In this document: positions 1 through 64,000 of the stretch, piece by piece | Numbering within the stretch: position 1 is the first letter of the stretch | Layout: each line of letters starts with the position of its first letter | NCBI GenBank assembly: GCA_027923505.1 | Contig: BROI01000003.1 | Coordinates: forward strand, 1,364,001 to 1,428,000 | From: Mayamaea pseudoterrestris | Lineage: Eukaryota | DNA: 64,000 nucleotides | Direction: 5' to 3' | Notes under the pieces: generated by a model | What the model was told of the DNA's origin: nothing | The model's input: only the letters and a program-made list of their open reading frames with translations | Databases searched by the model: none | Program-made: the position numbers and the translations under genes

Positions 1-1092
1 GAATACGTTTGTGTGTATGTCGACGATTTAGCGATAGCGATGAAGAATCCGAAGGAACTAACGGATCTTTTAATTGAGAACTACAACTACAAGTTGAAGG
101 GCGTCGGTCCATTGGCATATCATTTGGGCGCAGACGTTTGGCGAGACGACGACGGCGTACTCTGCTTCGGAGCGAAGAAGTACGTCACAAGACTACTAGC
201 GAACTACAAAGAAATGTTCGGCGAGGAACCGCGACCGCAGACAAGTCCACTACGCGACGGCGATCATCCGGAACTCGACGAAACGAAAGAACTTGACGAC
301 GACGGAATTGCGAAGTATCAATCGATAATTGGTGCGTTGCAATGGGCAGTAAGTTTATGTCGATTCGACATTCACTGTGCTGTCATGACTATGGGGAGAT
401 TCCGAGCTGCGCCACGAGCGGGGCACTTGGAACGGTTGAAGCATATTTGCGGATACTTACGAAGATACCCGGATGGAGCGATTCGATTCAACGTTTCGAT
501 TCCAACGGACGAGCGATACGCGACAGTTGACAAGATGGATTGGGATTACAGTGTGTACGGCAAGATCTGCGAAGAGCTTCCGTGGAACATGCCCACGCCG
601 CGCGGCAAGGCGGTGCGAATGTCAACGTTCGAAGATGCGAACCTGTACCACGATTACACGACGGGACGGGCAGCGATGGGCATGCTACACATGTTGAATG
701 GAACAGTCGTTGATTGGTTTTCGAAACGCCAAGCGACGGTCGAGACGGCGACGTACGGCTCGGAGTTTGTAGCAGCGAGAGTGAGCACGGAGCAGATCAT
801 GGATCTTCGCTTCACGCTACGCATGTTGGGAGTTCCGCTCGACGGACCTTCATGGATGTTTGGAGACAACAAGTCGGTAACGCAAAGCAGCAACCTACCG
901 CACTCTAGTCTGACGAAGCGACACAATGCACTGGCATTTCACCGTGTACGCGAAGCGATTGCGGCGGGAATTATTAATTTCAACCACATCATGGGAACGA
1001 CAAACCCGGCGGATGTACTTACCAAGTTTCTTCCACGGGCTACGGCAAGCAAGCACTTAAAGAACCTGCTCTTCAAGGAATCTAACTATTAG
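1..1092 (+). CDS. Copia pol, C-terminal part (reverse transcriptase + RNase H), 5'-partial
   Basis: Uninterrupted frame with YVDD and copia RNase H motifs; stop TAG at 1090-1092. Confidence 0.93.
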   Translation, partial: EYVCVYVDDLAIAMKNPKELTDLLIENYNYKLKGVGPLAYHLGADVWRDDDGVLCFGAKKYVTRLLANYKEMFGEEPRPQTSPLRDGDHPELDETKELDDDGIAKYQSIIGALQWAVSLCRFDIHCAVMTMGRFRAAPRAGHLERLKHICGYLRRYPDGAIRFNVSIPTDERYATVDKMDWDYSVYGKICEELPWNMPTPRGKAVRMSTFEDANLYHDYTTGRAAMGMLHMLNGTVVDWFSKRQATVETATYGSEFVAARVSTEQIMDLRFTLRMLGVPLDGPSWMFGDNKSVTQSSNLPHSSLTKRHNALAFHRVREAIAAGIINFNHIMGTTNPADVLTKFLPRATASKHLKNLLFKESNY

Positions 1093-1110
1093 GTATGACT
1101 TGAGGGGAGT

Positions 1111-1421
1111 TGCAGGATGCGAACGAAAACAGCGAAAATCGGGCAAGTCACACCGAATGTCCGATAGGGTGACACAGCGGCACTCGCGGCTCACCACAGC
1201 CTCACGATCGCGTGATGCGTGGCAGCGACGGCTTCGAAGCGATTCAACAAGTATATTGCTGAAACTAGTGCGATATAGAGTAGAAACAAGCAGACTTACT
1301 AAGCTTGAAGAGTTAAGAAAGCGATTTATTCGTCTCTCGTATTGTAGCAACTGCAAGCTTGGATTGGCCATCCAAGGACAGCTACAAGCGAAAGGTGCAA
1401 CGATTTGATTTACAAGTTACA
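1111..1421 (+). repeat. Copia 3' LTR (~311 bp, TG...CA; boundaries +/-1 nt)
   Basis: Follows the PPT. Identical by eye to 19538-19848; identity stops after GTTACA(A). Confidence 0.9.
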
Positions 1422-1528
1422 ATAATGATTGTGACTAGATTGGAATTATGAGCACTACCCTATGAATGCGACGAAGAGGAGCCTCTGAGTCAGCACTAGT
1501 TCCACGCGTCCTTCCACGCGGCACGTCA
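1422..1528 (-). repeat. Gypsy 3' LTR, cut near its end by the copia insertion
   Basis: Matches 6666-6772. The terminal ~8-10 nt seen in the other LTR are replaced by the copia LTR. Confidence 0.88.
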
Positions 1529-3371
1529 CTCGCTTCCCGGATGGTGAGATAAGATCGTTAGTCGTTGTAAGGGGTCAGGCGGCGGAAGGTTGCTTTCTGC
1601 GAGACGACTCCTTTGGAGATCTTGGCGATGCCATTCGTATAAAGAGTCTGGATTGTATACGGTCCTTTGCGAGGCGCATGTAGCTTTCGCAAAATACCAC
1701 CAGTTTCAAGTAGAACTTTGTCTCCCACTTTGTAGTCGTGTCGAATTCGTTTTGAGTTCTCGCGTGCATTGTTTGCAACTGCTGCGTCGAGTCGACCTCG
1801 GTACCGCTGTCCAATCGACTTGGAAAGATAAATCAAAAAGCATATCCCGACCAAATACCAATTGTCCAGGAGGCGTCCAACACCAAATGGATTGTAGAGC
1901 GAATAGCCCAAGCGCATTTACAGAGTAGGTCTGTCCATGGGTCTGGGAATTTGGTATTCCTCAAGTTCACAAGTGCGGAGCATGTTTCCAACGCGTCTGG
2001 TGGACTCGCTCGTACACTAGCCCTGTGGATTCTTTACCGTTGTCGGTGTAGGCTCAATGCCGAAGCTTTCAAGCATCTCTGGAATCCTCTGCCAAGAAAT
2101 TCGTTGCCATTATACGAAAAATGCATTCCACCGGACGAGGATATCGACACAGCCAACATCTGTCAAAGGTTTGAGCAATGTGATCAGCTGTCTTATCCTT
2201 TACCTCCATCACCTCAACCAACCCGTTACTTGGATCTGCCATCGTCATTGCGTTTAGCGATCGAGTAACACCGTCTTTTCCAGTGATTGTATATGGTCCG
2301 ATAAGGTCAACACATACTGTGTGCCACGGATGGACTTCAACATTGTCCTTTAGAGGAAGCTTGCCGTACTTTGGGCGAGGCTTCTTGTATACTTGACAAG
2401 TGTGACATTTCTTCACAAACTCGTCCACGTCCTTCGCTATGGTAGGCCACACCAAGCGTTGACGGATTGTTTTCTCTGTTCGTTTTGAACCCGGGTGACA
2501 TAGGTTGTCGTGGTACCATTGAATGATTGGCTCGCGCAAGGGCTGCGGAATATATATTTTTCCACGATACAAGATCAATTCTTTGCCCTCGACCACTTGT
2601 TTCGTAAACTCGGTCGAACGATTTAGCACGGCCTGCAGTTGATTATCATTTTCTTGATGTTGCGCAATGACAGCTGTTTTTAAAGGATATAATTCTGTTG
2701 AGCCAGGCGCTTCTGGTCTCGTGGCGGTTGCGGCGACTGTTTCAGACTGCTCGGCCGTGAAACGTAATTCTTCGTCAAAGCCAGCGGATTGCAGCGAGAA
2801 GTCTCCGTCCATTTCCGCTAATTTAGTTGCCATTAGGCACAGCTCCTCATGTTGAGGGAGATCAGATGGATTTATTGGTTCTGACTGTTCGTCAAAGTCT
2901 AAACGACTCAATGCGTCCGCTGCAGGGTTGTCTTCGCCCTTTAGATAGTAAAAGATTGGCCCATATTCTTCGATAAGCCATCGCCAGCGTTGAACGCGGT
3001 TTGACGCATGTTTTGTTTTGGGATCCACATTATTCTTGTGGTCGGTATAGACTCGGAGTTCGTGTCCAAGCAAGATGTTTCTGTATTCCTTGAGTGTCTC
3101 CACGATTGAGAGCATCTCGCGTTCGCCCACCGTATAGCGTTGTTGCGTCTTCGTGAGTTTTCGGCTGTAGAAAGCGATCGGTACACCATTCTGACTAATC
3201 ACTGCACCAAGCTGATAATCGCTTGCATCCGTATGGATATCAAATGGTTGCGTAAAGTCAGGGAACGCCAGCATTACATCAGCAGCAATGGATTTCTTTG
3301 CTTGCTCGAAAGCGTGCTGCTCCTTCTCCCCCTAGCAGGTATGCAACAGAAAGTAGTATCACTATGCCGTT

Positions 3372-3441
3372 AAAAGTAGCGCACCTCGGAATCGAACCAA
3401 GGATAACCGGCTATATCACCTCTAAACACGCTGCTACTTTT
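3372..3441 (-). ncRNA. tRNA-like module in the TRIM 3' LTR (not a functional tRNA; no anticodon arm)
   Basis: Minus strand reads AAAAGTAGC-AGCG-TGTTTAGAGGT (A-box-like)...CCTTGG-TTCGATT-CCGAGG (T arm, B box)-TGC-GCTACTTTT, closed by a 9-bp inverted repeat. Confidence 0.72.
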
Positions 3442-3538
3442 CCGTCTGCTAGTGTACTATATGCTGCATACAAGGCACCATGCACTATGACAAGTAAAGG
3501 TATCGCTCTGGTTGCTGTTTTTCGTGTGCAACCTGCTA

Positions 3539-3545
3539 CTCCCCT
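3539..3545 (-). promoter_or_regulatory. TRIM polypurine tract
   Basis: AGGGGAG directly before the 3' LTR on the minus strand; same as the copia PPT core. Confidence 0.8.
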
Positions 3546-3790
3546 AGCTTTGCGCGTCATAGTGCTAACTCGTCTTCCGTTTCAGCTGGCATTTTCGTCT
3601 CGCGGGGGAATGTCACTTTTCAGTTTTTCCTGCGGCGTTTCGGGCTCGGCGCATCTTTGTGCACTCCCCAGGGTCCGCGACTCCCCATCGTTCGTTCGTG
3701 ACAAACCCGTGCAACCAGTGAATTTTTTTTTTTTCTTCGCTTGATTCGATCGCAACTCGAACCAGCAGCCTCAGTCCAGATCTCTCGATA

Positions 3791-3802
3791 GGGACGCTAC
3801 CA
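3791..3802 (-). promoter_or_regulatory. TRIM primer-binding site, probably initiator tRNA-Met
   Basis: TGGTAGCGTCCC immediately after the 5' LTR. TGGTAGC is complementary to ...GCUACCA-3', as in the yeast Ty1 iMet PBS TGGTAGCGCC. Confidence 0.75.
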
Positions 3803-3841
3803 TAGCAGGTATGCAACAGAAAGTAGTATCACTATGCCGTT

Positions 3842-3911
3842 AAAAGTAGCGCACCTCGGAATCGAACCAAGGATAACCGGCTATATCACCTCTAAACACG
3901 CTGCTACTTTT
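3842..3911 (-). ncRNA. tRNA-like module in the TRIM 5' LTR (putative internal Pol III promoter)
   Basis: Identical copy of 3372-3441. Confidence 0.72.
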
Positions 3912-6657
3912 CCGTCTGCTAGTGTACTATATGCTGCATACAAGGCACCATGCACTATGACAAGTAAAGGTATCGCTCTGGTTGCTGTTTTTCGTGTGCA
4001 ACCTGCTACCCCCACGGAAACGCTTGCTTAGGATCAAGCTTTGTCAGCGCCGTAAGCGGAGCCAAGATGTGCGATCGTCGCTTCCACATATCACGGTAAT
4101 AATTAATCAACCCAAGAAATGAGCGAAGCTGAGAAACATTTTGGGGTCGCTTTATGCGTAAGATCGCATCCACTTTATTTGGAAGAGGCCGAATGCCAGT
4201 CGGCGTGAGCCAGTAGCCCAAATATTCAAGCTCTTGCGTAGCAAAGCTGCTTTTGGCAATATTCACACGTAAGCCTGCCTTGCTCAAACGCTCGAGTACT
4301 TGTTCCACTTTGGATAAATGATCCTCAAAGGAGTCCTTTGTGATTGTAAGGAGATCGTCCAAGTAGGTACGTACAAAGTCAAGTCCCTCCATCAGGATAC
4401 TCATTTTTTCCTGGAAGATGTCCGGACTGCCAGCGACTCCCATTGGGAGCCGGCAATATTCGTACTTTCCCCATGGTAGTACAATTGTGCAAAGTTGCGA
4501 GGCGGCTGGCGACAGGCGGATTGTATAGTATCCCATGTTGAGATCGAGCGACGTTGCATACGTAAATCCTCCAAGCTTCAACAGAGTGTCTTGGATATGC
4601 GGGATCGGAAAAGGCTTGCGTTTAACCAAGTTGTTGAGCCGACGAAAATCGGAAATGAATCGAACTGTTCCATTTTTCTTTGGAATGATAAAGGTTGGTG
4701 CTGCCCATTCACTGCCACCCGAGCGTCGTAGTACTCCCAGGTCGCAAAGGCGTGCCACCTCCTTGCGTAAAGTTGCTTCGTGGACTTGCGGAATATTATA
4801 TGGTCGCGCATGATATGGCTGCGCGCCTTCCTTCAGTTCAAAATCAACCGGCGTCGTGTCCCAAGAGCCGAGAGTGCCGTCGAACAAATGTTCAAATTTG
4901 AAAAGCAAACTCTTTAATTGAGTCTTTTGCGCTGTCGTTAAATGATTCATTGAATCAACGGTTTGATTGATATCGGCTTTCTCATATTTGGCGTCAAGGA
5001 TTCGACTGGCTCGTTCCGTCGCTTCCATGAGCACTTCTCCTTCGTGAGCTTGTGCCATTGTTTCGTCAACAAAAAACGCTTGTTCCGTTTGTGCGTCCTT
5101 GTCGTCAGGCAAATGCTTGTCTAGCGCCCGCTTCATTGGAATCGTAATATTATCCCATCGTAATTGTCCAGTGGACCAAAGGATGTCTATCCCAAGAGCA
5201 CGTAAGAGATCGCGCCCAATAATCATTTCATAGTCGTTTGCTCCATGAGCAGTTTCATCGACGGCCATGCGCCATGTGATTTCCTTGCTTGGCGCGAATT
5301 CCGGAAGACCGAAGGTTAGTACCGCTTCGTGTCTCGTCAAAAACGACCCGCCGTTAGTGTGCCAAATGGTCTCCTTGGAGGCTTTGGTGGATTGAAACAA
5401 ATCATCCGGTATTTTATCGCGCTTTATAATTGTTTTGCTACAGCCAGTGTCTAGTAAGACTTTAAATAGTTTAATTGGCTGTTTGCCTTCGCTACCAGTT
5501 TTAATCACTACCGTTAATTCTGTGACAAGGTCAACAGGGGTAACGTGACTGGTTAGTCGAGGCCGTCGTGTTTTCGTGTACGGAAATAGCGCAAACAGTG
5601 CTTCCTTGGCACTCACCTCCGAGTCGGAGCCGCAGGCTTCATCCAGTTCCTCAATGAGGTCGTCGTCACTATCGACATGTTGCATCGCATCGACGCGTTC
5701 ATTGCCTTTCTTTTTGGCGTTTTCTTTGTTCTTTTTCTTGAAGCACTTGTCTTCAGTATGACCAGGCTTCTTGCAAAATCCACATTTGTCCTTGCCACTA
5801 GGAGCTTGTCCCTCGGCGCGGTGCGGACGGTCATGGTTGCTCTGCTTGTTGCGCTGCGAACGATCTTCGTTTCGTCGAGGCTGCACGGTAGACCAAGCGT
5901 TCTGTCCGCGCTCAATTGCCTGCAAATGATCACGAACTTCCTCCAGCGTACGTTCCTCCCACTCAAAACCAGAGTTGTCCATTGCTGCGCGAAAGCCAGC
6001 TGGGAGCGCGTCGACTAGAAGTTGTTTCAGCTTGTCGTCGTCGAGCACTTCACCCTTGCCCGTGAGGTAGATGTAATCCTTTTGCATGATTTGCATACGG
6101 TTGAAGAGGTCACCCACTGTCATGTCCTTTGGCTTGCCAAGATTCTTGTTCATAAAGCGCATCTGGTCGCGCTTGCCGCTCTTGCCCATGATGCGAATTG
6201 CTAGCTCATTGAGCGCTTGTTCAAAATCATCCTTGGAATTTTTATCCTTGCCTTCTGCAATAGTATTCCAATTATCCTTGGCTTCTCCACACAAAAATTG
6301 CGACATGCCTTGGAACATGGATGTTGTTGTAGTCAAAGGGCGGTGTTCGACATATTCTTCGAACGTGCGTCGCATGTGACAGAACGTCTCCGCATCCTTT
6401 GGGTCGTAGCACGTGTAGGTCTTGTCGTACTTTGAACTTGCATCGTCGGGATCAAGTCGGACTTTCACCTTGAATGTTTGAGGATGAGTAGGTGTTTCCA
6501 CAGGGCTTGGGTACAAGGGAATTGGTGCGCGGAAGCGCGGGTTGCTCGCGTTGCTGTTGTCGACGGGCTTGGAAAAAGCTGGGGCCATGGTGATCGTTGG
6601 TCTTGTTTGACTTGCGAAGTGTTAACACTATGCCTTGTCTCACAAGGTAGAATACTG

Positions 6658-6772
6658 TGACAGTAATAATGATTGTGACTAGATTGGAATTATGAGCACT
6701 ACCCTATGAATGCGACGAAGAGGAGCCTCTGAGTCAGCACTAGTTCCACGCGTCCTTCCACGCGGCACGTCA
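6658..6772 (-). repeat. Gypsy 5' LTR (TGAC...GTCA termini; may extend to 6656)
   Basis: Direct repeat of 1422-1528, with short inverted termini, upstream of the gag ATG at 6588. Confidence 0.88.
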
Positions 6773-9002
6773 CGTCTGCCGCAACTAGGCGTCGAAGCGA
6801 CTCAGACCTTAAAGCCATCGCTTGACGTAATATGCTACTCTTTGGATTTTTATTCGATTTCGCTCGTTCCGTTTTGATGCAGAAATCGAGTGAAGTTGCT
6901 ATTGTTTCATGCATTTAGACGATGCGGCGGTGACTGCTCGGTGGCGACTTGACGACACGCACGTCTCGCTTACACGGCAATTGGTTCCATTTCCTGCGCG
7001 TGTCACGACGCGGACGTTACTTCGACGGAAGCCTTGGTTGCTACTGCTGCGCATAATGTGATTCTTTGCATTTACTGTTACTGGTGCGGCAATAGCGGCT
7101 TGTCGACAATGCGAGAGCCGTCGACCTGACGAACGACATGCTTTGCGTCGACTCATGGAACGCCAATGCATGGCGGCAGTGTTGGCAGCGGTTTGCAATG
7201 ATGAGCACACGAATTCAAGCAGCGTCCACATTTGGAACGAAGATTGCTCGGCAATCCTTTCGTTGGCGGTTGGCGATGCATGAAAAAGACTTGCAAGTAT
7301 GTTGCGACAAAAGTGATTGACGACCGAGGCGTTTTGACACTTGGAATCCATGCCGCAAAGCATTTTGTATTGCTTGTCGACGAGATATCTTAACCCAAAA
7401 AGGCTGCAGTATTCGATGCGTTGTCGGTGTGAATGAGTGACGAACAATGTCGAAAATGACGACGGCAATCGGGTTCGACTAGGCAGTGCAGCATTCCACA
7501 ATCAACATTGACGCGGTGATGGGTTTGACTTGACAGCATTCAACAATCAACATTGGCGCGGTGATGCATATGCAAGGTGGCACTGCATTTGGCCGAGTTT
7601 GGCGATTGATTCAACTAGCAAGTGGACGAATTGGCGCAAGACTTGTTGTGTTATTGGCTTGATCAGCGACTGATGCAATTGACGTCTGGCTGGAAATTTG
7701 CTGGTCGTGTTGCCGAGGTGATCGGTTTCGGCGCCAACATTAGCTTGCATGCTAGTGCGTTGCAAGCATGCCTTCTCTCCTGTCGCCGTGAATGGAGTGC
7801 AAACATGATGCAATGGTCTTTTAGCGGAACTGGTTTGCATCTGTTGAGGCTTCCAGGCGCTGACATTGAGAAGACGAGTAGTACTTTGACGATGTGTCGC
7901 TTGCGGATCGCTTGCGGATCGCTTGCGGACTGAATTGCTTGTGTCGAAGCGCACGGACGACACACTGGCCACTGTTGGTTTACGAGTGCTTACTCGCCTG
8001 CACCGTGCATCAAATGGGAATTGAGTCAACTCCGTGCGAAATATAGAAGGATTATTCGGCAAAGCTCGCTTTAGAGACTGTCTTGTGACCGGAACCAACT
8101 CGGGCAGGTTACTCTCGGCTCGATTTATAGGATGGACAATAAAGATTGCGTACGCATTATCAACAACGTCGCGCTATTCGAGACCGTGACTTCTTTCAGC
8201 AGATGAGCGATGAGGGTTTTTTTAATTGCGGCGAAGCAAAGCCTACGCTTCATGCGGGCAAACCGCCCCGAGCAAGGTGTGGTAACATGTCAAAACATAC
8301 TGCAATGGCGCCGTTGAATGCCAGCAGATTGTCGCATGCATGTGATCTTAGCTCTGCTCCAATATTATTGCAAGCGAATTCTGCGGCAAGCAATTTCGCT
8401 CTGATTAGTCAGCCTTTCCTGAATAGCTGACATGACATTGGCTTCCAGCGGATACGATTATCATGTGGAGCAAAGTTCACGGCAGATGGTGCTGCCATGC
8501 TGAAACCTCAGGGAGTTATTGATTGCACATATAAAATTGATTGGCGACGGGCCTTGACGAAGCGCGCGAAGCAAATGGCAACAATGTCTTGCCAGTCCAA
8601 CGTAAGCGCTCGATTGTTTGGCTGTATGATATAGTTGGGCAAGTGACGCAAGTAATGAAGCGTTGCGCAAATTGGATCATGAGTCTTTAGTGCGGCCTTC
8701 ATGTCGTCTAATCAAAAAGCATGCGCAACAGGATGTCCTTGCACAAACAAAGCTTATATTGAACCGGAATCTTTTTGCATGGCTTTGCAATCGCTCTAGC
8801 GTTCGGGAGGCAGTGCAGCTGCCATAGTACACCATGCATTTGCGCCTTCGTGCTGGCGAGGCGACGAGTAATCACACTTAGTTCAAAAATTTAAATTGAT
8901 TATACTTTTACCCTATGATAAGCAAACTGTAGCAGCAAGTGGCACAAAACTGTTTCACAAATCTCAAAATCGCCGTTGCCATTGCATTGCTAGCATGAGT
9001 GT

Positions 9003-10310
9003 TCATGCTCCATTTCGCTCGGGCGAGTGCGGACGTTTCGCCAGCTGGATGCCATTGACAACATTGCCAGCCGCCAGCGCGTAGCAAGCACTCATGGTGA
9101 CGCAAAACGGCAGCGTCAGGCACGACACGCTTCCAAACAAACACTGCATGCTTGCATAGGTTGCGGTGCTGGCTAACGCGCCCGTGGCGAAGAGTGCTAG
9201 CGTCGCTGGTGAATGCGCGCACATCACGCCAACGCCCAAACTAGTCAGCGCCGCGTTGTAGCTCCACAGCCCCATGGCAACGTCATTTAGCGGCGCTTCG
9301 TATAAGATGCTTTCCTCAATGCTCCAATCCCAGCAATGCATGTTCCGCCAGCATGGGTGAGTACAGTGCCACGGCGGATGCAACGCCAATGCCAGTCAAA
9401 CTTGAATCGACGATGTAAATTTGCGACAAGCCCTTGAGCGGCGTCAACAGCACTTCCATGACGGTCGTGCTGCTTGCTGCAGCTGTTACTTCCGGAGATA
9501 TCAAACTGTTGTCGCCTGTTGCAGATGCCATCAAGTCGGTAGCTGTTGGATTTGCAGCTACTTTACTGGCAGCAAGTGCAAGCGTTGTTGGTGACGCTGC
9601 AACAGACAATATTGCCTGCTTTGCCAGTAGCATCGTCAGCGCCACTAAAATGAACGCCAACGTCCATTGCGGCATGCTCGCATTTCGGAGACGGAGCGTC
9701 GTCACGGTGGTTGCCGACCGTCGTCAAGCCAAGTGCTGTGAATGTGCTGCTGACAGAGTGGAATGCATCGTACGGCGACAGCCGCGGCGCAAACCAATCA
9801 AGCAGCCATTGTACGCCAAGAGACTGTTGGAAATGTCTTGACTATTGTCAGACTGCTTGGTTTCGTTGCTTACTGCAGCTGCAACATTGCATCGTCTTTT
9901 AGTAAGATGCGACGAGCCAGCATGTTCGAAGTGAGCGATCCCCATTTCGCCACGGTAGCCACCCACGGATCGCCCAGCGCCAAACTTGCCAGCAAAATGC
10001 CGCCGCATGTTGGTGAATGCAGAAGCAAGACTTGGGCCACGCCGGTGCATGTTTGTTGCGAATGTAGTTGGAAGGCACTGCATTTGCGGCTAATGGCGTT
10101 TGTCGGCCGAACGTTTCGTCGTTCATGTTCGTCTTGCTGACTGCTCGCAAAGCATCGAGATAGCCTATTGTCGTGTGATGAGCGAACGCCAGACTTACCG
10201 GCGTGACGGCCTGCCGCAGCCGCCCGCCAGAGTCGAACGGCCATGGTGACACAAGAAGTGCTGCGTTGCCTCGCGGAGGCGATTCGTTGTTTACTCTCTG
10301 GAGGTCGCAT
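9003..10310 (-). pseudogene. Urea transporter (UT/SLC14 family) pseudogene
   Basis: UT motifs spread over four ORF fragments in different frames: GVAQVLLLHSP..GGILL, LLAYNGCLIG, LKGLSQIYIVDSSLTG, GLWSYNAAL, CLTLPFC, HSPE. Internal stop and several frameshifts. Confidence 0.85.
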
Positions 10311-10775
10311 TTGGCTTGTTTGACGAGTCGAAAACGTGAAAAAATGAGCGCTTCAGAGTATATGATTGTCGTACCACTTCACAGTCTACCCTCGCCATTT
10401 TGCGTTATTTTGCAGTTCGTCTCGAGATCTTGTTTTAGCAATTTTGTATACTAGGTAGTCGCAGACAACCAGGTCTGTCGAGTATTCCTGCGCAAGCAAG
10501 GGCAGCGGCTACCGGTATAATGAAGCGATCGCATGGCAGACAGAAATGCGAAAAATTGGACAACGCCCTTGAAGATCTAGCTTGCTGCTTATTGCAATGT
10601 CTTACAGAAATCACAGTAAATGGCAAGTCGTTGAGTCTGTGGTACTATCAACTAACAATTGGTCCAATCAGGTCCAAGACTTCCTTCGTGGCGCATACAG
10701 AATCGCATGGATCGTCCGACATGCCACCAAAATCCTTTCCTTGACCTTTATCGCCCATGGCACTCACCACATCCT

Positions 10776-12660
10776 TCAAGCCTGCTCCAGCAACGTACTC
10801 TTTACTCGATTCCATTCCGTTGGTGTCCAATGGCGTGCCAACTCGCCGTAAAACTTGGAAAGCGCGTTTTCGCTTGGAGTTTCCCACCCACGTATCAAGG
10901 CCGTTTCACTTCCAGTGTCCGCTGCAATGATAAAGTTGTCGAAAACGACGCGAGACATTGGACGCGGCAATGCTTCGCTTGATCCATCGTTCAATAAAAA
11001 CCCGTGCGAATGGAAGATCTTCTTCTTCTTATTGTAGTAGAGAACCAATACGTCGTACGTTCCAAGCAAACAACTCGTCGCAGCATACAAAATGACAATG
11101 GTAGGATCCTCTCCAATACAAATACCACTCTTCAGCTCGCGCCAGCTCTTGCAGTCGCTCACCGACACAATTTTTCGTCTTTGAAACAGACTCTTGACCA
11201 GCGTGCCGTCAAAGGTGTTCACTTGTACTTTAGGCATCGACTTATAATACCACCAATGTTTGGGCAAAAAGTAGTCGTCGGGTGAATTGGCGGCGCATCG
11301 CAGCACAAGCATAAAGACGAATCCAGTTGCCCAGCTGTCCGATCCATTTAACTCTGGAGAAAAGAATTGGTGAAGCAACACTACCAGTTCGTTTGCCACT
11401 GCTCGTTGCCAGCAATCGTCGAGATATCTGACATTGGCCAAAACATACTCCATCAATGCAAATAAAAGTCCGACCATTTGTGTCGATTGTAAGGTTCCAT
11501 CAAGCAGTGCAGTGATTTAAGTGCGAATTTTTCTTCCCCAGTAATGAATGATTCGAGTAGGTTGCTGAACGCCGCCGTCGGGTCGGCGGACGACTGAGCA
11601 TTGTAAGCATTCATGAGACCCTCCCTCCGCTCTGCCTGTTCCATTGCTCCGCCTCGGCGTTGATCGTACATGAGCGCAGGTATAAAGCCGCAACGTGCCG
11701 CTTCCCAGACATTGTTGAGTGACGGATTTACCCGTTGCGCCAACAAAAGGTTGTACACATGGGGCATTTCTTGTAGAATCAACTCATAATTTAAAGTCGT
11801 TATCACTTCCGAAGTAAACACTAGGCTTCGATTCCTTTGCGAGACAAAATTGTATCGGAGAAACCATCCAAAAGGTGTCGACGAAGAGATCATTTTATAT
11901 TCTTTCAAGGCAAGGCATTGATCCAATCCATCGAGAAGCAAAATGGCAGGGCGACTTCCTAGCCAAGCTTGAACCTGTGCCGGATTAAAAGTATATTGTT
12001 CTTGTAAAAATGATTCGAATGTTTCGGCTTTGTGTTCACTCTTGGCTGGATCGATGGTGGCTTCAAACATAATTCGTAAACAAAGTGCTTGAAGCGGATC
12101 CGCTTGCTCCTCAACTCGCACCATCGAGTAGCTACTGAAAGAGACGTATAGGACAGCCACTTCTTGGCCCAAAAATCGACGAAGTGTATGCGCAAGTTCG
12201 ACCAAACAGCGCGTCTTACCGCGACGACTACATCCGACCAACGCCACTGGAGCCACCCGACGCTCGCCGTCGTCGTACAGGTGAAACTGCTTGGCAATCG
12301 TTTGGGTAGCTTGTTCAATCCATCCAGCTTCGCAGATAAACTCTGGGCTGCGGTGCATCAATGGAAGAGGAACGTGATTTGGTTGCGGCAAGGTTGAAAA
12401 TTCAAATTGCTTGTTTGCCGCAGCCTCCCACGCAATGTCCTCTGATTCGCACAACTCCGTCGTTGCTTTTTGGATTATCATGTATGTCGCGTCAGTCCGC
12501 AAATTTTCAAAGTCATAAACCTCTTGACCAGCTTCATCTTTTACGCAAATGGCTTCATTGCGATTCAAAAAGAGATTGTAGCCGTCATTGCCGTGCAAAC
12601 GAGTGCGACAAAGTTCTTCGTGTGCTTCGCGTCGATATTTTATAGTCTTGGGTTGTGGTT

Positions 12661-12694
<34 letters not shown>

Positions 12695-12718
12695 AGCAAG
12701 AGTGTCGTCCATCTCCAT
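10776..12718 (-). pseudogene. P-loop NTPase with a Crinkler-like C-terminal region; frameshift at ~11455-11477
   Basis: Walker A-like GCSRRGKT, Walker B-like AILLLDGLD, N-terminal polyQ. Two overlapping ORFs (11453-12718 and 10776-11477) read as one protein. Confidence 0.6.
12664..12694 (-). repeat. (CAG)n microsatellite encoding polyQ
   Basis: Run of GCT triplets on the + strand, giving Q10. Confidence 0.9.
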
Positions 12719-13486
12719 CTTTTGCTTTCAATTAGCCGAGGAGGCGTTCTGTGAAACCCCAAAAAAATTTGGTTGACGACTCTCGCCAGATACTCTGAAC
12801 GAAAAACCACACGCACTATCAATTGAGAGGAGTCAAAATTGGCGTACAGAGCCCGACGTTCCAAAGTCGCTTCAAATGATTCAGTCTGCGAGTCATTGCT
12901 GGTTCTCGGCTGCTTGTTTATGTCGCCACGATGCCAACCAAGGACGGAGAATGATAGCTGGACTGCGCTTTGTGTCTCGTCTGCAGCAAACGCACCCGTC
13001 GTCCAGCAAAAACCAACTTGTAACGAGGCCCACTCGTCGTTTTTGCATCATGGTTGTCGCGTCGCTTCAGGTTTTATTGCAGCGCATCCTGCTCTCAATC
13101 ACCGTGCGACATTTAATTTTGCGGTCAAAGCGTAAACGCAAGGATAGTTTTGTTGTTTTGGAATTTATATGCATAACATGTTGTACCTTGTATATAGTGA
13201 GTCGACCTGCATTTTTATTAGCTGCGTCGGTTATTAGTCGAGGCCAAGGCGCACTTTAACGTAAAGTTCTTCACAGCCGAGAAAAACAACGAGCGACAAA
13301 TGCACAAAAGCCAATGTCCTTCCTTCCTTGCTAATTTGGCTGCTCCAGCGAGAAAGCTGTTGCTGGTGCTGATTGCTTTAGTTGATTGTCAAGTCGGTTC
13401 CGAAACCCTACATTATCAGGACCCTTCACTCCATCCAGCACGCTCAGGCCTCACGCAAACGCTGCCTGCCCATGCAAACATCATCA

Positions 13487-14668
13487 TCATCCGCAGTTAT
13501 CATCCGTAACGTGCGGTCGCTTTTTGACGCGCAATACTTCACGCACGTTGCCCAATCCCGTGTTGACGACATGCACCGTTTCCACCTGCAAACCATACTT
13601 GGAAGCGCACTCGCCAAACACATCGGTTCCGCCTCCGACACCAAAGTAGTAGCGCTTGGTGCTCACGTAGGCGGTTCCATCTGCGGACAAGTGTTGATCG
13701 ATTAGATAGGCGGTTTCTTGCGCCGCCTGCGGCGTGTAGAGTGTTTCGGCGGCCAAAATCATGTCGAACTGACCGTCGACTGGTAGTTTGGTGCTGCTGC
13801 TACAGCTAATCTTGCTGGTGTTACCGTTTATCGCTTCCTCTCCTGCTGCTTCACCATTTTCATCATTGTCAGTAGTCGCTGACTGTTTACTTTTCAATCG
13901 CAGCAGCTGCTCACTCATTTGCATCCAGTCGCCAGCTCCCAGCACAACGTTTTCCAAAACTGATTCCGATGCGAAACCGCAAAAGTTGACCACCAAGTTA
14001 CTTATCGTCACATCCTTGAGCACGTTGTCATTATAATCGACCAGCAAGACGACTTGCGGCTGGCACAACTGCATGACGTATATACTCGGCAAGGCGTGGC
14101 CGCAGCCAAGCTCCAAGACGCTCTGCACCCTCGGCATTATTTCCATGTTTTGTTGCAAATACTCCATCAAATCGTAGCTGCCTTCCCAGACGGTGGCGCC
14201 GCCCTCGTAGACGCCCGGAAGCAAGTCGCTCGGATGGTGACTGCGGAGTTTTAGTTTTTGTGGTGATGTTGTAGCAGCAGTAGAGGACGTAGTCGACGTT
14301 GTTGCTGTCTCTGCCTCGGCAGCATCAACAAGATCACGTTCATCATTATTATTGTTATCGACAAAAGACGTTTGGTCCACGTCGACGCGACGAATTATCG
14401 TTTCGCCGTAGACTAGTTCCTCGTGGACAATTTCCTCCCTGGCGCGCTCCGTCAGCAAGCGTTGCAGCAAGGACGTTTCAAAAAAATAAAAGGGTTTGCG
14501 AATCATGTTGGCATCAGAGTTGCTGCTTGCTGGCAGTTTCGTCATTTGATCGCTAGCTGCAGAATTATCAAGATTATTTTCAGACTCCACTTCCTTTTCT
14601 AATGGCGCCTTGAACTCGTCTTCGTCCTTGTCCTCCAAGACAAAGCCAAAGGTAAAGGCTGCCGCCAT
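13487..14668 (-). CDS. METTL18: Histidine protein methyltransferase 1 homolog (METTL18/Hpm1)
   Basis: DLLPGVYEGGATVWEGS, VLELGCGHALP (SAM motif I), FDMILAAETLY, KRYYFGVGGG. Confidence 0.9.
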   Translation of the reverse strand: MAAAFTFGFVLEDKDEDEFKAPLEKEVESENNLDNSAASDQMTKLPASSNSDANMIRKPFYFFETSLLQRLLTERAREEIVHEELVYGETIIRRVDVDQTSFVDNNNNDERDLVDAAEAETATTSTTSSTAATTSPQKLKLRSHHPSDLLPGVYEGGATVWEGSYDLMEYLQQNMEIMPRVQSVLELGCGHALPSIYVMQLCQPQVVLLVDYNDNVLKDVTISNLVVNFCGFASESVLENVVLGAGDWMQMSEQLLRLKSKQSATTDNDENGEAAGEEAINGNTSKISCSSSTKLPVDGQFDMILAAETLYTPQAAQETAYLIDQHLSADGTAYVSTKRYYFGVGGGTDVFGECASKYGLQVETVHVVNTGLGNVREVLRVKKRPHVTDDNCG

Positions 14669-15074
14669 GGTGCAAGACGAAAATCAATGGAACGAGTGGT
14701 GAATGTTGGAACATGAGGGCATATATATAAAAGTGACGCCACAATGACGTCAACTATCATTCTAACAGTAAGTGTAAAGTACACTAAATTCGCTTGACAA
14801 GGGTCGCAGCGGTTCTGATCTCGTCGTTCGAACGCCTTCCACCAAGCCTTCGGCCATCGATCAGCCATTATTTCATTTCCTGAGCTTTTAATTCTTTGAA
14901 AGGCTCTAATATCAAGGAGGATTAAAGAATCAATCTTACTCCCTTTTACTTTTTCATTCGCACGATACGCGCTGCAGAGCAATTCAAAAAGTCGTTCCAT
15001 TACGCGCTTCAATCCATCGTCATCAAATACATTATACAACAATCAGCTTTCACTTCACACACACACAATACAAC

Positions 15075-15947
15075 ATGGTCATTTTGAATGCCGCCATTCA
15101 GCACTTTGTCTTTGTCTACGGCTCGCTGCTGTGCCAGCAGTCGCGGGCCGTCACGGCTTCTTCACTGTCGGAAACGCCCGTGCTGCCCGTCCTGTGCACC
15201 GGCTTGCAGCGCGTCTGGGCCAAGCGATCGAAACGCGGCATGACGTCGCTCGGAGTACGAGTCGTAGAAGACAGTGATACAACATCGTCAAAGTTACCAT
15301 CTTGCGTGGGAGCCGTCGTTCCAATCTGGGGCAGCGACGCCTTAAGCAAGCTCGACGAGCGCGAACAAGGTTACGAGCGAGTGCCATTAACGCTCGAGCA
15401 GATTCGCATGGTTCCCTACCTTGATAAAGCGCAGTACTATACGTTCAATGACGAAAACAGCAAGTCGGCAAGTAACAAAATGAAGAGTAATGTAAACGAA
15501 ATCAGCAGCGCCGACGAAGATTGGTTGGACCAGTGGCTCGCACAAACGACTCGCAGTCAGCAAACGTCAATGTACGAAGCCACGCTGAAACCACGCGTCT
15601 GGACCTATCGTCCGTTGCGCGAACAATGGCCCGACGATAATTTTCCCATTGCGCAAACATATGTCGACACCATACTGCGCGGATGCTTGAGCTACGCGCC
15701 GGAAATGGCGCACGATTTCATCACGTCCACCGAGGGATGGGATGGTGGTGAAAGTAGTGACATGGATGGCGTCTCTACCGACACTACTACAGCTACTGCT
15801 GCACACTGGTATAACGATCGTCACGATCCCATTTACCCGCGGGGCGATCCCGAGTGGTCGCGCCGGCATGCAACGTCGCTGGACGACTTGCTCCAGCAGC
15901 ACTTGCCCGAGCAAATGAATCGGCGCGTCGTGCGACCGAAAGAATAG
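15075..15947 (+). CDS. Gamma-glutamylcyclotransferase-like protein
   Basis: N-terminal FVFVYGSLL motif, LDEREQGYER, PIAQTYVD. Confidence 0.75.
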   Translation: MVILNAAIQHFVFVYGSLLCQQSRAVTASSLSETPVLPVLCTGLQRVWAKRSKRGMTSLGVRVVEDSDTTSSKLPSCVGAVVPIWGSDALSKLDEREQGYERVPLTLEQIRMVPYLDKAQYYTFNDENSKSASNKMKSNVNEISSADEDWLDQWLAQTTRSQQTSMYEATLKPRVWTYRPLREQWPDDNFPIAQTYVDTILRGCLSYAPEMAHDFITSTEGWDGGESSDMDGVSTDTTTATAAHWYNDRHDPIYPRGDPEWSRRHATSLDDLLQQHLPEQMNRRVVRPKE

Positions 15948-16295
15948 AAGAGGACCCAATTGAATGAGACTCATTGGAGCAGTCTACTTTATGAGCTGGA
16001 TGTGTTGGGTGCTGCGATTGATGCGACTGAGTTTAGCAAGGTGTGTGCCGACCTGTAAATCATAACGGACTCACTGGGGCAGCTAGTAGTCGCAATCACA
16101 CTCTGCAATTAACAATTATAGAGCAACGCAAGGTTATTTACAAATGCAATATACGTGCGTAACTCTTCCTTCGAGCCAACCATGTGATGGTCTTGGCACG
16201 AATCAGGCGTTGCGCAACACTTTGCGCAAACATGGTACAGCAAGCGCACCTATATCTCAGTACATGCAGGGCCATCATGGCGGCAATCCACGCGC

Positions 16296-17318
16296 ATGGA
16301 GAAATCCATTCTCGAGACTGCAGTGGTAAAGATGGCATGGATTGCATCGACGACAACATGCTTGTCGCCTCTTCTTTCGTCTCCGTTTAGTCGAACATGC
16401 TTGAGGACGCAACTCATATTTGTGTTCGTAACAGTCGCCGTCGTACTGTTCAACTATGACTTTTTCGCAAGCAAGCTGCCGTTTGCAACCAAAAGAGAAT
16501 CTCCTTCGAGCAAGCAACATTCTACCGGCGCGTATTTCATGGCTCGATTTTCAAATGCAAGTATTTCACAAGCTCGTGACTTGCCGTACAAATGGGCCAA
16601 GGATCTGAATGGATCCATGCGATACGTTGGCGATGCGCAATTTGAAGTAGGTGCTGATTCGTTTGAAAAGCGCTATCGAACCTATGCGGGTTTTCGGCAG
16701 TGTTTGGGAAACAAGCATATCGTTCTCATTGGAGACTCTCGCGTCCGCTATCAGTACATGGGTCTCGCGAATTATCTAATGACTGGTGAATGGCTTCAAT
16801 GCAGAGATTATGAAAATGATACCAATACAACCAACGCGACAACATTATTCAGCAGCAGTTCCAATTGCTTCCTCATTGACCACGAGTATGGCAACAGAAC
16901 CGTGTCATGGAAGAAGTGGTATGCAAGGTCGTCCGAGTCGCTGCAGGATCAATGTGACTGCCATCGACCGACGCCGTTTCGGGTAAATACTACCTTTGAG
17001 AACCGATTCTTTGAAGTAGCCACGCAAAGCGGCCCGATTCGACTGACTTACCTACAGACCTTTTTGAATTCTGTAAAATTTCACCCCAATTTTCCGCCGC
17101 TGACGCCGTGGAGGAGCGACATGGTCAAAGGCAACATCAACACAACGGCATTTTCCTCTCGCTGTCAACCTGGCCTGTGTTGGGACGCTCCTGTATTGAC
17201 GCTGAGTACGAGAGAGGCTTTGCTCGAAATGTTCCCGAAGTTACACCCGACTCACGTCTTTGCCAACACGGGTTGGAAGCACAACAAAGGCAACACACCG
17301 CAACAGCTTGGTTGTACT
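16296..17318 (+). pseudogene. Type II membrane SGNH/PC-esterase-like protein, 3'-truncated at a copia junction
   Basis: N-terminal TM helix, CLGNKHIVLIGDSRVRYQY (GDS motif), HVFANTGW. Frame runs directly into internal copia sequence at ~17319. Confidence 0.65.
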
Positions 17319-19848
17319 AACTCATCGGACGCACGTTCGTAAGGGGAACACGAAAAACGGTTAGAAAATGCGAGCGACTGTATGCGAATATATCGAAGTA
17401 CGCGATAACGAGCTACTGAAACGACGAAAGGTTTCCCTAATCAAAATGGGAGAGGAGCCAGCGAAAGACTTAATAAGTTACAACGAACTGTCGGATTTAA
17501 TCGAACGACAGATGGACGAAGATATACGAAACGATCCGGCGACTCAGTGGGTATTCACGAAGGTAATCGGACACGAGCTTAATTTGAAACCGAACGATCC
17601 GACATGCCAAGGAAGTTCAAGTAACGTTCTCGTCGAATGGACTGACGGAACGACGACGTGGGAGCCTCTCGCGATCATGAAGAAGGACGATCCGATAACG
17701 ATCGCAGAGTATGGACTCAAGCACGGCTTACTCGACAAGCCAGGATGGAAGCAGCTGGAGCATTACACTCGGAAGCGAAAGAAGTTTCGACAGATGGTAA
17801 CAGCGGCGAAACGAAAATCGAAAGCAAACGGCGTACGCTACAAATTCGGCGTAAGGTTGCCGCGCAATTATAAAGATGCGAAAGCTCTCGACGAGATCAA
17901 CGGCAACACGCTGTGGACGGATGCGATTCGAACGGAATTAAATCAGATAAATGATTACGACACGTTCGCAGATCAAGGAGTCGGTAAGGTTATGCCGGCG
18001 CCGTGAAACGAATAAACGTGCACATGATATTCGATGTCAAGCACGATTTGCGACGGAAAGCACGACTCGTTGCAGGAGGACATATGACAGAGCCGCCGAA
18101 GGATTCAGTTTACCCGGGCGTTGTGTCATTGCGAAGTCTCAGACTGGTAGCGATGTTAGAGGAACTCAACGGTCTGGAACTGTGGGCAGCTGACGTCGGC
18201 AACGCATACTTGGAAGCGAAAACGAGAGAAGGTTTATATCGTGGCAGGTCCGGAGTTCGGGGAGCTCGAGGGTCACACGCTCACGATCGTGAAGGCATTA
18301 TACGGTCTTCGCACGTCAGCAGGCGCACGCTGGCACGAGCACTTTGCAGACACGCTCCGCGACATTGGCTTCATGCCGTGTATCGCAGAACCGGACGTGT
18401 GGATGCGCGATAAAGGCACGCACTACGAATACGTTTGTGTGTATGTCGACGATTTAGCGATAGCGATGAAGAACTGGAAGGAACTAACGGATCTTTTAAT
18501 TGAGAACTACAACTACAAGTTGAAGGGCGTCGGTCCATTGGCATATCATTTGGGCGCAGACGTTTGGCGAGACGACGACGGCGTACTCTGCTTCGGAGCG
18601 AAGAAGTACGTCACAAGACTACTAGCGAACTACAAAGAAATGTTCGGCGAGGAACCGCGACCGCAGACAAGTCCACTACGCGACGGCGATCATCCGGAAC
18701 TCGACGAAACGAAAGAACTTGACGACGACGGAATTGCGAAGTATCAATCGATAATTGGTGCGTTGCAATGGGCAGTAAGTTTATGTCGATTCGACATTCA
18801 CTGTGCTGTCATGACTATGGGGGAGATTCCGAGCTGCGCCACGAGCGGGGCACTTGGAACGGTTGAAGCATATTTGCGGATACTTACGAAGATACCCGGA
18901 TGGAGCGATTCGATTCAACGTTTCGATTCCAACGGACGAGCGATACGCGACAGTTGACAAGATGGATTGGGATTACAGTGTGTACGGCAAGATCTGCGAA
19001 GAGCTTCCGTGGAACATGCCCACGCCGCGCGGCAAGGCGGTGCGAATGTCAACGTTCGAAGATGCGAACCTGTACCACGATTACACGACGGGACGGGCAG
19101 CGATGGGCATGCTACACATGTTGAATGGAACAGTCGTTGATTGGTTTTCGAAACGCCAAGCGACGGTCGAGACGGCGACGTACGGCTCGGAGTTTGTAGC
19201 AGCGAGAGTGAGCACGGAGCAGATCATGGATCTTCGCTTCACGCTACGCATGTTGGGAGTTCCGCTCGACGGACCTTCATGGATGTTTGGAGACAACAAG
19301 TCGGTAACGCAAAGCAGCAACCTACCGCACTCTAGTCTGACGAAGCGACACAATGCACTGGCATTTCACCGTGTACGCGAAGCGATTGCGGCGGGAATTA
19401 TTAATTTCAACCACATCATGGGAACGACAAACCCGGCGGATGTACTTACCAAGTTTCTTCCACGGGCTACGGCAAGCAAGCACTTAAAGAACCTGCTCTT
19501 CAAGGAATCTAACTATTAGGTATGACTTGAGGGGAGTTGCAGGATGCGAACGAAAACAGCGAAAATCGGGCAAGTCACACCGAATGTCCGATAGGGTGAC
19601 ACAGCGGCACTCGCGGCTCACCACAGCCTCACGATCGCGTGATGCGTGGCAGCGACGGCTTCGAAGCGATTCAACAAGTATATTGCTGAAACTAGTGCGA
19701 TATAGAGTAGAAACAAGCAGACTTACTAAGCTTGAAGAGTTAAGAAAGCGATTTATTCGTCTCTCGTATTGTAGCAACTGCAAGCTTGGATTGGCCATCC
19801 AAGGACAGCTACAAGCGAAAGGTGCAACGATTTGATTTACAAGTTACA
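17319..19848 (+). mobile_element. 5'-truncated, frameshifted Ty1/copia (CoDi-like) copy with a chromodomain-like module, RT, RNase H and 3' LTR (19538-19848)
   Basis: LIGRTF start, NVLVEWTDGTTTWEPL, RKARLVAGGH, ADVGNAYLEA, KALYGLRTS, YVDD. 18427-19848 is nearly identical to 1-1421 (extra G at ~18820; AATCCG vs AACTGG). Confidence 0.95.
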
Positions 19849-22800
19849 AGAGACAAAACCCACTGTCATGCGCCAGCCTGTTCATGCCATTGAAAGTGAC
19901 CCACAGAGGGGCCTCCACGGCACCTGGCTTGCATGGTTAGATGCGCCATTGTGTGCTGAGTCCAGCCATATTGTTGAATTCATGAAACAGTTAATCAGGC
20001 AGCCCTGGTTTGCATTTCAATCTTTTCCTCAAGTGACAACCCCCACTGTCATGCGCCAGATTGTCATGCCATTGAAAGTGACCCACAGAGGGCCTCCATG
20101 GCACCTGTCTTGCATATATAGATGCGCCATTGTGTGCTGAGTCCAGCCATAATGTTGATTTCATGAAACGGTCGATCAGGCAGCCCTGGTTTGCATTTCA
20201 ATCTTTTCCTCAAGTGACAACCCCCTTTGTCATGCGCCAGACTGTCATGCCATTGAAAGTGACCCACAGAGGGCCTCCACGGCACCTGTCTTGCATGGTT
20301 AGATGCGCCATTGTGTGCTGAGTCCAGCCATATTGTTAAATTCATGAAGCTGTCAATCAGGCAGCCCTGGTTTTCATTTCAATCTTTTCCTCAAGTGACA
20401 ACACCCACTGTCATGTGCCAGACTGTCATGCCATGGAAAGTGACCCCCAGAGGGCCTCCACGGCACCTGTCTTGCATGGTTAGATGCGCCATTGTGTGCT
20501 GAGTCTAGCCATATTGTTGAATTCATGAAGCTGTCAATTAGGCAGCCCTGGTTTGCATTTCAATCTTTTCCTCAAGTGACAACCCCCGCTGTCATGCGCC
20601 AGACTGTCATGCCATTGAAAGTGACCCACAGAGGGGCTCCACCGCACCTGTCTTGCATGGTAAGTTGCGCCAATGTGTGCTGAGTCCAGCCATATTGTTG
20701 ATTTCATGAAACGGTCAATCATGCAGCCCTGGTTTGCATTTCAATCATTTCCTCAAGTGACAACACCCGCTGTCATGCGCCAGACTATCATGCCATTGAA
20801 AGTGACCTACAGAGGGGCCTCCACGGCACCTGGCTTGCATGGTTAGATGCGCCATTGTGTGCTGAGTCCAGCCATTTTGTTGAATTCATGAAACAGTTGA
20901 TCAGGCAGCCCTGGTTTGCATTTCAATCTTTTCCTCAAGTGACAACACCCACTGTCATGCATCAGACTGTCATGCCATTGAAAGTGACCCACAGAAGGCC
21001 TCCATGGCACCTGTCTTGCATGTTCAGATGCGCCACTGTGTGCTGAGTCCAGCCATATTGTTGATTTCATGAAACGGTCAATCAGGCAGCCCTGGTTTGC
21101 ATTTCAATCTTTTCCGCAAGTGACAACCCCCGCTGTCATGCGCAGACTGTCATGCCATTGAAAGTGACCCACAGAGGGCCTCCACGGCACCTGTCTTGCA
21201 TGGTTAGATGCGCCATTGTGTGCTGAGTCCAGCCATATTGTTGAATTCATGAAACGGTGGATCAGGCAGCCCTGGTTTGCATTTCAATCTTTTCCTCACG
21301 TGACAACACCCACGGTCATGCACCAGACTGTCATGCCATTGAAAGTGACCCACAGAGGTCCTCCATGGCACCTGTCTTGCATGGTTAGATGCGCCATTGT
21401 GTGCAGAGTCCAGCCATATTGTTGATTTCATGAAACGGTTGATCAGGCAGCCCTAGTTTGCATTTCAATCTTTTCCTCAAGTGACAATCCCTGCTGTCAT
21501 GCTCCAGACTGTCATGCCATAAAAGTGACCCACAGAGGGGCCTCCACAGCACCTGTCTTGCACGGTTAGATGCGCCATTGTGTGCTGAGTCCAGTCATAT
21601 TTGAATTCATGAAAGGGGTCAATCAGGCAGCCTTGGTTTGCATTTCAATCTTTTCCTCAAGTGACAACCCCCGCTGTCATGCGCAGACTGTCATGCCATT
21701 GAAAGTGACCCACAGAGGGGCCGCCACGGCACCTGTCTTGCATGGTTAGATGCGCCATTGTGTGCTGAGTCCAGCCATATTGTTGAATTCATGAAACAAT
21801 CAATCAGGCAGCCCTGGTTTGCATTTCAATCTTTTCCTCAAATGACAACACCCACTGTCATGCGCCAGACTGTCATGCCATTGAAAGTGACCCACAGAGG
21901 TTCTCCACGGCACCTGAATTGCATGGTTAGAAGCGCCATTGTGTGCTGAGTCCATCCATTTTGTTGAATTCATGAAACGGTTGATCAGGTAGCCCTGGTT
22001 TGCATTTCAATCTTTTCCTCAAGTGACAACCCCCGCTGTCATGCGCAGACTGTCATGCCATTGAAAGTGATCCACAGAGTGCCTCCACGGCACCTGTCTT
22101 GCATGGCTAGATGTGCCAATGTGTGCTGAGTCCAGCCATATTGTTGATTTCATGAAACGGTTGATCAGGCAGCCCTGGTTTGCATTTCAATCTTTTCCTC
22201 AAGTGACAACCCCCGCTGCCATGCGCCAGACTGTCATGCCATTGAAAGTGACCCACAGAGGGGCCTCCACGGCACCTGTCTTGCATGGTTAGATGCGCCA
22301 TTGTGTGCTGAGTCCAGCCATATTGTTGAATTCTGGAAACGGTTGATCAGGCAGCCCTAGTTTGCATTTCAATCTTTTCCTCAAGTGACAATCCCTGCTG
22401 TCATGCTCCAGACTGTCATGCCATAAAAGTGACCCACAGAGGGGCCTCCACGGCACCTGTTTTGCATGGCTAGATGTGCCAATGTGTGCTGAGTCCAGCC
22501 ATATTGTTGATTTCATGAAACGGTTGATCAGGCAGCCCTGGTTTGCATTTCAATCTTTTCCTCAAGTGACAACCCCCGCTGCCATGCGCCAGACTGTCAT
22601 GCCATTGAAAGTGACCCACAGAGGGGCCTCCACGGCACCTGTCTTGCATGGTTAGATGCGCCATTGTGTGCTGAGTCCAGCCATATTGTTGAATTCTGGA
22701 AACGGTTGATCAGGCAGCCCTGGTTTGCATTTCAATCTTTTCCTCAAGTGACAATGCCAGACTGTCATGCGCCAGACTGTCATGCCATAGAAAGTGACCC

Positions 22801-25800
22801 ACAGAGGGCCTCCACGGCAACTGTCTTGCATGGTTAGATGCGCCATTGTGTGCTGAGTCTAGCCATATTGTTGAATTCATGAAGCGGTCAATCAGGCAGC
22901 CCTGGTTTGCATTTCAATCTTTTCCTCAAGTGACAACCCCCGCTGCCATGCACCAGACTGTCATGCCATTGAAAATGACCCACAGAGGGCCTCCGCGGCA
23001 CCTGTCTTGCATGGTTAGATGCGCCATTGTGTGCTGAGTCCAGCCATATTGTTGAATTCATGAAACAGTCAGTCAGGCAGCCCTGGTTTGCATTTCAATC
23101 TTTTCCTCAAGTGACAATGCCAGACTGTCATGCCATTAAAAGTACCCACAGAGGGGCCTCCACAGCACCTGTCTTGCGTGGTTAAATGCGCCATTGTGTG
23201 CTGAGTCCAGCCATATTGTTGAAATCATGAAACGGTCAATCAGGCAGCCCTGGTTTGCATTTCAATCTTTTCCTCAAGTGACAACCCCCGCTGTCATGCA
23301 CCAGACTGTCATCATGCCATAGAAAGTGACCCCCAGAGGGCCTCCACGGCACCTGTCTTGCATGGTTAGATGCGCCATTGTGTGCTGAGTCTAGCCATAT
23401 TGTTGAATTCATGAAGCTGTCAATTAGGCAGCCCTGGTTTGCATTTCAATCTTTTCCTCAAGTGACAACCCCCGCTGTCATGCGCCAGACTGTCATGCCA
23501 TTGAAAGTGACCCACAGAGGGGCCTCCACGGCACCTGTCTTGCATGGTTAGTTGCGCCAATGTGTGCTGAGTCCAGCCATATTGTTGATTTCATGAAACG
23601 GTCAATCAGGCAGCCCTGGTTTGCATTTCAATCATTTCCTCAAGTGACAACACCCGCTGTCATGCGCTAGACTATCATGCCATTGAAAGTGAACAACAGA
23701 GGGCCTCCACGGCACCTGTCTTGCATGGTTAGAGCGCCATTGTGTGCTGAGTCCAGCCATTTTGTTGAATTCATGAATGGGGTCAATCAGGCAGCCCTGG
23801 TTTGCATTTCAATCTTTTCCTCAAGTGACAACCCCCGCTGTCATGCGCAGACTGTCATGCCATTGAAAGTGAACAACAGAGGGCCTCCACAGCACCTGTC
23901 TTGCATGGTTAGAGCGCCATTGTGTGCCAAGTCCAGCCATTTTGTTGAATTCATGAAACGGTTGATCAGGCAGCCCTGGTTTGCATTTCAATCTTTTCCT
24001 TAAGTGACAACCCCCCGCTGTCATGGGCCAGACTGTCATGCCATTGAAAGTGACCCACAGAGGGCCTCCACGGCAACTGTCTTGCATGATTAGATGTGCC
24101 ATTGTGTGCTGAGTCCAGCAATATTGTTGAATTCATGAAACAGTCAATCAGGTAGCCCTGGTTTGCATTTCTCTTTTTTTCCTCAAGTGACAACACCCAC
24201 TGTCATGCGCCAGACTGTCATGCCATTGAAAGTGACCCACAGAGGGCCTCCACGGCACCTGTTTTGCATGATTAGATGCGCCATTGTGTGCTGAGTCCAG
24301 CCATATTGTTGAATTCATGAAACGGTCCATCGGGCAGCCCTGGTTTGCATTTTAATCTTTTCCTCAAGTGACAACACCCACTGACATGCGCCAGACTGTC
24401 ATGCCATTGAAAGTGACCCACAGAGGGGCCGCCACGGCACCTGTCTTGCATGGTTAGATGCGCCATTGTGTGCTGAGTCCAGCCATATTGTTGAATTCAT
24501 GAAACGGTCAATCAGGCAGTCCTGGTTTGCATTTCAATCTTTTCCTCAAGTGACAGTGACAGACTGTCATGCCATTGAAAGTGACCGACAGAGGGGCCTC
24601 CACGGCACCTATCTTGCATGGTTAGATGCACCATTGTGTGCTGAGTCCAGCCATATTTATGAATTCATGAAACGGTTGATCAGGCAGCCATGGTTTGCAT
24701 TTCAATCTTTTCCTCACTTGACAACCCCCCCTGCCATGCCCAGACTGTCATGCCATTCAAAGGGACCCACAGAGGGCCTCCACGGCACCTGTTTTGCATG
24801 GTTAGATGCGCCATTGTGTGCTGAGTCCAGCCATATCATTGATTTCATGAAACGGTTGATCAGGCACCCCTGGTTTGCATTTCAATCTTGTCCTCAAGTG
24901 ACAACCCCCGCTGTCATGCGCGGGACTGTCTTGCCATTTGAAAGTGAACCACAGAGGTGCCTCCACGGCACCTGTCTTGCATGGTTAGATGCGCCATTGT
25001 GTGCTGAGTTTAGCCATATTGTTGATTTCATGAAACGGTTGATCAGGCAGCCCTGGTTTGCATTTCAATCTTTTCCTCAAGTGACAACACCCACTGTCAT
25101 GGGCCAGACTGTCATGCCATTGAAAGTGACCCACAGAGGGCCTCCATGGCACCTGTCTTGCATGGTTATATGCGCCATTGTGTGCTGAGTCCAGCCATGT
25201 TGTTAAATTCATGAAACGGTCAATCAGGCAGCCCTGGTTTGCATTTCAATCTTTTCCTCAAGTGACAACACCCACTGTCATGCGCCAGATTGTCATGCCA
25301 TTGAAAGTCACCCACAGAGGGCCTCCACGGCACCTGAATTGCATGGTTAGATGCGCCATTGTGTGCTGAGTCCAGCCATATATTTGATTTCATGAAACAG
25401 TCGATCAGGCAGACCTGGTTTGCATTTCAATCTTTTCCTCAAGTGACAACCCCCACTGTCATGCACCAGACTGTCATTTTATTGAAAGTGACCCACAGAG
25501 GGCCTCCACGGCACCTGTCTTGCATGGTTAGATGTGCCATTGTGTGCTGAGTCTAGCCATATTGTTGATTTCATGAAACGGTTGATCAGGCAGCCCTGGT
25601 TTGCATTTCAATCTTTTCCTCAAGTGACAACACCCACTGTCATGCGCTAGACTGTCATGCCATTGAAAGTGACCAACAGAGGGGCCTCCACGGCACCTGT
25701 TTTGCATGGTTAGATGCGCCATTGTGTGCTGAGTCCAGCCATATTGTTGAATTCATGAAACGGTCAATCAGGCAGCCCTGGTTTGCATTTCAATCTTTTC

Positions 25801-26506
25801 CTCAAGTGACAACCCCCACTGTCATGCGCCAGATTGTCATGCCATTGAAAGTGACCCACAGAGGGGCCTCCACGGCACCTGTCTTGCATGGTTAGATGCG
25901 CCATTGTGTGCTGAGTCCAGCCATATTGTTGAATTCATGAAACAATCAATCAGGCAGCCCTGGTTTGCATTTCAATCTTTTCCTCAAGTGACAACACCCA
26001 CTGTCATGCGCCAGACTGTCATGCCATTGAAAGTGACCCACAGAGGGCCTCCACGGCACCTGAATTGCATGGTTAGAAGCGCCATTGTTTGCTGAGTCCA
26101 GCCATATATTTGGTTTCATGAAAAAGAGTCAATCAGGCAGCCCTGGTTTGCATTTCAATCTTTTTCTCAAGTGACAACCCCCACTGTCATGCGCCAGACT
26201 GTCATGCCATTGAAAGTGACCCACAGAGGGCCTCCACGGCACCTGTCTTGCATGGTTAGATGTGCCATTGTGTGCTGAGTCTAGCCATATTGTTGAATTC
26301 ATGAAACGTATGATCAGGCAGCTCTGGTTTGCATTTCAATCTTTTCCTCAAGTGACAACACCCACTGTCATGCGCCAGATTGTCATGCCATTGAAAGTGA
26401 CCCACAGAGGGGCCTCCACGGCACCTGTCTTGCATGGTTAGATGCGCCATTGTGTGCTGAGTCCAGCCATATTGTTGAATTCATGAAACGGTCAATCAGG
26501 CAGCCC
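19849..26506. repeat. Tandem satellite array, ~181-bp monomer, ~37 copies
   Basis: Recurrent CTGTCATGCGCCAGACTGTCATGCCATTGAAAGTGACCCACAGAGGGCCTCCACGGCACCTG...CAATCTTTTCCTCAAGTGACAAC at ~180-182 bp spacing. Confidence 0.98.
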
Positions 26507-26942
26507 ATATCATAGCTGCTTGGAATCAGTTATGGATGATTTTTTTGCACCAAACTCACCGCAAGCATGTCCCCAAGCATAGTTAAACAGGATTGATGGA
26601 ACAACACTACAATTGGGGGTAGATTTCGAAGGCCACACACTGTAGCACCATGGAGCTGGTTCCTGTGTGGATGTCTGAACTGCCCTCCCATACCGTAGCT
26701 GCTAGAAATCAGCTTTGGATTTTTTAATGCACCAATCTCACCGCAAGCACGTCTTCAAGTATAGCCAAACTGGATTGATGGAGCAAGACTAAAATTGGGG
26801 TAAGGTCAATCTCCCTTGGGTAAGGTTTGAATTCCATGCACTGTAGCACCATGGACTGGCTTTTGTGTAAATGTCTGAAATGCCCTCCCATACTGTAGCT
26901 GCTAGGAATCAGCTATGGATGATTTTTGTGCACCAAACTCAC
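26504..26942. repeat. Second tandem repeat family, ~2.3 diverged copies (183 and 200 bp units)
   Basis: CCCATA...TAGCTGCT.G.AATCAG recurs at 26504, 26687 and 26887. Confidence 0.88.
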
Positions 26943-27286
26943 ATCCTTATCTCAGATGCACTACAAGACAAGTTGACAGGCTAGTGTCTCCATGGACTGG
27001 TATGTGATTGGTGACAACTTGTCACCAGTCTCAGCCAGCAGTTGCCATGATTATCAAATGCCCATACCTTGAGCCATGTGTATGCTCAAATCAAGCCAGA
27101 ATGGTGCTAACATCCTTATTTCAAATGCGCTACAAGAGAAGTTGACAGGCTAGTGTCTCCATGGACTGCAATGTGATTGGTGACAACTTGTCACCAGTCT
27201 CAGCCAGCAGATGCCGTGGTTTTCCAATGCCCATACCTTGAGCCATGTGTATGCAAAAATCAAGCTAGATTGGTGCTAACATCCTT
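26941..27286. repeat. Third tandem repeat family, 169-bp unit, 2 copies
   Basis: ACATCCTT recurs at 26941, 27110 and 27279. Each unit has the hairpin TGGTGACAA-C-TTGTCACCA. Confidence 0.9.
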
Positions 27287-27534
27287 TGCGCAACAAGATG
27301 GTATGCTTGGTTGTTGTCTCTGCAAACTGCGCCAGTCGACTTACAGTTAGTAAGCGATGACTTTATGTGATTGTGATGGATGCACTATCGGAACGTGACT
27401 GATGGTGAGAAGTCGGAGCGGTTTTAAATTCATGAGCGATGACGAATGTTCGACTCGGGATTTTGGTCATGGACGACCACCTCGATTTCTCATTTAAATG
27501 TTAGTAGTTTTACATATTACAACCGGACAAGATC

Positions 27535-28509
27535 ATGTTAACGCGAGACAAGACGAGCATCTTGCTATGGTCATCAGCTGCTGCCATTGGCAGCGCTGCA
27601 GTGCTTGCATATTTCAACCAGCGAAAACAACGTCGGCCCATTCCATCTTCCTTGCTAAAATCACCTTACGCGGCGCAGTTGAAACTGGCTGTCAAGCTTG
27701 CTCTACAAGCCGGAAATAACATGGCGTCCCACTTGGAGGCAGCTGGTACGACGGATACCTTCAAGCTAGAGAGCTTGCAGATCAACGTGAAGAATGGCCA
27801 AGCGCAAGACTTTTGCACGCAGGTGGATTTGACTAATGAGCGACTGTGCATGGATGCGATTCAAAAGCAGTTTCCAAATGACTGCATCATCGGCGAGGAA
27901 GCGTCTGCTGACAAAATTCCCCCGTTGACGATGCAACCTACATGGATCTTGGATCCTGTGGACGGTACAACCAATTTTGCAAGTGGCTTGCCTCTTTGTT
28001 GCGTCTCCATTGGCTACTGCTTTGACACACAACCCGTCATGGGCGTCGTTTACGCGCCAGCCACGCGAGAAATGTATGTAGCAATCAAGGGATATGGAGC
28101 GTATCGAAACGGCATGCGCATCTGCAGCGACAATCAAAAGACCAAACTTTTGGATGCTGTCGTTGGATTCGAATTTGGTTATGCCCGCAGTCAAAGTGCC
28201 ATTGACCTCATGGTGAGAGCGGTTCGAAGCGTCATGACGAACGGATGTCGGACGCTTCGGTGCTTGGGAAGCGGCGTGCTGGACATTTGCTATGTAGCAA
28301 CAGGCCGTCTAGATGTCGTGTACGCTGGTGTCGCCAACGAGGGATGGAAACCATGGGACTACGCGGCTGGTTATGTCATTGCGACGGAGGCAGGCTGTAC
28401 GATCGAGGCTATACCAAGCGATACGACATTTGACCTTTACTCCGACAGCATCATTTGTGGGACGAGCAAGGAGCTAGTGGATGAATTACGGTTGGTTATA
28501 ACTGCGTAG
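27535..28509 (+). CDS. Inositol monophosphatase family protein
   Basis: IIGEE, WILDPVDGTTNF, WKPWDYAAG. Confidence 0.93.
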   Translation: MLTRDKTSILLWSSAAAIGSAAVLAYFNQRKQRRPIPSSLLKSPYAAQLKLAVKLALQAGNNMASHLEAAGTTDTFKLESLQINVKNGQAQDFCTQVDLTNERLCMDAIQKQFPNDCIIGEEASADKIPPLTMQPTWILDPVDGTTNFASGLPLCCVSIGYCFDTQPVMGVVYAPATREMYVAIKGYGAYRNGMRICSDNQKTKLLDAVVGFEFGYARSQSAIDLMVRAVRSVMTNGCRTLRCLGSGVLDICYVATGRLDVVYAGVANEGWKPWDYAAGYVIATEAGCTIEAIPSDTTFDLYSDSIICGTSKELVDELRLVITA

Positions 28510-28565
28510 GAGCGTCAACAACATTTGCAAGTAGTCGAGATTTACTAGCAGCAACATCATCTCAA

Positions 28566-30158
<1,593 letters not shown>

Positions 30159-30526
30159 TCAGTACCTGTCGCCTTTTTCACTATCTATTTGATCGACAGA
30201 TTTCAATCTTACAAACGAGTTGTTCACCGAGCAGTTTGACAGCTATTTTCGTCCAGGACTTGATAAAATTTGAGAAACTTGCTCGTCGACCATGGTGAAT
30301 GGCAAAGAGATTTCCCGAGTCTTTCGAGAAACGTCAATGACGCGGCTGGCGCGCGCGTGCTACCTTGACGTACAATATACTTTGCTACCTATGCAAAGCC
30401 AGAGAAATGCAGAAGCTAAGTCTACGAGTACGCGAGTTAGCCATTGTAACAGATTATCACTATGCTTTGTTAACATAACAATGATCGAGGATATTGTATC
30501 CTCTCCGACAGACAAACAGATATCAT

Positions 30527-32805
30527 TTACACAGAAACATCAATCGCCGCTCGCCTCACACGGCGGCCCTCGAAGACAATGGGCTCCTCCAACGACACCT
30601 CGCATCCTTCCGACCTTGATCGGCGAACAACGTCAGGCTTGCCTGACGGTGACTGACTCTTCTTGATCATGTCGGCAATAAAGTTGCTATTCTTACGCTT
30701 GCGGCGACGGAAACGACTGGGAGTAAGCGCATAGGCGTAGCATGACCTGCGCAAGCCGCTTTCCGCGCGACAGACGTAAAGCATGACGCGAATGAACGCT
30801 TTGGCAATGACGTGAAAGAACTTGCCGTCAGCAATAGAGCCAGCCTTGGGTGACTTGCGCTGCGCACAAAGTGGATCTGAGTCTGATGACGACGAAGTTG
30901 TTGTTTCAGTCTCCGTCGAGTCGGTTTCCAGGTCCACGTTCGAAAACTCCACTATGGCCGGAATCTCCTGCTTGCTGCTTGCGTTACCTTTTCGAAAAGT
31001 GTTTGTAGCCTGCGCTGGGGTAGCTTCGGGTGCTGGAGCCTGGCGAAAGCGTTGCGCTGGAAGGAGCAAGTGCTGGATGTACACGAACGTGTATATCATG
31101 TGCCAAATGGCCGAAAACAACATGATGAATAGCCATTCCACTAGCACTAGCAGCGTCGGACGCGGATGGCAGCCAGCCGTGAATGATCCAGCCTTGCTGA
31201 ATGCTGCATCGCGGTTTGCATGCCGACCACCAAACTCGCTGTAAAACTCGTCCGTCACCCGCGAGTAGTACTCTAGCATCCTTCTGTTAATCACTCGCTT
31301 CTCATACGACTGCGATAGCTCCCGACTCGCTTCGGAAAAGGCCATGCGCTTTTGCTTGTCAACAATCAATTCATAGGTTGCTTCAAAGTAAGCATCCTCA
31401 TCGTCGCCTAGACAGCTAAAACCCGACACTCCATCCTGGACCAAATGTCCCGAGCAACCCGACTCGACAATAACGGGAAGTCCGCTCGCTGCCGCCTCCA
31501 GAGTGACTAGTCCAAACGTTTCAACGGCGCTTGGAAAGAGGAAAATGTCCGAACTCGCATAGGCAACTGACAATTGATCCTCATTCATCCAACCCGCAAA
31601 GGTTGTATGCGGCAGCGCCTTGATTTCCTCCTCGCACTGACCAGCGCCAACCACCAATGCATGGTACGGCAAGTTGCGCTCGTGCAAGCGTCGAATGACG
31701 TTGCAAAAAATATCCGGTCGCTTCTCCGGCACCAGTCGACTAACCCAAATGACAACGACTTCATGGTCACCAATTCCCAAGTCGCGCCTGTATTTCAAAG
31801 AGCGCTTGGAAGGATGAAACTTGTCAATGTCAACGCCATGTCCCCAAACCTCCAAGTTGGTAATGCGATCCATCTGGTAGGTATCCGTTAGATGCTTTTG
31901 AATAAAGGGCGTTGGAACGTAGAGGGCCTGCAAAAAGTTGTACTGGTGACGAAAGAATGCCGCCAAAATATGCTTAAGCCATGACAATCCAGGATAATGC
32001 GCCATGTACTCTGGGATGTTGGAATGATACGTTCCCATGATTGGGATCTCCTTGTTGCGAGCGTACTGAATAAGGTGGAGGGCCGTGCAGTCGGGACACG
32101 TCAAGTGAATAATGCTGCATTCAAACTCCTCCAGCTCGCGCTGAATGCGCGGACTCAATCCAAAACCAATCTGATATGTCAATGATGGATTGTTTGGATC
32201 ATGGACAAAGGGAATGGGCTTGGCGTTGTCCAAAAAGACGACGGATCGATTGGGATGTTGGCCGGCGAGATGCGTATTCACCGGGTCACCCGAGTTTGTG
32301 GTGAGCACCATGACATGATGGCCGGCTTCAAGAATCTCCTGCTCGAGCTTGCGGACCGTCAGCGTGACACTATTAAATTATAGTTTGATTGAAGGGAAGC
32401 GTGAGTAACATGGCGGGAGTGTCCAAAAAAAGGTCAATGCGTTGCGAGGCAATGCTCAAAGATTCAGCAGAACGCAGGAGCCATGAGAGCGTGCAATAAC
32501 AATCTGCTATTATTCAACTCCTTCATGACAAATCCACTCGCTCGCACGCCTCTTTTCCTATTTTAGCGATACCAGCAAGGGTCCATCAACACTCGGAAGA
32601 ACCAGCGATGGAGTTCGCGAACGCCAAAGAAGCTCGCCGGGAGAACAGCATCTCGCTCATGCGGCATGTCAAGCAGCAGCTGCAGTCATGCAGATAGAGG
32701 TACTTACCCGTCTAGCACATTGTAGCAGGTAGTATAGAGCAGCACGCGATGCTGATGAGCCGCTAGTAGCGCTCGCTGCCGCGGAGCCTTGCCTCTCATC
32801 ATCAT
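30527..32805 (-). CDS. Glycosyltransferase family 4 (SQD2/PimB-like); exons 32805-32708, 32369-30527
   Basis: YNVLDG|VTLT across a 338-bp GT-AG intron; VSRLVPEK, YASSDIFLFPSAVETFGLVTLEAAASGLPV. Confidence 0.88.
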
Positions 32806-33112
32806 GGTGCAAATGCTTCAATGGCTGCTTGCGGTGCAGAAACTTTGCTTGCGTGTGTGTGAGGCAAATTTCAAAACCACGCGGCGGCTTCCAACGAACG
32901 CTTTCGATTTACTATTGCCCTCACGTCAAGACTTGCAACGGAAAAAGCCAATCGAACGGAAGTTCGTCATAGGGGCAATTGGAAACAGCTGAACGTGATG
33001 ACTCATTAAAATGACGCGTTCTGCCGCCGAATATGATAGCTATACCTTGTTGCTACGGAGTACATGATTTGCTTTTAAAATATTTCAGTCAGTGCATCCA
33101 TTGCATCAACGT

Positions 33113-34295
33113 TTAATTATTAGCACTAGCGTTTGGAATACTGACAAACGGACAAGATTTGTATTTCGAACCATCGCGCAACACGACGCTTCGAATCTCA
33201 TGCTCCAGGCGAAGGATGGGACCGGCGTCCACGTCTTCAGGATCTATAATGTCAATGCAACGAAACATGCAGTCGTCTATTGCTTGATCAAGTGTGTACG
33301 CTCTTCGTTTGAAACGAGGGTTGGCGTACAATGCGCCGAGTGCCTCTACGCGCTGGTACGTGGCTGGCAAGTCAGCCACATACATGGAGACGTGTGGCCC
33401 ATAATTGCTCGCATACCGCGGAAGCTTGCCATCTATCGCTGGTTCAAGATCACTGTGAACCAAGTCATCGTGCTGTACATGATTTTTCTGTCTGTGAGGA
33501 CAAAAGGTCAGCGTTTGGCGCGGACCAACCGACACGACGACGCACTGATCGTTCACTTGCAGTATAGGCGCTCCCAATACTTGGTCGTAGAATCTCCCAA
33601 AGCCTGCCATGTTTGCGTTGTGCGAAGTGTAGATTGTCAAGTCTCGCATGGCTAAACCTTCCGATTCTTCGCCTGGCTGCTGTCCACGCGCATCTCGTTC
33701 AGACTCATCGTCGGCTTGCACCAGACGAAATGTATTTCCCCAAGGATCCTTCACAAGCAGTAGTGCACCATTGTAGTCACGTTCCATTGAGAATTGACTG
33801 TTCTGTAGTGACGCTTGGGCGTTTTCGTATCTCGACTGCAACGTTGACAAGTCACTGTATGCAAGCGTCACAATCCCATCAAGCACTTGAGCATTTGGTT
33901 TCCCTTCCGGCAAGTGAAATTGCTGTGCTCCAATGTTGGCCCAAACCGTTCCTGAACCACCATTGAAATTGTCATGCTTTCGAGGATCGACGGCGCATTG
34001 CAAAAAGTCAAAGTAGAGTGCCTTGAGCCAATCGTGGCGGTGAGAGGAGCAGTCGAGCATCTAAATTAGCTTATCCACAGAATCCACGAAGGCTACCGTT
34101 ACCTTTTTCATGATTGATATTGAGATGGTCGAGGATGAGAATGTTTCCGACGGGTTGAGATGATGAAGCAGTATTAGCCGATGATGAGACTGAACAATCC
34201 TTTCTTGACGATGAGCTGGAGAAGGCGCAAACTGGTGATGACTTGACAAGCGCCCAGCTTGCTAGGACAAGGTAAGAGCTACCAAGCGATCTCAT
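33113..34295 (-). CDS. Glyoxalase/VOC-fold protein with a probable plastid presequence; intron near 34045-34102 with unclear acceptor
   Basis: Signal peptide plus CAF motif, ILDHLNINHEKG, VWANIGAQQFHLP, KDPWGNTF, YGPHVSMYV. Confidence 0.7.
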
Positions 34296-34795
34296 GCGTT
34301 GCTTTTAGTAGCTGTACGTTTACTCGGTCTCGTCCAGCTGCCGCCACCATCCACCATGGCGGCGATGAAAAAATGAACAGGAGAAGGCACAAGTCGTGCT
34401 AATGACTCACTTTTACTATAGCCTTGCGCCATATTCGTCACTTCTGTGTTCCCGGTTTTTGTCACTGTACAGTGTAGTGCCAATTACTTTAATATTCAAA
34501 GTTTTTGCACTATACCTCACATTGTAGTGCCAATAACTTTGATTTTCAATGTTTTTGGCACTGTAGACAAACAGCATGTACACGATACGACTATATTATG
34601 ATTCACAGTGCCTGGTGTACCGGACCGACATGAACGTGAAAATCTTGGCCTCGTCCACCATGAACCATACCGGTACCGCAATGCTGTGTGTCTATCATCA
34701 GGCGTAGTAGCTGCCATTCCTACAAGCGGTTAATCCTACAAAGCGATAAGTGGGCTACACTTCTATCGCCAGTTAGTAAGCGCTGCGAAAGCCTC

Positions 34796-37700
34796 ATGCG
34801 ACGACGAAGAGTTGTGAGCCGCCATCGTCTGTCAACATCATCAGTGGTCTGTTTACTCTGCTTCTGTCCCATGCTGACCGCATCATGGCGTCCAGCAAGT
34901 ATTTTTAGAGGTAGATATGTCTTACATCAAGTTCCAGGTCCAAGACAATCCCTATCGAACATGCAGTCAGCATCGCTTTCGTCGTTACACGATGAACATG
35001 AAGTCGACTGCCGTTTAGAGCACACAATCCAAGAAGAAATACAGCGCCTCAACAATAATCAACAAATCAACCTGAACAGTCCAAAACAGGTGTCAACAGC
35101 AATATTTGGCAATGTACAAAGTACCTCGAGACAAGTACTGGAGCTGGCGGCGCAAGGCAAGATTGCGTCCTTGTCGTCGACACAGCAGCAATTGGCGGCC
35201 TTGGTGCAGCAATACCGAGACATAGTTTCTGCCAAGAAGAAACAATATGGAAAGCTGAGTATGGGATCGATGCACGATTTAAATAGCCGGCAATCTGCTT
35301 CCACTGATCAGGCGAGAAGCTTTTCTACGAGCGCATTGACAGAGTCTGTGGACGACGCTGGCTCCAACGATGATACAGCATTTGAGTTCATTGACGCGCC
35401 ACTGCCAGCGACACCTAAATTTCATCGCGACCTTTCTCCATATGAGCAGCAAGTCAATACTCTTTTTGATCGACTTAAGACAAAACTGGATCCATACTGG
35501 CGTGAGCCACTGTTGCGATTGACTCGACCGACGGCACGAAATCTTGTCAATCAACTTGATCCACTACAATGCCCCATGGGATTTGATCCTATGGCATCAC
35601 CAGCGAGTCCGATGATGTTTGCAGGCGCGGATTTACTCAACGAAGACGAGGAAACTACCGCTAATTTGGTTCGTACAAAAACGACCACTGCTGGCAAGAA
35701 GGGATCCTTCCTCGCATATTGTCGCGAGCAAAAGGAAAAGTACCCAGACGTTATTCTCCTCACTCGTTGCGGCGACTTTTACGAAACATACGGCATTGAT
35801 GCAATACTCCTCGTTGAACACTGTGGCCTCAACGCCATGGCTGGCAAGGCCAAGGCTGGTTGTCCCATTCGCAACGTGCAGGCAACGCTCGACTGTTTAA
35901 CGACGCAGGGCTTTCGCGTTGCCGTCTACGAGGAAGCATGCGATACAGATGCCAGTCGAGGGACGGCGGCAGCGGGTGGACCAAAATCAAGAATCAAGAA
36001 TAGATTCTTGGCGCAAATCGTGTCGGCGGCGTCGCCAACCTATTTGTATGACCTTGTTTTGCTTGGAAATAACGCAGACTTGTTAGGCAGTTCATCGCCG
36101 CCACCACGTCCATACGTGGGTGTCATGTCGCTAGATGCTGGCTACACGCTTGTTGAAATCAGTGTTGAGGAGCAAAGTGTTCGAGTGACAGAACGGCTGA
36201 CTGCTGAAGCTGTCGCATGTCGATTGGCGGCGTATCCACCGGCAGACCCTCTGATGTATGTGCCATCCATGGCAGAATATCGCTCGTCGAGCCGATTATC
36301 GCTTCCTTTTCTGCCGTCCAAGATGGATTACGTCGATAGTGGGCCAGGAGCGAGGCTGCGAACGCATATAATTCCTCCAACTCTTGTCGAAGAGGCAAGT
36401 GGAAGAACGAATGATCTAGAGCGGGCAAAGGACATCATTCTAATTGCTCTTTTACGCATGACACAAGCCGATGACATGACTAACCTAGACATGCAAGCTG
36501 CTTCAAGAGACGACTTTACACTTGTCAATCCGGCTTCCGTAGGTGGGAGTTCTGCAGTAACCTATACCCACAGCCTACACAAAGAAACTGCATCACAGTT
36601 GGGATTGATGGGTGACAAAGCAATTCCCCCGCTTGTATCCTATCTTGTGCCTGAATCTGCACCCGCTGCCACTCGCCGATTCCTTCGGCGCTATCTGTTA
36701 ACGCCACCCCCTCCAGTCGTCGCCGAAGCAATGCGAGACCTGGTTTCGCATTTGAAAACGACTGGGTCATCCATGCCTCCACTGTGCGTGCCTCCAATCG
36801 GCAAAGTGCTGTCATTGCTACGAGCAAGTCAAGCGAGCGCAGAAATTTATCGAGAGTTAATTGACACACTGCAATCCACAGAGGCAGTTCTTGATTCTCT
36901 AATGAAAGAGACAGAGCAACCGCAAGTCATTGAATCTCTAATGACGTTAATTGAGTATGAAAGTGGAATGGCGGCTAGTCCCATCTCGGTCAAAACTCGC
37001 TGCAGGGACGCAAGTGATGCCATTGCTAACGTTGTATACGCGAGTATTCCATCAAATTTAGATACGAACAGTGAAGAATCAATGCGGATAAGTAGAGACG
37101 ATGCGGTTCCTTCCGCTTTTTTTGAACGAAATGAGTCGCCGTGGAAAGGTCGAGTCCGCTACGATACCATGCCGAAATCTTATGAGGCTGTCCGAGCTGC
37201 TGCCACTGGTCTTGCTGATGCAATCCGCCTGGATTTTGAACCTGATTCAAACTCGGTTTTGCAGGATATATTCAATAACCTTCTCTTGCTTCGCGATATA
37301 CCTAAGATGGCAGATGACAAGTCTAAGTACATTCATCCGCGTGACCGATTCGGCAAGACGATTCGTAACAGATACACGACGGACCGGGTGCAGGATGCTG
37401 TTAGCAGCTACGTTGATGCTTGTGAAAGAGCAAAACAAGAGGTGTCGGCGGTATTGATCAAATTGAGTCTAGCGCTTCATGAAGATGGGCATATGCCAGC
37501 CATTGTCCAAGCATCCCACGCTAATCTGCTCATTTCTGCAGCATTCCATCATGCCGCTAATGCAAACCATCTTGGTTGGAACATTGCAAAGATGTACGAA
37601 AACTCTTCTGATGACAAGGCAGCTCGTTTTGTTGGATTGTGGCCTTACTGGATGGATCGAGTCGAAGGAGTTTCAAACACGTTCGATCTTGACGGCATGT

Positions 37701-38734
37701 GGATACTGACAGCCCCGAATATGTCGGGCAAGAGTACTATTCTGAGATCAACAGCCGCAGCAAGCCTACTGGTGTCGTGTGGTCTCTGTGCTCCCGTTTC
37801 TGCTGGATCTTCCGTACGGCGATTCGATCACATTTTTGTGCGCGGCGCATCTTCGGACGTTCCCACCGAAAATAAATCAGCCTTTGGTGCTGAGATGGAA
37901 GACATAGCGTCGCTGTTAAGGTCTTGTGGTGACCGGTCACTGGTGTTTGTCGATGAGCTCGCCCGCGGAACAAGTCCACGCGACGGAACGGTTCTTGCGG
38001 CTGCTGTTTTGGAAGAAATGGCTGGCCAAGGAATGAGCGGCATTTTTGCTACGCATCTTCACGAACTATTGGATCTCCCACTGCAGAATGCAGATAGGAT
38101 ACAGAAAAAGAGAATGGAGATGCAAACTGAGCATGATGATCACAGTACGCGTTACAAGTGGACTTTTCACCTTGTAAATGGTGTCTGCTTAGACAGCTTG
38201 GCACTTGAAACGGCTCAGCGATTTGGGGTCCCAAAAGCTGTCCTCGACCGAGCTAAATCTTTTCGGACGCAGCTAGCAGGAACTCTAGCGCCCGTCACAA
38301 ATGTGGCAAGTTTGCGAAGCGGGGGCGATGACGCCTCAAAAATAGTCAGAGGTGTGAACAGTCAACAAGATGTATATGAAATTGTGTCCATGACTGTACA
38401 AGCAAACCTTACAATGATACCTTCCAGTTGGGTCCCTCCTGCGTCGCTCGAGGGAACGTCATGCGTGTATATCATGTCTCTATGCGAAACAGGATCAGAA
38501 GCCAGAAAGTATTACGTTGGCGAGACTGATAGTTTGAGGCAACGAATAGAGCAACATCGTGCCAAAGGAGATAGCTGGTCAAACGCAGAAACTATTGCCA
38601 TTCCAGTATCAGAAGGCAAGACTGAGGCTAGAGCGCTTGAAAGCTTGTTGATACGAACACTGGCAAAGGCTGGTGTCGATCTGGTTAGTATAGCCGATGG
38701 ACGGTCCGCGCGGCATCAAAACAGAATACATTGA
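34796..38734 (+). CDS. MSH1: MutS homolog 1 (organellar MSH1-type: MutS + C-terminal GIY-YIG)
   Basis: GDFYETYGIDA mismatch motif, TAPNMSGKST, LVFVDELARGTS, FATHLHEL, CVYIM...YYVGETDSLRQRIEQHR. First ATG at 34796, with a hydrophobic presequence. Confidence 0.92.
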   Translation: MRRRRVVSRHRLSTSSVVCLLCFCPMLTASWRPASIFRGRYVLHQVPGPRQSLSNMQSASLSSLHDEHEVDCRLEHTIQEEIQRLNNNQQINLNSPKQVSTAIFGNVQSTSRQVLELAAQGKIASLSSTQQQLAALVQQYRDIVSAKKKQYGKLSMGSMHDLNSRQSASTDQARSFSTSALTESVDDAGSNDDTAFEFIDAPLPATPKFHRDLSPYEQQVNTLFDRLKTKLDPYWREPLLRLTRPTARNLVNQLDPLQCPMGFDPMASPASPMMFAGADLLNEDEETTANLVRTKTTTAGKKGSFLAYCREQKEKYPDVILLTRCGDFYETYGIDAILLVEHCGLNAMAGKAKAGCPIRNVQATLDCLTTQGFRVAVYEEACDTDASRGTAAAGGPKSRIKNRFLAQIVSAASPTYLYDLVLLGNNADLLGSSSPPPRPYVGVMSLDAGYTLVEISVEEQSVRVTERLTAEAVACRLAAYPPADPLMYVPSMAEYRSSSRLSLPFLPSKMDYVDSGPGARLRTHIIPPTLVEEASGRTNDLERAKDIILIALLRMTQADDMTNLDMQAASRDDFTLVNPASVGGSSAVTYTHSLHKETASQLGLMGDKAIPPLVSYLVPESAPAATRRFLRRYLLTPPPPVVAEAMRDLVSHLKTTGSSMPPLCVPPIGKVLSLLRASQASAEIYRELIDTLQSTEAVLDSLMKETEQPQVIESLMTLIEYESGMAASPISVKTRCRDASDAIANVVYASIPSNLDTNSEESMRISRDDAVPSAFFERNESPWKGRVRYDTMPKSYEAVRAAATGLADAIRLDFEPDSNSVLQDIFNNLLLLRDIPKMADDKSKYIHPRDRFGKTIRNRYTTDRVQDAVSSYVDACERAKQEVSAVLIKLSLALHEDGHMPAIVQASHANLLISAAFHHAANANHLGWNIAKMYENSSDDKAARFVGLWPYWMDRVEGVSNTFDLDGMWILTAPNMSGKSTILRSTAAASLLVSCGLCAPVSAGSSVRRFDHIFVRGASSDVPTENKSAFGAEMEDIASLLRSCGDRSLVFVDELARGTSPRDGTVLAAAVLEEMAGQGMSGIFATHLHELLDLPLQNADRIQKKRMEMQTEHDDHSTRYKWTFHLVNGVCLDSLALETAQRFGVPKAVLDRAKSFRTQLAGTLAPVTNVASLRSGGDDASKIVRGVNSQQDVYEIVSMTVQANLTMIPSSWVPPASLEGTSCVYIMSLCETGSEARKYYVGETDSLRQRIEQHRAKGDSWSNAETIAIPVSEGKTEARALESLLIRTLAKAGVDLVSIADGRSARHQNRIH

Positions 38735-38796
38735 CCCATATTAAAAATAGAATAGAAATTTATACGACAAAAAACAATCACTGCTCTTTGTAGCAA

Positions 38797-41118
38797 TTAA
38801 TTGGGCTGCGTTGCCTTCCCGGATTGAAGCTTTTTTCGCTGATGAGAAAGCAGTTGCTTCAACATTCCTTTCAGATCCTTCCGATAAGTGTCTCTGGTAC
38901 CCGCCGGGACGCTCATACGGTAACGAAGCTCTTCCGTCGTCAAGTTTTCGGACAGCTCAAGGAGTGTTCCCAGAACTGTCCCAATATGATTTGGCGCGAT
39001 CTTGTCAGATCGCATGGTCAAATAGTACCACTCTCCAGTTTCCGGATCAAAACCGACTTCCGCAATGTTTCCTCCATCTTCAAATCGATCCGCTTCGAGC
39101 TTCATCCGCTCACTCCTCGGCAGCGAAACGTGCCTCGTCATGTCAACCATTGTCTGCTCCTCCCCAAGACAGCCGACACGCATAACATTGTCGCCGTCAC
39201 TATACAGCAGAGGTAGCATTTCCAAATCAATCGTCATTGTATCAAGATATTTCCACTTGAAAAGCGCCACATCAGTACCCATGACATATGGCCGATTTGG
39301 CTGAAATATTATACCATCCGTCAAGTGATTGTGCAGGTCGCCGTTACGGTAAATGCGCATGCCCCGTTCCTCCACCACGTGCGACAAGAGCTCGTCCAAG
39401 TCGGTCCGCGCCACAAAGTTCTTGCGCACCAGCGGTAGTGCTACCGACAAATCGGCAACAAGCTTAGGATCAAACATGTCGCGCGCAGCAGTCGGAGTTC
39501 GAAAGGTGGCTTGCTTCAAATGTCGCAACCGCTCCTCGAAAGGTAGATGCAGGACCGGTTGTGTAGTTGAGATACTCAAAACATCAAAGACAATGAAAAT
39601 TGGTCGAGGTGTTCGACCCCGTCGATTCATCACCACCTCGCCATCGAAAACTGTCCCAGGCTGAATCAAGCTTAATATTGGCGCAAACGGATCATTTCTT
39701 TCTGCTGCACCAGCATTGCCATCACCGCTACTACTCGCTGGAGCGACTGGCTGCTTGCCGCGCATGGCTCGATCCACCAGGACGGCAGTGTCGCCAGTAA
39801 AAACCAACAAATGTCGAACACCATCCGTCTTTTCACTCAAATAATATGCATTGCTCGAGCTGCGTTGTATTTCGTCAAGATTATGCCGCGAAAAATTGAC
39901 AGGCATACATCCCGGAAATTTAATATTGGATAATGCAGCCTTTGGAGTCTTGTCCGATTTGCCAATCGGAGAGTCATATGTTGATGAAGCGGAGCCACCA
40001 GAATTCTTGAAGGCGTCCATGAAATGCTTCAACGCTCCACACTGCGCCAATGCTAGTCGAACCGCCGGCCCATTGGGGTGATCGCGCAACGTCTCCTCCA
40101 CATTGAGTGGGTCGGCCAGTGGATTGAGTTGCGAAAGCACCCACCAAAGTTGCTGCGCCAACTGAGTCGTCAACTTTTGCACCTTTTCCGCACTCTCCTC
40201 GTTCACAAGCTGCAGCATGACTGATTCTATGAGCTCCAATTCAATCTCGTAGTTAATTTCTGCTGGCTGTGAGTCGTTCTTGTAAGTGGTAGTGACTTCA
40301 GTGACGTCAATCTGCCATGCAATGGACTTGTCGCGCCTCGAGTAGGATCGACGACGCTTGATGCGTTTGACGGTCCAATTGGGCGGAGGCTGATTTTGAA
40401 CGGCAGCATCCACAATCTTTTCCGATGCGAGACCAATTCTAATGTCGTATGAGGCTGCCGGAACGCAAAAGTCCATGTTTGTCAGCTTTTCCTTCGTTTC
40501 CATCTTGCCAATCATATTCGCCAACGCTTGTTGCGTCGCTGGAGGATGCTCTCCGGCAAAGCAAACCCGCTGACTCTGCACATATCCAGCATAAACTGTT
40601 TCCGTATATTCCACTTCCACCAAGTCTCGCTTCAAATGCAAAGCATCACTCACTCCAAGCGCCAGCGCCAATGGACCAAGGTCGCTGACTCCAGCCTGCG
40701 TCCACTGCTGAAAGTGCAATCGACTCACGCCTGGCTCCATTTGACACTTTGGCATGACGGAACTGCAGTCAAAGGCTGACACCACATGATTGGCGTGACG
40801 CTTGGCGCCGCTGGAACAAACGCGTCGGTCTGGAGATGCACGAGGAACCTTTAGTAATCCCAATCGAACTTCGACTTCGCAAAATGGAGTTTGAATGGGA
40901 AATTGCTGCTGCGGCATGCTTTCTCGAGCATATTTGCGCGCCGACGTTCGACATTGCGTGAGGAAAATATGAAGAGCCTTTTCTGGCTGGACGGGAGTTT
41001 GAAGATATGGATTCTGATGGCGTTGGCTGCTGTGTGAGGATGTTCCTGCCGTCGCTTGGTCCAGTCTCGCCTTCTTTTCTACCATTGCATTAATGTCAAA
41101 TCCCGAACGTTTCGACAT
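38797..41118 (-). CDS. Bifunctional mRNA capping enzyme: CYTH/TTM RNA triphosphatase + guanylyltransferase
   Basis: TTM motifs EVEVRLG, WQIDVTEV and YEIELEL. GTase motifs SEKTDGVRH, VFDGEV, FIVFDVL, DGIIFQP and LFKWK. Confidence 0.9.
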   Translation of the reverse strand: MSKRSGFDINAMVEKKARLDQATAGTSSHSSQRHQNPYLQTPVQPEKALHIFLTQCRTSARKYARESMPQQQFPIQTPFCEVEVRLGLLKVPRASPDRRVCSSGAKRHANHVVSAFDCSSVMPKCQMEPGVSRLHFQQWTQAGVSDLGPLALALGVSDALHLKRDLVEVEYTETVYAGYVQSQRVCFAGEHPPATQQALANMIGKMETKEKLTNMDFCVPAASYDIRIGLASEKIVDAAVQNQPPPNWTVKRIKRRRSYSRRDKSIAWQIDVTEVTTTYKNDSQPAEINYEIELELIESVMLQLVNEESAEKVQKLTTQLAQQLWWVLSQLNPLADPLNVEETLRDHPNGPAVRLALAQCGALKHFMDAFKNSGGSASSTYDSPIGKSDKTPKAALSNIKFPGCMPVNFSRHNLDEIQRSSSNAYYLSEKTDGVRHLLVFTGDTAVLVDRAMRGKQPVAPASSSGDGNAGAAERNDPFAPILSLIQPGTVFDGEVVMNRRGRTPRPIFIVFDVLSISTTQPVLHLPFEERLRHLKQATFRTPTAARDMFDPKLVADLSVALPLVRKNFVARTDLDELLSHVVEERGMRIYRNGDLHNHLTDGIIFQPNRPYVMGTDVALFKWKYLDTMTIDLEMLPLLYSDGDNVMRVGCLGEEQTMVDMTRHVSLPRSERMKLEADRFEDGGNIAEVGFDPETGEWYYLTMRSDKIAPNHIGTVLGTLLELSENLTTEELRYRMSVPAGTRDTYRKDLKGMLKQLLSHQRKKLQSGKATQPN

Positions 41119-41614
41119 TGTTTATGTTTGATAGTGTAGGTAGGCGAAGATGGTAAGGCAAGGAGCCAGAGCAATCGACGGGATCAACGCCCGCACAAAA
41201 AAAATGGAGGGTCGGACCGAAAATGGGTGGATGTCGTACTGGGAATGAACTTCAAGTAGTGGATCGTGGCTGGAACATGCGCTGGGCCTCCGCAACCAGG
41301 ACCTTGAAGTTTCTCCGCCATTGAACGCCTGAAACGTCAAGATCGGATCCATCAATGGGCTCGAGAGGTTGTTCCGCGGCGCATCGTACATTCGAGTGCA
41401 GTGTCAAGCAAGCAGATTGAGCGACGGCTGCTTGTTCGCCTTCTCACTTTGCCTCCTCCGTGCCATCATCGCGGAACAATCGAGCCTCTCGCGTCGTTCC
41501 AACAAACCCTTCAAGTGAACAACGCGACATTAATGTTCCAGAGTTGCGCCATTGTTTGATTGCTGATGAGGTCTTGGAACAATCGGCCAAAATCAAAGCA
41601 CTTGACTCGACACC

Positions 41615-42580
41615 ATGAATCGGATACTTGCCGCTGCCTCCTTATTACTTGCGACGACTAGAATAATACACGGCTTGCAATGCCCATTTGCGCATTTGCA
41701 CAAGCTGCAACAAGGAGCTTCGTCGGCGACTCCTAAAATAGCAGAAGCACCATTCGTCGCATTCAAGGCAAAGTTCAAGAGTCCATTGCAGCAGCAGCTC
41801 ATTGCATCCGAGTACATCAACGGCGACGGCAGCCTCCTCCTTTCACCACTGGAATCATGGGCTTACACTCGCTTGGAAACAACATATTCGCAAGCATTGG
41901 AAATCAAGTGTCCGTTCTTTCGACGACGTGCCTCCGACGTTTTGGATGGCGCCGAAATGATGCTTCGATTCCTGCTGGTGAGACACAAGTCACTGATTGC
42001 AGTGCCTCCACCAATGGCGTGGCGATGTACGGCTGCCGTTTGTCTTCCAAAGAATATTGGCATTTCCATGGAGGACGCTCGTCAAGTCATACTAAATGAT
42101 TGGAAGCAATCGACCAACAAGGGTTACTACATTACAGGACGACTAAATACAACCATTTATCGAGATGACTGCTTCTTTGATGGACCAGATCCAGACATGC
42201 CAGTCAAGGGCTTGCGCAAATACCTAAACGCCGCGTCGCAGCTGTTCGACCAAGCCAAGAGTCGTGCCGAACTGCTGAGTCTTGACATTGTTGAAACAAA
42301 TGACGACGAAAACAACAGTAGTAATCGGCGCGTCATTGTCGCCAAGTGGAGAATGAACGGCGTCCTTCGCTTGCCGTGGAAGCCCAAACTGCCCAATTGG
42401 ACTGGCACGACTACCTACTACTTTGACGAGAATGGAATGATCTACAAACATCAGGAGACGTGGGACATGTCGGTCATGCAGGCCTTTCTGCGGACGCTGT
42501 GGCCGCGGCTCGCGGAGAAAATATGGAGGAATAATGGAGACAGAGAATCTCCTACAGCACCAGCAACTAAGCGACGGTAG
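41615..42580 (+). CDS. DUF2358/NTF2-like protein with signal peptide
   Basis: YYITG.L...IYRDDCFFDGPD, WRMNGVLRLPWKP, HQETW. Confidence 0.8.
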   Translation: MNRILAAASLLLATTRIIHGLQCPFAHLHKLQQGASSATPKIAEAPFVAFKAKFKSPLQQQLIASEYINGDGSLLLSPLESWAYTRLETTYSQALEIKCPFFRRRASDVLDGAEMMLRFLLVRHKSLIAVPPPMAWRCTAAVCLPKNIGISMEDARQVILNDWKQSTNKGYYITGRLNTTIYRDDCFFDGPDPDMPVKGLRKYLNAASQLFDQAKSRAELLSLDIVETNDDENNSSNRRVIVAKWRMNGVLRLPWKPKLPNWTGTTTYYFDENGMIYKHQETWDMSVMQAFLRTLWPRLAEKIWRNNGDRESPTAPATKRR

Positions 42581-43102
42581 CGACAGTGTATCGTCATGAC
42601 AAGTACCAAGATGCACTGTCGGCGCCATTCCATAGATTTCTAATACATAGAGAGTTTTTGCATGTTATCTGTCATACCAGCAGTTCCGGCTCTGTGTACG
42701 TTGTGTTTACCGCGTGCTCATGTCATGAACTTTGTAATTCATTGACGATAGTGTCTCCAATGCCCACATCTATGGTGCTACTGCCATGTTAATGATAGGG
42801 AGAATCGTGGGGAAGAGGTGAGTCGAGATGGTACTTTTCCTTGAGGCGCCTCATTTGTTCGTATAAAATCATCTTGTAGGCCAATCGAGACCTTGGAGCC
42901 TCCTCATACTTTTCGTACAGAATCACATATTTCTCCATGGCATCATTATATTCCATATTCTTGATTGAATCAGTAACAATCTTGATTGACGTAGCGGCGC
43001 CCTTTGCCGCCACAGACTTGCTCCGTTTCCTGCTTGCTTGGCAGTCACCGTATCCACCACCACGTTACGACCATAGTCAATCATAGGCCAGAGAACGAAC
43101 CA

Positions 43103-43423
43103 TTAAATAAAGCCACTGATTGCCCAGAACCGAGCCGTACGTCGCGTGCTCTCAAATGCATTCTTGAGATGGTTTTTAACATGCAGTCGAGCTGTTTGTC
43201 GGGCGTTTTCGATAGCATTATTGATATAGTGTTTCGGAAAATGTAATCGAGCTGTTCGTCGCATGCTCTCAATGGCATTCTTGACACGGCGTTGTGGAAA
43301 ATGCAGTTGCGTCGTACGTAGCGTGCTTTCAATGGCGTTTTTGGCTTGGGTCTGGAACCGAATATTCTTGAAGGAATTCATATGACATGCTATGCTGCAA
43401 CCTTCTTGACAATCTCTGCTCAC
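43103..43423 (-). other. Degenerate ~60-bp (20-aa) coding-like repeat, part of a possibly decayed gene extending to ~42789
   Basis: KNAIESxRRTARLHF-like unit four times in one frame. Stop and frameshift downstream. Confidence 0.4.
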
Positions 43424-43798
43424 GCCAATCGTTGATATCTGTTTAACATTTCTATGTTGCTCAGAGAATATTCATTTGGGTAATGGTCCGTTTCTGTTCG
43501 TGATAGCGATAAGCAATGATGCTGATCGCTGCGCGATGCGCGCTTGCGGTAAAACCGTGAAACGAACCAATGTCAGTGCTAGTGCGACACACAAGCGACA
43601 TTTTCGACAGTGCTTCTTCGACGTTCAAGGCCATCAACTTCCATCCTTCATTGCACGTCCGACAATCAGCCCGACCATTTCAGTGTAAAGTCATCTACTG
43701 TTTACCCATAAAAAAGGGAGGACTGGAAATTCTGCGCTCGAACTGGACTTGCGATAGTCTCGCAGACAGCCACCAGATAAAGCACCAAAACCAGCAAC

Positions 43799-46024
43799 AT
43801 GAATGACGACGTTATTATCGCAGATTACATAGACTCTGGCCTCGTCAAGTTACCAGACGAGAAACATACAATTCATCGCTGGACTATTCATTCCGGAGCA
43901 GCAGTTCGACGTGGAGAAACAGTAGCGCTGGCCGTCTTGAATACGACACGAGGATCCAGCAATGGTGCCTTAACTTATTCGACGACAAGTGCCGCAGCAG
44001 CAACGATGGATGCAGCTCAACCTGCAGCTTCTAAAGGACATAGGCGACCCATGAAACGTTCTAGACCAGTACCAGGAGCCGCGCCTGGAGCTACATTTCT
44101 TGCTTCGGATCCAAGGTTACGAACGACGGAGGCGCCAGCAGCCGTTAGCATTGAAACTGTACCAATACTCGCCACAACGGACGGAATTCTTCGCATCATC
44201 GAGGAAGCAACACGTAATGCATCCCTGGTCGTTGGTAGAATAGAACCATGCACGCATCCGACGGTACTTGGCAAGCTTTGCGCAGTCTGTGGACAGACTG
44301 TGACGAATGACGCGCGGACAGTCTCTGCTCCACCAAATGACACATTAGTCAAAGAAAATGGGTCTAATGAGAATCACAACAGCGAAAGCAGCACCATGAC
44401 TCGCATGACTGTATCAGGTGGATTGACGGTTTCCATATCGCACGAGGAAAGTATTCGCATGGCGCAGGAAGATGCCCAGCGAATGCTCAAGCTCGGCAAA
44501 CTTTCCCTCGTCTTGGACCTTGATCACACGCTAGTTCATGCGACGAATGATATACGCGCGGCCGAACACTTGGATCAAGAAGATGTTAGATCAATATTGC
44601 TGCCAATGACGGAGGAGGCGGTTGGTGGACCGCCATTTGCAATGCACGACAACAATTCGCAGCAAAGTAAACCACTCATGCAGCATTTTATCAAGTTCCG
44701 ACCTCATTTGAAAGCTTTCTTTGAGCGACTACAGTCACATTACGAGTTTGGTGTCTACACGGCTGGAACGCGCAACTATGCTGAGCAAGTCTGTTTGGTG
44801 ATTGCCAGGTTTTTGGTCGGCGCGAAATACGATGATATACATTTGCTGGATTTGAGGCATCGCATATTCAGCATGGAGCATGATTTGCATCTGCGACAAG
44901 GGCAAGACGAAATGGACGATGATGCAAAGCATGATTTAGTGTCTATCGATGGCGAAATACAGCCAACGCAAGAGGACAATGTCATCGACGATGGAAGAGA
45001 AGCACCAAAGAGCAAGAAACGAAAAGTTACATTCGGTGAGCCGGCAGCAGAATTAAAAAGTGATCATGCCACAGAGGATCGGCTCGCTGAATTACGGGCT
45101 GAGATTACGGAAGCTGAACGCATGGAGACGTTGGCGCAGGAGATGCGGCAAAAGATATTTGGAAGTCGCGTCGTCTCTCGAACTGATGTGGGGGATTTGG
45201 GTCGTGACGTCAAATGCCTGAAACGAATTTTCCCTTGTGGTGGTGCCATGGCGGTGGTGGTGGACGATCGAGAGGATGTATGGGCACGAGCGCAAGGAGT
45301 CATCTTTGCGGATCGTCCCGGCGAACCGCCAGATAATTTACTGCTGGTTCGTCCCTACCATTGGGACACGTTTGATGGCTTTGCGGACGTAAATAATGCC
45401 GCTGGTGTCGACCTGTCCAACTTTGGTGACAAGCAGGCCCGGCATCGCAGCGAGCTTGACTTGCAACTGCTGTGGACGTGTAATGCCTTAGTCCGACTCC
45501 ATGAGGAATACTACAACCGAGTCGAGGCTCACCAGGAAGCTACCGTTCCCCAAATCTTGGCTGAAATGCGGCAAAGGGTTTTGTCGCAGGCTCATATTGT
45601 GTTGTCGGGGCTTGTTCCGCTGCTCCATCAACAAAGGATTGATTCTGATAAGCAGCCTCGACCAGCTGTGGTCCGCTACGTGGAAAGTCTTGGAGCGACG
45701 CATCAAACCATTTTAGATACCTCGACGACACATGTCATCGCCTCCAAGGATGGAACAGACAAGATCATAAGTGCTCGTAGACTGCCCGGCTGCTTCGTCG
45801 TAAAACCGTCATGGCTAATGGAATGTGTCTGGTCGCTCACTCGACGAAACGAGCAAGCCCATTTGTTGGGACCGCCGCCTACTGACAGGCATGTGGAACT
45901 TCAAAATCAGGAAATCAAAGGTCACCGGACCGAAGCGTATACGGGTGCCTCGTCATCCAGTAGTAGCGACGAAGAAGATGATGACTTGGCAGCCGAACTT
46001 GCCAAGGAAATGAGCGAGAAATAG
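43799..46024 (+). CDS. FCP1: RNA polymerase II CTD phosphatase (FCP1/CTDP1)
   Basis: CTHP....LCAVCG, LVLDLDHTLVH (DxDxT), VVVDDREDVW, C-terminal BRCT (VKPSWLMEC). Confidence 0.93.
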   Translation: MNDDVIIADYIDSGLVKLPDEKHTIHRWTIHSGAAVRRGETVALAVLNTTRGSSNGALTYSTTSAAAATMDAAQPAASKGHRRPMKRSRPVPGAAPGATFLASDPRLRTTEAPAAVSIETVPILATTDGILRIIEEATRNASLVVGRIEPCTHPTVLGKLCAVCGQTVTNDARTVSAPPNDTLVKENGSNENHNSESSTMTRMTVSGGLTVSISHEESIRMAQEDAQRMLKLGKLSLVLDLDHTLVHATNDIRAAEHLDQEDVRSILLPMTEEAVGGPPFAMHDNNSQQSKPLMQHFIKFRPHLKAFFERLQSHYEFGVYTAGTRNYAEQVCLVIARFLVGAKYDDIHLLDLRHRIFSMEHDLHLRQGQDEMDDDAKHDLVSIDGEIQPTQEDNVIDDGREAPKSKKRKVTFGEPAAELKSDHATEDRLAELRAEITEAERMETLAQEMRQKIFGSRVVSRTDVGDLGRDVKCLKRIFPCGGAMAVVVDDREDVWARAQGVIFADRPGEPPDNLLLVRPYHWDTFDGFADVNNAAGVDLSNFGDKQARHRSELDLQLLWTCNALVRLHEEYYNRVEAHQEATVPQILAEMRQRVLSQAHIVLSGLVPLLHQQRIDSDKQPRPAVVRYVESLGATHQTILDTSTTHVIASKDGTDKIISARRLPGCFVVKPSWLMECVWSLTRRNEQAHLLGPPPTDRHVELQNQEIKGHRTEAYTGASSSSSSDEEDDDLAAELAKEMSEK

Positions 46025-46112
46025 AGTAGCGATATTCTTGAATTCAGTGGTTTTAAGCTGCTACGCCAATATTAATAACAATAAATGTTATTGTAGGTTA
46101 TTCAACCTTTAT

Positions 46113-47146
46113 TTACAGCTCGTTATGTACGTTGTCAGCGCCGACATGATGATGTCCAGCATGCCCGTGATGATGCCCGTCATTTCCAATAATGCCACCA
46201 AGTATAGTAGTCCCACTCCCGTCACAAATGCGAGTAGCTGCGCTGTTCGAAATGAAGCGTTTCCATTGTCGTGTAACACCTCTGGCAAAATGGTGCTTGC
46301 GGCCATGTAAAGGAACCCACCCGCCGTGACAAACAGGAGACCATCGCTATGAGTTTCTTCATTCACAGCAAACAGAGCAACGGCCGTTCCAAGTATTGCA
46401 GCAATGGCGGTCAAAAACTGTGCGCGAATCGCCTGGGCTTTGGAGTAGCCAGCGCGAAGCAAGGTGCAATAGTCGCCAAGCTCGTGCGGCACTTCGTGCA
46501 AAAGGATTGAAATGGAGGCCAAGCCACCGCGACTTGTGAGCATGGATAGAAACGAGAGATTATCAAATTTGGATATTGCTGCGTATGAAGCTCCAATCGC
46601 GAGCCCGTCTGTAAAATTATGCAAGGCATCGGCTGTCATGTTTAAAACGACGAGTGACTTTGACGGCGACTCAGAGGCGTGAATACTGGTAGCAGCACCT
46701 GTTTCCTTACGATTGTGATCATGACCGTGTTGTCTTCCGGATCTTGTCTCCAACGATCTTATTAGCAAGTCGACGGCAAAGAATAAAGTAAAGCCCAGTA
46801 GAATCCAAAGTCCTGCTTGATCAGTGTTTGATGCATGCGGCAACGTGTGCAAAAAGACGTCGCCGAGCAGTCCTCCGGCCGCCACTGCTTGTCCCAGCGA
46901 TAGGAATGGAAGTCTTGTATCTGCCGAGTAACTTGGAAACAAAAAGAGGACTACATTGGGAGCTAAACTAATCTGCAAAAGTGAGCGAAACAATTGGAAG
47001 CCATTGTTCAGATCAGCAAGCATGCTGCAAGGAGTTTCGTATCATTGTTTAACATAACTCTTGAAACATCAACTCTCGTCCTTTCTTTCACTTACTAGAC
47101 CAGTTGAGAAAAAGGCTGCGCTCACAGCCTGCGTCGAAGGCGCCAT
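46113..47146 (-). CDS. ZIP zinc transporter (ZIP7/KE4-like); exons 47146-47096 and 46972-46113, with an apparent 1-bp frameshift at ~46184
   Basis: GGLLGDVFLHTLPH, ADALHNFTDGLAIG, LLHEVPHELGD. A His-rich tail ending HNEL* lies in the adjacent frame. Confidence 0.9.
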
Positions 47147-47220
47147 GGTGGACTTGATCGAGTTTCGACGAGTAAACGCAGCGCAACGCAACGACGAGCG
47201 ACGTCGGTGTCGCTCCGTGA

Positions 47221-47572
47221 ACGTCACAAGGCAATAGTATGAAACGAGTGCCAGTGTCAATAACGTCACAGGGCATTAATACAAAACGAGTGCCAGTGAA
47301 AACTGCGTCACAAGGCAATAGTACGAAACGGGTTCCAGTGAAAATTGCGTCACAAGGCAATAGCACGAAACGAGTGCCAGTGAAAACTGCGTCATACGTC
47401 AATAGCGCGAACGAGTGCCAGTGAAAACTGCGTCATAAGGCAATAGTGCGAAACGAGTGCCAGTGAAAACTGCGTCTTAAGGCGATAGTGCGAAACGAGT
47501 GCCAATGAAAACTACGTCATAAGGCTATAGTCTGAAACGAGTGCCAGTGTCAATTACGTAAGGCAATAGTAC
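47221..47572. repeat. 42-bp minisatellite, ~8 copies, in a divergent intergenic region
   Basis: Unit AAACGAGTGCCAGTGAAAACTGCGTCACAAGGCAATAGTACG. Confidence 0.95.
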
Positions 47573-47720
47573 CGGTGATAAATGCGACGAACGGAATTGG
47601 TCGCTCCGGTGATGAATGCACTCATCCGTGCTCACCAATTTCGATCATTTCCAATGTTCACAGTTCACAATGAACGAAGGCAATATATAATACCTTGCAG
47701 CAAGCAGCGATTGCATCATT

Positions 47721-48857
47721 ATGATATTTCTCCGAGGTGCCAGTAGTGCAACGCGCCGCAAAGTATTTCAGCAACTTGCTGGTGGTGTCGTCGTGGTGAG
47801 TCTTCCTATTGCCGTTTGGTACAAGTCTGCATCCGACCAACGCCACGTTATTTTGGAGCGCTTCCGGACCAAACCCACCTATACAAGCACATTGATTCCA
47901 GATCGGAACGATATATTGATTCAACGCATGCAACCTGGAGATGTTTTGCTCTTTGATCGCAACTGCAGCAAGTGTGCGTCTGGTCCGTGGGCTGCCTTGG
48001 CTTGCCTCGTCGGACGAGCATTTCTGTGCGACGACAACAAGGCGGCGAATCGATCGGTGGATCACGGCAAGTTTGATCATATTGGTACGTCGCGCTGGAT
48101 TATGGAAAGCAGAGTGGGTTGTCGAGCTTGCCGAGCGAGGCAACATTATGATTGATACGATTCCAATAGCTGTATGCTGGAGGATGTTTTTGTTTCACTC
48201 ATGCACTTGCTATCGAAACAATCTTCTCACTTTTATTCTGCAATTTTATACGCAGGCATTGTCGTTCCTGGATATATTCGCCATAGAGCCGACGAGTACG
48301 ATCCCACCAATCTACTGCTACTGGAAGCGACGCCGTCGGGCATTGTCGCGCGACCGTTGCAAGACCGACTCGAATGCACGCAGTCTCGATCCATTATATT
48401 CCTGCCGCTCTGTAGCCCGGGAGAAGTGAGACACAATGTTTATACTGTCGATGAGGATGCCGACAGTGAAAGCGAACCGGATCAAACACCAAGTGTCGTC
48501 AAAACACGAGCCCACATTACGACGCAACTGACTCGATTCCGGGATCGATGGATTGATTTGGGCAAAGAGAAGAAGTACGCAAACTTTCACAGTACGGTTG
48601 CACTTGGCGGAGCATTTTCCTATGCGCTTGGTCTGCACAAATGGGCCGGTGGGCCAGTGTCTCCGTCAGCCTACCTTGTACTGCTGGGCCTCCAGCAGGC
48701 GGCTGTTGCGCAAAATATTAACGAAAAGGACAATCTATCAGTCAAAGTGGAAGACTTTTTGCGCGACTATCGAGTGGAAGAGACGAATGCAGTCAGATTG
48801 CGACCAGGCTTTCGCTTTCTGGCGCCGATATCTGTGCGAGAGACGGCCAGGTCGTAG
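47721..48857 (+). CDS. Hypothetical protein, permuted papain-like (NlpC/P60) resemblance; exons 47721-48084, 48256-48857
   Basis: QPGDVLLF and FDHIG|IVV joined by a GT-AG intron; LLLEATPSGI. Confidence 0.6.
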
Positions 48858-49153
48858 TAGTAGAGGTGGTTTGAATGATGCTCTATAAGCTTACTTATAC
48901 CGTAAAGAGTTTACCCTATGTAATACACTAAATCGCTTTATCTAATGTTTCCAATTGGTTGAACGACGATCACATAAACTAATTTTACTACGTATCGCCC
49001 TGATTTACTACAGCCCTCGTGAAGCAGTTTTTACCTTCACTGATTCAGTCCGTTTCTTGTCACTGACGAATGTATTCGATTTCAGTTCATCACATTCTGG
49101 ACGAATGCAATTTTGAAGGCTAACAAAGCATCGCAGCAACAACAACAAACATA

Positions 49154-51016
49154 ATGAAGGTGGCAACCCCAATGACCAAGCAATCCAGCTTCAACATGTC
49201 AACCAAGCAGAAGCTGGACCGCCTTGCTTCGAAACAGACGGAATGGAGGGAACTCGGACTGGACCGCAAGCTAGATCATTTGGAACAAATGCTTCACAAT
49301 CTGAAAACCAGCAGCGATGAACTAAAAGGTTTAGGACGACAAGCTGCTTCCACTTGCATGGGTTATAGCCTTTCCACGGCAGAGGGAGAGTGTGAAGCAA
49401 GTATGCAGTACTTGGTGTTTGCCGTTTTCGTCATGCAGCATCTTGTCCATCTCATTGCCTCGTACAAGGTCATTTTGAAACGCGACAAGGCGCCAAAGGA
49501 ACTGGTTGCCTCGAAGAAAAGCAATGGTCAAGTGGCAGTCAAGGTATTTCCTATATTGCCGGGCGAAAAGACTGGGCCAAACAGCAAGGGAGTTGCCGAA
49601 TTGTATCTCGATCCCACTCACGTAAAGTCCATTGACGATGTCCAACTGTTCGCGCTGGACGCATTTCAAACAGATGCGAGCAAGGAAGGTGTCATGATTG
49701 TCCTTGGTGCAGGAAATCAGGGAATGTTGACGGTGGCAGATGCGCTCCAAGGCCTCTTTGTATCAAACCGCGTCGTTTTGGTCAAGCATCATCCACTTCG
49801 CGAGTACCAAGACGAAATGATTCGAAAGGTATTCGAGCCACTCATCTCCGAAGGATACATGGAATGCGAGATGGATAACGACTTTGACAAGTCATCCTTG
49901 TATTTTGGACCCAATCTTGTCGCGGGAGTGCACGTCACGGGTGGCAAGGCGACGCATGACGCCATTGTATGGGGACCCGACAAGGAGAGTCGCGTCGCCA
50001 AGAATGATCCATTACTGAAATGTCCCATGACGTCCGAGCTCGGATGCGTGACTCCTTGGATCATGACACCGTTCGAGTACACGGCAAGCGAAATGGAGGC
50101 GCAAGTATTGGCTCTGTTCACTGGCGTTTCCAGCAACGCAAGCTGCAACTGCAATGCGCCAAAGGTTGTTCTTGTGTCGGAGGAGTGGAAGCAGCTGCCA
50201 CAGTTTCTGGAACAATTGACCGAGTATCTAAACAAGCGAACTGTTCCAGCCGCCTATTATCCTGGAGCCACACAGCGATGGGAGCAGTTTCGTAAACAAT
50301 ATTCAGATGCCAAGCAACTTGGCCACGGTGTCAACGCGAAGGAGCGAATGGTTAGTAGCCCCACTCTTCCCTGGCTGTTGATCAATATTGATTTAAAACT
50401 TGACTCTGAGCAAGGGTGGGCTGATGCAAAGCAAGAGTATGCGCTGTTGCATGAACCGTTTGCGCCGGTGCTGACGATTGCTACTGTCAGCGGCCCCAGC
50501 AACAAGTTTTTGAAGCACGTGACAAAGCTCTGCAACAATAGTATGTTTGGAAACCTCAGCGCGTCAATGTCAGTTCCTGAAAACATGAAGGCGGACTCCA
50601 GAGTTGAGGAATGCATCAGCGAATTGCGCTACGGTTCAGTTTGTCTCAATACATGGTCAGCTACAGGCTACACTACTTTGGGCGGTATCTGGGGTGCTTA
50701 TCCAGGTGAAACTTTGGACAAGGTGGAAAGTGGCATTGGCCAAATTCATAATTTTTGGCTCATTCCGCATGCGCAAAAGTGCGTTGTGCGTATGCCTTGC
50801 GTTTCCAGTGCCAATGACATTTTCAAGAAGGAAGACTTTGTCAAGAATACAATCATGTTTCGAAGCATTGGAGACTTTCTATTGAACCCTGGCGTCGGTA
50901 CATTTGTTCGCTTTCTGGCGGCCCAGGTTGATGTGAGCAAGCGTGTTCTGTATGGAGGTGGGGCTGTGGCCATTGCCGTTGGGGTTGGTTTAGTGAGAAA
51001 GATCGGATTGTTCTAG
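49154..51016 (+). CDS. Aldehyde dehydrogenase family protein with a C-terminal hydrophobic anchor
   Basis: IVLGAGN, VHVTGGKATHDAIVWG, TSELGCVTP, NASCNCNAPK, EPFAPVL, LRYGSVCLN. Confidence 0.87.
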   Translation: MKVATPMTKQSSFNMSTKQKLDRLASKQTEWRELGLDRKLDHLEQMLHNLKTSSDELKGLGRQAASTCMGYSLSTAEGECEASMQYLVFAVFVMQHLVHLIASYKVILKRDKAPKELVASKKSNGQVAVKVFPILPGEKTGPNSKGVAELYLDPTHVKSIDDVQLFALDAFQTDASKEGVMIVLGAGNQGMLTVADALQGLFVSNRVVLVKHHPLREYQDEMIRKVFEPLISEGYMECEMDNDFDKSSLYFGPNLVAGVHVTGGKATHDAIVWGPDKESRVAKNDPLLKCPMTSELGCVTPWIMTPFEYTASEMEAQVLALFTGVSSNASCNCNAPKVVLVSEEWKQLPQFLEQLTEYLNKRTVPAAYYPGATQRWEQFRKQYSDAKQLGHGVNAKERMVSSPTLPWLLINIDLKLDSEQGWADAKQEYALLHEPFAPVLTIATVSGPSNKFLKHVTKLCNNSMFGNLSASMSVPENMKADSRVEECISELRYGSVCLNTWSATGYTTLGGIWGAYPGETLDKVESGIGQIHNFWLIPHAQKCVVRMPCVSSANDIFKKEDFVKNTIMFRSIGDFLLNPGVGTFVRFLAAQVDVSKRVLYGGGAVAIAVGVGLVRKIGLF

Positions 51017-51104
51017 ACTTGTTTGATGGGTTTCATTAGTAACGAGAAAGACTCGACAATGAACGTAATACGTAGATAAACAAAATTTAACGTTACTGTT
51101 CGTG

Positions 51105-51689
51105 CTAGCCCTTGAAAGACTTTCGGTCGCTCTCTTTTGGTACTCGTCCTTGCCCTTCCTGCTGCAAATCGTCAATAAGCCCACCGTCGTCTCCATCGCT
51201 TGTCTTTGCATCACTGTCTTCGTCTTCTTGACCAGCCACTTGTACAAAGTCCAACTTGGGTAATCTGAGCCAAGGCAAGGGATCATTTGCTACGGCACGA
51301 CTCTTGTCGTCCATGGACAGCGGTCGAAACGACGACTTGCCGACCCCTCGTCCATCCTTCAAGTATGCTCCCAGACCTTGGTCGCCATTGAGCATCTGGT
51401 TGATGAATGTTTGGGATGCAACCAAAAGAATGATTGCCACCAATGGAACGAGCAGATTGGGTAGGTCCGGTGCATCAACTGCCGCCGAAGATGAAGAAAT
51501 TATAATGGTCGAAGTAGTCTGCATGCATTGTAATGGCAGGATTTTAACCCTTTTGTGTGCTTTAAAAAGTTGCACAGTGCTCGTCTTTGACCCATGGTTT
51601 GCAACCGATAAATGCGAGATCCAGCCGTCGATTGATCGCATGCGCGAAAGCAAGCACGACAGGAAAAAGTGACGCCAAATGTTTCTCAT
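51105..51689 (-). CDS. Hypothetical membrane protein with an N-terminal presequence
   Basis: 194-aa ORF, one TM segment, GDQGLGAYLKDG and DPLPWLRLPKLDFV blocks. Confidence 0.55.
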   Translation of the reverse strand: MRNIWRHFFLSCLLSRMRSIDGWISHLSVANHGSKTSTVQLFKAHKRVKILPLQCMQTTSTIIISSSSAAVDAPDLPNLLVPLVAIILLVASQTFINQMLNGDQGLGAYLKDGRGVGKSSFRPLSMDDKSRAVANDPLPWLRLPKLDFVQVAGQEDEDSDAKTSDGDDGGLIDDLQQEGQGRVPKESDRKSFKG

Positions 51690-51973
51690 TTTATCTTGTA
51701 ACTCTTCCTAGACAAATGCAGTGGCAAGAGTGGAAGTATCAGGGAGCCAGAAGCGGTTGGATTCACAGTCAAGTCGTTAGATTTGTTCCTCGTCGAAATT
51801 GACAATGAGAATGTGTACCGCTACGACAAAGAAAGATTACAGCTACCGCCGCGGTCCCACTTTTTCGTGCGCTTCAATAGGACAAGGATAGGCATGTATT
51901 GTTATAAGGCTTGGAGGATGCTATTAAAGAATTGTGATGATTTTTAAAATTACTTAGTGCCGAACAATGAAAG

Positions 51974-54880
51974 TTATTGAGCGGTTCTAAGACATCTTTC
52001 CAGCCGCGCGGCAAGTTCCGCTGCCGACGAACAGGAATCGTTCTTCAACCCCATACCATTCATTAATTCTCGTAATGATTCATCTGACATGTCGCTAAAA
52101 GAAAGTCTTCCGGCATTCAATTCGTTAGCTTTGTGTTGAACAAGGGCAAGCCGAACCACAAGCTCACTCTTGCTCCCAGTCGTCGATAAGCCAAACCGAT
52201 GCAATCGCTCGGTCAATTCAGTTTCAGACAATGACTCTAGCTCGCCGACAAGTTGGGCACCACTTTTTTTAGCGTCCGCACTTTTGCATTTTAAATTAGT
52301 CAATACGTTTGTCAATATTGTCATGCCATGCGCAGGACTGGTTAAAATTGATTCAGGATGGAATTGGACGGCAGCCATGGGAAGCTCCTTGTGTTGTAGA
52401 CCCATGACTATGCCATCGTCAGTTTGCGCAGTTATCTCCAAGCAGTCTGGTAGAGTGTCTTTGATGGCGTGTAGCGAATGATACCTGGCGACCTCAAAGG
52501 TGTCTGGCAATGACGTAAATATGCTCGCCTCATTCTTGCCTGCTCGAGTCAACGATATCACGGATGGCTTCCCATGCATAGGGTATGACAAAACACCCAA
52601 TGTGCCTCCAAAATGCTCCGCCATGCCTTGAAGGCCAAGACATACACCGAATGCTGGTATGCTGTGCTTGACTAAACAATCGAGTGTCGTCGATAAGCCA
52701 AAATCGGACGGATTACCTGGCCCCGGGGACAGTACGACAATGTCTGGCTTTTCACCTTTCTGTGCAAGGTCTTCAAGCACTTTGATAGCGGATGGTCCAC
52801 TTCGCAAAGTTCGCACCGACGCTCCCGTCTGTCTCAGGTAATTGCCGAGTGTATGCACAAAGGAGTCTTCGTGGTCAATCAAAATTACGGACATGCCGTC
52901 GCCGACCTTGACGTCTCGCTTAGTCAATTTTGGCTGCAGGCTCACCCCACTATCCTCTGGTCCTGTCATTGTAATGGCGTCAATCATGGCAGATGCCTTG
53001 AGCTCCGTTTCGAGTTCCTCTGCCGAAGGTGTCGAGTCAAACAACAATGTTGCACCCGCGCGAACTTCAGCAACCCCATTCTTGATTCGAATCGTGCGCA
53101 AGGTGAGCCCAGTATTCATGCCGCCGTCGAAGCCAACCATGCCAACGGCGCCTCCATACCAGCAGCGCGGCGACCGCTCCGTATCTTCCAAAAATTGAAT
53201 CGCCCAAGTCTTTGGAGCACCCGTCACCGTGACTGCCCAAGTATGGCACAAGAATGCATCAAGTGCGTCAAACTCGGGCCGCAAGAAACCTTCCACATGA
53301 TCTACCGTGTGAATCAATCGACTATACATTTCAATCTGTCGTCGGCCTATCACTTGAACGGAACCAGGTTCACATATGCGAGACTTATCATTACGATCAA
53401 CGTCTGTGCACATTGTCAACTCACTTTCCTCTTTGGCGTTCATCATGAGGCTCTTGACTCGAGCAGCATCCTCGAGTGCATCAGCTCCGCGTGCGACAGT
53501 GCCAGAAATAGGACAGGTTTCGACGCGAACCGCGCCTGGTCGGTAGTCATTCTCTTCAATCGCTTCACAACGCACAAACATTTCAGGGCTAGCTCCTACC
53601 AAGTATTCTTGCTCACCCAAATTGATAAAAAAGCCGTATGGTGCCGGATTTCGCGCGCGCAATCGACGGAACAAGACGGATGGCTTGACCTTTTCGGTCA
53701 GCTTTTCACGAAACGTTTGCGACAAGACTGCCTCAAACAAATTGCCAACCTTGAACTCTTGCTTTGCCTTTTCAACACTATTAGCAAATTCGTACTTTGG
53801 AGTGTCCCTAGCATTGTACTGTTGAGTCGCTTCGTCAAATGGCTGAAAATGTTCAATGGAGCCAACCGACGGAACTCCCAGCGTCGAGCAATCGTCCACG
53901 GAAAAGTCGTACGAAACTTTCCATGCGTCCCTCTTGTCTTGGTCAACTACAACAAGCTTGTCTGGTAGATACAACAGTAGATCGCGTTGGTTTGGATCCC
54001 GCTCTTGTTTAAGCTTAATTGACTCAAACTGAAACGTCAAATCGTACCCAAATGCTCCGTACAAACCAAGCTGCTTGTCGCCTCCCTGGAAGGAAAACAA
54101 GTCAATCAAAGCTCGCACCACCGAGAAAAGCGACGGCTGGCGACTTCGATCTTCCTCGCTAAATGTTCCGACCTCGAACGGAGGAACAACTCTTACATCA
54201 ATTTGGCGAACAATGTCTGCTGATTGATTGATCCCTCGCAGCTCATTGTCATCTTTCTGCAAATGCACACTCTCCAAAATTCCTTCCTCCTTCAATTGTT
54301 GCATTGCTGTTTCAATCGACTTCATGAGAACTAAACCTCGGTCATTCAACGCCTTGATGCTGCATTCAGCACCTCTTCCACTCACTTCCAGTGGCGGATC
54401 AACGAACCCAAGCGACCAGCGAGCATATCGTCCCGGAAACTCGTAACTGCTTTGCAGCAAGACACCCTTGCGCGAATCCAACTGCACCACCAGTTCCTCA
54501 ATGGCATGGGCACTCGTTCCGACTTCCAATGCATTGTTACTACATGTCAATCGCTCCACGTGAGTCGTCACCTTGATGCCTCCCTTGGTCAAGTAGTTGC
54601 CACCCTTTGGTCGAGCTGGAGGCGCTCCCAGCGACAGATTGCGCTGAGCAGCTTGCTGACTTGCCGTGGCAACACCCATGCCACCTTCTTTGGCGACAAA
54701 TACGCTATTGTAAATGTTTGTTTCCGGCGATGTCGACTGCTGCGTCGAGGAGGATTGTGCTGCTGACAGCAAAAGTGATGCAGCATGCTGCCTTCGAACA
54801 TTTGATTTGTAAAACGGAGATTGAATGTGAAAGGACGACACAAGCGACACGAAAAAATGCAAGAGTAGTAAGAGTCTCAT
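51974..54880 (-). CDS. trpEG: Anthranilate synthase, fused TrpE-TrpG, plastid presequence, C-terminal SAP-like motifs
   Basis: SSYEFPGRY, LVGASPEMF, CPISGT, TVTGAPK, IDHEDSF, GVCLGLQ, VQFHPES; signal peptide ending VSS-F. Confidence 0.95.
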   Translation of the reverse strand: MRLLLLLHFFVSLVSSFHIQSPFYKSNVRRQHAASLLLSAAQSSSTQQSTSPETNIYNSVFVAKEGGMGVATASQQAAQRNLSLGAPPARPKGGNYLTKGGIKVTTHVERLTCSNNALEVGTSAHAIEELVVQLDSRKGVLLQSSYEFPGRYARWSLGFVDPPLEVSGRGAECSIKALNDRGLVLMKSIETAMQQLKEEGILESVHLQKDDNELRGINQSADIVRQIDVRVVPPFEVGTFSEEDRSRQPSLFSVVRALIDLFSFQGGDKQLGLYGAFGYDLTFQFESIKLKQERDPNQRDLLLYLPDKLVVVDQDKRDAWKVSYDFSVDDCSTLGVPSVGSIEHFQPFDEATQQYNARDTPKYEFANSVEKAKQEFKVGNLFEAVLSQTFREKLTEKVKPSVLFRRLRARNPAPYGFFINLGEQEYLVGASPEMFVRCEAIEENDYRPGAVRVETCPISGTVARGADALEDAARVKSLMMNAKEESELTMCTDVDRNDKSRICEPGSVQVIGRRQIEMYSRLIHTVDHVEGFLRPEFDALDAFLCHTWAVTVTGAPKTWAIQFLEDTERSPRCWYGGAVGMVGFDGGMNTGLTLRTIRIKNGVAEVRAGATLLFDSTPSAEELETELKASAMIDAITMTGPEDSGVSLQPKLTKRDVKVGDGMSVILIDHEDSFVHTLGNYLRQTGASVRTLRSGPSAIKVLEDLAQKGEKPDIVVLSPGPGNPSDFGLSTTLDCLVKHSIPAFGVCLGLQGMAEHFGGTLGVLSYPMHGKPSVISLTRAGKNEASIFTSLPDTFEVARYHSLHAIKDTLPDCLEITAQTDDGIVMGLQHKELPMAAVQFHPESILTSPAHGMTILTNVLTNLKCKSADAKKSGAQLVGELESLSETELTERLHRFGLSTTGSKSELVVRLALVQHKANELNAGRLSFSDMSDESLRELMNGMGLKNDSCSSAAELAARLERCLRTAQ

Positions 54881-55093
54881 GGTCGAGACGAGTCGTCTGC
54901 CCTTAAAGGTACAGGAGACGACAAGGATGAAGATGAGTCGATCGACAAGAGGGTCGAGACGTGAAAAAAACGGATGGCAGTTTCAGCGCTTCGTGAGGCC
55001 CGGATGGAAGAAACGAGCTGTCAAGCAAAGAGTACACTTGAGTAACGTTGCGACGTTTTTAAAAAAGGTTTTGTAACTTCCACAACTTTGACC

Positions 55094-56644
55094 ATGACGT
55101 CCAAGATTGACGGCTACCTTGGCATCGACCTTGGAACGCAGGGACTTTCCATCATCTTTACAGACACAAAACTCAATGTCCTAGCCAAAGGGGAAGGATC
55201 CTATACATCTGTTGAGGGACTCGACGCAGGATGCTATGAGCAACGCACTGATGATTGGCAATCTGCATTAGAAGCAGCCATAGATCAAATTCATGCGCAA
55301 TTACAAGACACTTTTAACGTTTTATCGATTGGAATATCTGGACAAATGCATGGAGAAGTTCTTTGTGATGAAAAAGGTCTCTGTCTTTCACCCGTACGAC
55401 TTTGGTGTGACGGCCGCAATGGATTAGAAAGCGATGAGCTTACTCAAAGTTTTCATGTCAAGGTTCCTAGGCGAGCGACGGCCGCTCGCTTTCTATGGAC
55501 GACGCGGCATCGAGCTGATTTAGCGAGAAGAGTTCGAAATGTCACTACTCCAGCAGGATGGATTGCCTTTTTACTGACGGGCGAGTTTAGCCTCGGAACC
55601 GGTGACGCATCAGGCATGTTTCCCATTGACGCAGAAACATTGGATTATGATCAAAAGCTCTTTAGTAAATATGATGCAATTGTTGACGATGCAACAATAC
55701 CATCCATTGCGACTATTCTGCCAACCGTTCGTCTTGCTGGACAAGATGCCGGCAATCTCAATGCAGGAGGAGCAAAGCTACTTGGCTTGACACAAGGCAT
55801 ACCAGTCGCCCCAGCCGAAGGCGATCAAGTTGCCGCTCTCGCAGGTGGTCTGATTGGAGCACCAGGCATGGTATCTTGTAGTTTCGGAACTTCTGTTTGC
55901 GCCAATACGGTGGGAGATCACGCCTTTCAGGGAGTGTCGCCAGCAATTGATCACTTTTGCGCCGCAGATGGTAAACCCATCTTCATGGTGTGGCTCATCA
56001 ACGGAACTACCTTTCTGAACGCCATGGTGCGGTCCTATGGAAGCGTCATGTGTGCTACTGGCACAAATGATGACGAAAAGGACGCAACGTTTGCGACAAT
56101 GATGCGATGCGTCGTTGACGCTCCCGATGATTGCGGCGGCATTCTCGCCCTGCCATTTTTGGATGACGAACCCGGTTTGGGTGTTGTACATGGCAACAGC
56201 GGTCTACTCGTCGGCCTCAATCACTCAAACGCGACGCCCGGAAATATTTGCAAGGCTGCACTACTTTGCGTCATGTTTAACCTACGACTTGGACAGCAAG
56301 TACTCGACGATCAAGCTTACTTGCGTACGGAGCTGAATCTTTCCGGCGGATTATGCAAGACTCCAGAATGTGGGCAATTGTTAGCCGATGTTTTCAACAC
56401 TCCAGTGGTAGTGCACGAGTCGGCTGATGAAGGGTGCAGTTGGGGTGCTTGCGTCTTGGCAAAGTATCGGCATGAAGAGGCAGGCAAGGATTGGCCAACC
56501 TTTCTTCAAAATATTTCCGAAACTATTCCGAAGCGAATTATTGAACCTAATACATCATCAGTGGAAACGTATAACTGCATATTTAAAAGGTACAAGCAGC
56601 TAGTTGCGCTACAGCCAAAATTGAGCAATATTTGTCGGAAATAA
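55094..56644 (+). CDS. xylB: FGGY carbohydrate kinase (xylulokinase-like)
   Basis: YLGIDLGTQG, SIGISGQMHG, LWCDGR, GDASG, GDQ, SFGTS, LSGG. Confidence 0.85.
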   Translation: MTSKIDGYLGIDLGTQGLSIIFTDTKLNVLAKGEGSYTSVEGLDAGCYEQRTDDWQSALEAAIDQIHAQLQDTFNVLSIGISGQMHGEVLCDEKGLCLSPVRLWCDGRNGLESDELTQSFHVKVPRRATAARFLWTTRHRADLARRVRNVTTPAGWIAFLLTGEFSLGTGDASGMFPIDAETLDYDQKLFSKYDAIVDDATIPSIATILPTVRLAGQDAGNLNAGGAKLLGLTQGIPVAPAEGDQVAALAGGLIGAPGMVSCSFGTSVCANTVGDHAFQGVSPAIDHFCAADGKPIFMVWLINGTTFLNAMVRSYGSVMCATGTNDDEKDATFATMMRCVVDAPDDCGGILALPFLDDEPGLGVVHGNSGLLVGLNHSNATPGNICKAALLCVMFNLRLGQQVLDDQAYLRTELNLSGGLCKTPECGQLLADVFNTPVVVHESADEGCSWGACVLAKYRHEEAGKDWPTFLQNISETIPKRIIEPNTSSVETYNCIFKRYKQLVALQPKLSNICRK

Positions 56645-57021
56645 ACAGCCGTAAATCACCTTTCACCAACGTCACATTCTAGCAATAATTGCATGGCCGA
56701 GGCGACAATCCCTTTATAGCGACCAAGACGTCATGGCTTATAGTTGTCGGACTGTGAAGGTTAACGCTTGAGCAACAATGCCAATGGCGCGCCAAAGATA
56801 CGCAGGCGACAGAATGTGAGTAACGCTGCGATTTATCATATTGTTATCTTATTGAATTGTAACCAGCCACGTATACCGCCACAAGTTAAAGGTGCGACAT
56901 CGACCGTTGAATATAGCCCTCGCTCGCTGCGCGTGACCACTGGCGATGAACAGCCAAGCCTTTCGCTGCCACCACAACGAAGCAGCTTCCGAGGCTGAAG
57001 CAAACATACTCCACCATTCTA

Positions 57022-57642
57022 ATGAATATGAAGCCATCAGCACTTGCATTAGATACAGATACAAACGGAATCAATGCATGGAAACCCAATAAGGATGTAG
57101 GCAATTTGCGGCGACGAACCGAAGACATTGAATATTGGCGGCAGCGGGCTGGTTGGTTCAATGACGACGAGTCAATGCGAGAATACAACCAGGGCGTATA
57201 CGATACATACTACGAAATTGACGATGATGGATCTGGCCGTAATCATCGAAGTCGATTAGGAAGCAGCAAACAACGAGAAATCGCCAAGAATGTTTTGAAG
57301 GTAACGGCTGTTCTAGTCGCGCTGGGTCTGTTAGTGCTCATGTGCAAGACGCTCATGCGCCGACTTGGTTCCAGCAAGAGGGAGAAGGTCAGTTCTGACT
57401 CAAAGTCACGCTCTGGCCGATCCAAAAGTCGGTCGCGATCTCGTTCTCGTTCTCGAAAAACGTCTGATAACAATTATGAGCTCATGGACGAGGATGGTTC
57501 ACGCAGCAAGCGATCATCGCGAAGCAAGAGTCGAACGAGACGCAGTCGAAGCCGAAGTCGTCAGCGATCGAGTTCCAAGTCTCGACCGGAGAAGAAGCGA
57601 GAGGAGGAACCGGTTGCAATAGAACCTACTGTCCTTGTGTAG
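57022..57642 (+). CDS. Hypothetical single-TM protein with an RS-rich tail
   Basis: 206-aa ORF, hydrophobic helix, then SRSRSR repeats. The start may lie further upstream. Confidence 0.6.
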   Translation: MNMKPSALALDTDTNGINAWKPNKDVGNLRRRTEDIEYWRQRAGWFNDDESMREYNQGVYDTYYEIDDDGSGRNHRSRLGSSKQREIAKNVLKVTAVLVALGLLVLMCKTLMRRLGSSKREKVSSDSKSRSGRSKSRSRSRSRSRKTSDNNYELMDEDGSRSKRSSRSKSRTRRSRSRSRQRSSSKSRPEKKREEEPVAIEPTVLV

Positions 57643-58004
57643 TAGTGTCGCAGCATATACATGTTGTTGACATTTTCCGCTGGCAGCTCGACAGCTCATA
57701 CGTTGTTTGTCTATTGCGCCAGCTATCGCTTTACTGTGACGAGGTGATTTCCATTATAATCTATAATACCCTTTTTGACACGCTAGTTGTTCGTATACTG
57801 CAGTATGTGTATAGTTTCCAGGATTGCTGCAAAGAAGCCTGCGAGTTCAGTCTATCTGCTACACGAAGTAACGGCGCGGATTCTTTATACGAAAGGACTT
57901 GGCTTGGCGGCTATACATGCACAATTCTATACACATATGCAATGAAGTAGTTTCTATTGCAAAAACCAATCTCTTATATCAAACTGACTGTCTACATACA
58001 TCCC

Positions 58005-59353
58005 TTATGCCTTCTTGGCCTCCTCATACGCCCAGGTGAGCCATGGCATGAGCTTTTCCACATCAGCCGTCTCGACGGTTGATCCGCACCAAATGCGAAT
58101 GGACGGAGGAGCATCCCGGTAGCCACCAATGTCCAGTGCAACATTCTCCTTGTCCAGCATGGAAACAAACTTCTTAATTTGGTCGGCCGTCAAGTCTAGC
58201 GTCAGACAGACTGAAGTGGACGAACGCGTTGCCGGATCCTTGGCCAAAAAGTTGATCCAATCATTCGTTTCCACAAAACCTTCAAGAACCGCCAAATTAT
58301 TCAAACTAATTTGCTTCAATCCAGCCACTCCACCAATCGAGTCGGCCCACTGCAAGGCGTCAATGTAGTCTTCGACGCAAATCATACTGGGCGTGTTAAT
58401 GGTGCTGCCCTGGAAGATGGATACATCTACCTTGCCCTTCTTTGTCATTCTAAAAATCTTGGGCAATGGACGATTCTCTGGAACATACGACTCCAATCGC
58501 TCGACAGCCTTTGGACTCAAAATCAAGACACCATGTCCACCTTCGCCGCCAAGTACTTTTTGCCACGAGTAAGTGGTAATATCGAGCTTGCTCCATGGCA
58601 TGTCCATGGCGAAACAGGCCGAGGTTGCGTCGCACAAGGTCAAACCTTGGCGCTCGTCCGAGATAAAGTCGCACCCGTCGGGAACGCGGACACCAGAGGT
58701 CGTTCCGTTGAACGTGAAGCAAATGTCATTCTCCGGGCTCGTCTTGGTCAAGTCGGGTAAATGTCCATAGTCGGCCGTATGTTCATTAACAGTCACGCCA
58801 TTTTCACGCAACTTCAAGTGCGAAACGGCGTCTCCAAACCATCCCTTGCCAAAGGATTCCCAGTGACAAATGTCAACGTTGCGGGCACCCAAAACGTTCC
58901 ACATTGCCATTTCGTAGGCTCCAGTGTCAGACGCCGGTACAATACCAACAAGGTAGTCTTCTGGAATGCCAAGAATGCGCTTTGTTTCGCTAATGGCCAA
59001 TGCAAGACGTTCCTTGCCAATCTTGGAGCGATGGGATCGGCCAAGTATTCTTTGGTCGAGCTTGCTAATGTCGTAGCCCGGGCGCTTCTTGCATGGACCC
59101 GAGGAAAACTCTGGGTTGGTGGGCTGTAAAGAAAAGAAAAGCAAAGAAAAGCAAGATTCAGTAAGTCACAACTGTAGCTGGTGTAAATGCAATGGTTCGC
59201 ATTAGTCACAAGCTAGCTCCGTCCAGCGGCTGTTGTTCGACGAACCTTGACGGATGGAGCCGCACTCATTGCTCGCAGGGTCATGGTTCCAACGCGTGCA
59301 GACGAACCACTGCTGCGCACAAAGGCAATGACGGAAGGACTAAAGCGCATCAT
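58005..59353 (-). CDS. serC: Phosphoserine aminotransferase (Methanosarcina/alphaproteobacterial type); exons 59353-59246, 59123-58005
   Basis: P.NP.FSSGPC.KRPG, LGRSHRS, VPASDTGA, NGTTSGV, CDATSA, YSWQKVLGGEG, YRDAPP.IRIWCG. R/S-rich N-terminal presequence. Confidence 0.92.
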
Positions 59354-59905
59354 GGTATGAGATAATCTTCTGCTTTTGGTATGAGCGATGGGCAGGCACG
59401 GCGAACAAGTGGGAAGATCGTCCGATGACTTGGAAAAGTGGCGATGGTCGTTTGGATGGTGGAAATCGGACGGTCGCGGTGCGCATCATCGAATGTCTCA
59501 CTGCTGTCGTAACGGTTCACGATGTCTTTGAGACGTCTGGACAAGACACGTCATGCAGGGGCAATTGGTCAAAAAGGGTGACGTCTTTCCTGCGACCAAT
59601 CAGCGATTAAGATGTTTGGGGATGGCCAATGACCAAGCTCACATTTCGGGATCCTACCAAGCAGTGACGTAGGCTTCTACAGAAGCGAAGATTTCCTTCG
59701 GGGGTTGAAGCGTGGCCTTCCAAAACGCAACGCAAGACACAGGATCCAAAACAAGCCGATGGCTGCAGCGACAGATCCAATCTTGAACATCAACAATCGT
59801 TGCCTGCGGTTAACAGACAACACCTGTATCTACAACTATCACTCGAGAGGGTATATATTAGATAGACGCACTCAATAGTTTGTCTCCTTGTAGAGGCCAG
59901 TGCTG

Positions 59906-61435
59906 ATGGAGCATCCGAGAATCGTTCCGACAGAATTCGCAGAAACATCCGCGTTACCTGAAGAATATACTAACAATTGTAGCCAAGACGCAACCGACGA
60001 GCAGGAAGATCCAATTTCCACCATTGCTGTACTAGCAGATACCATTATGCGACCCCTTTCAATGGACGCAACACCAACCAAATCTCGCTTGACACTCTCC
60101 GCCTTTCGAAGACATGCCATTTGCCTCACCAAGGCTGATCCAAATCGAAGGCTTTCGGACGAATATGATTTGCACGCGTCGGGAAGTCGTGGAGTGTTAG
60201 GCCATGGCGCTTTCTCAACGGTGCGACTGGCTGTCCGAGCTGCTGATGGCGTCAAGGTGGCGATCAAAACAATTGCCAAGCATGAAGCATTACGATCAAG
60301 GCGACTGCGTGTTCGTGGGCGGCGCTACGTGGAGGAGTGGGAGATTCTACAGCGCTTTCAAGATCATCCACATATCATCAGTCTCTTGGATGTTTTTGAG
60401 ACAGACGAGGAAATTCAGCTAGTATTGGAATACTGCGAAGGCGGTGAGCTCTTTGCCGCGCTCCAACAGAAACCATGTCGATCCGAATCAGCTCGAAGGT
60501 ATACCGAAGCACAAACCTCGCAAATTACCTGTCAGATCCTTCAAGCATTGTGTAACTTGCACGAGGCGGACATTGTACATCGTGACGTTAAAGCAGAGAA
60601 CATTCTACTAGTTTCCAACAAGGAGGAAAACGACATTCATGTCAAGCTCTGCGATTTTGGTGTAGCAAGACCTCTGTTTGACCAGGAAACTGAGTCGGAT
60701 AGTGACCACACGGACGAGGAGGAGGGACCAGCGACACCATCACCTGTGGTTACACCTGGACGCATCCAAAGGTCGTACAGCATTGTTGGAAGCGATTACT
60801 ACACTGCGCCTGAAGTTGGGTTCTCCGATTGCTACAGTCCAGCCATTGATGTTTATTCATTGGGAGTTACCGTCTATATTCTCCTCTGCGGATTTCCGCC
60901 CATTTTTGCCGGTGAGAATGAAACGGAAGTCATGTTTCCCAGTTCATATTGGAATGATATTTCCCCAGAAGCAAAGGCACTAGTGGCCAAGATGCTGCAG
61001 CCTGTTCCATCCGATCGCATTAGTGCCAAGGAAGCCATGTCTGACCCATGGATCACGAGTCACTTGAAGATTTTGCCTAAACTGCAGCCGCGATATCCTC
61101 ATAGCACCAACCTTGACCTAGTTTGTCGTCGCCTCTACACATCGGTCACTGCCGAAGCTGCAACACAAGCAGGCAGCAGGAAGCGGTCTTACTCGGTGAT
61201 TAGTAGCAGCACTGCTCAGTCGCCTTGCCGGCCGCGGGCACGCAGCTCAAGCGTTGTCATGGCGCTGGCGGACATTTGCCGCAACATTACGGCACTGGAG
61301 GCTGGTGATCATCATCCATTCCTTGTGGAAGGTCCCATGACGGCAATGCAAGCAAGTTTGAGTGGGGGCGGTGTACATCGCTATGATTCCAATGTGGAGG
61401 AGCCGACAAGCTCTGCACCAGTGGCTGCTTTGTAA
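59906..61435 (+). CDS. CaMK-group Ser/Thr protein kinase
   Basis: LGHGAFSTV, VAIK, HRDVKAEN, DFG, YTAPE, DVYSLGV, CGFPP. Confidence 0.93.
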   Translation: MEHPRIVPTEFAETSALPEEYTNNCSQDATDEQEDPISTIAVLADTIMRPLSMDATPTKSRLTLSAFRRHAICLTKADPNRRLSDEYDLHASGSRGVLGHGAFSTVRLAVRAADGVKVAIKTIAKHEALRSRRLRVRGRRYVEEWEILQRFQDHPHIISLLDVFETDEEIQLVLEYCEGGELFAALQQKPCRSESARRYTEAQTSQITCQILQALCNLHEADIVHRDVKAENILLVSNKEENDIHVKLCDFGVARPLFDQETESDSDHTDEEEGPATPSPVVTPGRIQRSYSIVGSDYYTAPEVGFSDCYSPAIDVYSLGVTVYILLCGFPPIFAGENETEVMFPSSYWNDISPEAKALVAKMLQPVPSDRISAKEAMSDPWITSHLKILPKLQPRYPHSTNLDLVCRRLYTSVTAEAATQAGSRKRSYSVISSSTAQSPCRPRARSSSVVMALADICRNITALEAGDHHPFLVEGPMTAMQASLSGGGVHRYDSNVEEPTSSAPVAAL

Positions 61436-61887
61436 GCATCGAGTGTTAAGTTTGTATGTATATAATCTCTCTGTCATAGATGGTTAAATCAACGTTTGTA
61501 CAATTTTATGGGTAGTTGGATAGCGTCGGCAACTTTTGCGCTTCGGCAGCGGTGCGGGACTCGATGACGTTGCGGCCGTGTCGCACGGCCGAGCGCCGCG
61601 AGCCACAACTCCCATCGAGGGTCGCATCTTCTTCTAGCTCTTGGCCTGTTCCTGCGCTGTCAATCATTCAAGCTTAATTTGTTGTGAATAGTGGTATGTT
61701 CTTGCATTATGTTGTCACGATTACTGCTTGGGTTATCTGTGAGGCCGACAAGTCGCGGGAGAGCAAGCAATAGGAGGACGAGTAATGGCCGTGTTACTTG
61801 CACTTGCGGAAACGAAACGGATTGCCGACGCATGACTTCTAACTAGCAAATCCTTCATTCTTTTTTGCAGAAATCTCATTATCAATC

Positions 61888-62374
61888 ATGCTGTCAGCTC
61901 TACGTACCCTGTCATCGCGCGTCGCCGTCCGTGCGACTCCTACGCTGCTCAGTGCCATGCGCACGCAACAACCCGCTCCAATGGTCTTTGCGGTTCGACA
62001 CTTTTCGGCACCACCGGTACGTTACAGTGAGAGTATTGTATTGCCAAAAAAGGGAGTTAATTCAAGTAGCATGTGTGATCTGTTGCTTATTTTGGTGCAC
62101 TCCTTCCCGTGCTTCACAGGCATTTTTGGATCCCTCTGAGGTGACGGACCGCATCATAACTGTTGTCAAGAACTTTGATCAAGTCGACCCTACCAAAGTG
62201 ACACCCGATACAATCTTTGGAAAGGACTTGGGCTTGGACAGTCTTGATATTGTTGAGGTTGTCATGGCGATTGAGGATGAGTTTGCTATTGAGATTCCGG
62301 ACCAAGAGGCGGACAAGATTGTCAGTATCAAAGATGCGATTAAATACATTGCGACTCATCCCATGGCAAAGTAG
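61888..62374 (+). CDS. ACP: Mitochondrial acyl carrier protein; exons 61888-62016, 62120-62374
   Basis: Mitochondrial-type presequence, [24 protein letters not shown] intron. Confidence 0.93.
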
Positions 62375-62509
62375 AAAGAATTAGGTTGCAAAAGTCGTTT
62401 GAAATGTTATTAGTTATTAGCTGAACAAAGATAATATAGTCGTAGTTTGATTCGGCATGGCCATCATTGCATTGACCGACAGCCTCGTCAAGCCAAGTCA
62501 ATCTCCATT

Positions 62510-63991
62510 CTATCTTAACGTTCTCCCGGTGGACGATCGTTGCCGCTTATCCGATCGACTGCTTTTCGAAACTAGCGAGTCTACCCACTTTGTGCAGGTC
62601 CATATTCCGCCAACAATCGCCATTAGCCGAATCAACAAGTGCGTCAATGGTACTCTCACTGGTTCCACCTCGACAGAGAATGGATAAATCTCGTATATGA
62701 AAAAGATTCCCGGCAGTATCGAGTTTCGAACATGATGATGCGCATGCTGTCCCGCCCCCTGCTTGACGTGAGCGCTCACTGAACCCTGCTTCGGCAAGAG
62801 CCCACCGGGATCGGCATTAGCGACATCATCATCTTGTATCTCCTCCTGAAAGTGGTCGTCATCGTCGTACCAGTCCTTGTTCAACGGTCGAAATCGCTCG
62901 GTGAAAAAGTAACGATTCGTTTCGAGCGGGCCGCCATTCTCGCCCTTGCCAAGATACGTGGTGGGGACAACCTTAATGAAATATTGGAACAGTCCAGTCG
63001 TTCCAGTTTGCTTTGAAACCAGTTTGATAATACCATCCATTGTCGCTTGCTCTGAAGATTCTCCTTGACTCTCCGGTAATCCAAAGCTCAAGTGATGAAT
63101 GATATGCGACGCATTAAAGTTGGGTGTATCATCTGGGACGAACGAATGAATGTGTCGACCGTCCCGTTCCAAACCTTCGCCCATAGCAATGTGGAAGTTT
63201 CCAGCCACTCGGTTTATCACCATGTGTCCGCTCAAATTACATCCTTCACCATGCTTCATGCGTTTGGGCGTCTTCTTGTCGCGACCTTCTCGTATACACT
63301 GCTCGGCAGTCAACTCAATGATATCAGTTCGCCATCGCTTCTTGGCGTAGGCTTCCAAAAGTTCGTCGCACGAGTTGCAGCACTCAGTTTCGGATTCCTG
63401 AGCACCAAAGCATGGGCCGCAGTAGTTTTCTGGTAATTCAGCGTTGAGTACTCTATCCTTTACAGCTTGCTCCTTCTTGTGCTTGTTGCTTTCAACCATT
63501 TCGCCGTTCCCAATTGGTATTCCTCGCTTCAAGCGCACCTTACGCAGCGTGTCGTCAATGTTTAATTGCGAGTCGCCAGCAACGTCCATGACATCAACGT
63601 GCAAGTCTTCGCACGCCAGACCGGGAAAGGTGATATTGAGGTTGACCCGCATGCGCTTGCCAAGCGACGTATCAACGCGAATATGCTCCAAAGTAGTGCC
63701 ATTGGCGTACCTCCAATGCACAATTTCCGCCATGAGAAAAACAAATATGAGGACATAAGCAATCAGTGACATGAACCCGCCTCCTTCCGTCGTCATTGTA
63801 TATTCTTGATCCACCTTTGGAAAGAGAAAATCAAGCTTCTTGACAACATTTGGAGACGGCGCTATTCGTCCATTCGTCTTGCCATATCCATTGCCGCCAT
63901 CATTATTATTGCTGCCGCCGCTATATCCATAGTAAGCTTCCATGTTTCGCTTGCGCAGTTGCGTCGTCGGTCGCCCATATCCTCGCATCAT
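62510..63991 (-). CDS. ERGIC3: ER-Golgi intermediate compartment protein 3 (Erv46)
   Basis: KLDFLFPK, NITFP..C..L.VDVMD.AG, YCGPCFGA...CCNSC, VAGNFH, FQYFIKVVPT. Confidence 0.92.
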   Translation of the reverse strand: MMRGYGRPTTQLRKRNMEAYYGYSGGSNNNDGGNGYGKTNGRIAPSPNVVKKLDFLFPKVDQEYTMTTEGGGFMSLIAYVLIFVFLMAEIVHWRYANGTTLEHIRVDTSLGKRMRVNLNITFPGLACEDLHVDVMDVAGDSQLNIDDTLRKVRLKRGIPIGNGEMVESNKHKKEQAVKDRVLNAELPENYCGPCFGAQESETECCNSCDELLEAYAKKRWRTDIIELTAEQCIREGRDKKTPKRMKHGEGCNLSGHMVINRVAGNFHIAMGEGLERDGRHIHSFVPDDTPNFNASHIIHHLSFGLPESQGESSEQATMDGIIKLVSKQTGTTGLFQYFIKVVPTTYLGKGENGGPLETNRYFFTERFRPLNKDWYDDDDHFQEEIQDDDVANADPGGLLPKQGSVSAHVKQGAGQHAHHHVRNSILPGIFFIYEIYPFSVEVEPVRVPLTHLLIRLMAIVGGIWTCTKWVDSLVSKSSRSDKRQRSSTGRTLR

Positions 63992-64000
63992 GGTATTGTT

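Follow-up and report, generated by a model that had tools for sequence, protein, structure and literature searches.

The locus analyzed here lies in a stretch of 64,000 nucleotides (hereinafter the window) from Mayamaea pseudoterrestris and raises the question of whether a short LTR element lodged in a larger retrotransposon could be transcribed by Pol III from a promoter of tRNA-gene origin. The original prediction, made from the letters of the DNA, had described a very recently inserted TRIM of a stramenopile, comparable to Helenus, with a tRNA mimic in each LTR. The reading that we favor, to which we assign a probability of roughly 0.55, is that of a recently inserted diatom TRIM of the Helenus type, presumably made by Pol III, with each LTR holding a tRNA-gene relic that keeps the A and B boxes and a run of four T (T4). 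The stramenopile host found support: one protein encoded in the window has 120 listed relatives, and the five readable organism names in that list all belong to diatoms.

Anatomy and insertion of the TRIM

Dissection of the repeat structure (Table 1) yielded an element of 676 bp whose sense strand is the minus strand; read on the plus strand, it has neither a PBS nor a PPT at the LTR borders. The two LTRs are identical at 206/206 positions, both by pairwise comparison and in a repeat search, and their ends, TAGCAGGT and ACCTGCTA, constitute an 8-bp terminal inverted repeat. The PBS, TGGTAGCGTCCC, is unique in the 64-kb window. Just two ORFs are found in the interior (126 aa, antisense; 49 aa, sense), and neither has a Pfam match at E≤1, which points to the absence of gag/pol coding capacity. 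The predicted TRIM with two identical 206-bp LTRs, a PBS, a PPT and a non-coding interior is borne out: the element combines two short direct LTRs and a length below ~1 kb with all of these parts, and our analysis adds a TSD and an empty site.

Table 1. Coordinates in the window of the TRIM, its tRNA-like modules and the surrounding gypsy element
Feature	Positions	Strand	Remarks
Left TSD copy CCCC	3329..3332	.	inside C-run 3328-3332; 5 C on either flank
Right TSD copy CCCC	4009..4012	.	inside C-run 4009-4013
3′ LTR (element sense), 206 bp	3333..3538	-	termini TAGCAGGT...ACCTGCTA
5′ LTR (element sense), 206 bp	3803..4008	-	match to 3333-3538
tRNA-gene-derived module, 3′ LTR	3376..3458	-	LTR sense 81-163; 83-nt cloverleaf, ARAGORN -ps80
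tRNA-gene-derived module, 5′ LTR	3846..3928	-	box A 3912-3921, box B 3858-3868, TTTT 3842-3845
Box A TAGCAGACGG, 3′ LTR copy	3442..3451	-	LTR sense 88-97; ~tRNA positions 8-19
Box B GGTTCGATTCC, 3′ LTR copy	3388..3398	-	within T arm
TTTT, Pol III terminator-like, 3′ LTR copy	3372..3375	-	1 base past discriminator
PPT AGGGGAG	3539..3545	-	adjoins 3′ LTR
Non-coding interior, 264 bp	3539..3802	-	A12 run 3723-3734 and three GGGGAG(T) motifs
PBS TGGTAGCGTCCC	3791..3802	-	complementary to tRNA 3′ end ...GGGACGCUACCA; adjoins 5′ LTR
Host Ty3/gypsy element	1421..6773	-	LTRs 1421-1529, 6665-6773; pol ORF split by TRIM

The TRIM cuts the pol gene of the host gypsy element between RT and RNase H, with the Pfam domains RVP and RVT_1 in 4009-6621 and RT_RNaseH and Integrase_H2C2 in 2072-3331; the 109-bp LTRs of this host are themselves identical (109/109). 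A contig from the public sequencing run X1 represents the empty site, joining 3328 to 4009 precisely, with six C and the gypsy pol in frame. As each flank of the TRIM has five C and the in-frame empty site six, 4 bp were duplicated upon insertion, a count that, with the TSD lying within a homopolymer, is also compatible with 5 bp plus a 1-nt indel. At 4 bp, the TSD falls in the range of 4-6 bp that characterizes TRIMs. That the insertion is recent, as claimed, is supported by the identical LTRs of the TRIM, a host element whose LTRs are likewise identical, and the empty-site contig.

Further copies were recovered from the sequencing runs. In run X7, a contig carries the LTR end (3979-4008) without any difference, fused to a different flank, which matches a 169-bp repeat of the window at 27019-27036 and 27188-27205. 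The element is present in 8/8 listed public runs from two studies, and the near-identical copies in these runs show two differences, both in the interior. Contigs bearing the element have depths of 685, 38.8 and 17.2 (runs X1, X5 and X8), as against 16.7, 2.1-3.0 and 2.0-2.2 for the flanks, i.e., a ratio of 8-41x, in which contig depth does not equal copy number. These data also bear on the notion that there is no mobile element here, merely a local tandem duplication amounting to 1.44 units of 470 bp. Formally, LTR-interior-LTR does amount to a 470-bp repeat, and the contigs collapse it; however, the precise empty site with its 4-bp duplication, LTRs directly abutted by PBS and PPT, the terminal inverted repeats, the second junction with a different flank and an element depth far above that of the flanks render this notion extremely improbable.

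We additionally detected a candidate autonomous partner, a contig of 5414-6268 nt in 4/4 runs examined, which matches 3792-3827 with four mismatches and shares the PBS and the final 25 nt of the LTR; its depth (530.9, 29.6, 16.6 and 15.7) is near that of the TRIM contigs. Given the identical LTRs, the empty site, the near-identical copies across two studies and this similarly abundant candidate partner, the TRIM family looks young.

The tRNA-like module of the LTRs

With relaxed settings (-ps80), ARAGORN delineated a degenerate 83-nt cloverleaf with a long variable arm in the LTRs. Box A directly follows the acceptor strand, preceded by T8-A9, and matches the Helenus motif TRGC...YGG except that base five is A rather than Y; it is one D-loop base shorter than an 11-nt box A. 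Box B is perfect in both LTRs, and these two copies are the only matches to GGTTCRANNCC in the 64-kb window. It lies in a T arm (CTTGG/TTCGATT/CCGAG) with 5/5 stem pairs, while the acceptor stem has 6/7 pairs, the D stem 3/4, and the anticodon stem 4/5, with two G-U pairs, on a loop of 8 nt. At the 3′ end, a single C separates the discriminator from TTTT; sense-strand runs of at least four T occur in the element nowhere but behind the two modules, although their absence elsewhere is not significant (1 observed vs 0.68 expected). Boxes A and B are spaced, and the terminator is placed, as in a working tRNA gene. Unless leaky, the T4 just past the module would halt Pol III in the 5′ LTR at ~90 nt. 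Separately, positions 78-83 of the LTR read ATATAG, which could act in a Pol II promoter.

The prediction of a sense-oriented module in each LTR with box B in a T arm therefore stands; the A box that it had proposed, TGTTTAGAGGT, does not, being a poor fit to the consensus and falling in the anticodon-loop region of the 83-nt cloverleaf. Its acceptor-like stem is recovered as a long hairpin, the predicted MFE fold. The supposed lack of an anticodon arm is true solely in this hairpin register: in the cloverleaf register a D arm and an anticodon arm, both weak, are present alongside the long variable arm. The MFE folds do not surpass those of shuffled sequences (z -1.37 and +0.9).

Could the likeness to a tRNA be a chance feature of an ordinary TRIM LTR? 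By itself, box B has an expectation of 0.92 per 64-kb window, relaxed ARAGORN calls are frequent in random sequence and at noise level here (44 calls in the real window vs 34.6 per shuffled window), a covariance-model match is absent, and very many windows were scanned at the first stage. We set against this a composite test, devised after the cloverleaf had been seen, that demands box B, a T stem of 3/3, an acceptor stem of 6/7 or better, box A starting right behind the acceptor, and T4 no more than 10 nt away. Both LTRs pass and 0/300 shuffled windows do; among the 1219 relaxed B boxes that the 300 shuffles contained, 17 were accompanied by the T stem and acceptor, and none of these 17 by box A. 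Rough arithmetic from the shuffle counts places the chance of the composite at ~1e-7 to 1e-6 per window, before a sense-oriented position in a TRIM LTR is required, and we consider coincidence very unlikely.

A functional tRNA gene was ruled out: with default settings ARAGORN found 0 tRNA genes in the element, the Rfam tRNA model stayed without a match at E≤10, even when only 105 nt were searched, the anticodon loop has 8 nt instead of 7, and the cloverleaf, at +1.8 kcal/mol, is unstable. The covariance-model check suggested with the original prediction called no tRNA in the module. Given the lack of a default ARAGORN or Rfam call and the unstable cloverleaf, the module is a tRNA-gene relic with a long variable arm, not a tRNA.

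Transcription and priming

From these motifs we infer that the TRIM uses Pol III. TFIIIC would bind boxes A and B of the 5′ LTR, and Pol III would start at about LTR position 70-80, pass the weak T4 of the 5′ LTR and then U5, the PBS, the 264-nt interior and U3, and stop at the T4 of the 3′ LTR. The predicted RNA of ~560 nt, in which the tRNA-like module would serve as the R region, falls in the length range of SINEs and TRIMp3 (Kojima 2024, PMC10886601). A cellular tRNA ending ...GGGACGCUACCA may, judging by complementarity, prime reverse transcription at the PBS, with Gag, RT and integrase probably supplied in trans by an autonomous LTR retrotransposon, for which the ~5.4-6.3 kb contig is the candidate; integration would then generate the 4-bp duplication that the empty-site contig shows.

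A competing explanation, possible in our view and clearly the less probable of the two, is that Pol II transcribes the same TRIM as it does ordinary ones, with the tRNA relic as a passenger, e.g., a captured tRNA gene or tRNA-derived SINE whose boxes look intact for no other reason than a young capture or a young family. The failure of the tRNA detectors and the decayed RNA structure are consistent with this, as are the T4 adjoining the module, which speaks against long Pol III transcripts, the ATATAG at LTR 78-83 as a possible TATA box, and a candidate partner with LTR end and PBS in common, as in ordinary TRIM-partner pairs. So too is one diverged partial copy in run X5 (14 differences in 127 nt, depth 2.5), in which box B is altered at two places, one of them consensus-breaking, and T4 is lost, while the LTR terminus is free of listed differences (3803-3838; those near a contig end go unlisted); this single copy gives no sign of the boxes being the best-kept part. 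Against a passenger, all specified positions of the box A and B motifs match (base five being A vs Kojima's Y, with one D-loop base fewer), while 3/4 of the non-T stems bear mismatches or G-U pairs. Intact boxes with decayed stems are the pattern to be expected where the promoter, and not the RNA, is kept. The A-B spacing and terminator placement of a working tRNA gene likewise argue for promoter function, and there are precedents in Cassandra and Helenus, both interpreted as having Pol III promoters (PMC7215508, PMC10886601).

The terminator placement could alternatively mean that each LTR encodes a separate T4-terminated Pol III RNA of ~90 nt with a role of its own, such as a primer for its own PBS, paralleling the proposal that the 5S part of Cassandra is a separately transcribed short RNA. 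T4 does stand one base beyond the discriminator, and the acceptor and T-arm half is the best preserved in the fold. In a primer route, RNase Z and the CCA-adding enzyme might, for example, act on the RNA as a minihelix-like substrate. The 3′ end of the module plus CCA is complementary to the PBS at 10/12 positions, the first eight contiguous, and the encoded positions match at 7/9 (P ~0.001 at fixed register, by our own arithmetic); however, the non-encoded CCA accounts for three of the eight contiguous pairs, two mismatches fall inside the 12-nt PBS, and a perfectly matching cellular tRNA is the simpler primer. The module has no stable tRNA fold, and Kojima, who raised the own-primer idea for Helenus and sought such complementarity, found none and rejected it (PMC10886601). 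We accordingly view a separate small RNA as improbable, and less probable again its specific version, in which the trimmed, CCA-tailed RNA pairs with its own PBS as a self-carried RT primer.

Relationship to known small-RNA-bearing elements

Like tRNA-derived SINEs (SINE2), the element is short, non-autonomous and partner-dependent and keeps a degenerate tRNA-gene head for its A and B boxes; in contrast to them, it has LTRs, a PBS and a PPT, indicative of LTR-retrotransposon rather than LINE machinery. Classification as a tRNA-derived SINE was rejected on these grounds, with the A12 run being internal instead of a 3′ tail. Cassandra offers another parallel, in that it is a TRIM whose LTRs include a small-RNA gene equipped with a terminator and an internal Pol III promoter, has a PBS complementary to a tRNA 3′ end, and tends to collapse or form LTR-interior arrays (PMC7215508). 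It differs in having a 5S module (boxes A, IE and C) where the present element has tRNA-type boxes A and B, in its PBS (TGGTATCAGAGC vs TGGTAGCGTCCC), and in that its transcription was experimentally shown, whereas here it is predicted from motifs. Rfam scans found no 5S rRNA match in the element at E≤10, and with no 5S module in the LTR, Cassandra/Ajax (5S-derived TRIMp3) was rejected.

Non-autonomous LTR elements are already known in stramenopiles: published accounts give 27 putative TRIM/LARD and a putative SINE for Phaeodactylum tricornutum (Phatr3; PMC5859163) and report TRIMs/LARDs in Ectocarpus (PMC3145265). The passages of these accounts consulted here make no mention of a tRNA-like LTR module (PMC5859163, PMC3145265). 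P. tricornutum is described as being without gypsy elements, whereas the present window has one.

The closest counterpart is Helenus, the class of TRIMs with tRNA-derived sequence in their LTRs described in 2024 and placed in TRIMp3, most members of which have a box A of TRGCY plus YGG and a box B of GGTTC (Kojima 2024, PMC10886601). The present element shares the short LTR-PBS-interior-PPT-LTR layout (676 bp vs 311-1263 bp), a sense-oriented tRNA-like module per LTR with box A TRGC...YGG and box B GGTTC and no functional tRNA, a 4-bp TSD as in animal Helenus, and a PBS complementary to a tRNA 3′ end. Its tRNA-derived LTR sequence is recognized by the composite pattern, with the detectors negative, and its boxes read TAGCA...CGG and GGTTCGATTCC. 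By Kojima's definition it is thus a Helenus-type TRIM (TRIMp3), set beside Helenus by its features. The differences are the A at the fifth base of box A, where Helenus has Y; a module 3′ end partly complementary to the PBS, for which Kojima found no equivalent; and a module uncalled by ARAGORN and Rfam, whereas tRNAscan-SE, which Kojima used together with Censor to identify the tRNA-derived sequence, predicts tRNAs in many Helenus (PMC10886601). Pol III transcription is unvalidated for Helenus as well, according to Kojima (PMC10886601).

The hosts also differ, this one being a diatom and those of Helenus fungi, animals and Selaginella only (Kojima Table 1, Table S1). As originally anticipated, no stramenopile Helenus turned up in a word search of the main text, in Table 1 or in Table S1 of Kojima 2024 (PMC10886601), and the origin of the present element is likely independent of that of the described Helenus. 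If our reading is true, TRIMs with a tRNA-gene promoter would occur in stramenopiles too, beyond fungi, animals and plants, backing a repeated origin of this design. The LTRs of such TRIMs would spread box B/TFIIIC-type sites and tRNA-like matches, which can mislead tRNA and TE annotation, and a culturable diatom with a young family could allow a direct test of Pol III synthesis. What is new here is the extension of a class known since 2024 to the diatom lineage.

Anatomy of the element and its insertion site

The two LTRs of the TRIM at window 3333–4008 (676 bp), which the original prediction had called identical, proved to be so by blastn, by recount and by a repeat search, and an 8-bp inverted repeat ends each of them (TAGCAGGT...ACCTGCTA). 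The predicted PBS and PPT both abut the LTR borders; in the plus-strand reading of the element neither is present, and the sense of the element is therefore the minus strand, as had been proposed. The PBS is complementary to a tRNA 3′ end of the form ...GGGACGCUACCA, and the matching primer tRNA would end GGGACGCUA(CCA); U72 and A73 hint that it may be an initiator-type tRNA. Just two ATG ORFs occur in the element, a low-complexity antisense frame of 126 aa and a frame of 49 aa, neither with a Pfam match at E<=1, in agreement with the interior having been described as non-coding. The 126-aa frame, which begins within the tRNA-like module and takes its poly-Phe end from the T12 run, is probably spurious. 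By blastn, neither LTR nor interior recurs elsewhere in the 64-kb window.

Features of the TRIM, its tRNA-like module (83-nt register) and the surrounding window
Feature	Window position	Strand	Description
TRIM LTRs	3333–3538 and 3803–4008	minus	direct repeats, 206/206 identical
PBS	3791–3802	minus	TGGTAGCGTCCC, directly after upstream LTR
PPT	3539–3545	minus	purine run AGGGGAG, directly before downstream LTR
TRIM interior			264 bp, with an A12 run at 3723–3734
Antisense ORF, 126 aa	3364–3744	plus	probably spurious
tRNA-like module	3376–3458 and 3846–3928	minus	putative cloverleaf, LTR sense 81–163
Box B	3388–3398 and 3858–3868	minus	GGTTCGATTCC, LTR 141–151
Acceptor			AGTACAC/GTGCGCT, 6/7 paired
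D arm			after T8-A9, 3/4 pairs
Anticodon arm			weak stem, 8-nt loop (TTAG)
Variable arm			long
T arm			CTTGG-TTCGATT-CCGAG
3′ end of module			discriminator A, then C, then TTTT (LTR 164–167)
Host Ty3/gypsy	1421–6773	minus	LTRs 1421–1529 and 6665–6773, 109/109 identical; 109 bp, unusually short
Direct repeat, 1423 bp	1–1422 and 18427–19849		99.7% identical, 18.4 kb apart
Satellite, 6.7 kb	19847–26506		181-bp unit, 36.9 copies, 90% matches, 363-bp higher-order period
169-bp unit	26941–27286		two tandem copies, near-palindrome inside
ORF, 774 aa	38797–41121	minus	mRNA_triPase (Cet1-like beta-chain), capping guanylyltransferase and its C-terminal domain
Tandem repeat, 42 bp	47220–47572		8.5 copies, 84% matches, just beyond a ZIP transporter ORF

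The TRIM interrupts a long minus-strand ORF with Pfam domains RVP and RVT_1 in 4009–6621 and RT_RNaseH and Integrase_H2C2 in 2072–3331; the ORF is the pol of a Ty3/gypsy element. Gypsy elements are reported missing from P. tricornutum and present in other diatoms. No matching TSD was found at the ends of the host gypsy element. The first copy of a 1423-bp direct repeat ends exactly at its 3′ LTR (1421), and the second exactly where the 181-bp satellite begins. Possibly the host gypsy entered a junction between repeat and satellite; alternatively, the 1423-bp pair may be the LTRs of a larger element.

We compared contigs of four public sequencing runs (X1, X5, X7 and X8) with window 2900–4450. 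A contig of 4602 nt from X1 (depth 16.7) extends from 2900 to 3328 and then continues straight to 4009, with no difference on one side and a single one on the other; it is the empty site of the TRIM. Since the filled site has five C on each flank (3328–3332 and 4009–4013) and the empty contig six, a junction that by frame arithmetic leaves the gypsy ORF in frame, 4 bp (CCCC) were duplicated; in such a homopolymer, a 5-bp duplication plus a 1-nt indel is strictly also compatible. The empty contig may come from the other haplotype or from another near-identical gypsy copy, and whichever its origin, the TRIM insertion is younger than the gypsy sequence of that contig.

The tRNA-like module of the LTRs

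The box B claimed at the outset is present in both LTRs, the only two places in the window where GGTTCRANNCC is matched, against a chance expectation of 0.92 per 64 kb. With default settings ARAGORN found no tRNA in the sequence of the whole window or of the element, and the Rfam tRNA model gave no match at E<=10 in searches of 951, 91 or 105 nt; Rfam matches to sno_ncR3 (16.4 bits vs a gathering threshold of 88), mir-728 and RMST_1 lay far under threshold and were taken as chance. At 80% thresholds ARAGORN delineated an 83-nt cloverleaf in each LTR, a call that as stand-alone evidence is at noise level (44 calls in the window vs 34.6 per shuffle with -ps80). In this register the sequence TAGCAGACGG (LTR 88–97) directly follows the acceptor strand. 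The textbook box A reads TRGCNNA..GG. TAGCAGACGG fits both this pattern and the box A of the Helenus elements, TRIMs with tRNA-derived LTR sequence (TRGCY, YGG; Kojima 2024, PMC10886601), the exception being its fifth base, A. The A box had originally been placed at TGTTTAGAGGT, which in the 83-nt register is the anticodon-loop region; the earlier observation is largely borne out, with its anatomy revised.

A composite scan then required a box B, the three T-stem pairs that this motif leaves free, 6/7 or more acceptor pairs at any total length from 68 to 95, a box A directly after the acceptor and a T4 at most 10 nt away. Both LTRs pass the scan, whereas 300 window shuffles yielded 1219 relaxed B boxes, of which 17 also had T stem and acceptor, 0 also box A, and 0 were complete, in a comparison whose scan was devised after the structure had been seen and whose criteria are the standard ones of a tRNA gene. 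Because the criteria are standard in this sense and 0/300 shuffles gave a complete match, we accept, from sequence, the derivation of the LTR module from a tRNA gene. The parent would be a tRNA of the long-variable-arm type, and the relic of its anticodon loop reads TAG/TTA.

The cloverleaf has a computed energy of +1.8 kcal/mol. The predicted fold is instead the T arm together with the long acceptor-like hairpin of the original prediction (–17.2 kcal/mol over the 83 nt and –23.2 when the flanks are included), in neither case significantly more stable than shuffles. By these predictions the RNA of the module is not a tRNA. Intact boxes beside decayed stems are the pattern that retention of the DNA promoter, rather than of the RNA, would leave, an inference biased by how the register was arrived at.

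Further copies and a candidate partner

Between 88% and 96% of the element's sampled words are present in each of eight public runs from two studies. Contigs of the element collapse to one LTR plus the interior (~500 nt), with depths of 685 (X1), 38.8 (X5), 15.6 (X7) and 17.2 (X8) as compared to flank contig depths of 16.7 (X1), 2.1–3.0 (X5) and 2.0–2.2 (X8), with no flank contig from X7; contig depth is not equivalent to copy number, and the higher element depth is a sign of a multi-copy family. In a 68-nt contig from X7, the terminal 30 nt of the LTR (3979–4008, 0 differences) lead into another flank, which over its initial 18 nt is identical to the window's 169-bp repeat at 27019–27036 and 27188–27205. 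This junction is a second TRIM insertion site, and the 169-bp repeat family a second target. Apart from two adjacent interior bases (3728–3729), the copy in the window agrees with those in X5, X7 and X8, and a low-depth X5 fragment is diverged (14 differences in 127 nt). The family looks young, and is probably still active. A metagenome scan with a 19-nt LTR-end pattern returned 5 loci, all with just 19–26 nt alike and nothing beyond, which we set aside as chance matches and not relatives; collections of viral contigs and genome contigs gave 0 matches.

The TRIM must obtain its proteins in trans. The host gypsy was rejected as the mobilising partner, since it differs from the TRIM both at the LTR ends and in what follows the 5′ LTR. 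A better candidate for the autonomous partner is a contig of 5414–6268 nt recovered from 4/4 runs, which matches 3792–3827 (the PBS together with the final 25 nt of the LTR) with 4 mismatches. The letters beside this match resemble the TRIM interior adjoining the PBS, and the depth of the contig (530.9, 29.6, 16.6 and 15.7 in X1, X5, X7 and X8) tracks that of the TRIM. Its flanking motifs are absent from the 64-kb window, as is any second copy of the PBS. Since its LTR diverges from the TRIM LTR just upstream of the common 25 nt, it probably lacks the tRNA-like module; partners without the module are expected for TRIMp3, the TRIM class to which Helenus belongs, by Kojima 2024 (PMC10886601).

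The 3′ end of the module plus CCA would be complementary to the PBS at 10/12 positions, the first 8 contiguous; 7/9 genome-encoded positions match, for which, with the register fixed, our own arithmetic gives a chance of ~1 in 1000. In the same study (PMC10886601), such complementarity was sought in Helenus and none was found. Common descent or chance may have given the module and the primer tRNA the same top of the acceptor stem; the bolder reading, in which the module supplies the element with a reverse-transcription primer of its own, we consider highly improbable.

Pol III transcription and the place of the element among TRIMs

An ERGIC/ERV protein encoded in the window has 669 relatives at E<=1e-20. 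The five readable names among the matches listed (best 120 of 669) are all diatoms, none of them close (Fistulifera solaris 56%, Seminavis robusta 54%, Fragilaria crotonensis 52%, 'Syned...' 54% and Nitzschia inconspicua 51%), which supports the diatom host initially assumed. A protein-atlas search, by contrast, gave bacterial FGGY clusters and was uninformative as to taxon. The window also has a 774-aa single ORF, by its domains a predicted fusion of a fungal/protist-type triphosphatase with a guanylyltransferase.

The text and tables searched of Kojima 2024 (PMC10886601) place Helenus in fungi, animals and Selaginella alone, and name no diatom, stramenopile or oomycete. In the literature searched we found no description of tRNA-bearing LTR or TRIMp3 elements in diatoms, and the PBS string led to unrelated papers only. 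Annotations for Phaeodactylum (PMC5859163) and Ectocarpus (PMC3145265) include putative TRIM/LARD and SINE elements, and the family might already be catalogued in the supplementary TE tables for these organisms, in Repbase or in Dfam. Structurally, the proposal that this diatom element is a Helenus-type TRIM is supported; the part of it that has the TRIM driven by Pol III stays an inference.

A working Pol III promoter is open to doubt because the tRNA detectors are silent, the fold is unstable and T4 stands directly behind the module. The sequence ATATAG at LTR 78–83, possibly a TATA-like motif, also counts against it; as an upstream Pol III TATA we rejected this motif, which overlaps the start of the module in the 83-nt register. 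The diverged X5 copy has nine listed differences (LTR sense 113, 120, 130, 146, 151, 155, 164, 166 and 170). Two of these fall in box B, where the change at R57 is tolerated by the consensus and that of C62 to T breaks it, one lies in the acceptor and two abolish T4; the LTR terminus 3803–3838 has no listed difference, differences near contig ends going unlisted. This copy certainly does not show conservation of the boxes; it is probably dead and, as a single low-depth copy, decides nothing.

If Pol III does drive the TRIM, transcription would begin within the 5′ LTR at about LTR 70–80, on the upstream side of box A, pass the weak T4 of that LTR and stop at the T4 of the 3′ LTR. The module would then constitute the R region of an RNA of ~560 nt. 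The two T4 runs behind the modules are the only sense-strand runs of T4 or longer; avoidance of T-runs was discarded as a Pol III signal, the count not being significant vs the 0.68 expected. A diatom family that looks young and is probably still active would lend itself to a test of the TRIMp3 idea. The predicted ~560-nt RNA would lie inside the range given for SINEs and TRIMp3 by Kojima 2024 (PMC10886601), and the LTRs of Cassandra, as described in PMC7215508, likewise have Pol III promoters and terminators.
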